64,000 bases of DNA from Candidatus Methanomethylophilaceae archaeon (GTDB lineage Archaea > Thermoplasmatota > Thermoplasmata > Methanomassiliicoccales > Methanomethylophilaceae). A program made the translations under genes and the position numbers. Below the pieces are notes generated by a model. That model saw nothing but the letters and a program-made list of their open reading frames with translations, was not told the origin of the DNA and ran no database searches. Of this stretch, positions 1 through 64,000 are shown one piece after another. Position 1 is the stretch's first letter; each line of letters starts with the position of its first letter. The DNA is taken from contig JBMNHS010000001.1 of NCBI GenBank assembly GCA_050950505.1, positions 480,001 to 544,000 of the forward strand, in the 5' to 3' direction.

Positions 1-139
1 AGTCTTTAGTTTTTAGTAAGGCATCTGTGGCCTCAGCAACATGTTCTGGTTGCTCTGCCATCTTTTTGAACCAATCTGCCGATTCATAAAAATCTTTTTT
101 CATACGCTTATCTTCACCATATATAAGTCCACAATACTA
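1..139 (-). pseudogene. Sel1-like repeat fragment running off the window edge; start uncertain
   Basis: Minus strand reads *YCGLIYGEDKRMKKDFYESADWFKKMAEQ, resembling a Sel1 repeat; preceded by TAG (137-139) and TGA (170-172); possible ATG at 103. Confidence 0.3.
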
Positions 140-422
140 AATCGTTTTTCTCGACGGATTGAAAGAGATTCAGAACAATTCTTCAATCGTTTGCATTCAA
201 GTTTAGCATATACGAGCCAAGGTAAATTAAGTTTGTAATATTTTATTATAATTAACTGCATGAAATGGAGATAGTTTTCAGATAACGTATAGTCTCTTTA
301 CAAAAACTGATCAAAAAGGCTGTCATTCATTGGCTCATATCTTTTAAGTTTGCAGTTCTCGGCGGTTTCCGTTTGGCGGAAAATAATAAAATGTCTCGTG
401 GAAGGAGAAGATTATACTAAAA

Positions 423-2238
423 CCGTAATTCCCGAATGACGAGCTACAAGCGTGTAGCTACATTTTTCTGAGCCGTTTTTATTTATAAAGAGTATATATA
501 TAGTATATAAGGCGAAGGCTTTATATTGTTGTAGCTCAATATATATATATACATATATATATAAATAATACATGAACATCCGCTACGAAGAGAGAAACGG
601 CAGGAAATACGCTTACAGATGCACTTCCAAAAGGGAGCCAGGCAAGAAGTATCCCGTATCGAAGAAGGAGTATCTCAGAGTGGTCGATCCGGAGACCGGA
701 AACCTGATTCCCAAGAAAGTGGAAACCGATTCGTTAAAATTCAGTCTTCAGGACGGCAAGTTCAGAATGAAGAACTACGGCGGTTCTATGATTGTGGACA
801 CCGTTGCGAAGGAAATACACCTTCGCGAAGATCTAAGGGCATCCTTCGGCGATGCCGCGGACTTCATGCTAGTATTGGCCATGGGTCAGGCCATGGCACC
901 TACCGCGTTCATGGATACCGCTTTGACTTTGGAATCGTCGTACATCCGCGAACTTGTCGGTATCGGCGAGATGGACATCTCGTCCCAACGTATGAGCGAG
1001 ATTACCCGCATATTGGGTGAGGCGTCGGGATGCACGGAGGACTTTTTCGCCCTGCGGGCGAAACGTTACAGCGACGGAACGTTTCTGTACGATATGACAT
1101 CTCAATCCACATATTCCGACGTCGGAGGATTCGCGGAATGGGGTAAGAACCGGGACGGAGAATCGTTGAAGCAACTGAATATCGGACTGGTGACCGGACT
1201 CGAAGGGGATCCGGTGGCGTTCGATCTCTTTCCCGGTTCCGTTTCCGATATAACGACACTGCGCAGATTCGCCGAGGATATGAGAGAACGGGTTCCCGGA
1301 TGCGTATTGGTCATGGACTGAGGATTCGAATCCGCCGGCAACGTGGCCGATCTTACGGAGCACGGCATGGATTTCATCATGCCGTGCACAGTATCGTCCA
1401 AGGCCGTGAAATCCTTGATAACCGATTTCGCAAAAGACGTTTCCAAGCCGGAATACGACCGGATACATGACGGTCATGTGTACAGTGTCTGCGAACGCCG
1501 TCTCGGCGTAGCCGCAGACGGCGATTCCCGGGTGTACGTTACGGATGCCGATCCGGCATTCGAGAACTGCAGATTCAATGTCAGGGCATACATCTGCTAC
1601 GATTCCAAGAAGCGCAGCGACGACGAGCAGAAATTGAAGACAGCGTTGATGGCGAAGATCAAAGAGCTCAACGGAAAGAAGTTCGAGAACCCCGCCAAAT
1701 CGTTCATAAAGAAGACGGGCTGGATGGGCAAGTATCTGGAATACACTATCGACGATGAAGGAAAGATGACCGTGGGTTACAAGAACAACGCCATGACGTT
1801 CTTCAGAAACCGTGCAGGAATGTTCGTAATGCTTACACCGACCGTCGATTGGGAGACGGTGATGACCGCGTATGACGCGAGGAACAATGTTGAGATGGCG
1901 TTCGATATATTCAAGAACGAATTGGACGGGAAACGCGGACGCACCGGGGATCCGGTGCGTGCAAGGGGACGTCTTTTAATCAAATTCTTGGCGCTGATGA
2001 TTCGTGTAAGAATGCAGATTGCGGTCTCCGGGAGCAAGGTAAAGAACCTGACTGTGGAGAATGCGCTGATGTCCGCCGCGACGTACGAGATCGTGAAGGA
2101 CCGTGGCGTGAATATCAGATCCGAGAAGACAAAACGCGTGAGGGAGATATTCGAGGCGTTCGGGGTCGAAGACCCCGAGCGATTCGAGCTTGTCTCTCAG
2201 AAGTCATGAAACATGTAGCTCAATTCCGGGGATTTCGG
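423..2238 (+). mobile_element. IS1634-family insertion sequence (1816 bp)
   Basis: Imperfect terminal inverted repeats CCGTAATTCCCGAATGACGAGCTACA (423-448) and TGTAGCTCAATTCCGGGGATTTCGG (2214-2238); direct repeat ACTAAAA at 416-422 and 2239-2245; GC higher than flanks; DDE transposase inside. Confidence 0.88.
572..2209 (+). pseudogene. IS1634-family DDE transposase with in-frame nonsense codon
   Basis: ORFs 572-1321 and 1343-2209 share one frame; motifs YDMTS, VMD*GF (expected DRGF, CGA>TGA at 1319-1321) and RNNVEMAF. Confidence 0.85.
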
Positions 2239-2500
2239 ACTAAAACATCGAAACTTAACGGAAACTTCCGTTTGCAAAAGCACATATTTCAGCGAAAGTC
2301 AGAGCGATGACAGTCATTAGTTCAAACTTGGATTTTATTATTGTTTCTTGCAGAATTGCAAGTGTGAATTTAGGATCAAGTGTCAAAATATTAGTTTTCA
2401 AGTGATGAGGTGACTCGGTTTAATATAATCATGGACGACAACAAACTCATATTTTTCCTCATAATCAATTGATATCTTATTCAGTGTATAATCTATATTC

Positions 2501-4264
2501 TTACTCTAATTTTAGATATTTCATCCAGAAGTCTACATTTGTAATCTTGTCCTTATTTTTTCTATATTCTGATTTTACAATATCGTACTCTTTCCATACT
2601 GATATTAAAACTGTAAACGTCCGTTTCATTTCTTTAAGAGCACACCTTATATTCTTCGAAGTAACAAAGGCCCTTTTGTTACTGTAATCATAGTTTAGAA
2701 CCTTATGTGCACGGTTGAATTTATGATTGGGCGGGTTATAAACATTCACTGTAACATTTTTATTGGTAGGTAATATTAAATTTATAAACCAGGGGTATGG
2801 GCGAACTTTATTTTGTAAGTCTGCACCTAAATCAGAATATGAAAATTCCATTTTTAAGTTTGAAACTGGTTCTAATTTATAACCCAAAGCCATTATATTT
2901 TTGTGCAGCATCTCCCCATCTTCAGACTTTAACCAGACATATCCCCTAAGAAAGTCCTCTACGCCTTTTGTTAGCAGCTTTGCATTCTTGTATCGGTACC
3001 GAGTCATTTCTGAAGACCATTGTTTAAGATAGTCTCTTATCAGTTGTTTTTTTGTATATCCAATGTTATGAAGAGAATTCAAAATCAGCTTATTTCTTAA
3101 TATGTAATAATATGTGGATGAAGAATATTTATTTTCAAAAGGCTCATGCCAAACACATATTCCATTCAGTAGAATTAAATTACCTATATTGCGCAATCCG
3201 AATTCAATATCGTCTCCTCTGAAAAATATAGGTATCGGCAATCCATTTTCGATTATCTTTTTGAGAGGGATGGCACAGTACCACCAAGCGTTATAATCAA
3301 CAGATTCTTCAATTTCATTAAAAAGACAAGCCTCACAAGACGTCAGGTTCAAACCATTTTTTAATGAATGTACGCTCGCTCCATTCCATTTTGCGCCAGA
3401 TTCTATTTGGATATTTTGTTCATCTAAACTAAGCATGGCGCCTCCTATGAACGCATCCTGGTATTCTCTTTTTAGAATTGAAAGTATTGCGTATGTACGA
3501 TATATGGATTCAACATCGAATAAAATGTCGTCATCCATCAGTATGACATGAGTAGTCTTGTTATCACACTGAGCCTCGATCATACATCTGGCAAAACCCC
3601 CCGCACCACCGGTATTCTTATTCTTTATCAATTTAATGTAAGCAGGGTCAAATTCAGAGTCTAGCGTATTCCCATTGTCTGAGATGTATATCCTCATCTT
3701 ATCTTTTGGGAGTGGCGTATTCCCATTATCTAATACGTTTACGATCCGATTCACATTCTCAATGACGTATCGTTCTCTCTTGTAGGTGCATATACATAGT
3801 CCAAGATCAACGTGATTTATTTTACTATGGCATATTTCAGATGAATAATAGCCATCCAATATCTGAGAATAATCTTCGAGCGATATAATTTCAAAAGTTA
3901 ATATTCCAGACGATTTATCAGGATACTCAATTGTAATTTCGTCCTCAGTAACGGATCCAAAAATTATTTCATCCAATACGACGGTCTTGCATTTTTTATT
4001 AATGAGACGCTCTTTATGAATTAATCTTATGCTGAATTTACCTTTTAGGCGGAGAGTTAAGGATACGTTAGTTATTTCTGTATATTTTTTCCATTTATCG
4101 ATGTAGAAGCCATTAAAATACGTATCAAATAGTGCTACTTCCTCTGAATTTAAAGTTATGCGGCTATCATTAAAAGAGTAACACTTATCATCATTTATTC
4201 TGAAATATAAATCAAATATTGAACACACATTGGTTTTTGGAAATATTATATTCTGAAGAATCAC
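2501..4264 (-). CDS. GT2 glycosyltransferase, galactofuranosyltransferase GlfT2-like
   Basis: FDTYFNGF N-domain, ICTYKR, NTGGAGGF, MDDD, AWWYC, RGDDIEF, WHEPF, YYILRN. Confidence 0.8.
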   Translation of the reverse strand: MILQNIIFPKTNVCSIFDLYFRINDDKCYSFNDSRITLNSEEVALFDTYFNGFYIDKWKKYTEITNVSLTLRLKGKFSIRLIHKERLINKKCKTVVLDEIIFGSVTEDEITIEYPDKSSGILTFEIISLEDYSQILDGYYSSEICHSKINHVDLGLCICTYKRERYVIENVNRIVNVLDNGNTPLPKDKMRIYISDNGNTLDSEFDPAYIKLIKNKNTGGAGGFARCMIEAQCDNKTTHVILMDDDILFDVESIYRTYAILSILKREYQDAFIGGAMLSLDEQNIQIESGAKWNGASVHSLKNGLNLTSCEACLFNEIEESVDYNAWWYCAIPLKKIIENGLPIPIFFRGDDIEFGLRNIGNLILLNGICVWHEPFENKYSSSTYYYILRNKLILNSLHNIGYTKKQLIRDYLKQWSSEMTRYRYKNAKLLTKGVEDFLRGYVWLKSEDGEMLHKNIMALGYKLEPVSNLKMEFSYSDLGADLQNKVRPYPWFINLILPTNKNVTVNVYNPPNHKFNRAHKVLNYDYSNKRAFVTSKNIRCALKEMKRTFTVLISVWKEYDIVKSEYRKNKDKITNVDFWMKYLKLE

Positions 4265-4594
4265 AGTTTGCCCTCAACCTTTAATTACAGGTCTAGATAC
4301 TATTTAATTTATTATATATTCCGACCAGATATTGCGGATGTAAGTATAGATATACTTCTGGTAAGTTTTTGACACATATTTTTGTACCACTTCCTATGAT
4401 TCTTCAACTGATAGGCTGAGATTTGCCCTCAAGAATAATCGTATTTCAAAAACAACTACCTAAGTGTGTTTCCAAATTGTACATGTTTAGGTGCCGGTAA
4501 TAAATATAGAAATTTCTGAAAACTTAAACGTTCGATGTTTGGCATACACCTATGATAGTATATATGATAGATATGGTATGGATGATGTTAATCT

Positions 4595-6130
4595 ATGGAA
4601 CTTTATAAGGTATCCACGAAGTACAAACTATGCGGATCCGACAATTTGTATTTGCGTATAAGATCGGGGGCAATCGAAAGGTTGGAAGATGTGTATATTT
4701 TACAACCGGATACCGAAATATCCACCGATACATACTTCAATCTTTTTTCAAGTTCCAAATACGGCACCCATACATCTGCTAAAAAAATAACGATAATGAC
4801 AGTTGTATCGGGTGACATAGAAGTAGAGTTACGGTATTTTACGAAACACACGGATAAACGCGTTGATTCCAGAAAAATAACATCAGACGCGGAAGCGGAA
4901 GTGTCTTTTACTTTCGATATAAGTGATTTAGACGACTCCGAGCCTGTGTGCCATTATATTCTTTACAGATCAATAAAAGCGTCTAAAATCTATTCATTCG
5001 GATCGTATATGGCGGATTCAGTGCCGAACCTTGTGAATCTCGGGGTAGTGATATGCACATTCAGGAGAGAGTTGCGGGCAATGGAGACGCTGGACAGGAT
5101 AGCGGAAATAATGCTTTCCGAGGAATATGTGACCCCGGAATTAACCGTATATCTCGTCGATAACGGGAAAACTATAGAGAATCAAGACATACGGTATGAC
5201 TTTGTCAAGTTGATACCCAATGAAAATACAGGAGGATCCGGTGGCTATACCAGGGGGATGTTGGAAGCCCGCAATGAACAAAAAACACATATTTTGTTGA
5301 TGGATGACGATGTTTACATAGATCCGAACGTAATATACAAAACGGTCAATTTCATATCTATATTGAATGAAGACCGCGCCGATTCATTCATTCTGGGCGG
5401 GATGTTATTGCCGGAATCCCCCACTGTTCAGTATGAAGCCGGCGCGGAATGGTTACCCGATTTCAGAGGCAGGAAATCAATGTTGGATCTTTCCGAAAAG
5501 GAATCTTTACTGCTTAATGATAAACGAGAACCTGCACAATACGGCGGATGGTGGTATCAATGTATGCCGGTATCCGCGACAGATAAACTACCACTTCCAT
5601 TTTTTATAAAAATGGACGATGTTTTATTCGGCATAATGCGCATGAACAATCATGTTGTAATGAATGGAATCGGAATCTGGCATGATAGTTTTGAAAGCAA
5701 AATAAATCCTGTAGTGGATTTTTATTTCTTACGAAGAAACGGTTTGATTTTGGATTCCATATTCAACAGGCGTAACGGATTCAGAATAGGTGCATATTAC
5801 ATGCGCATCTTGCTCCACTGTATCAAAAAACAAGGAAACAAGGAATATTTTTTTACTAAAATGGCCATTGAAGATTTTTTGAAAGGTCCGGACATGTTCT
5901 CAACAGTCAAAGGAGAAGACATCCTATCTATACCCGTTACGAACTATTTTGAACATCCCGACTCTAAAAATCCAACTGCCGAATCACTATTAAAAAACAA
6001 CACACTCAAGGAAATTCACAATTCGATCCGAATCTGCCTTCGTCTCTTAACAGAATGGAACTCCGTAAGTGAAAATTATAAAAAAAATATACATTACTAT
6101 TCTTCTGAAGAATTTTGGAGAAATATATGA
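4595..6130 (+). CDS. GT2 glycosyltransferase, GlfT2-like (paralog of 2501-4264)
   Basis: TDTYFNLF, ICTFRR, NTGGSGGY, MDDD, GGWWYQC, KMDDV, WHDSF. Confidence 0.8.
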   Translation: MELYKVSTKYKLCGSDNLYLRIRSGAIERLEDVYILQPDTEISTDTYFNLFSSSKYGTHTSAKKITIMTVVSGDIEVELRYFTKHTDKRVDSRKITSDAEAEVSFTFDISDLDDSEPVCHYILYRSIKASKIYSFGSYMADSVPNLVNLGVVICTFRRELRAMETLDRIAEIMLSEEYVTPELTVYLVDNGKTIENQDIRYDFVKLIPNENTGGSGGYTRGMLEARNEQKTHILLMDDDVYIDPNVIYKTVNFISILNEDRADSFILGGMLLPESPTVQYEAGAEWLPDFRGRKSMLDLSEKESLLLNDKREPAQYGGWWYQCMPVSATDKLPLPFFIKMDDVLFGIMRMNNHVVMNGIGIWHDSFESKINPVVDFYFLRRNGLILDSIFNRRNGFRIGAYYMRILLHCIKKQGNKEYFFTKMAIEDFLKGPDMFSTVKGEDILSIPVTNYFEHPDSKNPTAESLLKNNTLKEIHNSIRICLRLLTEWNSVSENYKKNIHYYSSEEFWRNI

Positions 6131-6262
6131 ATCACCCGCTTCAGATATGCAAATTATCCGTATCGTGTAATTGATGCACGATTACAGAGTTTTTGTATGG
6201 GCGTGCAGTAAAGCATAAATGTATATGTCATTTCAATAATACTTCAGGCAGGACGCAGGTAT

Positions 6263-7057
6263 ATGGCATTTAGGGATGCAGTCAAAGGAAAACTGAGCGA
6301 ACTATACAGTTTCAGGCATATGTATTACTCTCTGGTACAAAGGAGCCTATTCGGAAAGTATAGGAATTCCGCATTAGGATTTCTTTGGAATTTTTTAACC
6401 CCCGCAATCTCTATTTTACTGTTCTATATTGTTTTTGAAAATTTTATGGGTCAGAATATTGACAACTACTGGGCTTACTTGTGCGTAGGAATGTTTCCGT
6501 TTCAATTTATGAATCAAAACCTTATCGGAGGAGCATCCAACATAACGTCGAATGGAGGCATGGTCAAGAAGATATACTTCCCAAGAGAAATTTTGTCATT
6601 GTCCCAAGTCACATACACATTCATCATTTTTCTGATATCCTATGGAATCGTCATATCATTAATGATCGCTACAGGCATATTTCCAACGGGGGGTTTGCTC
6701 GCTCTGCCCATTATAATTCTGACTATGTTCTTATTTTCACTAGGAACAATAATGCTGACATCTTCAATTTCAGTATATTCCCGAGATTTCGAATATCTTA
6801 TAACCGCTTTTTCAAGAGTGTTGTTCTGGGTAACGCCTATATTCTATCTGGCAGAAGCGAGGGCAGGGATATTATACACGATAATATGGTTCAACCCTCT
6901 GACGTATTTTGTAGAGGGATTTCATCACGCGGTCTGTTGGGGCACTATGCCCAGTACGGGACTGTTAATGGGTTGCGTATTGATTTCCATTGTTGTTTTC
7001 GTGATAGGAGCGTTAGTATTTTTTAAGCTCAAAGATGGATTCGCGGAGAGGATCTGA
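6263..7057 (+). CDS. wzm: Polysaccharide ABC exporter permease (Wzm/RfbA-like)
   Basis: KYRNSALGFLW, VKKIYFPRE, RDFEY, TPIFY, FNPLTY; about six hydrophobic helices. Confidence 0.88.
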   Translation: MAFRDAVKGKLSELYSFRHMYYSLVQRSLFGKYRNSALGFLWNFLTPAISILLFYIVFENFMGQNIDNYWAYLCVGMFPFQFMNQNLIGGASNITSNGGMVKKIYFPREILSLSQVTYTFIIFLISYGIVISLMIATGIFPTGGLLALPIIILTMFLFSLGTIMLTSSISVYSRDFEYLITAFSRVLFWVTPIFYLAEARAGILYTIIWFNPLTYFVEGFHHAVCWGTMPSTGLLMGCVLISIVVFVIGALVFFKLKDGFAERI

Positions 7058-9685
7058 GTGTCCAAATGTGCAGTACGCGTCATAAATGTGAATAAGTCAT
7101 TCACCACCATGGCAGAAACAGACGACGGCGGTCTTTTAAAGAGAAGGAAAAAGATTACAAAACACATCCTCAAAGATGTTAATTTAGACATCAAAAAAGG
7201 AGAGGTTTTCGGTATAATAGGAAGAAACGGTTCCGGAAAAAGCACCACTCTGAACATGATTTCTAAAATTATGAAACCCGATTCCGGAACAATAGAAATT
7301 AACGGTAAGGTTGCAAGCATCTTAGAATTGGGCATGGGATTTCATAACGATTTGACCGGAAGAGAAAATATCTACATTAAAGGAACAATGTACGGACTTA
7401 CCAGAAAACAATTGGATGCGAGAATGGATAACATTGTGGACTATGCCGACATTGGAGAATATATCGATCTTCCCATGCGGGTGTATTCTTCAGGAATGCG
7501 TAGCAGAGTCGCCTTCTCAATCATGATAAGTGTCGACGCGGACATAATAATTTTGGATGAAGTGTTGGCCACCGGCGATTTGGCATTCAATAAGAAATCC
7601 CGTACACATTTTTCTAACCTAAAACTTGAAGGCAAGACCATAATTCTTGTGGCACATTCCATGTCAACGATGAGGGAGATGTGCGACAGGGTGGCATGGT
7701 TGGACAACGGAGTAATAAGAGAAGTTGGCCCCCCCAATGTAGTCTGTGGCCATTATGAGACAGAGCTCGCGGAGTCTATAGATATATTAACGGAGCTCGC
7801 GGAATCGGGAGTTCCCGCATCTCAAAACACTCTCGGTTGTATGTATCGCGACGGCCACAGAGTAGAGAAAGATATGGGGAAAGCCAAGTATTGGTTCGAA
7901 GAAGCGGCTAAAAGAAATTATGATATTGCCAAGGTAAATCTTGCCGATATAATTGTAACCGATGAAGCATTGGAAAACATAGACAAGGCGATGGACCTCT
8001 ATATGAGTGCCGCAGGAAGAGGCAATCGGGAAGCGCGTACTAAATTATCCCGCTTGCTTACAAACGAGTCGCGGGACATAAGTATGGAAGTCGTAAATGA
8101 TTTCAAGGAACTGTTGTCTTCCGCGAATCCTCAGTTATATTATGAATATGCGGATTTAATATTGAAAACTGCCTGGAACAATGAGGGTCAAAGAGAAGCA
8201 TTCCTCTGGTTTGAGAAAGCCTCGGATTATGGTCACGCAACAGCCATGTATCAGATTGCATTAATGTATCGAGACGGGACGGGTATTTCTCAGAGCGATT
8301 CAGAATATATCAACTGGCTAAAGAAAGCCGCAAGATGCGGACACGCTTATTCTCAATTAATGTTAGGTAACGCGTATCGAGACGGAATCAAGGTAGATCA
8401 TGATATAGAAGAGGCCTTCATTTGGTACAAAATGGCGGCGGACAATAACAATCTTGATGCCATTTATCAGGTGGCTATGATGTATCGCAAAGGTACGGGA
8501 ATCCATGAAAGCAGAGAGGAATCAGATTACTGGCTCAAACTTTATGCACAGCACGGATTAAATCGTCAAATAAATATTCTCGCCGATTCATATGCCAATA
8601 ACAAGAATGGAGTTTTTGATATTGAGAAAGGAAAAAAATGGTACGCCGTGAACGCTGAGCATGGTTACGGTGATTCAAAATATCGTTTGGGGAATATATT
8701 GAACAGCAGTGAGGACATGGATGAAAGATTGATGGCTTCATCGATTCTCGATGAAGCTTCAAAAAATGAAAATTTCCAATCCACGGTTCAACTTTTCAAT
8801 CTTCATGCACTGGGGGAGGCTGAGAAATCCAACCTTGAAGATACGATATCGCGGTTAGATGAATTAATCGAAAAAGGAAATATGTGGTCAGCCAATACAG
8901 TAGGAAATATATTTGCCGATGCTAAAATTCTAGAATTTGACGGAACAAAGTCAATCGAATATCTAGAAAAAGCTGCTGAATCCAACATAGTTCCCGCCGT
9001 ATACAGGCTGGGGATAATATACCGTGACGGCATTTTAGTCGAGGCTGATTATTCCGAATCCCTCAAATGGTTCAAAAAGGGAGCACTTTTAAAACATGTA
9101 CCCTCTGCAATATCTATAGTGAATATGTACCTTTCAGGTGTAGTAAATCAGGCTGCCCTGGATTATGCGTTGAAAGAAATTGAAAAGATATGTCGGACAG
9201 GCAATACCCATGCCATACGAACATTGGGCGAATACTATCTGAGTGGCAAAGTCGTAGAGCAGAATTTTCAAAAAGCGATTTATTGGTATTCAGTAGGTTC
9301 AAACTTGGGAGATATCGAGTCACGATATCAACTCGGTTTGATTTATCGTGACGGCAAGGGCGTTGAGAAGAGTTTCGAGGAAGCATTAAAATGGTTTTCT
9401 TTATCCGCAAAACAAGGTGATTTCCGATCAATCATAGCCATAATACGAATGTATGGAAGCAATCATGTCGATAAAAACTCATTCGATTCAGCATTTTCAC
9501 AATTAATAGGTATTGCTAAGGGAGGCCACAGGGGCGCTATGCGTGATCTTGGAAATATTTTATACGAGGGTAAGTTGGTGTCTAAAGATTTGAATAAATC
9601 TAAAATATGGTTTGAAAGAGCAGCTATGGCAGGATGCAATTACTCCCGGGAGAAACTGGAATCCCTTAAAAAATTAGAAGAATAA
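7058..9685 (+). CDS. wzt: Polysaccharide ABC exporter ATPase (Wzt-like) fused to C-terminal Sel1-like repeats
   Basis: GRNGSGKST, LTGREN, YSSGM, ILDEVLATGD, followed by about 600 aa of LG.xYRDG.G....EA..W...AA repeats. Confidence 0.88.
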   Translation: MSKCAVRVINVNKSFTTMAETDDGGLLKRRKKITKHILKDVNLDIKKGEVFGIIGRNGSGKSTTLNMISKIMKPDSGTIEINGKVASILELGMGFHNDLTGRENIYIKGTMYGLTRKQLDARMDNIVDYADIGEYIDLPMRVYSSGMRSRVAFSIMISVDADIIILDEVLATGDLAFNKKSRTHFSNLKLEGKTIILVAHSMSTMREMCDRVAWLDNGVIREVGPPNVVCGHYETELAESIDILTELAESGVPASQNTLGCMYRDGHRVEKDMGKAKYWFEEAAKRNYDIAKVNLADIIVTDEALENIDKAMDLYMSAAGRGNREARTKLSRLLTNESRDISMEVVNDFKELLSSANPQLYYEYADLILKTAWNNEGQREAFLWFEKASDYGHATAMYQIALMYRDGTGISQSDSEYINWLKKAARCGHAYSQLMLGNAYRDGIKVDHDIEEAFIWYKMAADNNNLDAIYQVAMMYRKGTGIHESREESDYWLKLYAQHGLNRQINILADSYANNKNGVFDIEKGKKWYAVNAEHGYGDSKYRLGNILNSSEDMDERLMASSILDEASKNENFQSTVQLFNLHALGEAEKSNLEDTISRLDELIEKGNMWSANTVGNIFADAKILEFDGTKSIEYLEKAAESNIVPAVYRLGIIYRDGILVEADYSESLKWFKKGALLKHVPSAISIVNMYLSGVVNQAALDYALKEIEKICRTGNTHAIRTLGEYYLSGKVVEQNFQKAIYWYSVGSNLGDIESRYQLGLIYRDGKGVEKSFEEALKWFSLSAKQGDFRSIIAIIRMYGSNHVDKNSFDSAFSQLIGIAKGGHRGAMRDLGNILYEGKLVSKDLNKSKIWFERAAMAGCNYSREKLESLKKLEE

Positions 9686-9729
9686 TCATGATTATCCATT
9701 TAAACTCGATAAATTTCACAATTTAAAAG

Positions 9730-11424
9730 TCATTTAATGCGACTCATGATACTCTCGTATCCGTCTTTTACTTTATTCAATATGAATCGAGGGACGTCCG
9801 ACAGAGAAAAGAATAATTTATGATATTCCGAATGGGTCGGATCGCTCGTCCAATTCAATGTATCGAAATATTCCTGTTCTTCCTTGGACATAAATCTGGA
9901 GAGATTCAGAATCCATCTGTTTACGGAATCATGGTTTATCACCGGTATGAAATCTCCGAATACGGATTTCACGGTTTCAAAATAATCCGTCATTCCCGCG
10001 GTCATTTTAGGCATGACATCGGTTCTGAACCATTCGTTTGAGTTTGAGTCGTATACAGGGTATCCGCTGTCATCTATGCTGACTATCGGTTTTTCATCGG
10101 AGGACATCAAAAATTCAGGAACGTCGATGGCGGTCAATTCGAAAAATGACCGATAGTTATCGCAAAATCCCTTTGCATTGTCGTCAGACTTGTTTCGCAA
10201 CAAGACATAGTACAGCCCTTTGACACTTTTGTTCGTAACCTCATCAATAAGCTTTTGCGATGAAAATTTTCTGGTCGAGGCATCCACCACGTATATCGAA
10301 TTCCCATGTTTTGTGTAGCAATCGATGTATGACTTGTATTTGGTCAATTCTTTTTCCATCAACCTTTCAAACAGTTCCGGATTTTCAATTAAAATTTCAT
10401 GAGGGGTTCCCGACAGTTCCCTCACTTCCGGATGGTCTGAAAAATAATCGATGATGTCTTCTTCGTATCCCGGATAATCTCTTCCGTTGATTCCAAAAAG
10501 TATATTGAATCTCCTCGCGGCATAAATGTAATGATTTTCAATTTTTCCAAATAATATGTTATAAGCTTTTTGAGCATTATACCCGTCCCGGGCTATGAAG
10601 AATAAGACACTGTCTTTTTCGGCATTTTCGTTTATGAACGATGCAAACGCAGTATTGACGGGACCCCCGTAGCGGTATCCGAAGTTATACCAGAAATTAT
10701 CATTTTTCTTATGAGTGTTGTATCGGAACAAAGCATCGATTCCGACAATTACCGATCGTTCGTAATTTCTTCTTAAGCGGTAATAGACGCGCTCTTTCTT
10801 ATGCGAACGCAAGTACCTCTCAGTTATGTTCTCGTATTTTATGACGTTTATACCAATATTTTTTGGGATTCTTATATCAGATTTATCGTTGTCGCCTATA
10901 TGTAACAAATCGCAGGGTTCAATTCCAAGATCTTTAAGAATAACTTTGAACAGCCCCCCGGTTCCTTTACTAGTCCGGTGTTCGCCGGACACAAACAATT
11001 TGTGATAACCGTCGAACCCTTTGAGTTTCAGCACATTATCGATAAATTTCGAAGGGAGGTACATATCCGATGCCAATATCACGGTTTTATTGAGAGATAT
11101 AACACAATCGAAAACACTTTTCATTTCGACATTTTGTTGCAGAACCTGTTTTTCATATTTCATTTCCAGATCGATATATGATTTATATTCGGATTCGATT
11201 TCTTCATAAATTTCATATAAAACAATCTCTGGTTGTTTTCTTCTTCTTGCGTTCCTTTCGGCAGATATTCTCGCCTTCGCAAACCCCGGGATTTTTTCCG
11301 TCGCTTCCATATGTCGAAATAAATCAGTGGGCCGTGCATACGGTCGCAACAACAACGTATCAAAAATATCGAACGATATGTAATCGAATGCCTATACCGA
11401 TTCCATCATTTCTGACACAGTCAT
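9730..11424 (-). CDS. HAD-superfamily protein of polysaccharide loci, with in-frame TAG at codon 11
   Basis: MTVSEMMESV*AFDYISFDIFDTLLLRP places HAD motif I upstream of the tracked start; ASDMYL, HIGDN..SD, FIARDGY; ATG lies 5 nt after the upstream stop. Confidence 0.78.
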
Positions 11425-11429
11425 CAAAA

Positions 11430-12359
11430 TCACTCTGTGAGAACTTCCCGCACAGTCTCTCTCACGGCCTGTTCGGAATCAAATTTAAATTTCCAACCGT
11501 TGGCTTCCGCCTTGGAAATGTCGTATGAAAATGTGGAGACGTCTCCTTTCCAACCTATGGAGCCGCCCGTATATTTGTATTGAACATCTTTCAGTCCCAT
11601 ACCCTCACACACTATGTCGGCTATTCTGTTAACATTGATAAAGGAATTCGTCGAAATGTTGTATACGTCCATACCGCCCCCGATATTTTGGGAGAAGGAC
11701 ATGATACCTTCTGCAAGATCGGTAACGTGGACGTACTGTTTCTTTTGAAGGCCGTCGCCCAATATTTCCAACTCTTCCGGATTTCTCTTCAATTTGTTGA
11801 TGAAGTCGAAAATAACCCCATGTGTAAGTCTGGAACCCACGACGTTGGGGAATCTGAATATGAGCGAATTCAATCCATACATATGAGTATAGGAAGAAAT
11901 CACGGCTTCGGAAGCAAGTTTGTAGGCGCCGTAATGGGATATTGGCTTCAAGTTGCCCTCATCTTCCTTAAGGTCGATACCGGGCTTATCGCCGTATATC
12001 GCCGAAGTGGAAGCGAAAAACAGATTTCCGATCTCGTTTTTAACTATGGCATCAAGAACATTCTTGGTGGTCATGAATGTATTTTTGAAATCGACTTCGG
12101 AATTTTCACTTCCTGCACGTATATCCGAATTTGCCGCAAGATGGAATACAAAATCGCATCCCTTCGATATCTCAATCAGTTCATCGATATTGTTTATATC
12201 CATTTTTTGAAATTCGAATGACTCATTGTCCGTAAGATGATCTATATTTCCAGTATCATCCGAGAAATCAATACTCACTATGTCCCAACCGTCTTCAATC
12301 AACAAATCTTCAAGATGGCTGGCTATGAACCCCGCTCCGCCCGTTACTAACGCCTTCAT
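11430..12359 (-). CDS. NAD-dependent NDP-sugar epimerase/dehydratase (GalE-like)
   Basis: VTGGAGFIAS, HLAAN, ASTSAIYG, YGAYK. Confidence 0.9.
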   Translation of the reverse strand: MKALVTGGAGFIASHLEDLLIEDGWDIVSIDFSDDTGNIDHLTDNESFEFQKMDINNIDELIEISKGCDFVFHLAANSDIRAGSENSEVDFKNTFMTTKNVLDAIVKNEIGNLFFASTSAIYGDKPGIDLKEDEGNLKPISHYGAYKLASEAVISSYTHMYGLNSLIFRFPNVVGSRLTHGVIFDFINKLKRNPEELEILGDGLQKKQYVHVTDLAEGIMSFSQNIGGGMDVYNISTNSFINVNRIADIVCEGMGLKDVQYKYTGGSIGWKGDVSTFSYDISKAEANGWKFKFDSEQAVRETVREVLTE

Positions 12360-13348
12360 ATTTTTCGCACTCTTGTATCAAACAATCTGTTATCTCTGTA
12401 ATACACGAACTTCAAATACATATTAAGAGCCAGGTGGTATGTCGACGGAGAAAGGCTTACCCACAGATGGTCCCATGACAGGGGATCTCTCATATGTTTG
12501 TTCCTCATTTCCTTGCATTCGTCGCTTTTTATGTATTTGATAAAATGGTTTCTGTCCATATGTCCGGCTGAACGGACCCTCATGATTGCCGAGCGCCTTG
12601 AGAATATTTCACCGAACCATGATTTTCTGAAATGTTCCTCAAGTTCGCCGTACACCCGTACTTCCCAGTTGCCCACGTCGTTGGGTCTTGAAGAGCAAAT
12701 CGAAAGGGGATTCTGATAATAGAGGTACATCGGCCTGTCGTAATACACAAGAGTATCGCACATTTCCATTGCACGGTATGTATGATTCACATCTTCGGCA
12801 TATCCTCCGTGATGGAAACGCAAATCATTATCCATCAAAAAATCCCGTCTGTGAACCATGGACCACGCCGTAACAGGAATCTGCTCGAGACTCCGTTCAA
12901 TCAGAGCTTCTTTGTTGCTCAGAACTCTGACTTTAAAGTTGCCCTTCGGCTCCGGAGTGTCAATGTCAAATGAGCGAATGAAGTTACACTGCACAATTTC
13001 AGCTTTGTATTTGTCTGCCAATTCAACCATTGTCGAGACAAACTCAGGATACGGACGATCATCTGCGTCGAGAAACCATACATATTTCCCTGAGGAATTT
13101 TCAAGACCGATGTTCCGGGCTTCGCCCAACCTCCCGTCTCCCGTCTGGATTATGGATTTACAGTTCAGTCCTTCTGAAAATCGGGAAATCAATTCCAAGG
13201 TGTCATCCGTGGTCTTGCCGTCAACAACAAAAACAATCTCAAAATCATCAAATTTTTGTTCTCTCAGATATCCGATTATACGCTCTACGTTATCGGATTC
13301 GTTATAAGCAGGTATAACCACACTCAGACAGACCACATCAATCCCCAT
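12356..13348 (-). CDS. GT2 glycosyltransferase (start approximate)
   Basis: SVVIPAYN, ARNIGL, FLDADD, AED motif. Confidence 0.85.
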   Translation of the reverse strand: MGIDVVCLSVVIPAYNESDNVERIIGYLREQKFDDFEIVFVVDGKTTDDTLELISRFSEGLNCKSIIQTGDGRLGEARNIGLENSSGKYVWFLDADDRPYPEFVSTMVELADKYKAEIVQCNFIRSFDIDTPEPKGNFKVRVLSNKEALIERSLEQIPVTAWSMVHRRDFLMDNDLRFHHGGYAEDVNHTYRAMEMCDTLVYYDRPMYLYYQNPLSICSSRPNDVGNWEVRVYGELEEHFRKSWFGEIFSRRSAIMRVRSAGHMDRNHFIKYIKSDECKEMRNKHMRDPLSWDHLWVSLSPSTYHLALNMYLKFVYYRDNRLFDTRVRKI

Positions 13349-13466
13349 CCTGTTCTGGTATGTAGATGCAGTCATTATTAAATCTATTTCCATATTCATG
13401 GTTGAACAAGTGGAATCTGATTTTTCGGTCAAGAGCGAAATCAGTCAAGACGCATGAGACAATATT

Positions 13467-14516
13467 ATGAAAACAGACGTGGTAATACTCAGACGCTAGC
13501 TCAATAAAACAAACAAAGTCACAGGAGTCAGCGTGTACACAGATATGATAAAAACACTTCTCGATTCTAACAAATTGACATCGGAAGACGTGTGTTTTAA
13601 ACTGTCCTCCGACGAAGGATATGCAAAATGCGTAACTCAGGGACTGATTATTCCGATACGGGATTTGAAAAAACAAAAGGGAAGGATATATCACGCAACC
13701 GACGAACTGTGTTGTATAGGTTATCCATTTTTCAAGGGTAAGAAAATAACCACATTCCATCATATTCCCAAGAAAACAGTAAAAGACGGTTATTCTCCCC
13801 TGTTGTACAGAGTATGGAAGGCCGCTGCGAAAAACGCCATAAAGTATTCAGATGCGATTATCTCCGTATCTGAGCAAACCAAAGACGAACTTGTTGAATT
13901 CATGGGAGCGGATCCGAATAAGATTTTTGTCTTGGAACACCGAGCCGATTCCTTTTTCCAAGATTTGGGCAGACCCAGAAAAAAATTGATAGGATATGTG
14001 GGCACACTGATTGAACGAAAAAATGTGGAATCGGGTGTATTGGCTTTCAAATCATTCATCGAAATGCAGGACGCCGGGGATTACAATCTGGTTATTTGCG
14101 GAGAAGGGCCTCTTAAGGAGGATCTCAATAAACTTGCGGATTCTTTGGATATATCGGACAGAGTGTCTTTTATTTCCAACATTTCTAAAACTGAATTAAG
14201 AGATTTGTACAACGACATGGCCGTGTTCATCAATCCCTCTTTCCACGAGGGGCTGGGGCTTACCGCAATGGAAGCTCAGGCATGCGGAACACCGGTGGTT
14301 TACTTCAGAGACGCTGAAATCCCGCCGGAAGTATCCAAAGGATACGTTCCTTCCGATGACGTAGAGGATTTTGCAAAGAACATCCATAGGCTGGTGACCG
14401 ATACCGATTTCAGAAACAAGTTCAAGATTGTGCCAAAATCGGGATTGAGCGATGAAGAGTATGCCAAAAAATTGTTTGAAATCTATTCTGTTGTTTCCGG
14501 TGAAGAATTTCCTTGA
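13467..14516 (+). CDS. GT4 glycosyltransferase, with in-frame TAG at codon 11
   Basis: MKTDVVILRR*LNKTNKVTGVSVY supplies the N-terminal beta strand; VGTLIERKN, EGLGLTAMEAQACGTPVV. Confidence 0.8.
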
Positions 14517-14605
14517 TATCAGTTCTCGGTATTTTATGAAAAAACAGGCATATTTCAAAACGAAGTGTATTAAAAGATAATATACTGAAAATCGGATTGA
14601 GTCTT

Positions 14606-15592
14606 ATGATTATCACTCGTACCCCTCTCCGAATAAGTTTTTCGGGAGGAGGCAGCGATCTTCCGTCTTTTTACAGAAAACATGGAGGATGCACTGTAAG
14701 CACTACGATTGACAAATACATTTACCTGACACTTCAGGATTCATTTACCCCCGGAATATCAACAATAAAGTATTCCAAAGTTGAAAGTTTTGAAAATGTC
14801 AATGAAATAAACCATCCGATTTTCAGAGAATGTATGCTTAGTTTTGATGCGGATTCATTGGAAATGTCAAGTATGGCGGACATACCCGCCGGAACGGGAT
14901 TGGGCTCTTCGAGTTCATTTACGGTAGGATTGATTAACCTTATGAGCCGGTATAAAAATTTAGATTATGACAAGGAACTACTGGCTCAACTTGCATGTGA
15001 GTTGGAGATAAACCGATTAGGTGAACCCATAGGGAAACAGGACCAGTATGCTGCCGCATACGGAGGATTGAACTATTACAGATTCAACCAGGACGATACG
15101 GTCGATGTAATTCCGGTCAATCTATCCGTTAAAAATATGGAAAAGCTGAATGAAAATTTGATTCTGATGTACACGGGAATCACTCGAAGCGCTTCCGAGA
15201 TACTTGTAAAGCAGGACTCGAACATTGAAAAGGGCACGGGCGCCGATAAAAATCTGTTGGAGATGTGCGATCTCACAAACAACCTGTTCAAAGATCTGGA
15301 AAGGGGAAACATAAGTGCTATGGGAGACATTCTGGACAAAGGATGGAATCTGAAGAAGACTTTGGCCGAAGGAATATCTTCCGACGGAATAAACCGTGCA
15401 TACAGAGCGGCAATGGATGCGGGGGCGCAAGGCGGAAAACTTTTGGGAGCGGGGGGAGGGGGCTTCATGTTGTTTTATGCAGACAAAGAATTTCACGGAG
15501 AAATTGAAAAGAGTCTTCCGGGATACAGAAGAACGCCATTCAGATTTGATGACACAGGTTCGATAATGATATACAACGGCAATACTCAATGA
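14606..15592 (+). CDS. hddA: D-glycero-D-manno-heptose-7-phosphate kinase (GHMP family, HddA-like)
   Basis: RTPLRISFSGGGSD, PAGTGLGSSS, GKQDQYAAAYGG, GGKLLGAGGGG. Confidence 0.82.
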   Translation: MIITRTPLRISFSGGGSDLPSFYRKHGGCTVSTTIDKYIYLTLQDSFTPGISTIKYSKVESFENVNEINHPIFRECMLSFDADSLEMSSMADIPAGTGLGSSSSFTVGLINLMSRYKNLDYDKELLAQLACELEINRLGEPIGKQDQYAAAYGGLNYYRFNQDDTVDVIPVNLSVKNMEKLNENLILMYTGITRSASEILVKQDSNIEKGTGADKNLLEMCDLTNNLFKDLERGNISAMGDILDKGWNLKKTLAEGISSDGINRAYRAAMDAGAQGGKLLGAGGGGFMLFYADKEFHGEIEKSLPGYRRTPFRFDDTGSIMIYNGNTQ

Positions 15593-15604
15593 CGGAACAG
15601 GGTG

Positions 15605-16189
15605 ATGACAATGGATTTTTCTCAGGATTTAAAAAATTATTTTGACAAAATGAAAACAGTAATCGACAGTATAGATTCCGAACAGGTTCAATCCGCAATG
15701 GATGCAATCATGGATGCTTATCGCAGAAATTCCACCGTATTTATTTTCGGTAATGGCGGCAGCGCGTCCACGGCATCCCATATTGTTTGTGATTTCAACA
15801 AAGGAATTTCCATGGGACTCGATGATAAGTTCAATTTTGTATGTCTGAATGACAACATTGCCACAATGATGGCGATATCCAACGATATCAGTTATGACAA
15901 AGTTTTCTCCATCCAATTGGAAGGAAGATTGAAGAAAGGAGATCTGGTGTTCGGAATATCCGGCAGCGGCAATTCCAAAAATGTGATAAATGCAGTGGAA
16001 TACGCAAAATCACGGGGTAACGAAGCAGTCTCCCTCACAGGATACGATGGCGGAAAATTAAATGAATTATCGGATTATCCCATACATGTGCCTGTCAACG
16101 ACATGCAAAAGGCCGAGGATTCACACATGATGATTCTGCACGCTATGGCTCAAGTCATAGCGAAGAATCTTGGAAATCCGATGTGTTGA
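15605..16189 (+). CDS. gmhA: Sedoheptulose-7-phosphate isomerase (SIS domain)
   Basis: GNGGSASTASH, AISND, ISGSGNSKNV, LTGYDGG, EDSH. Confidence 0.85.
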   Translation: MTMDFSQDLKNYFDKMKTVIDSIDSEQVQSAMDAIMDAYRRNSTVFIFGNGGSASTASHIVCDFNKGISMGLDDKFNFVCLNDNIATMMAISNDISYDKVFSIQLEGRLKKGDLVFGISGSGNSKNVINAVEYAKSRGNEAVSLTGYDGGKLNELSDYPIHVPVNDMQKAEDSHMMILHAMAQVIAKNLGNPMC

Positions 16190-16196
16190 ATAACAA

Positions 16197-16466
16197 TCAG
16201 ATGTTTGTCATCGAAACACATTCGACGTTTTCAACGTCGTCAATGGAACGAAGACCGTCTTCTATTTTGGATCCTATGTTTTCGTCAGAATCGTCGATAA
16301 GCAATCCGACGGAAACCTTTTTGAGGCCGAACGCAACCGGTTCTATTGAGGATTCGGTTATTTCAACACCTTCGGGAAGAACGTCCTTCACGGCGCTCTG
16401 TATGGCCTCGACGTCCGCTTCGGTGCCGTTGGGGAATATCTCGTACCCTGCAACAATCTGTGCCAT
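16197..16466 (-). CDS. ef1b: Archaeal elongation factor 1-beta
   Basis: EPVAFGLKK motif, 89 aa, next to a zinc-ribbon gene. Confidence 0.92.
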   Translation of the reverse strand: MAQIVAGYEIFPNGTEADVEAIQSAVKDVLPEGVEITESSIEPVAFGLKKVSVGLLIDDSDENIGSKIEDGLRSIDDVENVECVSMTNI

Positions 16467-16475
16467 GCCTTTACC

Positions 16476-16640
16476 TCACGGTCCGACGAATCCGCATTTC
16501 TTGCATTCGTACTCAATGCCCTGATCGCGGCACTGAGCGCATCTTCCGACTTCATCGTCCCCGCATTTGGGGCATTTGAAGAATGTATTGCCTCTTCCGG
16601 TGAGTCTTACGCCGCAGGAAGAGCATATTTTATCTGCCAT
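16476..16640 (-). CDS. Small zinc-finger protein (HVO_2753/DUF1610-like), 54 aa, absent from ORF track
   Basis: MADKICSSCG...FKCPKCG...RCAQCR...YECKKCGFVGP with four CxxC; usual position upstream of EF-1beta. Confidence 0.88.
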   Translation of the reverse strand: MADKICSSCGVRLTGRGNTFFKCPKCGDDEVGRCAQCRDQGIEYECKKCGFVGP

Positions 16641-16722
16641 GCGGGTGCGATACTTTTCTTTATATTTAAACCGAGCACAAGAACAACGGAAAGCCTATCA
16701 ACTAATCCGCGGTATCGATGTT

Positions 16723-17589
16723 ATGAACATCAGTTCCGATTGTGTCCCGTGTTTGCTGAAAAGAGTTTTGTTCCAGGCACGCTTGGCAGACAATGATTCG
16801 GAATTCAACGCATTGTCGGCAGCATTATCCACATTCTCCGAAGAATACGAAGAAGGAAGAAACTCGGCCGAGGTTGCGACGGCAGTGCATACCGTCGCTT
16901 ACAAAGCCATGGGCATCTCCGATCCGTACAAGGGATTGAAAATCATCGCAGACGAAGTAGCGGGAAATCTCTTGGATAAAGCGCAGGAGTATGTCGAATC
17001 ATCCGATAACCGTCTGAGGGCGGCAATGACCGTGGCGATAATCGGCAACATAATGGATTTCGGACAAACAACATCGATAGATCACCCGGATCTCTTCACG
17101 GATCTTTTCGAAGAATTGTTGGAACAGGGCATAGATTCCGACGATACCGAAATTGTCGAAGAGTGTCTGAGAAAACCGGGCGACATATTGTATGTTTTTG
17201 ACAACAGCGGAGAGAGCCAGCTTGATAAAATATTGATCAGAGAACTGAAGTCCAGAGGCAAACACGTCATAGGCGTGGTCAGAGGTGCTCCGATACTCAA
17301 CGACGTAACCATGGAGGATGCATCGCGGTCGGGTTTGGACAAAGAACTTGACGATATAATCAGTACTGAAAAATTCGCAATCGGGATTCCCATGAAAATT
17401 GAAAAAGACTTATCCGAAGCCTTATCGAAAACATCTTTCATAATTGCGAAAGGAATGGCAAATTTCGAATCCATGGAAGGAAGGGATTTCGGAGTGCCGG
17501 TGGCATTCCTCTTAAGGGCGAAATGTGTGCCGGTGGCAAACGCGTTGGGTGTGGATGTCGGTACGAATGTCGCCCGCGTCGCCGTATGA
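16723..17589 (+). CDS. Damage-control phosphatase, ARMT1/DUF89 family
   Basis: CVPC, GNIMDFG, DNSGE, PILNDVT, AKGMANFES, AKC. Confidence 0.88.
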   Translation: MNISSDCVPCLLKRVLFQARLADNDSEFNALSAALSTFSEEYEEGRNSAEVATAVHTVAYKAMGISDPYKGLKIIADEVAGNLLDKAQEYVESSDNRLRAAMTVAIIGNIMDFGQTTSIDHPDLFTDLFEELLEQGIDSDDTEIVEECLRKPGDILYVFDNSGESQLDKILIRELKSRGKHVIGVVRGAPILNDVTMEDASRSGLDKELDDIISTEKFAIGIPMKIEKDLSEALSKTSFIIAKGMANFESMEGRDFGVPVAFLLRAKCVPVANALGVDVGTNVARVAV

Positions 17590-17628
17590 ATGCAATTAAT
17601 ATCAAAAGTACATTCAGGATTGATACCC

Positions 17629-18666
17629 ATGTCAGACAAAGTAACTCAAGCCGTCATTATGGTCGGAGGCAAAGGTACGAGGTTGAGGCCGCTCACGGAG
17701 ACCTGCCCAAAACCTCTGCTTCCGGTACTTGACAAACCCTGTCTCATGTATCTCATTGAGAATCTGGCATCATCGGGGATCGATGAAATAATATTGGCTT
17801 GCGGTTACAGATCCGCTCAACTCGTTGAAACCATAGGTGACGGTTCCGAACTGGGCATAAAAATAACCTATTCTTTTGAAGACGAGCCTCTCGGCACTGC
17901 GGGGGCAATAAAGAAAGTCGAAAGCAAATTGGACGAAACCTTCGTCGCAATGAACGGGGACGTGTTTTCCCACATAGATGTATCCGAAGCGGTCAAAGAA
18001 CATTTCGCTTCGGGTGCGACAGTGACAATTTCTCTGACGGAAGTCAAAAATCCCTGTGAATACGGAATAGCCAGAGTGGAAGATGACGGAAGAATATCCG
18101 AATTCAGAGAAAAACCGAAGCCTGAGGAAGTATTCTCAAATCTCATAAACGCAGGCACATACGTGGTTCAGAAAGAAGTTTTGAAATACGTTCCCGATGA
18201 GGGTCAATACGACTTCTCCAAAGAACTTGTCCCGGATCTTATGAAAAAGGGATATCGGGTACAGGGTTACAGATACACCGGACCTTGGTTGGACGTCGGC
18301 CGTCCTTCCGATCTTATCGGCGCCAATAAAATGGCTGCCGACCGAAATCCTATGATTCCGGGCATGAAAAAGGAATTGGCCGGCTCATCCGTCGAAGGAC
18401 CGTTTTACCTTGGTGACGGATCCGTCATGACGGGCACACTATCCAGTTCTTCATTCATTCATAAAAACTGCACCGTGGAAGATTCCGATTTGTCGAACTC
18501 ACTGGTAATGGAAGGATGCACCGTAAAATCTTCCGGACTGCATAACAGCATCCTGGGCAAAGGATGTGAAATAATGCCGGGTTCCGTCATTGAAGACTCG
18601 GTGCTCGGTGACGGTGAAAAAGTACCAGAAAACACTAAAATCGTAAGAAATGAGGTGATTCATTGA
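17629..18666 (+). CDS. NDP-sugar nucleotidyltransferase (mannose/heptose-1-phosphate guanylyltransferase-like)
   Basis: GGKGTRLRPLT..PKP, EPLGTAGA, NGD, EKP, WLDVG, C-terminal hexapeptide repeats. Confidence 0.85.
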   Translation: MSDKVTQAVIMVGGKGTRLRPLTETCPKPLLPVLDKPCLMYLIENLASSGIDEIILACGYRSAQLVETIGDGSELGIKITYSFEDEPLGTAGAIKKVESKLDETFVAMNGDVFSHIDVSEAVKEHFASGATVTISLTEVKNPCEYGIARVEDDGRISEFREKPKPEEVFSNLINAGTYVVQKEVLKYVPDEGQYDFSKELVPDLMKKGYRVQGYRYTGPWLDVGRPSDLIGANKMAADRNPMIPGMKKELAGSSVEGPFYLGDGSVMTGTLSSSSFIHKNCTVEDSDLSNSLVMEGCTVKSSGLHNSILGKGCEIMPGSVIEDSVLGDGEKVPENTKIVRNEVIH

Positions 18667-19670
18667 AATATATCCGTTCGAGGGCTCCTCTGAGAATCGG
18701 GTTGGCCGGCGGAGGCACGGACGTAGATCCGTACGCGTCCGAAAAAGGCGGAGCCGTGTTCAACACGACGATAAACAAGTACGCATACTGTACTATAATT
18801 CCCAACGGCACCAAGAACATATCCGTGGAATCCGCGAATTACGGAATGTATGAAACATCTCTCGACGGCGGACCTCTGCCTCTCGACGGAAACATGGATT
18901 TGGTAAAGGCGGTGCTTAACCATTTTGAAATCCGGGACGGGTTCAGAATGCTTCTTCAGTCCGATTCGCCCCCGGGTTCGGGATTGGGAGGGTCTTCCAC
19001 GGTCATAGTGGCCGCCATTGCCGCAGTTGCGGAATGGACGGGAGAAAAGCTGACAAGCAGCGAATTGGCAAATCTGGCATACAAGCTTGAAAGGGAAGAC
19101 ATCGGACTCAAAGGCGGCAAACAGGACCAGTACGCCGCGGTGTTCGGCGGATTCAATCTGATGAAGTTCAGGAACGAAGGCGTTGATGTGAACAGAATCA
19201 AAATCAAAGAACATACGCTGAACGAACTGCAATACCGTTCCGTATTGTGCTATACCGGAAAGACCCGCGAATCCGCGAACATCATCGATTCCCAGATGAA
19301 AAGGTTTGAAAAGGGAGACAACGAAGAAGCCCTGGATCTGACAAAGGAAATGGCAATGGACATGGCGATGGCTTTGGAAAAAGGCGACATTGAAGAAACG
19401 GCCCGTTTATTGGATCTCGGTTGGGATTACAAAAAACAATTTTCCGATAAAATAACAAATCCGGAAATTGACAAACTGTACAATGCCGCCAAAGATTCCG
19501 GGGCCATCGGAGGCAAGGTTTCCGGTGCCGGAGGCGGCGGATTCATGTTTTTCATATGCGATTATGACAAAAAGTTCGTGGTATCCGAGAAATTGACGAA
19601 ACTCGGTGCTAAAGTAACGGATTTTATGTTTGAGCCCGAAGGTGTCGTCACATGGAGGTCGGAAGAATGA
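18663..19670 (+). CDS. hddA: Second HddA-like heptose-7-phosphate kinase (GHMP family)
   Basis: RAPLRIGLAGGGTD, PPGSGLGGSS, GKQDQYAA, GKVSGAGGGG. Confidence 0.82.
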   Translation: MKYIRSRAPLRIGLAGGGTDVDPYASEKGGAVFNTTINKYAYCTIIPNGTKNISVESANYGMYETSLDGGPLPLDGNMDLVKAVLNHFEIRDGFRMLLQSDSPPGSGLGGSSTVIVAAIAAVAEWTGEKLTSSELANLAYKLEREDIGLKGGKQDQYAAVFGGFNLMKFRNEGVDVNRIKIKEHTLNELQYRSVLCYTGKTRESANIIDSQMKRFEKGDNEEALDLTKEMAMDMAMALEKGDIEETARLLDLGWDYKKQFSDKITNPEIDKLYNAAKDSGAIGGKVSGAGGGGFMFFICDYDKKFVVSEKLTKLGAKVTDFMFEPEGVVTWRSEE

Positions 19671-20698
19671 ATGAGTTACTGACTGCGGAATTTGAACAGA
19701 GCGCATCTGTAATACGAAAGTTGGACACTGCAAGCGTCGTTAAAGTGGCCGATGCAATAACATCCTCGCTCAAAAAGGGCGGAAAAGCAATCTTCATGGG
19801 CAACGGCGGATCCGCCGCGGATGCGCAGCATATCGCCGCCGAATTGTCCGGACGTTACCTGATGGACCGTCCTGCCATGGCGGGTATGGCACTGTCCAAT
19901 GTCGTGCCTATCACCGCGATAGGAAACGATTACGGTTACGAATTCGTATTCAAACGTCAGATTGAATCAATCTGCAATGAAAATGATATCGTCATAGGAT
20001 TGTCAACGTCAGGCAATTCCGAAAATGTAATACTGGCTATTGATGCGGCAAAGGCCATCGGAGCCACAACGGTATCCTTCACAGGCAACGGAGGGAAGTT
20101 GAAAGACATTGTAGATATACCCGTCATCATAGATTCCAACGAAACTCCCAGAATTCAAGAAGGTTATTTTGTCGCATGTCACGCCATCTGCGGAATGGTC
20201 GAGCGTAATATGTACGGACCGAAAGCAGTATTCATAGACCGGGACGACACGATTTACGACGATGTCGGTTATTGCAGCAAGGCCGATGATTTCAACGTGT
20301 TCGATTACGTTCCGAAATCAATAGCGAAGCTGAACGAAGCGGGATATCTGGTAATCGTAATAACAAACCAATCCGGAATAAACAGAGGTTATTTCGATCT
20401 CGACACATTGAACGGCATCCATGATAAAATGATAAAACAGATATCTGCGGGCGGGGGAAAAATAGACGATATATTCTTCTGTCCACATCATCCCGATGAA
20501 AACTGTTCCTGCAGAAAACCTGAAATCGGCATGGGTTTGGACGCTGTCAAAAAGTACAAAATAAATCTGCGCGAATCATACATGATCGGAGATTCGGACA
20601 GGGACATGGGCTTCGGCGAAAGGCTGGGATGCAAAACAATCAAAGTCACAGACGATTTCACTTTCAAAGACGCAGTCAACCAAATATTATCTTCATAA
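19667..20698 (+). CDS. Fused phosphoheptose isomerase GmhA and heptose-bisphosphate phosphatase GmhB
   Basis: GNGGSAADAQH, IGNDYG, STSGNS, RIQE, then FIDRDDTI, TNQSG, CPHHP..CSCRKP, IGD. Confidence 0.88.
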   Translation: MNELLTAEFEQSASVIRKLDTASVVKVADAITSSLKKGGKAIFMGNGGSAADAQHIAAELSGRYLMDRPAMAGMALSNVVPITAIGNDYGYEFVFKRQIESICNENDIVIGLSTSGNSENVILAIDAAKAIGATTVSFTGNGGKLKDIVDIPVIIDSNETPRIQEGYFVACHAICGMVERNMYGPKAVFIDRDDTIYDDVGYCSKADDFNVFDYVPKSIAKLNEAGYLVIVITNQSGINRGYFDLDTLNGIHDKMIKQISAGGGKIDDIFFCPHHPDENCSCRKPEIGMGLDAVKKYKINLRESYMIGDSDRDMGFGERLGCKTIKVTDDFTFKDAVNQILSS

Positions 20699-21583
20699 TT
20701 TCTTTGTCGTTGACACAGGATTCCAGATGTTGGCGTCGCCTTTGTTTAATTTCACATGCAGTGAGGACACGGTTCTGGAGTAGGCTTCAAGCGATGCGGT
20801 GAAGAAAATTTTCAAAGGATGGAAGCCCATTTCGCGCACAGTTTCGAAAAGAGCCTCAGTTAACAATTTCATGTTCCAGGTGGGTATGTCATAGTCATAG
20901 TTCTTTTTCATATAACGTTCGCCGATGTTCACACGGATTCTCTGTTTCAAAAAATCAGATACGGTTTCAGGACCTCTGTTGTATACCACGGCATTCGGAG
21001 CGTACACGCCACGATATCCTATTTCTTCCAGCTTCATACGCAATATATCCTCATCGGATTGAGAATCGCACGGCAGTCGGGTACCTATATCTCTGAATGC
21101 GATGAGTTCTCCTATTTTCGGATACGTTGCAGATACATGATGATGCATAACCCAGAGCATGTTCGAAGCGAAGCCTGCAAGTGAATCTCTGTCATTCGTT
21201 GGAACGGGGTGGCCTCCGGTTATTCCAACCGAAGAATTTTCAAAAGGCGATATGAGTTCCTTGAGAGTGTTCGGACCGCCCAAGACATTGTCGGCGTTCA
21301 ACAATACGGTAATAGGGGCAGTTTTTTCATCCAAAAAATAATTTATCGCAGAATTTTTACCTTCTCTTGCGGCTTGCGGAAGGAGAATCAAATTATCGAA
21401 CTCAGAAATCAATTCTGAAACTATTTCATCGGTTTTGTCAGTACTGCCGCTCGATACAACAATAACCTCGGATACGTCGAACCCATCCGTATCCTGCCGG
21501 TATATCGAACGTATGGCCTGTTCAATATTCTTTTCTTCGTTATAGGCACAAATGCCTATGGATATTTTCATATCGGAATTCAT
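20693..21583 (-). CDS. GT2 glycosyltransferase
   Basis: ICAYNEEKNI, GSTDKT, NAD, QRIR. Confidence 0.82.
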   Translation of the reverse strand: MNSDMKISIGICAYNEEKNIEQAIRSIYRQDTDGFDVSEVIVVSSGSTDKTDEIVSELISEFDNLILLPQAAREGKNSAINYFLDEKTAPITVLLNADNVLGGPNTLKELISPFENSSVGITGGHPVPTNDRDSLAGFASNMLWVMHHHVSATYPKIGELIAFRDIGTRLPCDSQSDEDILRMKLEEIGYRGVYAPNAVVYNRGPETVSDFLKQRIRVNIGERYMKKNYDYDIPTWNMKLLTEALFETVREMGFHPLKIFFTASLEAYSRTVSSLHVKLNKGDANIWNPVSTTKKL

Positions 21584-22308
21584 AGAAATCTTCTTATTCG
21601 ATGTGCAATTGTTTTTCCGAACGGTTCACACTGCCTGAGTATGGATAACATTACATTTTTATTAACTTTCGATTCACCCGCTTCTCTTTTGCCGAATTTG
21701 AAAGTAATTTCTTCAATATTGACGTTTGAAGGTCCGAATTTCAACAGATCGAACAGAGCTTTGAATCCCTGCATGTCCATTTCATCACGATGTTCTCTGA
21801 TAACCTGCTGATACAGTTCGGTTCTTCCTCCGAAGAATCCGCTCATTATATCCTTGGATCCTTTTTTGTCTCTCAGCCAGAGAGTGGTCATGGCCATTGT
21901 ATGGGCGCCCCATGACGCAATCCATCTCATCGGAGACAGCGCAGTGCGTTCTTCTCTGATTCCGATGCACAGATCCGCCCCGTTCTTCAAACGTTCGTAT
22001 GCGTACGCGACGGCTTCGGGAGGATGCTGAAAATCACAATCCATGTTGATGAAGAAATCCGTCTCACAATCCGAAATTCCCTGGAGTATGCTTGCGGACA
22101 ATCCTCTGTCTTCGGGATTTCTTTCAATAAAGGAAGTCATCGGATCGTTCAATTCTTCGATAAGTTCCTTTGAACCGTCGTCGGAATTGTCATCCATGAT
22201 AAGAATATGGAAATCAGGGTATAGTTCTCTGAGGCGTTTGGCCATCCTTTGTATGTTCCCCGCTTCCTTGTACGTGGGCAAAATAACAGTACATTTGGGA
22301 GCATCCAT
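21580..22308 (-). CDS. Polyprenol-phosphate glycosyltransferase (Dpm1-like)
   Basis: LPTYKE, DDNSDDG, MDCDFQHPP, DIMSGFF, REAGESK. Confidence 0.85.
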   Translation of the reverse strand: MDAPKCTVILPTYKEAGNIQRMAKRLRELYPDFHILIMDDNSDDGSKELIEELNDPMTSFIERNPEDRGLSASILQGISDCETDFFINMDCDFQHPPEAVAYAYERLKNGADLCIGIREERTALSPMRWIASWGAHTMAMTTLWLRDKKGSKDIMSGFFGGRTELYQQVIREHRDEMDMQGFKALFDLLKFGPSNVNIEEITFKFGKREAGESKVNKNVMLSILRQCEPFGKTIAHRIRRFL

Positions 22309-22381
22309 TTTTCTATCACCGATGTATCAGAAACGACTATATCATATATTCGCACACTTATTATGCAGATGGGTCGCAACC

Positions 22382-22744
22382 ATGTATGTAATATCGCTTG
22401 TGGTTAAGAATGAATTCGGTGTCATGCAGAGAGTCATGGGCGAATTCACCAGAAACAAGATTAACGTCGAAACAATCGTCGTCGGCAAATCGGAGCAACC
22501 CGGCAAGTCGAGAATGGTCCTTTCGGTGATAGACAAGTCCGAGGCGAACACGGCAATCGGTCGTCTTGAGAAACTTCAGGACGTATACGATGCGGAACTC
22601 ATCTTTGAAGAGGGACAGTCTGCGTACGCGTTGTTATCCACATCCAAAGGTAACGTCGGCGTTGTCGGAAGTTCCGAACAGGTCGACGAGATTATCGAAA
22701 TGAGCGAACCGGAGAAGTATGTCTCCGCATTGAACGCTCTGTAA
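22382..22744 (+). CDS. ACT-domain protein, acetolactate synthase small subunit-like
   Basis: VKNEFGVMQRVMGEFTRNKINVETI; directly upstream of ilvE. Confidence 0.7.
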   Translation: MYVISLVVKNEFGVMQRVMGEFTRNKINVETIVVGKSEQPGKSRMVLSVIDKSEANTAIGRLEKLQDVYDAELIFEEGQSAYALLSTSKGNVGVVGSSEQVDEIIEMSEPEKYVSALNAL

Positions 22745-22764
22745 TTATTGCGGAAGGAAATCAG

Positions 22765-23688
22765 ATGGAAAAGGGCGAATTTATTTGGCTCAACGGAAAA
22801 CTTGTGAAATGGGACGATGCGAGAATACACGTGATGTCCCACGGGTTCAACTACGGAACCGGAGTGTTTGAAGGAATAAGGGTGTATGACACGCCGAAGG
22901 GAAGATCCGTCTTCAGACTCAAGGAACACGTCCACCGCATGGTGGGAGGCTGCAAAATCATGGGCTTCGATATGGAGTTCGGCGGCAAAACCTACGGTGA
23001 AAAGGAAATCTATGACGCAGTAATGGAAACCGTGAGAAGCAACGAAATTGCGGATTATGTCAAACCCTGTATCTTCTTAAGCGGGGAAGAGGTTGGCTTG
23101 AATCCCGTAAACGTTCCTTCGAGCATGGTTATTTCCGCAATGTTCATGGGCAACTATCTGGGTGAAAGCGATAACGGCATGACGTTGATCACATCATCCT
23201 GGCAGAGACCGGACAATTTATGTTCGCCGGCTGGCGCCAAAGTGAACGGATCCTATATCACCTCCTGTCTTGCAAAGAAAGAAGCCGTACGTCAGGGTGC
23301 GGATGAAGCCGTGATGCTGAATTCCTGCGGGCATGTGGCGGAATGCACGGGGGAGAATATTTTCATCTATAAAAACGGAAAAATCATTACTCCTTTGCCC
23401 TCGGAAAGCATTCTGGAAGGCATCACGAGGAATTCAATCATCGAAGTCGCCCGTGACATGGGTTACACAGTGGAAGAAACCTTGGTGTCCCGCACACAGC
23501 TCATAACCGCCGATGAGGTATGGATGACCGGGACCGCGGCGGAAGTCGCTCCCGTCACACGGATTGACGGCAGAGTCATAGGCAGCGGCAAAGTGGGAAA
23601 AGTTTCCAAAGAAGTCGGTAAAAAATTCCACGAAGTCGTTACCGGCAAGGATCTTGCCTACGAGAAGTGGCTGGATTACGTAAATTGA
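22765..23688 (+). CDS. ilvE: Branched-chain amino acid aminotransferase
   Basis: YGTGVFEGIR, AK..G.Y, ECTGENIF, ILEGITR, GTAAEV. Confidence 0.93.
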   Translation: MEKGEFIWLNGKLVKWDDARIHVMSHGFNYGTGVFEGIRVYDTPKGRSVFRLKEHVHRMVGGCKIMGFDMEFGGKTYGEKEIYDAVMETVRSNEIADYVKPCIFLSGEEVGLNPVNVPSSMVISAMFMGNYLGESDNGMTLITSSWQRPDNLCSPAGAKVNGSYITSCLAKKEAVRQGADEAVMLNSCGHVAECTGENIFIYKNGKIITPLPSESILEGITRNSIIEVARDMGYTVEETLVSRTQLITADEVWMTGTAAEVAPVTRIDGRVIGSGKVGKVSKEVGKKFHEVVTGKDLAYEKWLDYVN

Positions 23689-23697
23689 AATTCTTTA

Positions 23698-23713
23698 CCC
23701 GCCGCAAGGCGGG
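23698..23713. terminator. GC hairpin between convergent genes
   Basis: CCCGCC-GCAA-GGCGGG. Confidence 0.6.
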
Positions 23714-23718
23714 ATTCT

Positions 23719-24801
23719 TCATTCATTTCCATTGATTACGTTTAACAGCAAGGATTCGAAATTGCCGATATGGTATTTCCAATCATATGTTTCCGCATGG
23801 GCTCTTGCGGCAGACCTCAGTGAAATTCTTTTTTCATCGTCATTGAGCAAATCATTCATGGCCTCGGCAAGCGCGGTGGAATTCTTTGATGGCACGGCAA
23901 TGCCCCCGTCCCCGATGGTATCGGGCAACCCGTTGACATCAGATGATATAATCGGCCGACCGTAAGACATCAATTCAATTGCGGCAAGACCCAGTGATTC
24001 AAACAGAGAAGGCATGACGAAGAATTTACAGGTGCTCATCAGCAAGCCCTTCTCTTCTTCGCTCACGTATCCTTTCATTTCTATTTTGTCTTCAAGACCC
24101 AATTTCTTGATCTGTTTTTTCAATCTGGATTCTTCCGGACCCTTACCGCAGATTATCAGCTTGCCGTCAACTTCGGTCATCGCTTCCACAAGATATTTCA
24201 GTCCTTTGGTTCCAATCAGCCTCCCCAGTGACAGGATGAAATCTCCTTCTTCATCGGTGGTTTCCGGAAATGACGTAAGGCATGACGGAATCGTAGACGT
24301 CAGTTCGGACGGAATGCCTCTGGAAATCAAATCTTTGCGAACATAATCGCTTACGCACACGATGTGATCGAAAGTGTCCAGTGTTTTTCTGAATCGGTTA
24401 TCGTTTATTTTTGAAATCCGTCCGGTCAGACCCACCCCTTCCCCCCACATGTTGTGGTACGTGAAAACCTTCTTTCCCCGGTATTTTCTCAAATCGGAAG
24501 AGTAGGACGGTGCCCACCGGTAATTGAAATTGACGACGTCCGCATCAAAGGACTCCAATGTTTCCAGAACGTTTTCGGATGAAACGACAGGAGGATTGTA
24601 CACGTTGATGTAACGGGATTTCAACCGCACTATACGGTAGCCTTCGTCGGCAATCTCTTCCTCCGGCGTCCCGGGAAGTCTGCTTGTCAGTATGGTAACG
24701 TCATGTCCCCGTTCGGTCAGCAAGGCGGCTGTGTCATGCATTCTTCGTTCGATTCCGCCTTTGTAAGGATAAAAAAATGGATTTATATCAACAAATTTCA
24801 T
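23719..24801 (-). CDS. GT4 glycosyltransferase
   Basis: PYKGGIE, GRLIGTKG, ESLGLAAIELM. Confidence 0.88.
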   Translation of the reverse strand: MKFVDINPFFYPYKGGIERRMHDTAALLTERGHDVTILTSRLPGTPEEEIADEGYRIVRLKSRYINVYNPPVVSSENVLETLESFDADVVNFNYRWAPSYSSDLRKYRGKKVFTYHNMWGEGVGLTGRISKINDNRFRKTLDTFDHIVCVSDYVRKDLISRGIPSELTSTIPSCLTSFPETTDEEGDFILSLGRLIGTKGLKYLVEAMTEVDGKLIICGKGPEESRLKKQIKKLGLEDKIEMKGYVSEEEKGLLMSTCKFFVMPSLFESLGLAAIELMSYGRPIISSDVNGLPDTIGDGGIAVPSKNSTALAEAMNDLLNDDEKRISLRSAARAHAETYDWKYHIGNFESLLLNVINGNE

Positions 24802-25388
24802 ACATCCAACCCCGATTTCTTCTTTTTATAGAAAGACAGTATGAAACTTATGATGATTACGGCCATCGTCATCACTATCGTAAAGGTTTGAGCCATATCC
24901 GAACTGAAGAAGACGAAGAAGAATCCGCTGAACAGCAGGATAAAACCGTACTTGAGATAACATCCCACCACTATGTAAAGCATGGATTTCTTGTAATCCC
25001 ATTCATCAATGATGGATATGAACGCTCCGGCAAAAGGAATCATCGGGGCAAACCGGTTTACCAGGAATATTCTTTCATCGCTCACCATCAAAAAGTTGAC
25101 GTATTTGTCCGCTACCTTTCTGATTCTTTCAGGAACCCGGATATAATCCACAATCCCGTAAAGCAGTGAAATTCCCAGAATTTCGCCTATGGATGCGGCA
25201 ACCAGCAAAGAAATTCCGAATGTAAAACTGCTCGGCATATACATGAAACCGATTACGAAGAACAATTCCGGGAGGGTGGGAAAAAACACCGCGTCTATGA
25301 AGAAAATCAATGCTACAAACACGATGATGCCTATGGCACCGTGGGGACCGAACACATCCAACATCCATTCGCTTATGCTGAAGCTCAA
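24798..25388 (-). CDS. Membrane protein, DedA/VTT-like
   Basis: FPTLPE, NRFAPMIP, several TM segments. Confidence 0.55.
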   Translation of the reverse strand: MSFSISEWMLDVFGPHGAIGIIVFVALIFFIDAVFFPTLPELFFVIGFMYMPSSFTFGISLLVAASIGEILGISLLYGIVDYIRVPERIRKVADKYVNFLMVSDERIFLVNRFAPMIPFAGAFISIIDEWDYKKSMLYIVVGCYLKYGFILLFSGFFFVFFSSDMAQTFTIVMTMAVIIISFILSFYKKKKSGLDV

Positions 25389-26542
25389 CGGTTCCCTTCC
25401 TCCAGTCTTTTCTTTTTGTTTCTTATGACTTCAGAGTACAGATCAACGGTTTTTTCAGCGGAAGCCAGAGCAGAATACGTCAATGCGGATTCACGGGAAG
25501 ATTGTTTTATTTCCTCACTGGCATTCAGCCCCTTTTCTATTGCCGAAACACAATCGTTTTCACCGTTAAACAGGAATCCGTTTTCTCCGTCTTTTATTAT
25601 ATCTTTGAAAGCTCTGGCATTGCGACATACGCAAGGCAATCCGGAAGACATGGCTTCGAGTACGGACAACCCCTGGGTTTCAAAAGCGGAGCATGAAATA
25701 AGCATGTCTGCACCGGCATAAGCGTAAGGAAGATCCCCGTCAGGGACGAATCCCGAAAATTTCACTTTATGTTCAAGACCCATTTCGGAAACCAATTCTT
25801 TCAGTTCCTCTTTCTGGGGACCGTTGCCGACTATCACCAATTCGGCGTCGATATCTTTCATTGCACGTATGGCCATGTCGATTTCTTTTTCAAAAGAAAT
25901 ACGGCCGACGTGAAGAATTCTTTTGACGTCGTTTTTAAGATGGAATTTCTTTTCGAATCTGTTCTCGTCCAACCCCGGGCGGAACACGTCGGTATCTATA
26001 CCTGTGGGTATGGTAACGAGCGATCGCATATCTTTGACATAATCCGTCAATTCTTCGCCGATGGGTTCCGTCGGAACAATCACCGCATCCATTCTTTTCA
26101 TTACGTTTTTGAGATAGATCCAAATCAAACGGTCCAAAACATCCTTGGAAAGTTTGATCGGAGAATATTTGTGGGCAACCTCGCCGACCATGGTGTGAAA
26201 CGTCATGACAACCGGTATTTTCAGAAAATGGGCCAACATCAACCCTCTCACGGCCATGGTGGCGACGCCGTGAACATGCAGAACGTCAAAATTCAAAGAT
26301 TCAACGCGTTCACGGTCAAGAGAAGGCAAAACGGGAACGAAATATCCCTGATAAGATTTCAGTCTGACCGAGCGTATCCAAAGCACTTTGGAATCTTCGG
26401 TGCGTTCATCCTTTCCCGGGTCGGGTGCGACAACCCACACATCATGACCCAGTTCTTCCAAAGATCTGCGAATCATCGTGACTGAAGTGACCACTCCGTC
26501 CCTTGTCGGATAATAACTGTCGGTCATCAGTGCTATTCGCAT
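25385..26542 (-). CDS. GT4 glycosyltransferase (glycolipid synthase-like)
   Basis: MRIALMTDSYYPTRDGV, GRISFEK, ETQGLSVLEAM. Confidence 0.88.
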   Translation of the reverse strand: MRIALMTDSYYPTRDGVVTSVTMIRRSLEELGHDVWVVAPDPGKDERTEDSKVLWIRSVRLKSYQGYFVPVLPSLDRERVESLNFDVLHVHGVATMAVRGLMLAHFLKIPVVMTFHTMVGEVAHKYSPIKLSKDVLDRLIWIYLKNVMKRMDAVIVPTEPIGEELTDYVKDMRSLVTIPTGIDTDVFRPGLDENRFEKKFHLKNDVKRILHVGRISFEKEIDMAIRAMKDIDAELVIVGNGPQKEELKELVSEMGLEHKVKFSGFVPDGDLPYAYAGADMLISCSAFETQGLSVLEAMSSGLPCVCRNARAFKDIIKDGENGFLFNGENDCVSAIEKGLNASEEIKQSSRESALTYSALASAEKTVDLYSEVIRNKKKRLEEGNR

Positions 26543-26689
26543 GTTGTTGTACCTTCTTACCGTGACGTATACTCTCAATTCTTAATAAAGTGAGTATATG
26601 AAGATTCTTCGGAAGAAATCGCCATAACAGATTCACAACATGTTCTGATGTTTGCGAATTACTGATATATTGAGATATCATTGTCCTGC

Positions 26690-28088
26690 CATGGAGGAAC
26701 TCCCCGAGAATGTTTCGGCAGTATCGCGTTTGTCGATATTCCTGAAACGTCCGATGATAACGATACTTCTTGTCGGAATTATCATACGCGCCGTACTCAT
26801 ACCCCTTCTTACATACAATTACGATATAGCGTTCTGGGCAACTACGATCCAACATGCGCAATCAAACAACGGACTTTACAATTTAGAAGGTTATTTTTAC
26901 ACTCCGGTCTGGGGATATATGTTAAGCTTCCTGGGACTGATTGGAAATTTCGTATTCGGGATATCTTCCTACGGAACAATGGCCGACGGTCTGCTGGCAT
27001 CCCTTGGAGCGGATTGGGAATTTTACGGCGTGATGACCGTTTCGCCGGAATTCAGTATTCTCGTGAAATCATTCCTCTCCGTATTTGATGTCATATGCGC
27101 ATACCTCATTTATACAATCGTCAAGAGATTCGGATATTCCGATCGCAAAGCAACAATGGCTTTCGGATTATGGTTCCTGTGCCCCATTGTAATTTACACA
27201 TCGGCCGTCCATGGAACTTTCGATAACATTTCCGTTTCATTTTTGCTTTTGTCTTTCCTGTTGGCCATGGACCGGAAATATATGTTGGCGGGAGCTTCTT
27301 TCAGCATTGCGGCGCTGACCAAATTTTTCCCCGCTTATCTGGCCTTCATGTTGCTGGCATATGTTCTGAGAACGAACAATGAACGCAATTCGAAAGCAAA
27401 AGCGATACTCAGTGTCGCCGCGGGAGTTTTGATTACGGCATTTTTAATACTTATCCCTCAGATTATGACAGGATACGCGTCTGAAGCTTTCGGTTTTGTG
27501 TTTGACCGTGTATCCTCCATTCAGAATGATGCGGATTCGCTATGGGATTTTATTGCGACAAACGGTATGTTAATCGTATTGTTATTGCAACCTTTGGCTT
27601 TTGCACTTCTTGGGGTCATGGCTTACAAGGCATATAAAGCGGAAGAGAGCAAATTCAATGAAACCTTCATGCTTATGTTCTTATTGAGCGCCACCGCAAT
27701 ATTCCTGTGGACCCCTGCCCCGACGTATCTTCTGCTGACAATACCGTTTTTGATATTCGTTGTCGTGACAGCCGAGTCCGAATCTCAGAAAAGGTACATC
27801 ATCCCCCTGATACTGCTGTTCGTATCGACGACGCTGTATTCCCTGATCATGCATAGCTTCTCCATATTGTTCCAGAGTTCCGTTTATATGGAACTCGTTT
27901 CTGCCGAAACGATATTGAACGGAATCGAATGGATGTCTCATATCATATCTGCGGGATTGACAAGACAAACGGCATTGAATTTAGTGATGGGGGCGCTGGA
28001 GACTTTGGCAATCTATTCAGTGTTCTTGGTATACATTATTAATCACATCACATCCAAAAAACGGAGGTCCGATTGTGTTGGACAATAA
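26690..28088 (+). CDS. Polytopic GT-C-type glycosyltransferase (GT87/PIG-M-like)
   Basis: YD near N-terminus, YFYTP, HGTFDNI, TKFFP, many TM helices. Confidence 0.65.
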
Positions 28089-28995
28089 AAATATCATAGC
28101 CGCAATCGCTGTGGTACTTATTGCCGCAATGTTTGTGGGGGAAGTGGCGATATACGTCAAAAATCCCTATTCTTATGATGCGGACGTTGTTTGGGACGAA
28201 GAGAGTTTGGAATACACTCTGACGGCTTCGAACAACATCACTTACGACCTCCTGGTTCTGGATAACGAAGATTCTGTCCCGGTAACAGAACTTATTATAT
28301 GCAGTAACGGAAGCGGCTATTTTGACAGGATAGTGAATGAGCTGACAATCCGAAACTTCAGTAATGTGATTATGACCGATTCAGAGAATATTGCGGATAT
28401 GATGGATGAGCCCGAAGGAAAGGCTATATTGATTCCGTACGGAGTGTTTCCTAAGGAAATTTATAACGGCAATTCCACGGATCCGTTGATGGAATGGTTC
28501 GCCGGCGGAGGTTCGGTATTCTGGTTCGGACATATGCCTTCCAACGGATATGTGAACGAGGAATATCTTACGCCACTGGGATTGTCCGAAGATGATTTCT
28601 GCACAAAGGAAAATTATTCATCCCTTCCGTCAGGAATGTTTTGCAAACCTTTGAGTCTGAGAAACAGCCTTGTTTACAATGGGTTGAAAGCGGATGCCGG
28701 AACACCTCTGGCATACGTATCCGACGACGGCTTCAGTTCTATCACCTCAAAGAAAGTTTTGAACGGGTCGCTTACCGTGTTTGCCGGCGGGCATACCTAT
28801 GAAAATTCAATGGATTGCGCACAACTGATATCCGCGGGCGTAACAGCCGACAGTGTACTGTCGAAACACGTAACCGGAGAAGTCAGAGGTTCAATCACGG
28901 AATCCGTGGTGTTCGGTACTGAGATCATTCCCGAAAACAATTCTGTTTATGTGTACATGGGCGGATACTATATCGTATACGGAAAAAGGTTCTGA
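28075..28995 (+). CDS. Membrane-anchored hypothetical protein
   Basis: N-terminal hydrophobic helix, acidic extracellular-like body; overlaps upstream gene. Confidence 0.7.
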   Translation: MLDNKNIIAAIAVVLIAAMFVGEVAIYVKNPYSYDADVVWDEESLEYTLTASNNITYDLLVLDNEDSVPVTELIICSNGSGYFDRIVNELTIRNFSNVIMTDSENIADMMDEPEGKAILIPYGVFPKEIYNGNSTDPLMEWFAGGGSVFWFGHMPSNGYVNEEYLTPLGLSEDDFCTKENYSSLPSGMFCKPLSLRNSLVYNGLKADAGTPLAYVSDDGFSSITSKKVLNGSLTVFAGGHTYENSMDCAQLISAGVTADSVLSKHVTGEVRGSITESVVFGTEIIPENNSVYVYMGGYYIVYGKRF

Positions 28996-29048
28996 CATTT
29001 GATAACAAGTTCCAAATCGTTATTATATCAAATATTAATCACAACGTT

Positions 29049-29660
29049 ATGCCTGTCCCAAAGAAACTGTCTTTGCTGCTAGCCGTCATCGTTGTCGTAA
29101 TCTCCGCACTGAGCGCTGATTGGATGTGGTTCGGTGTAGCTTTGGTAGGCATCGCCGTGGTAATGTATCCCGGAAGAAAGGATGATTTCAGATACAATCC
29201 GATTCTTCTATGGACCGCATCGGCACTGTTGATCATTCAAATAATATTGGGGATATTGATTTTTGCAGATTTTCATGCAAAATCCTTTTGGATAGTTTCA
29301 CTGGCTATACAAACATGCATCTGTGCGGTTTACGGATACATGCTTGCGTTGCTGATTGACAGGTTCACGAGCATAAAACTCTCCGAACGCTGGATATTGA
29401 TGTTTTCATTGTTGTTCGCTTTGACAGTATCGGGAATTTATCTGTTTTTCCAATTTGCATCTCTTTATGCGGCAGGATATCCTGTGTTCAACTTTGAACT
29501 TCAGGGAGTGGTTTCCAACGAAGAGAGAATATGGATGAACCTGCAGCTGATGTATCCTCCCACGGTGGCGACGTTTGTTTCAATCTTTGCTGTTTTGATA
29601 CTTAGGCATTGGACGAAGCACAACAATTTATCCTTCAAGGGGGCAAATGCCCATGAATGA
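29049..29660 (+). CDS. Hypothetical membrane protein
   Basis: 203 aa with multiple TM segments. Confidence 0.7.
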   Translation: MPVPKKLSLLLAVIVVVISALSADWMWFGVALVGIAVVMYPGRKDDFRYNPILLWTASALLIIQIILGILIFADFHAKSFWIVSLAIQTCICAVYGYMLALLIDRFTSIKLSERWILMFSLLFALTVSGIYLFFQFASLYAAGYPVFNFELQGVVSNEERIWMNLQLMYPPTVATFVSIFAVLILRHWTKHNNLSFKGANAHE

Positions 29661-30309
29661 ACGCCACAGCAATTTGCTGGTGGATCTTGTATGCATGATA
29701 TCCTTCATTGTACTGATTGCAATGACGATAGAATCCCACTTCGGCAACGTTCGAACCGGATATCAGATAAACACAGGTCTGTTCACTGCCTTTTTCTGTC
29801 TTGTTCCCATGCTGTTCCGCCGTTTCAAAATAATGACATTGCCCTTGGCGTTCGTCGTGGCAATCGAAATAGCGATTTTCCTTCACGGTTACGGGGTGTT
29901 GATGCTGAGTTATGATAATCTTTCATGGTATGATTCCGTAACGCATACAATATCCTCTATCGTTGTCGGTCTCTGCGTGTTCTACGGTCTGATGGCCGTG
30001 AACAAAGCGGATGACAAAGTCAATCTGGGACGAAACGGGATGTCCATATTCATTATTCTCATAATGCTGTCATTCAGCGTTTACTGGGAAGTTTTCGAAT
30101 TGATAGTCGATATGCTGGCGGGAACAAACATGCAGTACAGTCCTTTCGATACCATGAGGGATATGATTTCAAACACGTTCGGAGGGGTCGTGGTCGCTTT
30201 GTACGTAAGGTGGTTCCTCAAAAAATGCCCGGATTATGACGTAATCGAATCGTTTGACATACATCCCCGCCTGGTCAAAATGGCCGCGCATTCAAGCAAG
30301 GACCAATAA
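29647..30309 (+). CDS. Membrane protein (DUF2238/VanZ-like motif set)
   Basis: WYDSVTH, WEVFE, DTMRDMISN. Confidence 0.65.
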   Translation: MPMNERHSNLLVDLVCMISFIVLIAMTIESHFGNVRTGYQINTGLFTAFFCLVPMLFRRFKIMTLPLAFVVAIEIAIFLHGYGVLMLSYDNLSWYDSVTHTISSIVVGLCVFYGLMAVNKADDKVNLGRNGMSIFIILIMLSFSVYWEVFELIVDMLAGTNMQYSPFDTMRDMISNTFGGVVVALYVRWFLKKCPDYDVIESFDIHPRLVKMAAHSSKDQ

Positions 30310-30320
30310 TTAAGATAATT

Positions 30321-30332
30321 AATTTATATAAG
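30321..30332 (+). promoter_or_regulatory. Probable TATA box of the rpl7ae operon
   Basis: AATTTATATAAG in the intergenic region upstream of rpl7ae. Confidence 0.5.
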
Positions 30333-30403
30333 CAGACGATAGCAAGTTCTGCTCTCAAGAGCCGATGATTGATGAAGGTCAATGACCGGAAAGAGGTATC
30401 AAA

Positions 30404-30769
30404 ATGTCTATATTCGTTAAATTTGAGACACCGAAGGAACTTTCTGACAAAGCATATCAGCTTGCCGAAATCGCAAGAGACAGCGGCAAAGTCAAGAAAG
30501 GAACAAATGAAGTTACAAAAGCAGTCGAACGCGGAGACGCCGCAATGGTCATCATGGCCGTTGACGTGACTCCTCCGGAGATTCTCGCACACATTCCCGC
30601 ACTCTGTGAAGAGAGGGGTGTTGCGTACGTTTACGTTCCCAGCAAAGCCGAACTCGGCAATGCCATAGGACTTGAGAAACCCACCGCTTCAATTGCGATA
30701 ATCGATGTCGGAAAGGGAAAACAGCTCTCCGAAGACGTTGCAAAGGCAGTCGAAGAACTCAAAAACTGA
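30404..30769 (+). CDS. rpl7ae: Ribosomal protein L7Ae
   Basis: [22 protein letters not shown]. Confidence 0.96.
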
Positions 30770-30780
30770 TGGTGATCTGA

Positions 30781-30993
30781 ATGGTTAACACTGACAGCAT
30801 CCCCGCGGAGGTCGTTGAAATCATCGGCCGCACCGGGATGACCGGTGAAGCCACCCAGGTCAAAGTCCGCGTATTGGACGGAAGGGACAAGGGAAGGATT
30901 ATCACCAGAAATATTATGGGTCCCGTCAGAATGGGCGACACTCTCATGCTGAGAGAGACTTCCAGAGAAGCCAGAAAACTCGGATCGAGGTGA
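30781..30993 (+). CDS. rps28e: Ribosomal protein S28e
   Basis: [29 protein letters not shown]. Confidence 0.96.
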
Positions 30994-31226
30994 TGACGGT
31001 GGTCGAAATAAGAAAATGTTCATTCTGTGGCTCCGACATAGAACCCGGAACCGGTAAAATGTTCGTCAAAAGAGACGGAACCATTCTGCACTTTGACAAC
31101 AACAAATGCTACAAGAACATGATAGAGCTCAAGAGGGTTCCCAGAAGAACCGCATGGACTCAGAAAGCCATGGAAGAAAAAGTCGCACGCCTCAAGGTCG
31201 AAGAAAAGCGTGCCGGCGAGGAATGA
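30990..31226 (+). CDS. rpl24e: Ribosomal protein L24e
   Basis: [28 protein letters not shown]. Confidence 0.95.
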
Positions 31227-31231
31227 TTTTC

Positions 31232-31687
31232 ATGGCCATGGAAAGAACCTACCTGATGATCAAACCCGACGGAGTCCAGCGCGGACTCTGCGGGGCCATC
31301 GTTTCCAGGTTCGAGAACAAAGGGCTCAAGATTCTCGGTATGAAGATGATGGCGATTCCCCGCGAAGTCGCGGAGTCCCATTACGGCGAACACAAGGACA
31401 AAAAGTTCTTCGGTTCCCTCATCGATTACATAACGTCAGGGCCGGTTCTCGTAATGGTGCTCGAAGGCGACAACGCCGTCTCCGTATGCAGAACACTCAT
31501 GGGTCAGACGAACCCTCAGGAATCCGCCCCCGGCACAATCCGCGGCGATTACTGCATGGTTACGGGCGTGAACATAATTCACGGATCCGACTCCGTTGAG
31601 TCGGCCGAAAGGGAAATATCTATATTCTTCAAACCCGAAGAGTTAGTTGAGTATACCAGAGATTCCGACAAGTGGATTTACGAGTAA
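31232..31687 (+). CDS. ndk: Nucleoside diphosphate kinase
   Basis: [25 protein letters not shown]. Confidence 0.96.
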
Positions 31688-31745
31688 TCAAACATCTTTC
31701 ACTCAAACCATTTATTCGACCGATGATGGGGGAACACGGGTTAAC

Positions 31746-33491
31746 ATGGGGATAAGGCAACCCGTGGTCAGCGTGTTGGGTCACGTGGACCACGGAAAAA
31801 CAAGACTTCTCGACAGAGTGCGCGGTACGACGGTTCAGTCCAGAGAAGCGGGAGCCATCACCCAGCACATCGGTGCCACCGAAGTTCCCATTGACCACAT
31901 CTATCGAATGTGCTCAACCATTATAGGGAAACAAAAATTCAACGTTCCCGGTTTACTTTTCATCGACACTCCGGGACATCAGGCCTTTATGACACTTCGT
32001 GCCAGAGGCGGTTCCCTTGCGGACCTTGCCGTGTTGGTCATCGACATAAAAGAAGGTCTGATGCCCCAAACAATCGAATCCATAAGGATTCTCAAACAAT
32101 ATAAAACCCCCTTTGTGATAGCACTGAACAAAATCGATACGATTCAGGGTTGGATCAGCGAAGAAGGGCGTCCATTTGTGATTTCGGAGAAAATGCAACA
32201 GGAACATACTTTGGAAATGTTCAATGAACGGTTGTACCACGTCATTTCCCAAATGGCTCAGGAAGGCATTTCTTCCGACAGATATGATCGCATCGACGAT
32301 TTCACAAAGACTGTGGCACTGGTCCCCATAAGCGCAAAGGAAGGGGAGGGAATTCAGGATCTGATGCTTATTCTTATAGGACTGGCACAGAGATTCCTTG
32401 AATCCAGGTTGGAAAAGGGAGAAGGTCCGGGAAAAGGAACCATTCTAGAAATGAAAGAAGAAAGAGGCCTCGGCAAAACTTTGGATATCATTCTCCACTC
32501 CGGAACTCTCCGCAGAGGGGACATGGTTGCTTTGGGCACAAGAGGCGCTCCGACCGTCACAAGAATCAAAGCAATCCTGAAACCGAAACCCCTGGACGAA
32601 ATCAGAGATCCCAGGGACCGTTTTGATTCCGTAAAAGAACTCAGCGCGGCGGCCGGTGTCAAAATATCCTGTCAGAGCGTCGAAGGGGTGATTGCCGGAG
32701 CTCCGATAGTCGTGGTTGACGGACCCGACGACCCGTTGATTGACACTATAAAAGAAGAATCCAGAATAAAAGTGGAAATCGGAGATGTCGGTGTCACAAT
32801 CAAAGCCGATGCCGTGGGTTCACTGGAAGCTTTGGCCTTTGAAGCGAACAAAGCGGGAATCCCCATACGTAAATACGGGATAGGCGAAATCACGAGACGG
32901 GACATCGTCGAAGCCGCTTACGGAGAACCGGAACACAGCGTCATTCTGGGATTCAATGTGGAAATGTCCAAAGACGCAGAACTCGAACATCACAATCAAC
33001 CCATCAGTGTATTCACAAACCCCATCGTTTACCAACTGATAGACGAATACGTTCTTTGGAGAGACGAATCGAAAAAGAAAACCGAGATTGACAAGCGTGC
33101 GGAGTTTTCGTTCCCCGCAAAGGTATTGCTGCTCCCCAATTGCACCTTCAGAGTCAGCAAACCGGCCATAGTCGGTGTGAGAGTGTTGGCGGGGAAAATC
33201 CGGCCGGGTTCAAAACTCATAACATCCTCCGGCGTGGACGCGGGAAGGATACGGAGCATCCATTCCGGCGAAGATTCACTCAAGGAAGCGTCCCAGGGCG
33301 AAGAAATCGCCATAGGATTGGACGGGGTTACTGCGGGAAGGCAGATCAACGAAGGTGACGAATTATATGTCGATCTGACGGAATCCTCCGTTTTACAACT
33401 GGCGGAACTGGATTTGACCGGCGACGAAAGAGACACTTTGGAAGAGACGCTGGCAATAAAAAGAAAAGAAGATCTATTCTGGGGGATGTAA
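31746..33491 (+). CDS. infB: Translation initiation factor aIF5B (IF-2)
   Basis: [25 protein letters not shown]-terminal FWGM. Confidence 0.96.
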   Translation: MGIRQPVVSVLGHVDHGKTRLLDRVRGTTVQSREAGAITQHIGATEVPIDHIYRMCSTIIGKQKFNVPGLLFIDTPGHQAFMTLRARGGSLADLAVLVIDIKEGLMPQTIESIRILKQYKTPFVIALNKIDTIQGWISEEGRPFVISEKMQQEHTLEMFNERLYHVISQMAQEGISSDRYDRIDDFTKTVALVPISAKEGEGIQDLMLILIGLAQRFLESRLEKGEGPGKGTILEMKEERGLGKTLDIILHSGTLRRGDMVALGTRGAPTVTRIKAILKPKPLDEIRDPRDRFDSVKELSAAAGVKISCQSVEGVIAGAPIVVVDGPDDPLIDTIKEESRIKVEIGDVGVTIKADAVGSLEALAFEANKAGIPIRKYGIGEITRRDIVEAAYGEPEHSVILGFNVEMSKDAELEHHNQPISVFTNPIVYQLIDEYVLWRDESKKKTEIDKRAEFSFPAKVLLLPNCTFRVSKPAIVGVRVLAGKIRPGSKLITSSGVDAGRIRSIHSGEDSLKEASQGEEIAIGLDGVTAGRQINEGDELYVDLTESSVLQLAELDLTGDERDTLEETLAIKRKEDLFWGM

Positions 33492-34549
33492 TGAAATACA
33501 CTCCTGAGAATGTTTTGAGGGACGATCCCTACAACATGGCAGGGGGCATTTACGATTTCATCGATGATTTAAACAATGCGATGGAAACGCCCATAGAGTA
33601 CGAACAGGAATTTGACGACATCATAATCTGCGGAATGGGCGGTTCGGCCATCAGCGGAGACGTTCTTGTGGATTGCATGTACAACCTCTCAAAGCATTCC
33701 GTCATCGTACAACGTTTTCCCGAACTTCCCGAATGGGTCGATGAAAGAACTTTGATAATCGTGGCCAGTTATTCCGGCAATACCAGAGAGACATTGGCAC
33801 TATATGACGAAATACATGAAAAAAATCTCAGGGTGGTCGTAATAACCGCCGGAGGAATGCTTTTGGAAAGAGCCGAAGCCGACGGGCATTATATTTTGAA
33901 AATGAAGTCCGGAATCCAGCCCAGATGCGCCACCGGATATTCACTGGGTCTGATGTTTGCACTCATGGATCATGTGGGAGACACATCCTTCAAGACAACA
34001 GTAAAACGATTCACTCCCAAACTGAACAAATTCAGGGATGAATTGGCGAGCAACCGCAGCGTGGCATGGGAAGTGGCAAGAAGAATCAACGCACGCACTC
34101 CCATAATATATTCCACCGTGGAGTTGGCATCGTCCGCCACGAGATGGAAGTCCCAAATCAATGAAAATTCAAAAATGATGGCGTTCTCAGGCCTTATGCC
34201 GGAGTTCAATTACAATGATGTCTCCGGATGGTCCGAAGGTTCCGTGAGAGAATCCTGCGTTCCTCTTTTCCTTTGTGAAGAGAAGATGCCGAAAATCCGA
34301 AAGAAAGCGATGTATGCCGCAATCGATGTTCTGAAGACTTATGACGTTGAGCCCATGGTGGTGAACATACGCGGCCGCTCGGTGGTGGAAAAATTGCTCC
34401 GTGGCATAATGATCGGAGACTACGTATCGTTGTATTTGGCATATCTCAACGGAGTGGATCCCAGCGAAGTCGCTTCCATCTCGGAATTGAAGGTACGTTT
34501 GGCGGATATTCTGCCTTACCCCAAAGCATGGACACGGAAGAAAAAATGA
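33491..34549 (+). CDS. Bifunctional phosphoglucose/phosphomannose isomerase
   Basis: GMGGSAISG, SYSGNTRET, QPR, QINENSK. Confidence 0.85.
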   Translation: MKYTPENVLRDDPYNMAGGIYDFIDDLNNAMETPIEYEQEFDDIIICGMGGSAISGDVLVDCMYNLSKHSVIVQRFPELPEWVDERTLIIVASYSGNTRETLALYDEIHEKNLRVVVITAGGMLLERAEADGHYILKMKSGIQPRCATGYSLGLMFALMDHVGDTSFKTTVKRFTPKLNKFRDELASNRSVAWEVARRINARTPIIYSTVELASSATRWKSQINENSKMMAFSGLMPEFNYNDVSGWSEGSVRESCVPLFLCEEKMPKIRKKAMYAAIDVLKTYDVEPMVVNIRGRSVVEKLLRGIMIGDYVSLYLAYLNGVDPSEVASISELKVRLADILPYPKAWTRKKK

Positions 34550-34636
34550 TTTTTTCCGTTTTATAAAAACAATCTGCCTTCTTTATAGAAAGATATATAA
34601 GTCGGTCTTTAATAAGTCCGACCTACAGGTGTTCAA

Positions 34637-35038
34637 ATGGTAGATTTTAAAACTATCGTCAATGACGTCAAGACCGGTAAATCCTACAACGTTGCCGTGT
34701 CAGGCCACCATGCGAACTCTTTGATTGGTAAAAATATCGGAGAGGTCGTAGATGGTATATTCGTAGGTCTCCCCGGTTATAAGCTCAAGATAACAGGCGG
34801 AAGTGACGGAAACGGCACTCCCATGAGAAAAGATCTCCCCGGCGGCGTGAGAAGGAAACTTCTCCTGTCGGACGGACTCGGTTTCCACGAGAAACGTCAC
34901 GGCGAGAGAAAAAGAGTAGCCATCCGCGGAGCGACAATCACCGCGGACATTGTACAGATCAACATGGCTATCGCCGAGTACGGACCTAAATCTGTAGAGG
35001 AGTCCCTCGCGCCCAGTGAGCCTCCCGCGGAGAACTGA
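34637..35038 (+). CDS. rps6e: Ribosomal protein S6e
   Basis: [22 protein letters not shown]. Confidence 0.95.
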
Positions 35039-36273
35039 TGAAGGTTCCAAGGCAACCCGAGGCAAACATCGGGATGATCGGTCACGTGGATCACGGAAAA
35101 ACAACTCTCACGAGAGCCCTTTCCGGATTTTGGACGGACCGTCACTCCGAGGAAGTCAAGAGAGGTATTTCGATACGTCTCGGGTACGCGGATGCGGCGT
35201 TCTACAAGTGTCCCGACTGTCCGGGTTCCGCCGCTTACGGAAATCAGAAGAAATGCCCCAATTGTGATGCGGAAGCAGAATTTCTGCAGGCCGTTTCCTT
35301 CGTGGATGCTCCGGGTCACGAAACCCTGATGGCGACCATGCTGTCCGGCGCCGCACTCATGGACGGTGCTTTGCTGCTGATCGCAGCCAACGAAAAATGC
35401 CCTCAGCCTCAGACAAAGGAACATCTCATGGCTTTGTCCATAATAGGCATCGAGCGCATTGTCATCGTGCAGAATAAGATAGACATCGTTACCAAGGAAC
35501 AGGCCATTGAGAATTACAAACAGATAAAAGAGTTTGTGAAAGGCACCGTTGCCGAAAACGCGCCCATTGTTCCCATATCCGCAAACCACGGCGTAAACAT
35601 CGACATGCTCATAGAAACGATTCAGACCCACATCATCCACAAGATGGAAAGAGACACGGAATCCGCTCCGCTCATGCATGTGGCCCGTTCTTTCGACATC
35701 AACGCCCCCGGTACGGAACCGAAAGATCTCAAAGGGGGAATCATCGGAGGCACTCTGATTCAGGGAACTCTGAAAATCGGGGATGAAGTCGAAATCGTCC
35801 CGGGAAAAAGAACCCAGGACGCAGGCAGAATCGTATACGAAAAGATATCCGCAAAGATTACCACTTTGGAAGCCGGCGGACAATCCGTCGATTCCGTGGG
35901 GCCCGGCGGTTTGATTGCCATAGGCACGGAACTGGATCCGTCAATAACCAAATCCGACGGTTTGACCGGAACCATGTTGGGAAAACCCGGCGGACTTCCT
36001 GCCGTAGTGAACGAATTCACCATGAAAACCGTCCTTATGGACCGTGTCGTCGGTTCCTCGTCCGAACTGAACGTGGATGACATCAAAAGCAACGAGCCTT
36101 TGATGTTGAGCGTGGGAACGGCCACAACCGTGGGCGTGGTCAAGAGCGCAAGGCCGGATTTGGCCGAAGTGACGCTCAAGATACCCGTCTGCGTGATGCC
36201 GGGCCAAAGAGTGGCAATATCCAGAAGAATCTCCAACAAGTGGAGATTGATAGGTTACGGTATCATCGAGTGA
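35038..36273 (+). CDS. eif2g: Translation initiation factor aIF2 gamma
   Basis: [31 protein letters not shown]. Confidence 0.96.
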
Positions 36274-36279
36274 TGCTGT

Positions 36280-36639
36280 ATGGCCATCGACGTCATTCTT
36301 GACACGAACGCATTGTTGATGCCCTTCGAAATAAGGATGAATCTGGATCTTGAGATACGGAGAGTGCTCGGCGAGGTGCGTTTCATAGTGCCTGGGCCGA
36401 TAATCGGCGAACTCAAACATCTTAAACACAAATATTCTCAGGTGGCTTTGGAACTTGCGAGACGTTATGAAATAATGCAGACCGAAGCGACCGGCGATGC
36501 CGCGATAATGGAATTGGCTGAACGGACCGGAGCCTTCGTGCTGACCAATGACAAAGAACTGAGGGACAAACTCCGTAAAAAAGGAGTCCCTCTGGTTTAT
36601 CTGCGTTCGGGAAATCACCTGGTGGCGGAATTCAGATAA
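36280..36639 (+). CDS. PIN-domain protein (Fcf1/Utp24-like)
   Basis: ILDTNAL, TNDKELR; usual neighbour of aIF2g. Confidence 0.85.
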   Translation: MAIDVILDTNALLMPFEIRMNLDLEIRRVLGEVRFIVPGPIIGELKHLKHKYSQVALELARRYEIMQTEATGDAAIMELAERTGAFVLTNDKELRDKLRKKGVPLVYLRSGNHLVAEFR

Positions 36640-37462
36640 GGGGTTTCGGCGGATCTTCCGGCGGTTCCCCTTTCCATTCTTCTTTTCCGGTTTCTTCCAA
36701 TCTCTCTTTTACCAATTTCTTTCCGGTTTCGCTCACGCCGTAAACGGGAACTTTGTTTCCCGCAATGACGATATCACGGTTTTTCGCTTCCTGTCTCAAT
36801 GTCGCGGAAGCGCAGGACGTGATTACGTCACATGTATCAAACAATGTGACGGCGTCTTTGTAAGTGACGCCCGAAGTGTGCACCGCCATCACTATGGCGG
36901 CGGAACCGTAGGCATCCCTTATACTCAAAGCGTCGGCGGCGTCGCAGACAGTGACGGCAACGTTCCGGAATCCCATGGAATATGCTTTGCCGAGTCCGGC
37001 AAGCATGTCAATCTCGGCCGTCTCGGGATCCAATACGAAATCTTTTCCGACGGCGTCGATGACAGTTTTCAACGGAGCGGTCTCAACGACCGCGGATATG
37101 CGTCCGCAGAGTCCTTGGACTATTTCAGGGTCGGTCACGACGGCGGTGCCACATCCGTCCGAGACTATCACGGCGGCGTCAATGAGATCTTTTCTGAGCG
37201 CGGTGCTCAGTATCTCGGAAATTCCGAAGGAAAGGAAATCGGGCATACGCACCGTCCTGTTTTCGGTAAACAGGCCGAAATCATCGATTCTGAACTGTAT
37301 GTTTTCCCGTATGGATTCTTTATCGAGTTTTTTAATGCCTCTGTGTTTCCCGAACAGAGGGCAAACATCAATCTGCGGTTCACCGATTTCGACGATTTTT
37401 CCGTTTTCCACGACCACCCGGGCCTTTCCGAGACACTCCATGACGTGCCGGGACATATTCAC
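36632..37462 (-). CDS. Methanogenesis marker protein 8 (DUF2099)
   Basis: HVMECLG, CPLF, FGISE, DGCGT, QGLCGRISA, CAS. Confidence 0.8.
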   Translation of the reverse strand: MNMSRHVMECLGKARVVVENGKIVEIGEPQIDVCPLFGKHRGIKKLDKESIRENIQFRIDDFGLFTENRTVRMPDFLSFGISEILSTALRKDLIDAAVIVSDGCGTAVVTDPEIVQGLCGRISAVVETAPLKTVIDAVGKDFVLDPETAEIDMLAGLGKAYSMGFRNVAVTVCDAADALSIRDAYGSAAIVMAVHTSGVTYKDAVTLFDTCDVITSCASATLRQEAKNRDIVIAGNKVPVYGVSETGKKLVKERLEETGKEEWKGEPPEDPPKPLI

Positions 37463-37938
37463 TCCATGATTTCGATGGTGTTTATGATGACGTTCTTGGA
37501 GGGAGCGTCATTGCGGCCGGTTTTGACTTTGCCGATTGCGTCAACGACGTCCATGCCCTCCACGACCTCACCGAATACCGGGTGGGCGTAAGGCGTCGAG
37601 GGGTTTTCTTTGTCGAGATAATTGTTATCCACGGTGTTTATGAAGAACTGGCATCCTCCGGTGTTGGGACGTCCAGTGTTCGCCATGGCAATGGTTCCGC
37701 GGACGTTGGAGTGCCCGGTACCGAATTCGTCCTGAATGTTGTATCCGGGACCGCCGGTTCCGTCTCCTTTGGGGCAACCTCCCTGAATCATGAAGTTATC
37801 AATGACCCTGTGGAACTTGACGCCGTCATAAAAACCGTCTTTTGCGAGTTTGATGAAATTGCCGGTGGTGATGGGCATGTCTTTGTACAGTTCGATGGTA
37901 ATGTCGCCCATGGATGTGCGCATGATTGCTTTAGTCAT
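37459..37938 (-). CDS. ppiA: Cyclophilin-type peptidyl-prolyl isomerase
   Basis: FHRVIDNFMIQGG, AMAN, QFFIN, VFGEV. Confidence 0.93.
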   Translation of the reverse strand: MTKAIMRTSMGDITIELYKDMPITTGNFIKLAKDGFYDGVKFHRVIDNFMIQGGCPKGDGTGGPGYNIQDEFGTGHSNVRGTIAMANTGRPNTGGCQFFINTVDNNYLDKENPSTPYAHPVFGEVVEGMDVVDAIGKVKTGRNDAPSKNVIINTIEIME

Positions 37939-37974
37939 AGCCCACGGATATCCCGCGGATAATAAAAACTGTTG

Positions 37975-38088
37975 CGACGATCACAAGACCAATCATTATG
38001 TCAATCAACGACAATCACAAGACCAATCATTATGTCAATCAACGACAATCACAAGACCAATCATTATGTCAATCAACGACAATCACAA
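37975..38088. repeat. 34-bp tandem repeat, about 3.4 copies
   Basis: Unit CGACAATCACAAGACCAATCATTATGTCAATCAA at 37975 (one mismatch), 38009 and 38043, partial at 38077; no spacers. Confidence 0.95.
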
Positions 38089-38092
38089 TACT

Positions 38093-38914
38093 ATGACTTC
38101 GGGTACTCTTATGATATTGGGCTGTCCCATTCTGGAGGATGAGTTGGTATACGGCATCATGAATGATGATGAGAAAAAGGATATACTACTCATTGAAACG
38201 GAACCCTCGCAAAGTCTGATAAGAAAATTTGAACGGAACATAATCCCGTATACCGTGATGAATGAAAACGAATTCCTCGCAAACGGAACGAAAGGAAAAT
38301 CCTCGGGATTTTCCATAGTAATCAAAATGCTGGATATGGCATTGCACCGCGAACCCGAAATTCTCCGCAAAAAAATCGAAGAGGAAGTCATGAAATTCTC
38401 CGAAGTGAGCGACGTCATGGCACTGTACTACGGGATGTGCGGAAATTACGGCTGGGACATCACGGAATGGGCAAAAGAAAACAATCTTTGCCCCGTGCTG
38501 GTGTTCCGTGACAGAAGGGGAAACGTCTGTGACGACTGCGTCGCGGTTGCCGTGGGAGGAACGGAAAAATACCGGGAACTTCTGAGAGCCCATACGGGCA
38601 GAATGTATTTCACTCCCGGGGTGGCAGTAAACTGGAATGATTTTCTTGCGGCGAACGAAATGTTCGGTGGTTGTTGGGGAGGCAGCGTCGAAAGACTGAA
38701 GTGGATTTTTGAACAGTGCAATTACGACTCCGTCGTGCAGATTGATACGGGACTCGGAGATTATGAGGAGATGTGCAAATCCACAAAAGAATTCGCAGAT
38801 ACTTACGAGTTCAGAATAATCGAAGCGGAAGACTATTGGCCGGACCTGTATCCTGCCCAAAAATTATACAATGATGCCAAGAATGCCATGAATTCGGAAC
38901 AATCCGGCAAATAA
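38093..38914 (+). CDS. DUF1638-like protein
   Basis: GCPILEDE, ALH.EP..L, YGMCGN, DDCV....GG, TPG. Confidence 0.75.
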   Translation: MTSGTLMILGCPILEDELVYGIMNDDEKKDILLIETEPSQSLIRKFERNIIPYTVMNENEFLANGTKGKSSGFSIVIKMLDMALHREPEILRKKIEEEVMKFSEVSDVMALYYGMCGNYGWDITEWAKENNLCPVLVFRDRRGNVCDDCVAVAVGGTEKYRELLRAHTGRMYFTPGVAVNWNDFLAANEMFGGCWGGSVERLKWIFEQCNYDSVVQIDTGLGDYEEMCKSTKEFADTYEFRIIEAEDYWPDLYPAQKLYNDAKNAMNSEQSGK

Positions 38915-38921
38915 AATAAGA

Positions 38922-38947
38922 TCCGACACCTTTTCACAGGTGTCGGA
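38922..38947. terminator. 10-bp hairpin between convergent genes
   Basis: TCCGACACCT-TTTCAC-AGGTGTCGGA. Confidence 0.65.
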
Positions 38948-38960
38948 GTTTGGGTTTGAT

Positions 38961-39557
38961 TCATCCTTTGTAATCGGGGTTGAACGGACAGACTTCCTTC
39001 AGACACACGCTGTTCTTTTCGGAAACGAAGCAGGTGATCTTTTCGGGCATCTCCATTTTGACTCCCAGGTAGTCTTCGAAGAATTTGGCCGCCACGGGAA
39101 CCGCGAGATAGGTATCTCTCTTGCAGCATCTCGGTCCGCCGTACTGAGCGATGGTTGAAAGACAGTTGGAAACCATAATCTGGTCTTTGCTCCAAATCTC
39201 TCCGGCAAGAGGTCCGTCTTTGGTTATGATGCTGAATGCGATTCCGCAGCCCAAAGCCGCGCCGCAGGACCCCCAGTGTCCGCAGACCGCCGCAGGAATG
39301 ATCGAACCGCGTTTGTGCGCCAGGTTCAAAGCCGCAGGAAGATCCAATTCTCCGCCGCTGTTCTTGTATGCGGTAAGAACCGCAAAAGGCACCAAAACAT
39401 GGTGAACGGGTCCGTGGAACGGCACGCCGGGGTATTCCATCATTATTTTCATAAGGTCGATCGGATTTTTGGATTTGGACTCAAGGCACATGGCCATCGC
39501 TCTTTCAATCGGATCGTTGCTTTTGATGTCGGGACAGATTTCATCCAAGTTAGTCAT
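38961..39557 (-). CDS. Cys-rich DUF5714-like protein
   Basis: HGPVHH, CGHWGSCGAA, GGPRCCKR, C-terminal C...N..C....CPF. Confidence 0.75.
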   Translation of the reverse strand: MTNLDEICPDIKSNDPIERAMAMCLESKSKNPIDLMKIMMEYPGVPFHGPVHHVLVPFAVLTAYKNSGGELDLPAALNLAHKRGSIIPAAVCGHWGSCGAALGCGIAFSIITKDGPLAGEIWSKDQIMVSNCLSTIAQYGGPRCCKRDTYLAVPVAAKFFEDYLGVKMEMPEKITCFVSEKNSVCLKEVCPFNPDYKG

Positions 39558-40072
39558 ATGGAAATCGAATCAACGTCGTTGATATATAACAAAATCCTTA
39601 ATTTTCATGTATAAATTGTAAAGAGATTAACAGCAAACAATGTGAAAAAAATGAACCCGGGCAATAAGTGGATTCTTTACGAATTATGACGACGAGTCAC
39701 GGTTATATCGGTTTGTCACTTTCACAAAAGATTGGGAAATATGAAAACGGAACAGTGAGCTTTCCAAGAGAATCAAAGAAAAAAATGTCCGTCGCCCGTG
39801 AACCGTTAGGGCCACGCTGAACGCAACCGGTATCACGGGACTTATCAGGATGATTCAACACGGTACTGGCGTATTTAATTCTGACCGATTCGGTTTTATT
39901 CGTACGGTTATCAATCATCGCATATTTTCAAGGAGGATTTACGAACAACCGTCCAAAAGTATGGAATTCCCCGTGTAAATTTACCGGAAATATTGTAAAA
40001 CGTCACTTTTTGTTAAGACATATGCCGAATTTAAATACGAATTGATAAATATAAGTTCACTTTGAACCTGAT

Positions 40073-41734
40073 ATGAGTAACAACATAGAAGGGTTCAAAC
40101 CCAACAAACTGACGCTAATAACGTTGCTCTTTTCTTCAATGATCATTCTTATGGGTGCTGCCGCGGTCGCACCCGCATTAAAACCGATAAGCGACGCTTT
40201 CCCGGGAGCCTCCATGGTAACCGTTTCCCTTGTGGTGACGTTACCCGCCGCAGCCGTGGCCGTCACAGGCATGGCCATGGGATATCTTGCCGACCGGTTC
40301 GGAAAGGTTAAGGTGTTCATCGCATCGGTTGCAATCTTCACCGTTGCAGGTCTGTCGGGATATTTTCTCAATACGCTGGAATCCGTTCTTGTAGGACGTT
40401 TCATTTTGGGTGTAGGCATAGCCGGCATATCCACAACCACCACCGCACTGACCGCCGAATACTATTCGGGCGCAATCAGGGCAAAAGTGATCAGTTATCA
40501 ATCGGCCGCCATGGGTATCGGAGTACTGTTTCTGGAAACTATCGGAGGATCTTTGGCGGATGTGGGATGGCAGGAACCGTTCCTGGTATATCTGATCGGT
40601 CTTCCCATTCTTTTGCTGGCACTGTTGTCAATGAGGGAACCTGAGAAGGAAATATACAATGACGGGATGGTATCACAGCCGGATATACCCAACAAACGTC
40701 TGAAGGTGGCGCTCTGTTACGTTATGATATTTGCGGCAATGTTCCTGATGTTCGTTCTTCCCACGAATTTACCGTATCATCTGGCGGATCTGGGATTCAG
40801 TCTGACGATATGCGGTCTTATGCTCGGTGTGCTGGGTATGACACAGGCGGCTTTCAGTCTGATCTATTCCCGTTCCTCGAATAAACTGAATGACAAAGGC
40901 GCATATTCCGTGGCTTTATCACTGATAGGCGCGGCCTATGTCGCATTGTATTCGTCGAGTGTTATTGCGATAACGTTCTCGATGATATTGGTTGGCGTGG
41001 GTATGGGACTGATAACCATGACGGTACTCGGCAGTCTGTCGCATTATTCACAAGCGGGAGGTTCCGGAAAAATAATGGGAGGGTATTCGGTGGCTCTCAA
41101 CCTGGGTACCTTTTCGTCATCTCTTGTCATAACACCGTTTATTGAAGCAACGGGATCGTATTTTGACACCTTCTTGTATATAGGATTGTTCGTGTTGGCT
41201 ATATGCGTTGTATCCGTACTGTATGCGGTATATACCACAAGGAAAACAAAAGCAGAGAGGAAAATCATTGCCGAGACCAAGAGGCCTTCGGACTTCAAAT
41301 CTCTGTATGAAAGCATACTGATTGCGACCGATGGCAGCGAAACGAGTAAGTTGGCCGTGCGCAACGGGTTGGACATAGCCAGGAACAATTCCTCCAAAGT
41401 TACAGCGCTGTACGTATTCGATGCCGAATATTATGCATCCGTCACGGGCAGCGTAACCGCAGCGGATTACATAAGAGAACTTGGAAACGAAGCGTCCAAG
41501 AACGCGTTGGATTATGTAAAAGAAATGGCCGCCGAGAGAGGGATGGAAGCGGAATTCAAAGTGGTCATCGGGCATCCTGCTGAGTCCATAGTGGACGAGT
41601 CTGCCGAACACAGTCTGCTGGTATGCGGTTCCATGGGACGCACAAGCGTACCCAGGGTACTTTTGGGAAGTGTGGCGGAAAAAGTGGCAAGGATGGCTTA
41701 CTGCCCCGTGCTAATCTGTCGCGGCAACCATTGA
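40073..41734 (+). CDS. MFS transporter fused to C-terminal universal stress protein domain
   Basis: GYLADRFGK, GRFILGVG, about 12 TM, then ILIATDGS, GHPAESI, GSMGR...LLGSVAEKVAR...PVL. Confidence 0.88.
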   Translation: MSNNIEGFKPNKLTLITLLFSSMIILMGAAAVAPALKPISDAFPGASMVTVSLVVTLPAAAVAVTGMAMGYLADRFGKVKVFIASVAIFTVAGLSGYFLNTLESVLVGRFILGVGIAGISTTTTALTAEYYSGAIRAKVISYQSAAMGIGVLFLETIGGSLADVGWQEPFLVYLIGLPILLLALLSMREPEKEIYNDGMVSQPDIPNKRLKVALCYVMIFAAMFLMFVLPTNLPYHLADLGFSLTICGLMLGVLGMTQAAFSLIYSRSSNKLNDKGAYSVALSLIGAAYVALYSSSVIAITFSMILVGVGMGLITMTVLGSLSHYSQAGGSGKIMGGYSVALNLGTFSSSLVITPFIEATGSYFDTFLYIGLFVLAICVVSVLYAVYTTRKTKAERKIIAETKRPSDFKSLYESILIATDGSETSKLAVRNGLDIARNNSSKVTALYVFDAEYYASVTGSVTAADYIRELGNEASKNALDYVKEMAAERGMEAEFKVVIGHPAESIVDESAEHSLLVCGSMGRTSVPRVLLGSVAEKVARMAYCPVLICRGNH

Positions 41735-41743
41735 AATCCTTTA

Positions 41744-41776
41744 ACGCGGGCCGGAAGGTCCGCGTGTTTCTTTTTC
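41744..41776 (+). terminator. Hairpin plus T-rich tract after the MFS-USP gene
   Basis: ACGCGGGCC-GGAA-GGTCCGCGT followed by GTTTCTTTTT. Confidence 0.6.
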
Positions 41777-42029
41777 GCAATTTGTATCAGAATACCATTT
41801 TCATTTATCCGGGCATATGGCATCGGCATCGTGTGTCACTTCCGGAAATAAATTCACACGTCATAACGGAGAAAAAAGGCCGTCGAGATAAAAAGTGCGA
41901 TACGCGTACCAAAATGCAATAAAAAGTATGCGTATCGCTGAAGTGTAAGAACCGACTCTGTATAAAAAAAGCATTGTGATTCACGTTGTCGCATAGAATG
42001 AAAAACCCGTGTATTGCAACGTATTGCGG

Positions 42030-42368
42030 TCAGAAACCATTCTTTTTCATCGTTTCCAGATATACTACGCCCCAGGATTCCATGGCGAAAATAATCGGCC
42101 GCATCGATTCTCCCAATTCACTCAGCCTGTATTCCACTCTTGGCGGCACTTCCGGATAAGCCGTTCTTACGACAATGCCGTCCGCTTCCATAGAGCGGAG
42201 ATTTTCGGTCAATACCTTTTGACTGATTCCCGGTATGGTTTTGTTCAGTTCGCCGAAACGCTGAGTTCCGGCCAATAAATTTCTCATTATGAGCAATTTC
42301 CATTTATTGCCTATCAGTCCCACCGTTGTTGCGACAGGACAGACCGGAAGTTCTTCTTTTGTCAACAT
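42030..42368 (-). CDS. HxlR/DUF24-family winged-helix regulator
   Basis: CPV.TT..LIGNKWK, RFGEL, ISQKVLT..LR.ME, VPPRVEY.L. Confidence 0.92.
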   Translation of the reverse strand: MLTKEELPVCPVATTVGLIGNKWKLLIMRNLLAGTQRFGELNKTIPGISQKVLTENLRSMEADGIVVRTAYPEVPPRVEYRLSELGESMRPIIFAMESWGVVYLETMKKNGF

Positions 42369-42545
42369 TCGTGTCACTTCCGATCGGCCGCACCGATCAT
42401 TCAGACGACGGCATCACTTCATAATAAGCCGTAGGTTACATTCAGGAAACCATCTAACGGAAAGGTTTCTGTCCGTTTTATCACAATTCGAAACGTTCGG
42501 ATGTTATGCGACATCCGATTGTTGCACAGAAAAAGGAGACAGAAA

Positions 42546-42731
42546 ATGAGCAAATTTGAAAAAATAAACGGATGGAACGAAAAATCATCATACGTCGCAG
42601 TGAGAGACGCACAAAGTTACCTGAACGGGACTTATGAAGGAGCCGCATGTTCCTGCGGTTCCTCATGCGGATCGGGCGACAAACCCAAAAGAAGCTCCTG
42701 CGGTTCTTCCTGCGGATCCGGAGGCAAATGA
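42546..42731 (+). CDS. Putative RiPP precursor, 61 aa, SCGS-repeat (ACGX-like) peptide
   Basis: AGGAG upstream; MSKFEKINGWNEK...AACSCGSSCGSGDKPKRSSCGSSCGSGGK; directly upstream of radical SAM/SPASM gene. Confidence 0.8.
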   Translation: MSKFEKINGWNEKSSYVAVRDAQSYLNGTYEGAACSCGSSCGSGDKPKRSSCGSSCGSGGK

Positions 42732-42738
42732 ACAAACA

Positions 42739-42756
42739 GCCCCGGGATGCCGGGGC
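42739..42756 (+). promoter_or_regulatory. GC hairpin between precursor and maturase genes
   Basis: GCCCCGG-GATG-CCGGGGC. Confidence 0.5.
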
Positions 42757-42781
42757 ATCTTCCGCATCGAACGGCGAACAG

Positions 42782-43810
42782 ATGAAAGATATGTTTGCAT
42801 TTCAAATTCATATAACCGAGGAATGCGACCAGCGTTGCGAACATTGTTATATCTTCGCTGAAAACAATGACGTCGAAATACGACGCATGAGTTTGGACCA
42901 GATGACGGCCGTTGTGAATAACTGCATGGAAACGTGCAGAAAACTGGACCGCGAACCTTACTTCTATATCACCGGCGGAGATCCCATTCTGCACAAAGAC
43001 TTCTGGAAGTTTCTTGAAATATTATCTGAAAACCGCATTCGGTTTTCGATTATGGGAAACCCGTTCCATCTTAACGGGGAAGTATGCAAAAGATTGAGTA
43101 ATCTCGGTTGCGAAAAATACCAATTGTCGATTGACGGTATGCGCGACACCCATGATGCCATTCGAAAAAAAGGATCTTTCGATGCCACCCTGGAAAAAAT
43201 AAAAGACATAAGATCGGCGGGCATGGACTGTGCGATAATGACCACGGTGTCCGGACTGAACGCGGATGAAATGCCCGATATAATTGACACCGTGGTGGAA
43301 AACCATGTGGACATATTCGCATTTTCCAGATACTGCCCCACCGGGAATGAAAAAAGCGTCGGACTCACCCCGGAGGAATACCGGGAGGTTCTTGACGCAT
43401 GCTGGAAACGGTTTGAGGTTCACAAAAACAGCGGGACCTGGTTCAATCTGAAGGACCATCTCTGGAAGCTTTATCTTTTTGAGAGGGGGATGTTCAGCAT
43501 TCCGGACGGTCTTGAAGAGGATGTAATCTACGACGGATGCAACTGCGGCAATAACCATTTGACAATACTTCCTGACGGAAGCGTCTATGCGTGCAGAAGG
43601 ATGGAAAGTCCCGTGGGAAACGCGTTGGACGAGTCTCTTTATGATATATTCACCGGCAGTAAAATGGACTGTTACCGCAGGTACAACGATTTCAAAAAAT
43701 GTTCAAAATGTGAGTTGCTGAGATTTTGCAGAGGATGTCCCGCTGTTGCATGCGGCGGGACCGGGGATTTTTACTCGGCAGATCCCCAATGTTGGAAGGT
43801 GTTACCTTGA
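42782..43810 (+). CDS. Radical SAM/SPASM peptide maturase, ACGX-system-like (alternative start 42728)
   Basis: FQIHITEECDQRCEHCY (CxxxCxxC), TGGDP, SIDG; SPASM region CNCG..G.VYACRR..CSKC....CRGCPA..DPQC. Confidence 0.88.
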   Translation: MKDMFAFQIHITEECDQRCEHCYIFAENNDVEIRRMSLDQMTAVVNNCMETCRKLDREPYFYITGGDPILHKDFWKFLEILSENRIRFSIMGNPFHLNGEVCKRLSNLGCEKYQLSIDGMRDTHDAIRKKGSFDATLEKIKDIRSAGMDCAIMTTVSGLNADEMPDIIDTVVENHVDIFAFSRYCPTGNEKSVGLTPEEYREVLDACWKRFEVHKNSGTWFNLKDHLWKLYLFERGMFSIPDGLEEDVIYDGCNCGNNHLTILPDGSVYACRRMESPVGNALDESLYDIFTGSKMDCYRRYNDFKKCSKCELLRFCRGCPAVACGGTGDFYSADPQCWKVLP

Positions 43811-44397
43811 ATGATACGTTAAAATCCATATTCGACAGAAGAAGCATAAGACGGTTCACGGAACAACAGGTGGGCGATGAAAATCTGAATACCATTGTGG
43901 AAGCGGGATTGTATGCCCCGAATGCAGGCAACAGACAGACAACCGTGGTGTTGATTTCCAAGAACAGGGAAATAAACGAAGAACTCGGAAAGATAAATAA
44001 AAAAGCTTTCAAAGGCCGCATATCAACGGCGGACAGGTTTATCTCCAAGGACAATCCCGGCATAGCCGACAATCCCGCCCTCGAAAGCGGATTATACGGC
44101 GCCCCCGTTGTGATAACATTGTTCGGGCCCAAGGATTTCCTTTATTCGGTTCCGGACTGCTGGGTCATGGCAGAGAATATGGCCTTGGCGGCTTATTCCC
44201 TGGGAATAGGATCATGTCTCATCGCCCGTGCGGAAGACACCTTCGACACTGATGCCGGTCAGAAGATTCAGAACGAGGCCGGCATACCTTCCGATTACAT
44301 TGCGAGGGTGCACATAGCACTGGGTTATCCGGAAAACGGGTTCCCGAAAGCAAAAGAAAGGAAAAGAAAAGACGAACGGATTCTGGTCATCGATTGA
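43807..44397 (+). CDS. Nitroreductase-family flavoprotein
   Basis: RRSIRRF, APNAGNRQ, YGAP, ENMALAAYSLGIGSC, LGYP; TTG start overlaps the rSAM stop. Confidence 0.88.
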   Translation: MNDTLKSIFDRRSIRRFTEQQVGDENLNTIVEAGLYAPNAGNRQTTVVLISKNREINEELGKINKKAFKGRISTADRFISKDNPGIADNPALESGLYGAPVVITLFGPKDFLYSVPDCWVMAENMALAAYSLGIGSCLIARAEDTFDTDAGQKIQNEAGIPSDYIARVHIALGYPENGFPKAKERKRKDERILVID

Positions 44398-44560
44398 TTC
44401 CAATCAACGTTCATTTTTCCGGCATATTTCAGTGAATGCTTTGTCATTCTCGCGCATCTGAATGCAAATCAGCGGTGCTGACCACTTTTTTAATGTAACA
44501 AATCGTCTTATGGATGCGGTGTGCGGAGTGACCTTATCCAATATTTTCAAAAATCATCAG

Positions 44561-44634
44561 CGGGCCTGAAGGGATTCGAACCCTTGGCCGTTCGATTAAG
44601 AGTCGAACGCTCTACCTAGCTGAGCTACAGGCCC
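44561..44634 (-). tRNA. tRNA-Lys (CTT)
   Basis: GGGCCTGTAGCTCAGCTAGGTAGAGCG TTCGA CT-CTT-AA TCGAA CGGCC AAGGGTTCGAATCCCTT CAGGCCCG cloverleaf. Confidence 0.96.
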
Positions 44635-44757
44635 CTGCGAATTCTCTACAATCGGTCGTCATTAATAAACCTGTCTGTTATTCTCTATTACGTACGCATA
44701 ATCCAATACCCTGTGTACAGATTAATATAACTTAAACCGTTTTACGAAGTGATAACG

Positions 44758-45234
44758 ATGGCAGAGCTCAAAGTAAGGGATCTAATGACCACGCAGGTGG
44801 TTACACTCAAACCCGGGGACACCATAAAACAGGCCACGATACGTTTTGCGGTAAACAATATTTCAGGTGCGCCCATAGTTGACAATAAAAGCCACCTCAT
44901 CGGAATCATCAGCGAAGACGACGTTTTGCAACTCATCGTCAAACGTCAGGAAGAGATGGACGAGGAGGGAGGAAAGATGTTGTCGTATTCTTTCGACTCC
45001 GCAAGTCAGAATTCAATTCTTCAGGAAGCCGCAAACGATATTTCCAACACGAAGGTGGAGGAAATAATGACCCACACCGTTCTGACCACGACTCCGGACG
45101 CATCCATCGTGGATCTTCTCAAAGCCATGATTGAACGCAAGGTCAACAGAGTCCCTGTTTTGGAAAAAGGGGTTCTTGTGGGAATAATCTCCAGAGGAGA
45201 CATTGTTTTCCATATCTACAAAAGAAAAATATAA
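44758..45234 (+). CDS. CBS-domain pair protein
   Basis: VRDLMT, ISGAPIVD, VEEIMT, RVPV....LVGIISRGD. Confidence 0.9.
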   Translation: MAELKVRDLMTTQVVTLKPGDTIKQATIRFAVNNISGAPIVDNKSHLIGIISEDDVLQLIVKRQEEMDEEGGKMLSYSFDSASQNSILQEAANDISNTKVEEIMTHTVLTTTPDASIVDLLKAMIERKVNRVPVLEKGVLVGIISRGDIVFHIYKRKI

Positions 45235-45247
45235 TGCCGGAGCCGGG

Positions 45248-46015
45248 ATGGGATTGTTGGAAGCGCACATACTTGCTAGTGGGAGTGACGGGAACTGTAC
45301 CGTCATTCAATCGGGCGATGAAGCCATTATGATAGATGCGGGTCTGAGCTGCCGCAGACTTCTGTCCCTCATGGACACTCAGGGTGTGGATCCGTCAACC
45401 ATAAAGGCGATTCTGCTGACCCACGAACATACGGATCATGTAAGAGGAGCGGGGCCCACCGCAAGAAAACTGGACATTCCCGTTTATTGCAACAGGCCCA
45501 CTTACGAAGAGAGTAAACTCGGTCCCGTGGATTACAGACAGATTCACACCGGAATGCCGTTCAGTCTTTGCGGAATGGAAATATTACCCATGGCCACCTC
45601 CCACAACGCTGCGGAACCCAACGCTTTTCTGACCAAATCGGGAGATAAGAGAATACTCGTGGCGACCGACACAGGCAAACTGACTCTTCAACTGGAACAT
45701 GCTCTGTCGATATCCGATTTGGCGATAATAGAGTCCAACTACGACAGTCAGATGCTGTCTGACGGACCTTACCCTCCGAATCTGAAAAAACTGATTGACA
45801 GCGACATCGGCCATTTATCGAACGTTGCCTGCGCCAGTGCCATAAAACGGACTCAATGCAACGGGCGTCAGATATTTTTGGCCCACTTGAGCAAGACGAA
45901 CAACAAGCCGGATCTCGCAAGGGAAACCGTGGCCGAAATAACCGGTGAAAAACGATACAACCTTGATTGTCTCGAATTCCCGGGAGATACGAGAACAATC
46001 AGGGTGAAGTCCTGA
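45248..46015 (+). CDS. MBL-fold metallo-hydrolase (YycJ/WalJ-like)
   Basis: LASGSDGN, THEHTDH, TDTG, ESNYD, GHLSN, HLSKTNN. Confidence 0.88.
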   Translation: MGLLEAHILASGSDGNCTVIQSGDEAIMIDAGLSCRRLLSLMDTQGVDPSTIKAILLTHEHTDHVRGAGPTARKLDIPVYCNRPTYEESKLGPVDYRQIHTGMPFSLCGMEILPMATSHNAAEPNAFLTKSGDKRILVATDTGKLTLQLEHALSISDLAIIESNYDSQMLSDGPYPPNLKKLIDSDIGHLSNVACASAIKRTQCNGRQIFLAHLSKTNNKPDLARETVAEITGEKRYNLDCLEFPGDTRTIRVKS

Positions 46016-46847
46016 TCAATACCGCTTTTTCCCTTGTAATCAAAGCGTCCGCCATGCTTCTGGGCATTGTTATCAGATCTTCCTTTTTCAGGTTGTAATC
46101 CCTGTCGGGACCGGCGAACACGGGAAGATCTTCCAGTATTCTGATGAACACGTTCTCGTCTCCGTAGGATTCTTCTTCGGTGACGGATTTTCTTTCCGGG
46201 GAGGATATGATTTCTTCCCTCTTATCTTCCTGAGCGGGTTCGGTTTCAACCGTTGATTCAATTTCCTGAACGGGTTCGGGAATCTGAACCGATTCTTCGT
46301 AAGGATTGTAGAAATCGTCCTCGGAAATTCTGTCGGAATCAAAGTCCTCGAATTCATCCTTCATCACCGGCATATCTTTCAGTGATGACGGTTCCTCTGC
46401 GGAAGGTGCGGATTTCACGACAGGTTTCGGCGGCTCCGGAGTCTCTTCGATGGGTTCTATTTTGTATCTGACGTGTCCGGTGGCACGATCGACGGATCCC
46501 ATGTGAACCCTGGCGGCTTCCAGAACGGAATCGTAAAATATTTTTTCTTCGGCGGTCAGAATATCGACGGACATCTGAGCGCCGGAAGCGGCTCTCAGAG
46601 CCATGCAGCTGACTTTGTCCATTCTCATGGATACGATGTCCCTTACCAACCGTCCCGCCTTTCTCCGGCGCTGGTTTGCGCCCTCGCACATAATCGAATC
46701 GGGATCTTCGGAAAGCAATCTTTCGTATTCGGCTTTCAAAGCAGTCAAAAGCGCGGTCATTGAAGGATAAAGATCGATTCTGACGTCCGAAAGGAGACCC
46801 TTGGTCCTTTCCTCCCTGTAAACTACCGTAAGGTCTTCGAACTTCAT
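45999..46847 (-). CDS. GINS complex subunit (Gins51-like)
   Basis: ER....L.....DLY, R..K, EEK.FY, acidic linker, C-terminal RILEDLP.F.G.D...Y.L..EDL..MP...A..LI. Confidence 0.75.
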   Translation of the reverse strand: MKFEDLTVVYREERTKGLLSDVRIDLYPSMTALLTALKAEYERLLSEDPDSIMCEGANQRRRKAGRLVRDIVSMRMDKVSCMALRAASGAQMSVDILTAEEKIFYDSVLEAARVHMGSVDRATGHVRYKIEPIEETPEPPKPVVKSAPSAEEPSSLKDMPVMKDEFEDFDSDRISEDDFYNPYEESVQIPEPVQEIESTVETEPAQEDKREEIISSPERKSVTEEESYGDENVFIRILEDLPVFAGPDRDYNLKKEDLITMPRSMADALITREKAVLIRTSP

Positions 46848-46962
46848 CGGATTCAATGTTGCCGAACGCATCGTGATAACCTAAGCGATGTCCGTATTTT
46901 AGTTTAAGCATCTCCGCAGGTCATGGGAAAATTGAATATCACACTTAAACCATCAACAAACC

Positions 46963-47259
46963 ATGGACCTCTCGGATGTGACCCGAAAGACCGAAGAAGG
47001 CCTTGAAGTGGAAATCTACGTATCGCCACGTTCCTCCAAGCAGGGATTGGACGGTTTTGACGAATGGAGAAATCGTCTCATAGTCCGAGTAAGGGCCCCC
47101 CCTCTTGACGGCAGAGCCAACAAAGAAGTGGAAAAACTGATGAGAGATTTGACGGGAATGAAATCCGCGGTGATCAAAGGGACGACCGATCGAAGGAAAA
47201 CCGTTTCGATAGACGGCGATTATGAAACAATAATGAAAAAATTGGAAGACTCGTTATGA
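46963..47259 (+). CDS. DUF167/UPF0235 protein
   Basis: VSPRS, APPLDGRAN, G.T.RRK. Confidence 0.85.
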   Translation: MDLSDVTRKTEEGLEVEIYVSPRSSKQGLDGFDEWRNRLIVRVRAPPLDGRANKEVEKLMRDLTGMKSAVIKGTTDRRKTVSIDGDYETIMKKLEDSL

Positions 47260-47654
47260 GCAAAGACTCGGACAGATACGAAGCGATTGTGGAGATTCTC
47301 GAAGACCTGGAAGAATTGTCCGAAGGCAGCGTGATTCTGGTCGAAGGGAGAAAGGACGTATCCGCTTTGAAACATCTGGGAATAACCGGCGATATATTCA
47401 CCGTACAGTCTTCCGGAGGTCCCATAAAGGCCGCCGAATACGTTTTCGAACAGGGAAAGAATGCGGTGATTCTGACCGATTGGGACTCGAAAGGTGACAT
47501 AATCGCTTCCGATCTGGAAATACATCTGTCCGCCCTGGACGTGAGTTACGACCGGGACATAAGGGAACGTTTGGCCGGTCAGTGCAGAATCGACATCAAA
47601 GACGTGCAGGCTTTGGACGAGCTGGTGGAAAAGCTGTCTTACGCCGTTCCCTGA
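47256..47654 (+). CDS. Small Toprim-domain protein
   Basis: VEGRKD, LTDWD.KG. Confidence 0.85.
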   Translation: MSKDSDRYEAIVEILEDLEELSEGSVILVEGRKDVSALKHLGITGDIFTVQSSGGPIKAAEYVFEQGKNAVILTDWDSKGDIIASDLEIHLSALDVSYDRDIRERLAGQCRIDIKDVQALDELVEKLSYAVP

Positions 47655-47729
47655 ATTCCGTCGTCACCGGATATCTTACAATCATACAAACCTGTAATAT
47701 ACAGAAGAACCAATCCTTACACGGTAAGG

Positions 47730-48317
47730 ATGGAAGGCCGGTTCATTGTTTTTGAAGGCATTGACGGTGCAGGCAAAAGCACCCTGATAGACGGAGTGTC
47801 AAAATTTCTGGCCGGAAAAGGCATCGATGTGACGGTGACTGCCGAACCCTCCGACGGACCCATCGGTTCGATTATACGTTCCGGTAAAATCAAAGACATT
47901 TCTCAAAACGCCGAGGCGCTTATGTTCACGGCGGACCGGGCGTACCATACCCGGGAAATGCTCAAATGGATGAAATCGGGAAAAACCGTGCTTTGCGACA
48001 GATATTACGCTTCGACGGTGGCATATCAGGCGGCAAATCTTGACGGTACGGAATCCGACCGGGAATGGCTGATGGAAATAAACCGTCCCGTGATAACGGA
48101 ACCCGACCTTACTTTCCTTTTGGATTTGGATCCCGAGACAAGCATGCGCAGAGTCAACGACAGGGGAAACACAAGCAAATTTGAAAAAATCGAATATCTC
48201 GGAAAAGTCCGTTCCAACTATCTCGAGTTGGCCAAGGAGAAAAATTTTAAAATCATAGACGCCGCACGCACCGAAGAAGAGGTGCTGCGCGAAGTAATTA
48301 CGATAATAGGTGAATGA
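47730..48317 (+). CDS. tmk: Thymidylate kinase
   Basis: FEGIDGAGKST, DRYYAS..AYQ. Confidence 0.94.
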   Translation: MEGRFIVFEGIDGAGKSTLIDGVSKFLAGKGIDVTVTAEPSDGPIGSIIRSGKIKDISQNAEALMFTADRAYHTREMLKWMKSGKTVLCDRYYASTVAYQAANLDGTESDREWLMEINRPVITEPDLTFLLDLDPETSMRRVNDRGNTSKFEKIEYLGKVRSNYLELAKEKNFKIIDAARTEEEVLREVITIIGE

Positions 48318-49510
48318 AAATGCATCCTTCGGAAGAAATCTATTGCGAAAAAAGCAGCAGACTCAGAGGCAAGACGGTGGTGGTAGGCATAACCGGCAGC
48401 ATAGCCGCGACGGAATGCTTCTCCACCATAAGGGATTTGATAAGACACGGCGCAACGGTCATTCCCGTGATGACCGATGCCGCCTGCGATCTCGTAACCG
48501 TGGACACGATTGAGTTTGCTTCGGGAACAAAACCCATAACGAAACTGACGGGGCAGGCGGAACACATCAAACACATGGGGGATTCCAGATCCGCAGATCT
48601 GCTCATGGTATATCCCGCAACCGCAAACACAATATCGAAAATAGCCAACGGAATAGACGACACCACGGTGACGTCGATGGCAACCGTTGCTCTGGGCAAC
48701 GGAATACCCGTGGCGGTCGCCCCCGCGATGCATGAGGCCATGTTCAGAAATCCCGCGGTTGCGGCCAACATAAAGAAGTTGGAAGATATGGGCGTCAAGG
48801 TCATAGGCCCCCGTACCGACGGAATAAGAGCCAAAGTTGCAACCAGGGAAGAAGTGGTGTCCTGGGCGTTCAAACTTTTGTGCGGCAACGATCTCGCCGG
48901 AAGAAGAATTCTGGTGGTCGGGGGACGTTCGGAAGAACCGATTGACGACATGAGGATAATCACCAACCGTTCCACGGGCCTGATGTCGTTGTCCCTGGCT
49001 ATACGTGCTTTCGAAAGAGGGGCGGACGTGGAGCTGTGGATGGGTGCAAGCAGCGTTGACGTTCCCGATTACATCAAAACCCGCAGGTTCGAAACCGTGG
49101 CGGACCTCGTTTCCATGATTCCGGACGTCAATCACGACATAGTGATTGTCCCGGCGGCACTGTCTGATTTTGCCCCCTCCGAAATGTACAGCGGAAAGAT
49201 TCCCAGTGAGGAAGGATTCAAATCCGATTTTATTCCGGTTCCCAAGGTTCTGCCGCTGATACGTGAGAAATGCGACAGAGTCATAGGATTCAAAGCGGAA
49301 TCCGGATTTACCGACGAAGAATTGGTGGCAAGGGCGAGACTGAGACTGGAAGAATACGATTTGTACGCGGTTGTCGCCAACGATATAGACGCCGCGGGAA
49401 AATCATCCTCCGCCGCCTTGCTCGTAACTGCCGACGACTACATTGACATATCGGGATCCAAGATAAGAATTTCCGATTGTATTTTGGATTTCTGTTCCGG
49501 AAGACAATGA
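48314..49510 (+). CDS. coaBC: Phosphopantothenoylcysteine synthetase/decarboxylase
   Basis: GITGSIAA, PATANT, PAMHEAM, EPIDDMR.ITNRSTG, GFKAE. Confidence 0.93.
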   Translation: MKMHPSEEIYCEKSSRLRGKTVVVGITGSIAATECFSTIRDLIRHGATVIPVMTDAACDLVTVDTIEFASGTKPITKLTGQAEHIKHMGDSRSADLLMVYPATANTISKIANGIDDTTVTSMATVALGNGIPVAVAPAMHEAMFRNPAVAANIKKLEDMGVKVIGPRTDGIRAKVATREEVVSWAFKLLCGNDLAGRRILVVGGRSEEPIDDMRIITNRSTGLMSLSLAIRAFERGADVELWMGASSVDVPDYIKTRRFETVADLVSMIPDVNHDIVIVPAALSDFAPSEMYSGKIPSEEGFKSDFIPVPKVLPLIREKCDRVIGFKAESGFTDEELVARARLRLEEYDLYAVVANDIDAAGKSSSAALLVTADDYIDISGSKIRISDCILDFCSGRQ

Positions 49511-50364
49511 CCACGGCGTTTTCTCCCGGACACATAACCTGTTTTTTCCAGCCCGTGTCTTCTTACAACCCGCTGAGCGCGGGTTCCAGAGGCGCGGGTA
49601 TACGGATCAATTTGGGCTCCACCGTCATGGTAAAACCCGCCTCGGGCAAACCCATCACGAAAATCAACGGGAACATTGTGGAAGGGGAGATAGTGAGACA
49701 CGTCGCACGTTTGCTGGACCCCGATCAAGAATATGACATCAACATAAAACACGACCTTCCCGTCGGACAGGGATTCGGAATGTCCGCCGCGGATGCGGTG
49801 GCGACATCCCTCTGCGTCTGCCGGCTGACCGGAAAAGATATGGCCGAGGGTTACCGGGCGGCCCACATGGCCGAACTCTCGGAAGGAGGGGGACGCGGAG
49901 ACGTCGCGGGCATAATGAGCAGATGTCCCCAGCCGCTGAGAACCGTTGCGGGACTGCCGCCCTTCGGAAAAGTAGAAGACACCTTCGTGTCCGTGGACAA
50001 GCTCACGCTGTTCACCGTTGGACCGCAGATTGAAACAAAATCAATTCTGTCAGACCGTAAAACAATGGCAAAGATAAGAGAAGCCGGGGCCGTCGCCACA
50101 GACGAATATCTCAATAATCTTTCTTTGAAATCCCTGTTTGAGATATCCAACCGTTTTTCGGAGGATTCGGGGTTGCGCACTTCAGAAATAAACAATGCAA
50201 TCCATGTTTTGGAAGAGGCCGGATACAGGGCGGCAATGTGTATGTTGGGCAACAGTCTTTTCACGACGGCGCCGAAAGACGCGGTGAAGGAAATAATCGG
50301 TGATGTGTGGGCCGTATCATGCAGCGCAACCGTCGAAGAGGCGAGAGTCACTCGTATAAAGTGA
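49507..50364 (+). CDS. Pantoate kinase (GHMP family)
   Basis: PGHITCFF, GSRGAG, PVGQGFGMSAA, MLGNS. Confidence 0.87.
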   Translation: MTTAFSPGHITCFFQPVSSYNPLSAGSRGAGIRINLGSTVMVKPASGKPITKINGNIVEGEIVRHVARLLDPDQEYDINIKHDLPVGQGFGMSAADAVATSLCVCRLTGKDMAEGYRAAHMAELSEGGGRGDVAGIMSRCPQPLRTVAGLPPFGKVEDTFVSVDKLTLFTVGPQIETKSILSDRKTMAKIREAGAVATDEYLNNLSLKSLFEISNRFSEDSGLRTSEINNAIHVLEEAGYRAAMCMLGNSLFTTAPKDAVKEIIGDVWAVSCSATVEEARVTRIK

Positions 50365-50647
50365 ACAGAACATCGTCCCCGCCCACGTCGAACAATCCTA
50401 TTCTCGCACCGCAGTCCAGCCAGCCGTGGGCATAATTGACGGCGGCGAAAGCCGTTACCAAATCACCCTCATCACGGAAATGCCTGGCATCGTTGTAGTA
50501 AGATTCGGCCATGTTGAGGAAATCTTCCGCCAATCTGCGGCCGAATGATTTTTCGGGAGCCGCGATTTTCAGTTTTTCCAACGCTCTTGACGTGATATCC
50601 AGATAACGGGCGATTTTTTCCGGGGTGACGGTATCCTTCACGGACAT
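50348..50647 (-). CDS. DUF357 protein
   Basis: SYYNDA.HF...GD.V.AFAAVNYAHGWLD. Confidence 0.87.
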   Translation of the reverse strand: MSVKDTVTPEKIARYLDITSRALEKLKIAAPEKSFGRRLAEDFLNMAESYYNDARHFRDEGDLVTAFAAVNYAHGWLDCGARIGLFDVGGDDVLFTLYE

Positions 50648-50731
50648 ACTCCGACTATGAACGGATTACGATATAATCCTGCTGGGAGCGTTTTAGATAA
50701 GATAATATTACCCGAGTGGTATCGTGGGCTC

Positions 50732-51586
50732 ATGATAATCGTAGGCGGATCCTCATCAAGGGACCTGGCCAAAGAGCTGGCCGCCATACTTCAATGCACA
50801 TACGTACAGGCTGCGACCACCCGATTTCCGGACGGTGAATGTTACACCAGAATAGACCACATGGAATTGGACGATGACGTGGTAATCGTACAGAACACCT
50901 ATCCCGACGTGAACTTGATCGAGATGTTCCTTCTTCAGGACGCGGTCAAACGTCTCGGTGCAAGAACCGTGACTTTGGTCATACCTTATTTCGGATATGC
51001 CAGACAGGACCGGGTATTCAAACCCGGAGAGCCACAGAGCGCAAGAGTCATGGCAGAACATCTGGACATGGTCTGTGACAGAGTGATTACCGTGGACATC
51101 CACAAAGAAGAGGTCCTCGATTACTTCACCTGCCCGAGAGAGGATCTGAAAGCCGCCGAAACCATTGCGGAATATTTCACGGAAAGGGACATCGATTTGG
51201 TACTCGCCCCGGATCTGGGCGCGGTGAACAGAGCGAAAGCGGTGGCCGACATACTCAAAGTGGATTTCGATCATCTCAAAAAAATAAGACTGTCGGGCTC
51301 CGAAGTCAAAATGGAACCCGCCGCCATGGACTGCGAAGGCAAGAACGTTCTGATTGTGGACGATATGATTTCCACCGGAGGAACGATAATAGCCGCCGCT
51401 TACGCTTTGAGGGAAGCGGGGGCCTCGGGAGTTTCCGTCGCATGCACCCACGGCGTGTTCGTCGGCAATGCGATAGAACGCCTGACCGGAAGTTCCCTCG
51501 ACACAATACTTTGCTGCAACACATTGGAAAATGAAGTATCACACATATCGGTCGCACCGATAATAGCCGATGCGTTGAAACGGTGA
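50732..51586 (+). CDS. prs: Ribose-phosphate pyrophosphokinase
   Basis: FPDGE, PYFGYARQD, PDLGA, VDDMISTGGT. Confidence 0.95.
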   Translation: MIIVGGSSSRDLAKELAAILQCTYVQAATTRFPDGECYTRIDHMELDDDVVIVQNTYPDVNLIEMFLLQDAVKRLGARTVTLVIPYFGYARQDRVFKPGEPQSARVMAEHLDMVCDRVITVDIHKEEVLDYFTCPREDLKAAETIAEYFTERDIDLVLAPDLGAVNRAKAVADILKVDFDHLKKIRLSGSEVKMEPAAMDCEGKNVLIVDDMISTGGTIIAAAYALREAGASGVSVACTHGVFVGNAIERLTGSSLDTILCCNTLENEVSHISVAPIIADALKR

Positions 51587-53013
51587 TTACGATGAAGAAA
51601 AAGGAAAACTTCGGCGAGTGGTACAACGAGATAGTCGATACCGCGGAGTTGAGCGATAAAAGATACCCCATCAAGGGAATGAACGTATGGACGCCTTACG
51701 GCTGGAAAATCATGATGATGATCGATTCCTTCACCAGAAGGGAACTGAATGCCACGGGCCACGATGAAGTGAATTTTCCTCTGCTGATTCCCGAAACGGA
51801 ATTCAAGAAAGAAAAAGATCACATCAAAGGATTCGATTCCGAAGTTTATTGGGTAACCAAAGCCGGAGACAACGAACTTGACGTTCCTCTGGTCATCAGA
51901 CCCACTTCCGAAACCGCCATGTATCCCATGTTTTCACTCTGGGTGCGGTCCCATCAGGATCTGCCCCTGAAAATATTCCAAATCGTCAACACTTTCCGTT
52001 ATGAAACCAAGCAGACCCGTTCCTTCATAAGGGTCCGGGAGATTCACTTTTTCGAATCCCACACCTGCCACACGACGGAAGAGGACGCCCAACGTCAGAT
52101 TGAAGAAGACATAGTCATGCTGAAGAACATATCCAGAGAACTCTGTCTTCCCCATTTCCTTCTCGTGAGAACCGATTGGGACAAGTTCCCCGGAGCCCAC
52201 TACACCGTGGGAATCGACACCGTGATGCCTCATGGAAGAACTTTGCAGATCGGATCGATTCATCATTACAGAACCAATTTCTCCGTCCCTTACGACATAC
52301 AATACGAAGATCTGAACGGAGAACACAGATATGCCCACCAGACCACTTTCGGAATGAGCGAACGTCTTCTGGGGGCCGTCGTCGGAGTCCACGGGGATGA
52401 CAGCGGACTGATTCTTCCGCCGCCCATAGCGCCCTTCCAAGCGGTCATAATCCCGATAATATCCAAAAACAATCCGGAGGAAGTCCTTGATGTTTGCAGA
52501 ATGGTTACAGACATTCTGAGCAAAGACGGAATCAGGGTCAAACTGGACAACCGGAACCTGCGCCCCGGTGCGAAATACTACGATTGGGAGATGCGGGGCG
52601 TACCGCTGAGATTGGAAATAGGTGCCAGAGACGTAGAAAACAAACTGGTTTCCTTTGCAAGAAGAGACACCGGTGAAAAAGGGACCATGGATCTCAACGC
52701 AGTGTCCGCAGGCGCGAAACTGTTGCTGAATGATATTTCCGCGACTCTGTACCGCCGCGCGGCCGAAGTTCAGGAGTCCGCGGTCAGGGACATATCCGAT
52801 ATGTCCGAAGCCCCCGCGGAAAGTGATGAGACCAAGGATGATGTCATTCTGAGATTCGGTTGGTGCGGAAACGAGGACTGCGGTCACGGGTTCGAAGAAA
52901 CCACGGGATACAAGATTCTCGGAACCCCTTACGGCGCGGACGCCGTGAAATGCGAATGCATCGTTTGCGGAGCCCCCTCCGAAAAACAGGCTTACGCCGC
53001 TCACCCGATGTGA
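51583..53013 (+). CDS. proS: Prolyl-tRNA synthetase (archaeal type)
   Basis: RPTSET, FRYETK, KFPGA, HQTTFGMSER. Confidence 0.95.
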   Translation: MITMKKKENFGEWYNEIVDTAELSDKRYPIKGMNVWTPYGWKIMMMIDSFTRRELNATGHDEVNFPLLIPETEFKKEKDHIKGFDSEVYWVTKAGDNELDVPLVIRPTSETAMYPMFSLWVRSHQDLPLKIFQIVNTFRYETKQTRSFIRVREIHFFESHTCHTTEEDAQRQIEEDIVMLKNISRELCLPHFLLVRTDWDKFPGAHYTVGIDTVMPHGRTLQIGSIHHYRTNFSVPYDIQYEDLNGEHRYAHQTTFGMSERLLGAVVGVHGDDSGLILPPPIAPFQAVIIPIISKNNPEEVLDVCRMVTDILSKDGIRVKLDNRNLRPGAKYYDWEMRGVPLRLEIGARDVENKLVSFARRDTGEKGTMDLNAVSAGAKLLLNDISATLYRRAAEVQESAVRDISDMSEAPAESDETKDDVILRFGWCGNEDCGHGFEETTGYKILGTPYGADAVKCECIVCGAPSEKQAYAAHPM

Positions 53014-53018
53014 ATGCC

Positions 53019-53783
53019 ATGAAAGGATTCAACGAAGGGGAAACTGCTTTTCTCGAAGACGCAGGGGGTAAAAGATACTGGTTCAAGGTATCTTACAAAA
53101 TGATCAAAATTCCGTCTTTGGGAACCGTCGACGGCAAAAGGTTCGAAACCGCATATGACGGAAAAATCATGGAAATCGCCGATTCGGAATTCACGGTGTT
53201 CCGTCCCAAAGTGACCGAATTGATCGAATCCCTTGAAAGAGGGGCTCAGATAATCACTGTGAAAGACGCCGCCCAGATTCTGATCAACTGTGACGTGAAG
53301 AACGGAACGGAAGTCATTGAAGTGGGAGCAGGTTCCGGAGGACTTACCACCGCGCTGACGAATGCCGCAGCTCCGGACGGAAACGTTCTCACGGTCGAAC
53401 TCAAAGAGGAAAATGCAAAACGGGCGGGAAGGAATCTTGCCAGAACGGGATTGGACAAAAACTGGAGTTACGTAATCGGCGATGCGAAAGACGTGAAATT
53501 CGAAGGCATCGCGGACGTTCTGACTTTGGACATGCCCGACCCCTGGTTGGCTTTGGACAATCTCCTTCCGCACCTGAAATCCGGAGGTCGGATATGCATA
53601 TACGTTCCAAACGTGAACCAGTTGGAATCTTCCGTCATGGCATTGAGGGAAAGAGGATTTTCCCGCGTGCGGGCCTATGAAAACATCAATCGGGAAATGG
53701 AAGTCCATCCCGGCGGGGTAAGACCGTCCTTTGACACTCTGGGTCATACGGGATATCTCATATTCGGGCGGAAACGGGAATAA
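53019..53783 (+). CDS. trmI: tRNA m1A57/58 methyltransferase
   Basis: RGAQII..KD, EVGAGSG, LDMPDPW, RP.....GHTGYL. Confidence 0.9.
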   Translation: MKGFNEGETAFLEDAGGKRYWFKVSYKMIKIPSLGTVDGKRFETAYDGKIMEIADSEFTVFRPKVTELIESLERGAQIITVKDAAQILINCDVKNGTEVIEVGAGSGGLTTALTNAAAPDGNVLTVELKEENAKRAGRNLARTGLDKNWSYVIGDAKDVKFEGIADVLTLDMPDPWLALDNLLPHLKSGGRICIYVPNVNQLESSVMALRERGFSRVRAYENINREMEVHPGGVRPSFDTLGHTGYLIFGRKRE

Positions 53784-53831
53784 CGGGGTCCGATATAACT
53801 TATTAAACAATAATTCCTTTATCCGGTACAG

Positions 53832-53939
53832 ATGACAGTGGTCGGAACACGGATCCGGCCGAAAGGTGCGAACCTTCCGGAAGGACAAAATCCTTACGGA
53901 ACGGCGGAATGCAGCAATCGGTGTCCGGACAATCCCTGA
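53832..53939 (+). pseudogene. Probable degenerate purS remnant (35-codon ORF)
   Basis: MTVVGTRIRPKGANLPEGQN resembles the PurS N-terminus (..I.LK.GV.DPEG.) and ..NP*FQN resembles NPVI; located directly before purL. Confidence 0.4.
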
Positions 53940-53965
53940 TTTCAGAACCGCTGTGAGATGATCAT

Positions 53966-56299
53966 ATGGCAAAAGAACTATTGGTCAAACGCGACGCTCC
54001 ATACGAGCTCTACGAAGTAAAACTTCTCGACGCAACCGACGAGGAAATGAAGAAGATATCCGACGACATGTCGTTGAATCTGTCTCTTGATGAGATGAAA
54101 GTCATAAAGGAATATTTTGCCAATGAAGGCCGCAATCCCGTTGACGTGGAACTGCAGTCTCTCGGTCAGGCATGGAGCGAGCATTGCTGTTACAAAAGTT
54201 CCAAAGCCATTCTGAAAGAATTCGTGTTCGGCATAGACCGTGACGATGTGCTCTCCCGGGGAGACGCCGGAGTCATGACCTTTGACGAAGAACACGGATA
54301 CGCGCTCAGAATCGAAAGCCACAACCACCCTTCCGCGATAGAACCCTACGGCGGAGCCGGGACCGGAGTGGGAGGAATTCTCAGGGACGTCATCTGCATG
54401 GGAGCCAAGCCCATAGGATTGGGGGATCCGCTGTGTTTCGGATACCCCGACAGGAAAGGAGAGCTTCCAGCAGGCGCGAAACATCCCAAAGAACTCATGA
54501 AAGGCGCCGTAGCCGGAATAAGGGACTACAGCAAAATCGTGGGTGTCCCCGCAATCACAGGAGGGATGTTCTTTGACGAACGTTACACAAACAACTGTCT
54601 CGTGAACGTCTCATGCATAGGATTTCTCAGACTGGAAAATCTTTTGAACAACTTTGCCGGAGGCCCCGGAGAAACAATGATTCTGATCGGCGGCAAAACC
54701 GGAAGAGACGGAATACACGGAGTGAACTTCTCCTCTCAGGAGTTGGACGAAGGCCTTTGTGAAAAAACCGCTCCTGTTCAGCAAGGCGATCCCGTGATCA
54801 AGAAAGCCGTAATGCAATCCTGTCTGGAAGTCAGTGACAAACATCTTGCCACCGGAATGAAGGATCTGGGCGGGGGAGGCCTCAGCTGTGTCGTGGGCGA
54901 AATGGCATTGGACGGAGGCTGCGGCGCGGACATCGATTTGGAAAAGGTTCCGCTTAAGGAACCCGGGCTCGCCCCCTGGGAGATATGGATTTCAGAATCC
55001 CAGGAAAGGATGATGTGTACCTGCAAGCCTGAAAATCTGGACGAGGTTCTTGAAATTTTCAAATCGTATGACGTGATTGCGGTTCCCGTCGGAGTCACCA
55101 ACGAATCAAAGCGCACCCGCATATTCTGGGAAGGCGAACAGATATTCGAAATGGATCAGAAATTCCTTACCACGGGTCCGATGTATCACAGACCGTACAC
55201 TCAACCCAAAGTTTCCACTATGGAAGAGGAACGCACGCCCCGTTTGCCGGATGACAGAAAAGTCATACTCAGACTGTTGTCAGACCCCAACGTCGCGTCA
55301 AAGGAATGGATAATCAATCAATATGACAATGAAAACGGCGAATCGACCGCCGTATCCTCCCTGGTGGGAGATCCCGATGCACCCGGTCCCGGCGATGCCA
55401 CGGTCATCAGACCCGTACCGGGAAGCACCAAGGGCTTGGCCGCCGCAATCGGCTGCAATCCCTGGTTCACCGAACTCGATCCGTACAACGGAGGAATGTC
55501 CTCCATGGACGAGGCCTGGCGGAACGTGGTGGCGGCGGGTGCGGTTCCGAACGCGATGACCGACTGTCTCAACTTCGGAAATCCGGAAAAACCCGACAGA
55601 CTCGGGATACTCAGAGAAGCCGTCCGCGGCATAGGAAAATTCGCAAGGGAACTGAACATACCCATACCTTCAGGGAATGTGAGCCTGTACAACGAATCGT
55701 CCGCAGGCGTGTCCGTGCTGCCGACGCCCATGATAATGTGCTGTGGCATAATCGATGACGCATCCAAAGCCGTAACCGCCGATTTCAAAGAACCGGACAA
55801 CAGAATTTACGTAATCGGCAAAACCAAGGAAGAGATGGGCGGATCTCTGCTGTACCGCGTGTTCGGAGGAAAACAGGGCAAGGTTCCCGGCGTCAGCACC
55901 AAGAACGTCAGGGATCTGACCGACAAGGTTCTGAAGGCCATGGACGAAGGACTGATAAAATCCTGCCATGACTGTTCCGACGGAGGTCTTGCGGTCGCGG
56001 TTGCGGAAATGTGCATATCCGGAAAAATGGGCGCCACGCTCGACCTCAGGACTCTGGAAGACGTTTCTCCCAGAAAGGCGCTTTATTCCGAAAGCAACAC
56101 CAGATGGATTGCGGAAGTATCCGAAAAGGACGCTCAACGGTTTGAAGAAATAATGAACGGTTCCGCTTACCGTATCGGAAAGACCGGCGGCAAATCTCTG
56201 AATCTGAGGGATTCCGGCACAATCATCGATTTGGAAGAACTGTACGAGGCCTGGAGCAAACCCATAGCGAAGATTATGGAAAGTTCCGATTCCGAATAA
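53966..56299 (+). CDS. purL: FGAM synthase large subunit (small-type PurL)
   Basis: WSEHCCYKSS, ESHNHPS, KTGRDG, DLGGGG, SESQERM, DCLNFGNP, SGNVSLYN, HDCSDGG. Confidence 0.92.
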   Translation: MAKELLVKRDAPYELYEVKLLDATDEEMKKISDDMSLNLSLDEMKVIKEYFANEGRNPVDVELQSLGQAWSEHCCYKSSKAILKEFVFGIDRDDVLSRGDAGVMTFDEEHGYALRIESHNHPSAIEPYGGAGTGVGGILRDVICMGAKPIGLGDPLCFGYPDRKGELPAGAKHPKELMKGAVAGIRDYSKIVGVPAITGGMFFDERYTNNCLVNVSCIGFLRLENLLNNFAGGPGETMILIGGKTGRDGIHGVNFSSQELDEGLCEKTAPVQQGDPVIKKAVMQSCLEVSDKHLATGMKDLGGGGLSCVVGEMALDGGCGADIDLEKVPLKEPGLAPWEIWISESQERMMCTCKPENLDEVLEIFKSYDVIAVPVGVTNESKRTRIFWEGEQIFEMDQKFLTTGPMYHRPYTQPKVSTMEEERTPRLPDDRKVILRLLSDPNVASKEWIINQYDNENGESTAVSSLVGDPDAPGPGDATVIRPVPGSTKGLAAAIGCNPWFTELDPYNGGMSSMDEAWRNVVAAGAVPNAMTDCLNFGNPEKPDRLGILREAVRGIGKFARELNIPIPSGNVSLYNESSAGVSVLPTPMIMCCGIIDDASKAVTADFKEPDNRIYVIGKTKEEMGGSLLYRVFGGKQGKVPGVSTKNVRDLTDKVLKAMDEGLIKSCHDCSDGGLAVAVAEMCISGKMGATLDLRTLEDVSPRKALYSESNTRWIAEVSEKDAQRFEEIMNGSAYRIGKTGGKSLNLRDSGTIIDLEELYEAWSKPIAKIMESSDSE

Positions 56300-56328
56300 G
56301 ATCTCCGAAAAATCAAAACAACCAATTA

Positions 56329-56344
56329 CCCGGCGGAAGCCGGG
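56329..56344. terminator. GC hairpin between convergent genes
   Basis: CCCGGC-GGAA-GCCGGG. Confidence 0.6.
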
Positions 56345-56399
56345 AATTTCTATTTATCAATAAATCAACGTATCTTCTTCGTAAATCACGGATTAACGT

Positions 56400-57056
56400 T
56401 CAGATTTCGATTCTGACTTCGACAGGATCTTTGTCCTTGAGGCTCAGAGTGCGTCTGAGATGGTATTGGCAAACGACTTCCACAATGTCGGAATAATGGG
56501 ATCTCTCGGGCATGACGATTGCACAGTCGATGTTCTTTATCTTTGCCTTGTGGGCGATTACGTTGCCGAAGGAACGTCCTTCTGCTTCGAATTCTCTGAT
56601 CAATTGTCCGGCGGAGCTTCTCAGAACATCAAGTTTTCCGAGATCCTCTTTGTCTACCGTAATGTTCAAAGTTCCTTCGAAAGGACGGAATCCAAGGGTC
56701 TTTTCGAACTGTTCGACGTACCGGGGCTGTGAAATATAGTATCCGCCCTGGCCCATGCCGGTTGTGATACGGCCTTTCAATGTCATGTGGTCCGTGAGTT
56801 CAAAAATTCTGCGGTATTCGTTGTATTCGTTCTTCAACCAGTTCACTCCGTTTTCCGTCAGCTTGATGCGCTGTCTTCTGGCACCGAGGTCCCGTACAAT
56901 ATATTTTCCGTCCAGAAGTTCCAAAATTCTTTTGGAAGCGGACTGCTGACTCATGTTCAGCGCATCCCCCAGTTCTCTGGAAGACACCGCTATGTAATCA
57001 TGCACACCGCCGAGCAAAGCGATTTTTTTCAGAGTAGAAGTATACTTTTCGTCCAC
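56400..57056 (-). CDS. ribK: CTP-dependent riboflavin kinase with N-terminal wHTH (RbkR-type)
   Basis: SQQSASKR HTH, GMGQG.YY, PFEGTLN, P.RSHY, LR..L.LKD. Confidence 0.9.
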   Translation of the reverse strand: MDEKYTSTLKKIALLGGVHDYIAVSSRELGDALNMSQQSASKRILELLDGKYIVRDLGARRQRIKLTENGVNWLKNEYNEYRRIFELTDHMTLKGRITTGMGQGGYYISQPRYVEQFEKTLGFRPFEGTLNITVDKEDLGKLDVLRSSAGQLIREFEAEGRSFGNVIAHKAKIKNIDCAIVMPERSHYSDIVEVVCQYHLRRTLSLKDKDPVEVRIEI

Positions 57057-57181
57057 AGACAGAAATGCGAAAAATCAGTTATAAATCTACCGATTTTTTT
57101 GTTAACACCATTAATTTGGTAGATTCAGATAATAATCGGAGAATGAACGGCCTGCCGGATTATTCCGGCAAGCTGTTTTTA

Positions 57182-57562
57182 TCAGTTTTGTTTGCCGATT
57201 CTGTTCGCTTTGATCCAAAGTCCGGTTTTGCGGTTGGCGGCAACCAACACAATCACCATGGCGATGACTGCCATGGCGGAACCCAGCCATTTGTCGATAT
57301 TGCCGTACAGAATCATTGCAATGCAAATTCCCGTGGTCACTGCGGCAATACCCGTAACGACTCCCCATGTGCCGTTGCCGTTGGGTGCGAAACCCCCGCC
57401 GAGCACCAGGAAGAGTATCATCACGAGTAGACAAATTCCGACGTTAATTACCGAGCTTTCAGTGCTGTCATAGGCGTAAATGGAAGCCAGAATTGCCAAC
57501 AATCCACCCAGAATTCCAAGCAAGAAGCCGAATTTTACAACTTTTGGTCTTTTGTCTATCAT
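57182..57562 (-). CDS. Hypothetical membrane protein
   Basis: Four hydrophobic segments; hairpin TGCCGGA-TTAT-TCCGGCA (57153-57170) downstream. Confidence 0.65.
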   Translation of the reverse strand: MIDKRPKVVKFGFLLGILGGLLAILASIYAYDSTESSVINVGICLLVMILFLVLGGGFAPNGNGTWGVVTGIAAVTTGICIAMILYGNIDKWLGSAMAVIAMVIVLVAANRKTGLWIKANRIGKQN

Positions 57563-57602
57563 GTGTATTACCTTGTTCGAGATTCATTTACTCTTATTTA
57601 TT

Positions 57603-58157
57603 TCAAGCGCAGAGCGCTCTGACACCTCTGAGCAGCAACCATGCGGATCCGAGAATCAGGAACCATATCTGATAGATGCCCGGTTCGCAAACCAATATCA
57701 TGGCAAGCGTCGAAATCAGGAATATGATTGACAGGGACCCGAACAGCATACGGCGGTTGTCTTCGAAATCGTCATATATGGAACATATCACGGCAAGGAA
57801 AAATGACAGAGTGGCCAATTTTATCGAAATATCGAAAATCTCATCCCCCATTCCGAAGATAGCGGCCCAGACGATGAAAATACCCACAAGAACAAGGAAC
57901 AGCCCCTCTCCGATTCTGCCGGGACGGCCTTTTTCAAACCTGCCTATGGCAGAGAATGCCAACAGTAATCCCCCTGCGGCACCGCCTATGAAGAGATATC
58001 TCGAGGCATCGGAATCAATGAGATCGGTTACAAGAGTCTCGCCGTAAACCCAATCCGAGTACTCAACGACAGTCAACATCAACATCAGTATGAACAAGGA
58101 TACAGCCAGAAATCCCAGCATTGAATATCCCGGACTGCACTTTTTTTCTGATACCAT
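57603..58157 (-). CDS. Hypothetical membrane protein (DUF998-like)
   Basis: About six TM segments; W......TDL pattern after the first helix. Confidence 0.6.
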   Translation of the reverse strand: MVSEKKCSPGYSMLGFLAVSLFILMLMLTVVEYSDWVYGETLVTDLIDSDASRYLFIGGAAGGLLLAFSAIGRFEKGRPGRIGEGLFLVLVGIFIVWAAIFGMGDEIFDISIKLATLSFFLAVICSIYDDFEDNRRMLFGSLSIIFLISTLAMILVCEPGIYQIWFLILGSAWLLLRGVRALCA

Positions 58158-58470
58158 GTGCCATAATCATTAATGGAGTTAATAACATTAATCGTTATTA
58201 CTGCCGTCTGTCGAATCAATCACGATGCCTTCGGACCGTGGGTGAATATACGCATACAATCGGAAAACCGGCACGGTCCACATAGGAAAATCGGTATTTA
58301 TCATCAACAAATGATAAAAATAATCTTCGTTCGCAATGCAGATTGTGTGCCCGCAACCGATTTTACGGTTTTTATCGGGATGGCGATACGGACATTCCGA
58401 CGGTACCAATCCCCGCCGGCCCAATCTGAAATTAATCAAACTTAAATCACTGCACCCAATCACGCTCTGT

Positions 58471-59247
58471 ATGAAGAAGATATTTTTTGTCGGCACCGCC
58501 GGTTGCGGAAAAAGCACCTTGGTTGCCGCGTACAAAGAGTGGCTTGAAGAACAGGGCGTGGATGCCCTGATTCTCAATCTCGACCCGGGATCCGATGTTT
58601 TGCCGTATCAGCCCGATGTGGACATAAGGGAATGGGTAAGTACCGCCGACGTCATGGAAGAATACGGATTGGGTCCCAACGGTGCGCAGATTGTTGCCGC
58701 GGACATCATGGCTCTGAACATAGATCGGATGACCGATGTGCTGGGAAGCATGAGATCCGACTATCTTCTAGTGGACACCCCCGGACAGTTGGAACTCTTC
58801 GCATTCCGGGAATCTTCCAAAATGACCGTCGAATCCCTCGGTGCCGAAGATTCCATGATTGTGTATCTTTCCGATCCTTCCCTGTGCAAAGATCCAAACG
58901 GGTTCGTGACGTCAATGATGCTGTCTTCCCTTGTTCAATTCCGGCTTCAGTTGCCGACATTCGGATTTTTGTCAAAATCCGACATTCTTTCGGAAGAAGA
59001 GAAAGACAGGGTCATAGGATGGTTCACCGATTCGGATTCACTGTATTTCGATCTGTTGGACCAGGACTCAGAACCTCAAACTGTCGTGGGTATGGAACTT
59101 TTCAAAGCGATGGAATCCATGGGTATATTCGGTCAGGTGAGAGCCGTCTCCGCCGAAATGTCCCAGGGCATGGATGAAATATACGCCGCGGTGCAACTGG
59201 CGTTCTTCGGCGGAGAAGATTCGGACATCATGAGTCCCAACGACTGA
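58471..59247 (+). CDS. GPN-loop GTPase
   Basis: GTAGCGKST, NLDP, LGPNGA, DTPGQLE. Confidence 0.92.
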   Translation: MKKIFFVGTAGCGKSTLVAAYKEWLEEQGVDALILNLDPGSDVLPYQPDVDIREWVSTADVMEEYGLGPNGAQIVAADIMALNIDRMTDVLGSMRSDYLLVDTPGQLELFAFRESSKMTVESLGAEDSMIVYLSDPSLCKDPNGFVTSMMLSSLVQFRLQLPTFGFLSKSDILSEEEKDRVIGWFTDSDSLYFDLLDQDSEPQTVVGMELFKAMESMGIFGQVRAVSAEMSQGMDEIYAAVQLAFFGGEDSDIMSPND

Positions 59248-59248
59248 T

Positions 59249-60457
59249 TCATCCGAACATATAGGCCGGCACGGCCTTGACTTTGTTCCGTCCGGCCTCC
59301 ATGACCTTTTCCTTGCCTCTCATGAAGTCGCTCATGGTGACGGTGTCTCTTCCGTCCCTGATTGTCAGCATACCGGCTTCGGTGCAGATGCTCTTGATTT
59401 CGGCACCGGACGCGGTATCCGTGATATCGGCGAGAACTCTGAGATCCACATCATCGTCGATGTTCATGTAGGAAGTGTGAATTCCGAAAATCTGGAAACG
59501 CCCTTCGGTGTCCGGAAGTCCGATGTCAATGATTCTGTCGAATCTTCCCGGCCTCAGCAAAGCATCGTCCAGAATATCCGGTCTGTTGGTGGCACCGATG
59601 ATTTTCACGTCTCCCGTGGGCGTGAATCCGTCAAGTTCCGCAAGAAGCTGCATCAACGTCCTCTGAACCTCACGGTCGCCGGAAGTGGCGGAATCCAATC
59701 TCTTGGCTCCCACGGAGTCAAGCTCGTCTATGAATATGATGCTGGGGGCTTTGGTTCTGGCAAGTTCGAACAGTTCACGTACCAGTCTGGCACCTTCTCC
59801 GATATATTTCTGGACCAGTTCGGAACCGACCAATCTTATGAAAGATGCGTCGGTGGCGCTGGCGACGGCCTTTGCCATAAGCGTTTTGCCGGTTCCCGGG
59901 GGACCCACAAGCAAAACTCCCTTGGGCGGTTCGATACCGACCTTGGCATAAAGTTCCGGCCTCAGAAGCGGATCTTCCACGGCTTCGCGGAGTTCAAGGA
60001 TTTCGTTGTCCAATCCCCCTATGTCCTCATATGAAATATGGGGCCTGTCGATAATCTCGGCGCCCGTAATCACGGGATCCAAGGAAGACGGAAGCACATT
60101 CATCAAAGCCAGCGTCTGCTTGTTGAGGGAAACTCTGACTCCGGGGAGCAAATCGGATTTTGGAACGTATTCCGAAACGGAAACTATGAAATCGGGGCCG
60201 GTGGAACTTTTGACGATGACTCTGCCGTCCGGCAGAACGTCTTTGAGGGACCCTATTATCAACGGGGGGCTTCTGAGCCTTTCCAGCTCGGTCCTTACAC
60301 GGGTAAGGTCCTTTTGCAATCTGAACAGTTCGCTTTCGGAATAACGTTTTTCGGTTTCTGCTTTCTGGAGATCCTCCATCAAGCGTACGTTGCGCTCTTC
60401 AAGCGAGATTATTTTCGCCCTGAGTTCCACGGTCTGTTCATCCATACCTTCCGCCAT
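59249..60457 (-). CDS. pan: Proteasome-activating nucleotidase
   Basis: Coiled coil plus OB fold, [28 protein letters not shown]. Confidence 0.95.
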
Positions 60458-60567
60458 AGTATCCTACTTGATTATGCGCTCACATTTTTATTACTTTTCG
60501 TTCTCAATCGGTGTTAAACCCATCGGAACCGCAGTTATTAACTATAAAGTGAGCCTAATTATGAGTA

Positions 60568-61059
60568 ATGCTCTGCGAATTATGTGGTAAGGATGTTCCG
60601 TTCACAAGGTCCGTCGTGATCGGAGGCGCCAGATTGGAAGCATGCCCCGAATGTGCTAAATTCGGGGAAGACAGAGGTTCCGCACCTTCCGACGGTTCCA
60701 CCGGAGGAAACAGGGCGGTAATCGAGCAGAGGCTTGAAAGGCGTCAGAAAAGAATGGGCACCAAAGACGTTTACGCCCAGGCGAAGTCCGTCGAAATAAT
60801 TGAGAATTACGGCACTGTGATACGTAAAGCCAGAGAATCCAAGGGAATGGATTTGGAACAGTTCTCGAAATCCATAAACGAGAAAAAGGGAACCATGGCC
60901 AAAATAGAAACCAACGATCTCATTCCCGATGACAAACTGGCCAAGAAAATCGAAAGGGCTCTGGACATCAAGCTTTTCGATACGGTATCGTCGGGTTTGA
61001 TACAGTCCTCCGGAGGTTCCGGCGGAAAAATGACTCTCGGGGATTTTATCAAAAAGTGA
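60568..61059 (+). CDS. Multiprotein bridging factor aMBF1
   Basis: CELCG/CPEC zinc ribbon, HTH, C-terminal TLGD. Confidence 0.9.
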   Translation: MLCELCGKDVPFTRSVVIGGARLEACPECAKFGEDRGSAPSDGSTGGNRAVIEQRLERRQKRMGTKDVYAQAKSVEIIENYGTVIRKARESKGMDLEQFSKSINEKKGTMAKIETNDLIPDDKLAKKIERALDIKLFDTVSSGLIQSSGGSGGKMTLGDFIKK

Positions 61060-61067
61060 AACGTCGG

Positions 61068-61574
61068 TCACTTACCGATCACGGTTTCACGGACTCTTCC
61101 GTAAAGTCCGGACACGTCGGCACCGATGGTTCTCAGAACCATCATGCCGGCGACTTCGATGTCCACGTCCAGTTTTTTCTGCATAAGGTTGCAGGCGGCG
61201 ATGTATCCTGCTCTTCTCATTCCCGATTTTTCGGCTATGGCCATCATCTCGGCGAATACGTTGTCTTCGGATTGCGGTGTTTCAACGGGTTTGGAATCCG
61301 CAGGAGTGCCGGCAATGCGTTTTACAAAATCCGGGGACGGTCGGTACGCCATGGGAACATCAACTTCGGAAATGTCAAATTTCGGTCTCAGGTATCCGTC
61401 CTTCAGCTCCAATATCCCCGCGGACTTCATCGCATTCACGAGAGCCCCCGCTTCCTTCACGGTCATCCATCTCAGATCCAGGGAAACACCCATGGTGAAT
61501 TCCTTTTCGGCGATGACGTCCCTGCCTTTGCTGCGGAAGAATGCCGCCGCGCATACAGTCATATCTTCAACCAT
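61068..61574 (-). CDS. DUF2240-like protein
   Basis: EF...SLDLRW, L.P.FD...V.VP..YRP. Confidence 0.75.
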   Translation of the reverse strand: MVEDMTVCAAAFFRSKGRDVIAEKEFTMGVSLDLRWMTVKEAGALVNAMKSAGILELKDGYLRPKFDISEVDVPMAYRPSPDFVKRIAGTPADSKPVETPQSEDNVFAEMMAIAEKSGMRRAGYIAACNLMQKKLDVDIEVAGMMVLRTIGADVSGLYGRVRETVIGK

Positions 61575-61727
61575 TGCGACACCAAATCAATCTCTCCGAT
61601 ATTATCGTTACCCGTACATCTCTCGCGCGCGTGCGTTATTTGAGTTAAACTAACAATAAGAAAAGAGCTGTTTTTACAAAAGCTTTATATTGAGTTCCCT
61701 GATAGAGGGACATCCTGTGTGGTGAAC

Positions 61728-61898
61728 ATGAAATACACTAGATTCGAAAAAGCTAGGATTATCGGTTCGAGGGCGTTGCAGATTTCATATGGCGCTCCGG
61801 TTCTCGTAGATTATCCCGAGAAAATGATTGATCCAATCGACATTGCCATGCTGGAATACGATAATGACATGATTCCGATCACTGTCGTCAGGGAATAA
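61728..61898 (+). CDS. rpoK: RNA polymerase subunit K (Rpo6), 56 aa, absent from ORF track
   Basis: [24 protein letters not shown]...PIDIA..E....IPITV. Confidence 0.95.
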
Positions 61899-61911
61899 GA
61901 GGCACATTTAC

Positions 61912-62535
61912 ATGAGCGATGAGGATATAATTACATTCGATGCCGATTTGTTGGTACCCGAAGACGTTTACCTTACGTCCGGAGTCCACATCGGAACGCA
62001 GCAGAAAAGCGCCGATATGAAGGATTTCATATTCAAGGTCAGACAGGACGGACTTTACGTTCTTGACGTCCAGAAGACGGACGAGAGAATAAGGGTCGCT
62101 GCCTCCATGATTGCACGCTATGATCCCAGGAGGGTTCTTGTGGTTTCGGCCAGGCAGTACGGTCAGAGACCTGCCAGGGAATTCTCCAGAGCCATCGGTG
62201 CACCCGCCTTTGCGGGGCGCTTCGTGCCCGGCACCCTCACAAACCCCGTTCACCCCGGTTACGTGGAGCCCGAAATCATACTCATGACGGATCCCGCCGC
62301 GGACAAACAGGCCCTCAATGAAGCGCTCAACCTGGGCGTTCCGATAATCGCCATGTGCGACGCGAACAACGAGACCCGCAACGTCGATTTGATTCTTCCC
62401 ACCAACAACAAGGGAAGGCGGGCGTTGGCCTGTGTGTATTGGCTCCTCACCCGCGAAGTGCTCTTGGCACGCGGCGATTTGAAGGATCCCGAAGATTTCA
62501 CCATGGAAATCGAAGATTTCGAAGCAAAGCTTTGA
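61912..62535 (+). CDS. rps2: Ribosomal protein S2
   Basis: [26 protein letters not shown]. Confidence 0.96.
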
Positions 62536-62574
62536 TTACAAAACTTTTTTCACTCCAAACCTCTTCTTCATTTT

Positions 62575-63393
62575 ATGAGGTACCCTGTTGCAGCGGGCAG
62601 ATTCTATTCTTCCGACCGTAACGGTCTGATCAGGGATATTGAGTACTGTTTTTCCCATAAGATAGGTCCCGGCCTGCCCGGGGAAGAGGGTAGCGGCAGG
62701 TCTGTCGTCTCCGCTGTGGCGCCTCACGCGGGATACATGGTCTCAGGCATGAACGCCGCCCATACCTTCAAGAAAATCAAAGAGGACGGATTGCCGGACA
62801 CTTATGTCATCATCGGTCCCGACCATCAGGGTGTTCCCTTTGACTTTGTGATGTGTTCTTCGGATTACCTTACGCCATTGGGTCCTTGCAAAACGGACTC
62901 GGAACTCGTCAAAGATTTTAACGGTATGATTCCCGACAGCCCGGGCGCCCATGCGTACGAGCATTCCATAGAAGTCCAGATTCCCTTCATCCAATACATT
63001 GATCCGGATCCGAAGATACTGCCGATAATAATGTCGAGACAGGACAAAGCAACCGCCCGCAGACTCGGAGAGATTCTCAAAGCCGTCTGCAGTGACCGTG
63101 ACGTGATCGTGCTGGCATCCAGCGACCTTTCCCATTATATTCCGAAGAAGAAAGCCACAAACCTGGACTCCCTGATTCTTGACAACATACTCAAGCTGGA
63201 TCCCGAAGGAATCTTCGATGTTGTGAGATCTGAAAGAATATCGGCCTGCGGATACGGCCCCATAGCCACATCTATTATTGCGACGGATCCCGGAAGGGCG
63301 GAAATCCTGAAATATTCCGATTCATACGACTCTCTCGGAAGGGATCCGGACGGTGTCGTCGGTTACGCCTCGGCCGTAATGTACAGAAAATGA
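62575..63393 (+). CDS. MEMO1-family protein
   Basis: PVAAGRFY, PHAGY..SG, EHSIEVQ.PF, SSDLSHY, CGYGP, VVGYA. Confidence 0.9.
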   Translation: MRYPVAAGRFYSSDRNGLIRDIEYCFSHKIGPGLPGEEGSGRSVVSAVAPHAGYMVSGMNAAHTFKKIKEDGLPDTYVIIGPDHQGVPFDFVMCSSDYLTPLGPCKTDSELVKDFNGMIPDSPGAHAYEHSIEVQIPFIQYIDPDPKILPIIMSRQDKATARRLGEILKAVCSDRDVIVLASSDLSHYIPKKKATNLDSLILDNILKLDPEGIFDVVRSERISACGYGPIATSIIATDPGRAEILKYSDSYDSLGRDPDGVVGYASAVMYRK

Positions 63394-63418
63394 AAGTTAA
63401 AAGGTTTGAAAACAAATC

Positions 63419-64000
63419 TCAGTAAGGGATGTGCTTGAGTCTTCTCAGGTCGGGCTCGTAAATCAAACCCTTGTCCATCAGAGCATCGGAGATTTCTTCG
63501 AGTTCGTTGGCGGATATTCCTTCCGCTTCCGCGGCTCTTTCCACTTCGTCCCTCGGGGCACCCTTGTCGTCACGGTCCAACTCGATGATTATGTTGAGAA
63601 CCGTGTCCTCCATGTCTTGGCGTTCCGCCACGTTCTGAACGGGTTCGATGTCGAATTCATCCGGACCGACATCTTCGGGGAATCCGAAATCGATGTTGCT
63701 GTCGGGCAGAAGCATCCTGAGGGCGTTCTGAAGGAGTTTTATGTAAGTTGATGACTCGGGCATTCCATACTGGCTCAGTGCGGTGTTTATTCCGGTGGCT
63801 TCACTTTCCGAGAATCCCGCGTCAATCAGTTCCTTTTCGGAAGTGCTGTTGACGGCAATGGCTTTCTTCATTCTGAGCAGGCGTTCCCACAGGGATTCGG
63901 CCGCACTGAGAATCCATTGCATTCTGACCTCTTCGGAAACTTCCACGATGGTTTCGGGTCTGACGGATACGAAAACACGTCCGTCGTCGGCCGTGTACGT
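63419..64000 (-). CDS. RPA-associated OB-fold/winged-helix protein (5' part outside window)
   Basis: Open to the window edge; VSVRPETI OB-fold end, C-terminal L...GLIYEP winged helix. Confidence 0.7.
   Translation of the reverse strand, partial: TYTADDGRVFVSVRPETIVEVSEEVRMQWILSAAESLWERLLRMKKAIAVNSTSEKELIDAGFSESEATGINTALSQYGMPESSTYIKLLQNALRMLLPDSNIDFGFPEDVGPDEFDIEPVQNVAERQDMEDTVLNIIIELDRDDKGAPRDEVERAAEAEGISANELEEISDALMDKGLIYEPDLRRLKHIPY

What the first reader, a model, noticed from the sequence alone, without database searches (positions are those of the whole stretch)
42030..44397. Archaeal SCGS-repeat RiPP cluster: precursor, radical SAM/SPASM maturase, nitroreductase and HxlR regulator
Seen: a 61-aa peptide with an N-terminal leader-like part containing WN and two SCGSSCGSG cores 45 nt apart (42651, 42696), followed by a CxxxCxxC/SPASM enzyme and an overlapping nitroreductase, with a divergent HxlR gene. 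Established, from memory: the FQxHITxECDQRCxHCY start and xCGx repeats match the bacterial ACGX radical SAM system, whose product I do not know to be characterised. Inference: a Ser-substituted variant acquired by a methanogen, possibly making a thioether-crosslinked peptide. The N-terminal Cys in HxlR and the flavoprotein hint at a redox or electrophile stress link.
Basis: partly seen in the sequence, partly recalled or inferred. Interest (0 to 1): 0.82.

Follow-up and report, generated by a model that had tools for sequence, protein, structure and literature searches.

The report
ACGX radical-SAM peptide cassette in methanogen
A small four-gene cassette acquired by a gut-type methanogen encodes a cysteine-rich repeat peptide, the iron-sulfur enzyme that most likely modifies it, a flavin reductase and a thiol-sensing regulator; it belongs to a widespread family whose product is still unknown.

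Summary
The maturase is a full member of NCBIfam TIGR04340 (rSAM_ACGX): 572.8 bits against a cut-off of 400. The 61-aa peptide is an ACGX-type precursor. It scores below the curated TIGR04341 cut-off (17.9 vs 28), but a profile built from 74 other precursors picks it out unambiguously (E 8e-14).

The cluster is ordinary as a member of this family. I surveyed 82 loci from bacteria and archaea:
- 74 have a same-strand xCGx-repeat peptide upstream.
- 50 of 71 loci with enough flank have an adjacent HxlR regulator (46 of them divergent). Its N-terminal Cys-Pro is invariant in 53 of 53.
- 64 of 73 have an NAD(P)H-type reductase directly downstream: MDR quinone reductase, nitroreductase or PNPOx-ferredoxin.
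- 16 continue into a SirTM-like/Macro pair.

In this genus all four genes form one 2.8-kb indel next to tRNA-Lys. Three congeners show the empty site. The genes are closer to bacterial cassettes than to any archaeal relative.

The all-Ser (SCGS) core is unique to this lineage among the precursors examined.

My best reading is a horizontally acquired, HxlR-controlled cytoplasmic peptide matured on its Cys-Gly motifs and working with the reductase in thiol or electrophile stress. The chemistry (thioether or SbtM-like thiooxazole) is untested.

The parts
42030..42377 (-). HxlR/DUF24-family winged-helix regulator (115 aa) with a single Cys (Cys13-Pro14), transcribed divergently from the peptide operon
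   Evidence: Pfam HxlR PF01638 scores 116.2 bits. The best NCBIfam hit is redox TF RrpB at 117 bits, below its cut-off of 175. Cys13-Pro14 is invariant in 53 of 53 cassette-adjacent homologues. The protein is 70-77% identical to bacterial cassette HxlRs, but at most 59% to non-cassette HxlRs of its own order and at most 39% within its own genus.
42421..42482 (.). Candidate control region between the divergent genes. It holds ATAATAAG (42421-42428), GTAGGTTAC (42431-42439), the inverted repeat GGAAACC-N12-GGTTTC (42445-42469) and the TATA-like GTTTTATC (42475-42482).
   Evidence: This is the best-conserved block of the intergenic region between the window and G015. A similar element, TAATAAAAA(A/G)GTGCGTACTT, lies 55-94 nt upstream of the precursor start in 12 of 15 bacterial cassettes with closely related HxlRs. 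Binding by HxlR is inferred, not shown.
42546..42731 (+). ACGX-type precursor peptide, 61 aa. The leader carries NGW...RDAQSYL. The core has two SCGSSCGSG units (from 42651 and 42696) separated by DKPKRS, plus an extra Cys35.
   Evidence: Sequence. TIGR04341 scores 17.9 bits at E 0.0035, below the cut-off of 28, but the match spans 4-64 of 65 profile positions. A custom profile scores 47.5 bits at E 8e-14. The core is under purifying selection, with 6 synonymous and 0 non-synonymous differences.
42782..43810 (+). Radical SAM/SPASM maturase of the ACGX system (about 342 aa; an alternative upstream start at 42728 overlaps the precursor stop). There is no room for an N-terminal RRE domain, because CxxxCxxC starts 15 residues (C15) after Met.
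   Evidence: TIGR04340 scores 572.8 bits at E 2.4e-172, against a cut-off of 400. Pfam Radical_SAM and SPASM both match. Eight SPASM-region Cys (C271, C273, C289, C325, C328, C334, C337, C355 in P0004 numbering) are invariant in 12 of 12 aligned members.
43807..44397 (+). FMN nitroreductase-family protein (196 aa). Its TTG start overlaps the maturase stop by 4 nt.
   Evidence: Pfam Nitroreductase PF00881 scores 80.9 bits. It is 36-55% identical to the gene in the same position in 20 other loci. The nearest solved structures are generic NAD(P)H nitroreductases.
41722..44555 (.). Extent of the indel that carries all four genes, relative to congeners
   Evidence: In G002, G012 and G013 the MFS-Usp gene and the tRNA-Lys region are about 200-230 bp apart. 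In the window they are 2.83 kb apart. No flanking direct repeats and no GC anomaly were found.
44560..44634 (-). tRNA-Lys(CUU) at the right border of the cassette, with its 3' end facing the cassette
   Evidence: ARAGORN and Rfam RF00005 at 73.7 bits.

Best explanation
This is a complete, intact copy of the ACGX radical SAM/SPASM system, carried on a 2.8-kb four-gene cassette that a Methanomassiliicoccales methanogen lineage obtained by horizontal transfer from a pool of mainly bacterial cassettes.

Shown here:
- The enzyme is a TIGR04340 member.
- The peptide is a conserved, selected ACGX-type precursor.
- The order regulator <-> peptide-maturase-reductase is the standard architecture of the system across phyla.
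- The whole unit is an indel in this genus.

Inferred mechanism:
1. The one-Cys HxlR/DUF24 regulator senses thiol-reactive compounds through Cys13. Candidates are electrophiles, disulfide stress or reactive sulfur species. The regulator controls the divergent operon through the conserved intergenic element.
2. The maturase recognises the leader (NGW...AQSYL) without an RRE domain. It uses 5'-deoxyadenosyl radical chemistry and two auxiliary clusters to oxidise the Cys of each xCGx motif.
3. The product stays in the cytoplasm as a full-length modified peptide, because no protease or exporter travels with the system.
4. The product works with the translationally coupled NAD(P)H reductase as a sulfur-based redox or electrophile-handling module. 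In the window that reductase is a nitroreductase. In other cassettes it is an MDR quinone reductase or a PNPOx-ferredoxin.

My odds:
- member of the ACGX system, 0.97
- horizontally acquired cassette that includes HxlR, 0.85
- peptide modified on the CG-motif Cys, 0.8
- stress-regulated cytoplasmic role together with the reductase, 0.55
- chemistry: thiooxazole-type heterocycle about 0.3, thioether cross-link about 0.3, something else about 0.4
For: Family.
- TIGR04340 scores 572.8 bits against a cut-off of 400.
- 3160 homologues have E<=1e-30 among 3936 candidates. Bacterial members are 63-69% identical.

Peptide.
- A same-strand upstream xCGx-repeat ORF is present in 74 of 82 loci and in 75 of 80 metagenome loci.
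- 72 of 76 precursors hit TIGR04341 at E<=1.
- The custom profile finds only the window ORF among 1137 segments.
- The core shows 6 synonymous and 0 non-synonymous differences.
- In G034 the peptide, the maturase and the downstream flavoprotein are all decayed together.

Regulator.
- HxlR is adjacent in 50 of 71 loci with enough upstream flank, and divergent in 46 of them.
- Cys-Pro is invariant in 53 of 53.
- The window HxlR is 70-77% identical to bacterial cassette HxlRs, against at most 59% in its own order.
- A similar element sits in the intergenic region of archaeal and bacterial cassettes.
- Passages of PMC3351151 describe characterised DUF24/HxlR regulators that sense diamide, quinones or hypochlorite through the N-terminal Cys. 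They control nitroreductases (HypR-HypO, YodB-YodC) or a quinone oxidoreductase (QorR-QorA).

Reductase.
- Of 63 downstream ORFs scanned, 28 are MDR/ADH-type, 21 nitroreductase, 3 PNPOx+Fer4 and 1 FMN_red.
- With a wider search window, 64 of 73 loci have at least one of these.
- The reductase start overlaps the maturase stop.

No export machinery. All-against-all clustering of 674 ORFs from the 82 loci found only these families recurring in 8 or more loci: rSAM, HxlR, MDR, nitroreductase, sirtuin-like, PNPOx-Fd, Macro and an ECF sigma factor, plus one artefact cluster of 19 ORFs antisense to the precursor repeats.

Parallel system.
- 16 of 82 loci extend into a sirtuin-like gene with invariant QG (15 of 15) and/or a Macro gene.
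- In the known SirTM operon this pair accompanies a sulfur-bearing carrier (lipoyl-GcvH-L), its installer and flavin oxidoreductases. That operon is tied to oxidative stress (PMC4518038 passages).

Transfer.
- The family is over cut-off in 16 of 251 genomes of the order.
- Three congeners show the empty site.
- The AU test rejects one clade for the five Methanomassiliicoccales copies (p 0.0019).
Against: - No experiment or expression data: no RNA run holding the stretch was listed.
- The curated precursor model scores below its cut-off.
- 21 of 71 loci lack an adjacent HxlR, and most cassettes of the sister genus g20 show none within the 1.5-kb flank. The regulator is therefore frequent but not obligatory.
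- 9 of 73 loci showed no reductase by my criteria. Two of those nine are nitroreductases with over-long ORFs.
- HxlR-reductase pairs are common on their own, so the link to the peptide could be co-regulation rather than shared chemistry.
- Radical SAM enzymes are oxygen-labile, which fits poorly with a response to oxygen-derived oxidants. It fits better with anoxic electrophile or sulfur stress.
- The HMM lead to SbtM (164 bits, cut-off 350) is only about 50 bits above heme-type SPASM enzymes such as AhbD (113 bits).
- The nearest solved structures by sequence are thioether synthases: SkfB at E 2.7e-16 and CteB at E 4.5e-9.
- The tree is a quick tree. The window lineage sits on a long stem in an unresolved polytomy. 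The AU group was named after the tree was seen.
- The cassette has no GC anomaly, integrase or att repeats. Loss in the congeners, rather than gain in this lineage, is not formally excluded.
Confidence: 0.6

Rival explanations
1. This is a classical secreted RiPP, either a bacteriocin or a signalling peptide. In this reading the maturase forms sactionine or ranthionine thioether rings between the Cys and nearby Ala/Ser/Gly/Asp residues. HxlR and the nitroreductase are neighbours without a role in the product.
For: The nearest solved structures by sequence are the thioether synthases SkfB and CteB. PapB-type and SCIFF-type families are among the weaker NCBIfam hits. Two of 76 precursors also touch the SCIFF model. 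The second Cys of many units is followed by x3-Asp/Glu. From memory, that resembles the Cys-x3-Asp motif of PapB substrates.
Against: No protease, ABC exporter or immunity gene recurs in the 82 loci. The maturase is unusually conserved between domains, at 58-69% identity. The regulator and a reductase are retained across phyla. The leader has no hydrophobic signal sequence or Gly-Gly cleavage motif that I could see. PapB (65 bits) and SkfB (71 bits) score far below SbtM (164 bits).
Confidence: 0.13
2. This is an anaerobic counterpart of methanobactin or bufferin. In this reading the maturase converts the Cys of each xCGx motif into a 5-thiooxazole or related heterocycle. Each double unit (CGSxCG) then chelates Cu(I) or another soft metal inside the cell.
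For: SbtM, the thio(seleno)oxazole-forming radical SAM enzyme, is the best-scoring characterised family (164 bits; its chemistry is described in PMC11002830 passages). Per the abstracts listed (PMC11626156, PMC12452194), thiooxazole peptides made by oxygen-dependent MNIO enzymes bind copper and protect against copper stress. ACGX hosts are strict anaerobes, where an oxygen-independent route would be needed (titles). Paired Cys units are the commonest terminal unit.
Against: The regulator belongs to a thiol-redox and electrophile-sensing family, not a metal-sensor family. No metal transporter or chaperone recurs. The conserved partner is an NAD(P)H reductase, for which a metal buffer has no evident need. 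SbtM membership itself fails: the score is below cut-off and the roughly 190-residue N-terminal part is absent.
Confidence: 0.14
3. The reductase is a tailoring enzyme rather than a redox partner. In this reading the maturase creates an unsaturated or oxidised intermediate on the peptide. The MDR enzyme, nitroreductase or PNPOx enzyme then reduces it to a stable final structure, for example a D-residue or a reduced cross-link.
For: The reductase gene is translationally coupled to the maturase. Three unrelated hydride-transfer families occupy the same slot, which looks like non-orthologous replacement of a single step. From memory, lanthipeptide pathways use either a zinc-MDR or a flavin reductase to reduce dehydroalanine.
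Against: Some loci carry two different reductases (11 of 73) and 9 of 73 showed none. The MDR proteins resemble PIG3-type quinone reductases. The nitroreductase resembles generic NAD(P)H nitroreductases, not RiPP dehydrogenases.
Confidence: 0.1
4. The radical SAM enzyme acts on a non-peptide substrate, as AhbD or NirJ do, and the small ORF is an unrelated Cys-rich protein or is not translated.
For: Heme-type SPASM families appear among the weaker hits (AhbD 113 bits, NirJ 84-94 bits).
Against: The ORF is adjacent on the same strand in 74 of 82 and 75 of 80 loci. The peptide core is under purifying selection. Peptide and enzyme decayed together in G034. The repeat number varies while the motif is kept: 2 units in the window and 3 in L108.
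Confidence: 0.03

Closest known systems
ACGX radical SAM/SPASM system (NCBIfam TIGR04340 maturase with TIGR04341 ACGX-repeat peptide)
   Same: The maturase scores far above the curated cut-off. The peptide has the leader plus tandem xCGx units and sits directly upstream on the same strand. Gene order and neighbours match the bulk of the 82 surveyed loci.
   Different: All four CG motifs are flanked by Ser on both sides, and there is one extra Cys. None of the 74 other precursors is all-Ser. The curated peptide model scores below its cut-off. The host is a Methanomassiliicoccales archaeon.
SbtM/SbtA thio(seleno)oxazole system (TIGR04082)
   Same: It is the best-scoring characterised relative of the maturase. 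Both are SPASM enzymes acting on Cys (or Sec) of a small peptide.
   Different: The score is 164 bits against a cut-off of 350. The first 194 or so positions of the SbtM model have no counterpart here. There is no selenocysteine codon in the precursor. The chemistry has not been tested.
Thioether-forming SPASM maturases (SkfB, CteB, PapB; sactipeptides and ranthipeptides)
   Same: Radical SAM plus SPASM fold with a Cys-rich small precursor. These are the closest solved structures by sequence.
   Different: HMM scores are low (65-71 bits). No RRE domain is present. No transporter or protease is linked.
MarR/DUF24 (HxlR-family) thiol-switch regulons: HypR-HypO, YodB-YodC/AzoR1, QorR-QorA
   Same: The regulator has the reactive N-terminal Cys and sits next to a nitroreductase or a quinone oxidoreductase (PMC3351151 passages).
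   Different: Here a precursor peptide and a radical SAM maturase lie between the regulator and the reductase. The window protein has one Cys only, and Ala where HypR has Glu17.
SirTM-Macro extended operon with GcvH-L, LplA2 and OYE/LLM oxidoreductases
   Same: Functional analogy only. Both hold a small sulfur-bearing carrier, the enzyme that installs its reactive group, flavin or NAD(P)H oxidoreductases, and (in 16 of 82 ACGX loci) a QG-type sirtuin with a Macro domain protein.
   Different: The carrier and installer are unrelated: an ACGX peptide with a radical SAM enzyme against GcvH-L with a lipoate ligase. The window cassette itself has no sirtuin or Macro gene.

Membership tests
ACGX system, maturase TIGR04340 | Whole-protein score at or above the curated cut-off (400 bits) | tested here: met
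   572.8 bits at E 2.4e-172, covering 2-339 of 341 profile positions. The genome-level search gives 572.7 bits.
ACGX system, maturase TIGR04340 | Radical SAM CxxxCxxC motif plus a SPASM domain with the Cys ligands for two auxiliary clusters | tested here: met
   The motif reads CDQRCEHC. Pfam Radical_SAM scores 78.3 bits and SPASM 38.4 bits. C271, C273, C289, C325, C328, C334, C337 and C355 are invariant in 12 of 12 members.
ACGX system, precursor TIGR04341 | Peptide scores at or above the curated cut-off (28 bits) | tested here: not met
   17.9 bits at E 0.0035, although it is the best hit and spans 4-64 of 65 positions.
ACGX system, precursor TIGR04341 | Short peptide directly upstream of the maturase on the same strand, with a conserved leader and tandem xCGx units | tested here: met
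   The peptide has four xCGx motifs and the leader NGW...AQSYL, as in L017, L023, L029 and L034. A profile of 74 other precursors scores it 47.5 bits at E 8e-14, the only significant hit among 1137 window segments.
RiPP (ribosomally made, post-translationally modified peptide) | The peptide is actually modified by the neighbouring enzyme | not testable with these tools
   Only genomic association is available.
SbtM thio(seleno)oxazole maturase TIGR04082 | Score at or above the cut-off (350 bits) and full-length match including the N-terminal part | tested here: not met
   164.4 bits. Only model positions 195-515 of 516 are matched.
Sactipeptide/ranthipeptide maturases | Membership of a curated thioether-maturase family (PapB, SkfB, SCIFF-type) | tested here: not met
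   PapB scores 64.6 bits (cut-off 340) and SkfB 71.2 bits (cut-off 300).
HxlR / MarR-DUF24 thiol-switch regulators | HxlR winged-helix domain with the conserved reactive Cys at the start of helix 1 | tested here: met
   PF01638 scores 116.2 bits. Cys13-Pro14 is invariant in 53 of 53 cassette homologues. The position of the reactive Cys in the family is taken from PMC3351151 passages.
HxlR / MarR-DUF24 thiol-switch regulators | DNA binding switched by oxidation or alkylation of that Cys | not testable with these tools
   There is only a conserved candidate operator.
Nitroreductase superfamily (PF00881) | Pfam score above the gathering threshold | tested here: met
   80.9 bits against 23.5. No curated NCBIfam equivalog is reached (best 46.6 bits against 223).
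Class M sirtuin (SirTM)/Macro pair (in related loci, not in the window) | QG in place of the sirtuin HG motif, and genetic linkage to a Macro-domain gene | tested here: met
   QG is invariant in 15 of 15 sirtuin-like ORFs. A Macro gene is adjacent in 7 of those 15 loci, and one further locus has Macro only. The Macro domain scores E 1.3e-35. The criterion comes from PMC4518038 passages. No reference SirTM sequence was aligned.

The most novel reading that the evidence does not exclude
ACGX peptides are not secreted natural products. They are a ribosomally made, radical-SAM-matured, sulfur-based redox or electrophile-scavenging carrier of strict anaerobes, an analogue of lipoyl-GcvH-L or of low-molecular-weight thiols.

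In this reading:
- A thiol-switch HxlR regulator induces the peptide.
- An interchangeable NAD(P)H reductase (MDR, nitroreductase or PNPOx-ferredoxin) recycles or assists it.
- In some lineages reversible ADP-ribosylation by SirTM/Macro gates it.

The methanogen cassette would be the minimal four-gene form of this defence module, spread by horizontal transfer among gut and sediment anaerobes of both domains.
Probability: 0.3. Interest if true: 0.8.

Novelty: new member of a known kind. Interest (0 to 1): 0.5.

Why it matters
The ACGX family is large. The maturase is unusually conserved and the system is common in gut, rumen and sediment anaerobes. Even so, I found no paper on its product or role.

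The window itself adds only an archaeal, all-Ser member. The survey it prompted gives the family a testable context:
- a thiol-sensing regulator
- a slot always filled by some NAD(P)H reductase
- in part of the family, a SirTM/Macro pair
- no export genes

If the stress-module reading is right, this would be a new kind of peptide-borne redox chemistry in anaerobes, including the methanogens of animal guts. The compact four-gene archaeal cassette would be a convenient minimal system to reconstitute.

Tried and rejected
Literature. 'ACGX' anywhere in the text gave 86 papers (20 listed), none about this system. These combinations gave 0 papers each: ACGX with radical SAM, TIGR04340, TIGR04341 or ACGX-repeat; ACGX with SPASM; HxlR with SPASM. 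Thiooxazole with radical SAM gave 11 papers (8 listed), none on ACGX. The original SbtM paper (PMC8935624) is not held, so the SbtA core motif could not be compared. Supplementary files were not opened. Those of PMC4518038 may list other extended SirTM operons.

Expression. No RNA holder was listed for window:42030-44397.

Complex prediction. A nitroreductase dimer with FMN and the precursor as partner gave 'no support' (score 0.00, mark 0.32). This is no evidence either way.

Mobility signatures.
- No flanking direct repeats and no GC shift around the cassette.
- No integrase or att repeat in the L108 context.
- The near-palindrome ATCGGCCGCACCGAT at 42383-42397 (family D2) is not conserved in G015. 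I dropped it as an operator candidate.

Outgroup. The weaker Methanomassiliicoccales hits used to root the tree (L005-L009) are AhbD/NirJ-like, not SbtM-like. The root is therefore distant, and the direction of transfer is inferred mainly from distribution.

Loci without a precursor by my script (8 of 82).
- L002 has one on the other strand.
- L021 is N-masked.
- L032, L036, L040 and L090 are cut by contig ends. Partial peptides are visible for L032, L040 and L090.
- L014 has a leader-bearing ORF with no CG repeats and a possible frameshift.
- L050 has none.

Rows dropped.
- L001 (the window itself), L004 (broken copy) and L005-L012 (weak hits) were left out of the synteny counts.
- Synteny denominators (71 and 73) include only loci with at least about 1.3 kb of upstream or 1.05 kb of downstream flank.

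Not done. No structure prediction or fold search was run. I judged that they would not discriminate between the candidate chemistries.

Full report
**Observation.** The region holds four genes as described.
- An HxlR-family gene lies at 42030-42377 on the minus strand.
- A 61-aa ORF lies at 42546-42731, behind an AAGGAGA ribosome-binding site.
- A radical SAM gene reads MKDMFAFQIHITEECDQRCEHCY from 42782 and ends at 43810.
- A nitroreductase gene has its TTG start (43807) overlapping the maturase stop. It ends at 44397.

The two SCGSSCGSG cores begin at 42651 and 42696. They form a 45-nt tandem direct repeat.

**Family assignment.** Against NCBIfam the enzyme scores 572.8 bits on TIGR04340 (rSAM_ACGX, cut-off 400). 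The next families are:
- SbtM, the thio(seleno)oxazole maturase (TIGR04082): 164 bits, matching only model positions 195-515
- an uncharacterised SPASM family: 116 bits
- AhbD: 113 bits

Pfam finds Radical_SAM and SPASM in the enzyme, Nitroreductase in the downstream protein and HxlR in the regulator.

The peptide hits TIGR04341 (ACGX-repeat peptide) over nearly the whole model, but at 17.9 bits it is under the cut-off of 28. I built a profile from 74 precursors of other loci. It finds this ORF as the only significant match among 1137 segments of the window (47.5 bits, E 8e-14).

Against the congener G015 the peptide keeps its length. It shows 11 synonymous and 7 non-synonymous codon changes, and none of the non-synonymous changes falls in the core. 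The ORF is therefore a real, selected, ACGX-type precursor.

**The system elsewhere.** The maturase family is large and very conserved. There are 3160 clusters at E<=1e-30 among 3936 candidates. Bacterial members from Bacillota, Bacteroidota, Spirochaetota and others are 63-69% identical to the archaeal protein.

It returned 80 loci. These include Methanobrevibacter, Methanosarcinaceae, Methanomethylophilaceae and Methanomassiliicoccus records. I added two loci from relatives, giving 82 loci in all. Counts:
- 74 of 82 have an xCGx-repeat ORF just upstream on the same strand. Most of the remaining loci are cut by contig ends or masked.
- 72 of 76 precursors hit TIGR04341 at E<=1.
- Of 63 ORFs directly downstream of the maturase, 28 are MDR/zinc-ADH-type. 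A representative of these is nearest to PIG3-type quinone reductases.
- A further 21 of the 63 are nitroreductases (window included), 3 are PNPOx+4Fe-4S proteins and 1 is an FMN reductase.
- With a wider search window, 64 of 73 loci with enough flank have at least one of these three reductase types.
- An HxlR homologue lies next to the precursor in 50 of 71 loci with enough flank, and it is divergent in 46 of them.
- Clustering of all 674 larger ORFs found no recurrent protease or transporter.
- 15 loci hold a sirtuin-like gene and 8 hold a Macro-domain gene. These sit in line after the reductase, in 16 loci in all.
- The sirtuin-like proteins have an invariant QG where sirtuins have HG (15 of 15). 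This is the signature of ADP-ribosylating class M sirtuins, according to passages of PMC4518038.

**The window variant.** In 74 other precursors the residue before Cys is Ala in 331 of 387 motifs, Ser in 38 and Gly in 12. Twenty precursors have at least one SCG, and none is all-Ser. Only the window's lineage carries SCGSSCGSG units:
- G015
- a 100%-identical metagenome contig, L107
- L108 (87% maturase identity), which has three units instead of two

The leader (KINGW...RDAQSYL) is of the long type, also seen in Sulfurospirillum, Planctomycetota, Bacillota and Marinilabiliales loci. The Ser variant is thus an extreme of tolerated variation, not a different system.

**Origin.** The genome encodes McrA. 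By kinship codes it shares its order with a record titled Methanomassiliicoccus. The link is that L073 is identical to L003 of G038.

In that order the family is over cut-off in 16 of 251 genomes, and two more copies are pseudogenes. Thirteen of the 16 lie in one genus, g20. The cassettes of g20 have a different leader and an MDR reductase.

In three near-complete congeners (G002, G012, G013) the MFS-Usp gene and the tRNA-Lys region are about 200-230 bp apart. In the window they are 2.83 kb apart. The indel therefore carries all four genes, HxlR included.

The window HxlR is 70-77% identical to HxlRs of bacterial cassettes. It is at most 59% identical to any non-cassette HxlR of its order and at most 39% within its genus. 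The nitroreductase is up to 56% identical to bacterial cassette nitroreductases.

In a quick maximum-likelihood tree of 87 maturases, the window and G015 sit on a long stem in an unresolved polytomy. They are apart from the other Methanomassiliicoccales copies, which group with Clostridium and Prevotella sequences. An AU test rejects a single clade for the five Methanomassiliicoccales rows (p 0.0019). I named that group after seeing the tree.

There is no GC anomaly, integrase or att repeat. In L108 the same cassette lies beside tRNA-Arg in a different neighbourhood.

I read this as transfer of the whole cassette, probably more than once into the order. The direction is inferred from distribution only.

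**Regulation.** Cys13-Pro14 of the regulator is invariant in 53 of 53 cassette-adjacent homologues, and the window protein has no other Cys.

Passages of PMC3351151 describe characterised members of this family:
- They sense diamide, quinones or hypochlorite through the N-terminal Cys at the start of helix 1.
- HypR controls the nitroreductase HypO.
- YodB controls the nitroreductase YodC and AzoR1.
- QorR controls the quinone oxidoreductase QorA.

These are the same two enzyme classes that fill the ACGX reductase slot.

The best-conserved stretch of the intergenic region between the window and G015 holds ATAATAAG-N2-GTAGGTTAC, an inverted repeat GGAAACC-N12-GGTTTC and a TATA-like box. Twelve of 15 bacterial cassettes with closely related HxlRs carry TAATAAAAA(A/G)GTGCGTACTT at a comparable distance from the precursor. 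Binding to these elements is inferred.

**How it most likely works.**

Shown here: membership, conservation of the peptide, the four-gene architecture and its status as an indel.

Inferred:
- The regulator responds to thiol-reactive stress and controls the operon.
- The maturase has no room for an RRE domain, so it recognises the leader itself. It oxidises the Cys of the invariant Cys-Gly motifs.
- The product remains cytoplasmic and unprocessed.
- The product acts together with the reductase.

The parallel with the SirTM operon supports a carrier-type role over an antibiotic-type role. That operon holds a sulfur-bearing carrier, its installer, flavin oxidoreductases and a SirTM/Macro pair, and it is linked to oxidative stress.

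The chemistry is open. The HMM ranking points to SbtM-like thiooxazole formation. That reaction removes four hydrogens from Cys (PMC11002830 passages). The nearest solved structures are thioether synthases.

Because radical SAM enzymes are oxygen-sensitive, I favour anoxic electrophile or sulfur stress over oxygen stress as the trigger.

**Verdict.** This is a regular, intact member of a known but uncharacterised family, in an archaeal host, with a lineage-specific all-Ser core. The novelty lies less in the window than in the family-wide context it exposes.

**Limits.**
- No expression data were available.
- The complex prediction gave no verdict.
- Supplements and the original SbtM paper could not be read.
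- The tree is a quick tree with a distant AhbD-like outgroup.

Noticed in passing
L013, L018, L019, L023, L033, L037, L044, L052, L057, L058, L063, L068, L071, L083, L086, L092 (downstream of the reductase gene; e.g. L044:5679-7269, L019:5031-6679): In 16 of 82 ACGX loci the operon continues into a sirtuin-like gene (15 loci) and/or a Macro-domain gene (8 loci). The sirtuin-like proteins have an invariant QG in place of HG and no Pfam hit. This is a SirTM/Macro-type pair attached to a radical SAM peptide system instead of GcvH-L/LplA2.
   Followed up: partly
window 44560-44634; L108:4911-4987: The cassette abuts the 3' side of tRNA-Lys(CUU) in the window. In L108 (87% maturase identity) the same cassette abuts tRNA-Arg(UCG) in a different gene neighbourhood. 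No integrase or att repeat was found at either site.
   Followed up: partly
L004 (G034:C11) 1286-3052; G238:C2:12432-13436: These are decaying ACGX cassettes in other Methanomassiliicoccales. In G034 the precursor is cut to one mutated unit, the maturase is split by a stop and the PNPOx-ferredoxin gene is broken. In G238 the maturase has 7 in-frame stops.
   Followed up: partly
L024, L028, L030, L032, L053 (Methanobrevibacter); L109: Methanobrevibacter-type precursors have 5-9 single units of the form [TS]ACGSD[IV][NT] and end in RF. They are followed by an MDR reductase, then a PNPOx-ferredoxin and one or two HxlR genes downstream. This is a distinct archaeal sub-architecture.
   Followed up: no
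L003:1225-1419 and L073:3121-3315: The Methanomassiliicoccus-type precursor has a run of four Cys (EECCCCGEE) in its leader, ahead of two canonical AACGSACGAG units.
   Followed up: no
L014:3688-3920: The Methanosarcinaceae locus has an ORF with a typical leader (HDW...RSAQNYI). Its core lacks CG repeats and seems to continue in another frame (…CACSFSCASGY). It is either a frameshifted precursor or an unusual variant.
   Followed up: no
window 40073-41734: This gene encodes an MFS transporter fused to a C-terminal universal stress protein domain (MFS_1 and Usp). It is conserved in congeners that lack the cassette, so it is not part of the cassette. It appears to be missing at this site in G015.
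   Followed up: partly
L005-L009 (G027, G033, G032, G036, G025): Other Methanomassiliicoccales families carry 480-516-aa radical SAM/SPASM proteins nearest to AhbD/NirJ2. L005 scores 325 bits on AhbD, below the cut-off of 500. They have an N-terminal extension of about 140 residues of unknown function.
   Followed up: no
G020:C1:841973-842251: An HxlR paralogue in a same-family genome is matched across an in-frame TAG. In this order that could be a pyrrolysine codon, a read-through or a pseudogene.
   Followed up: no
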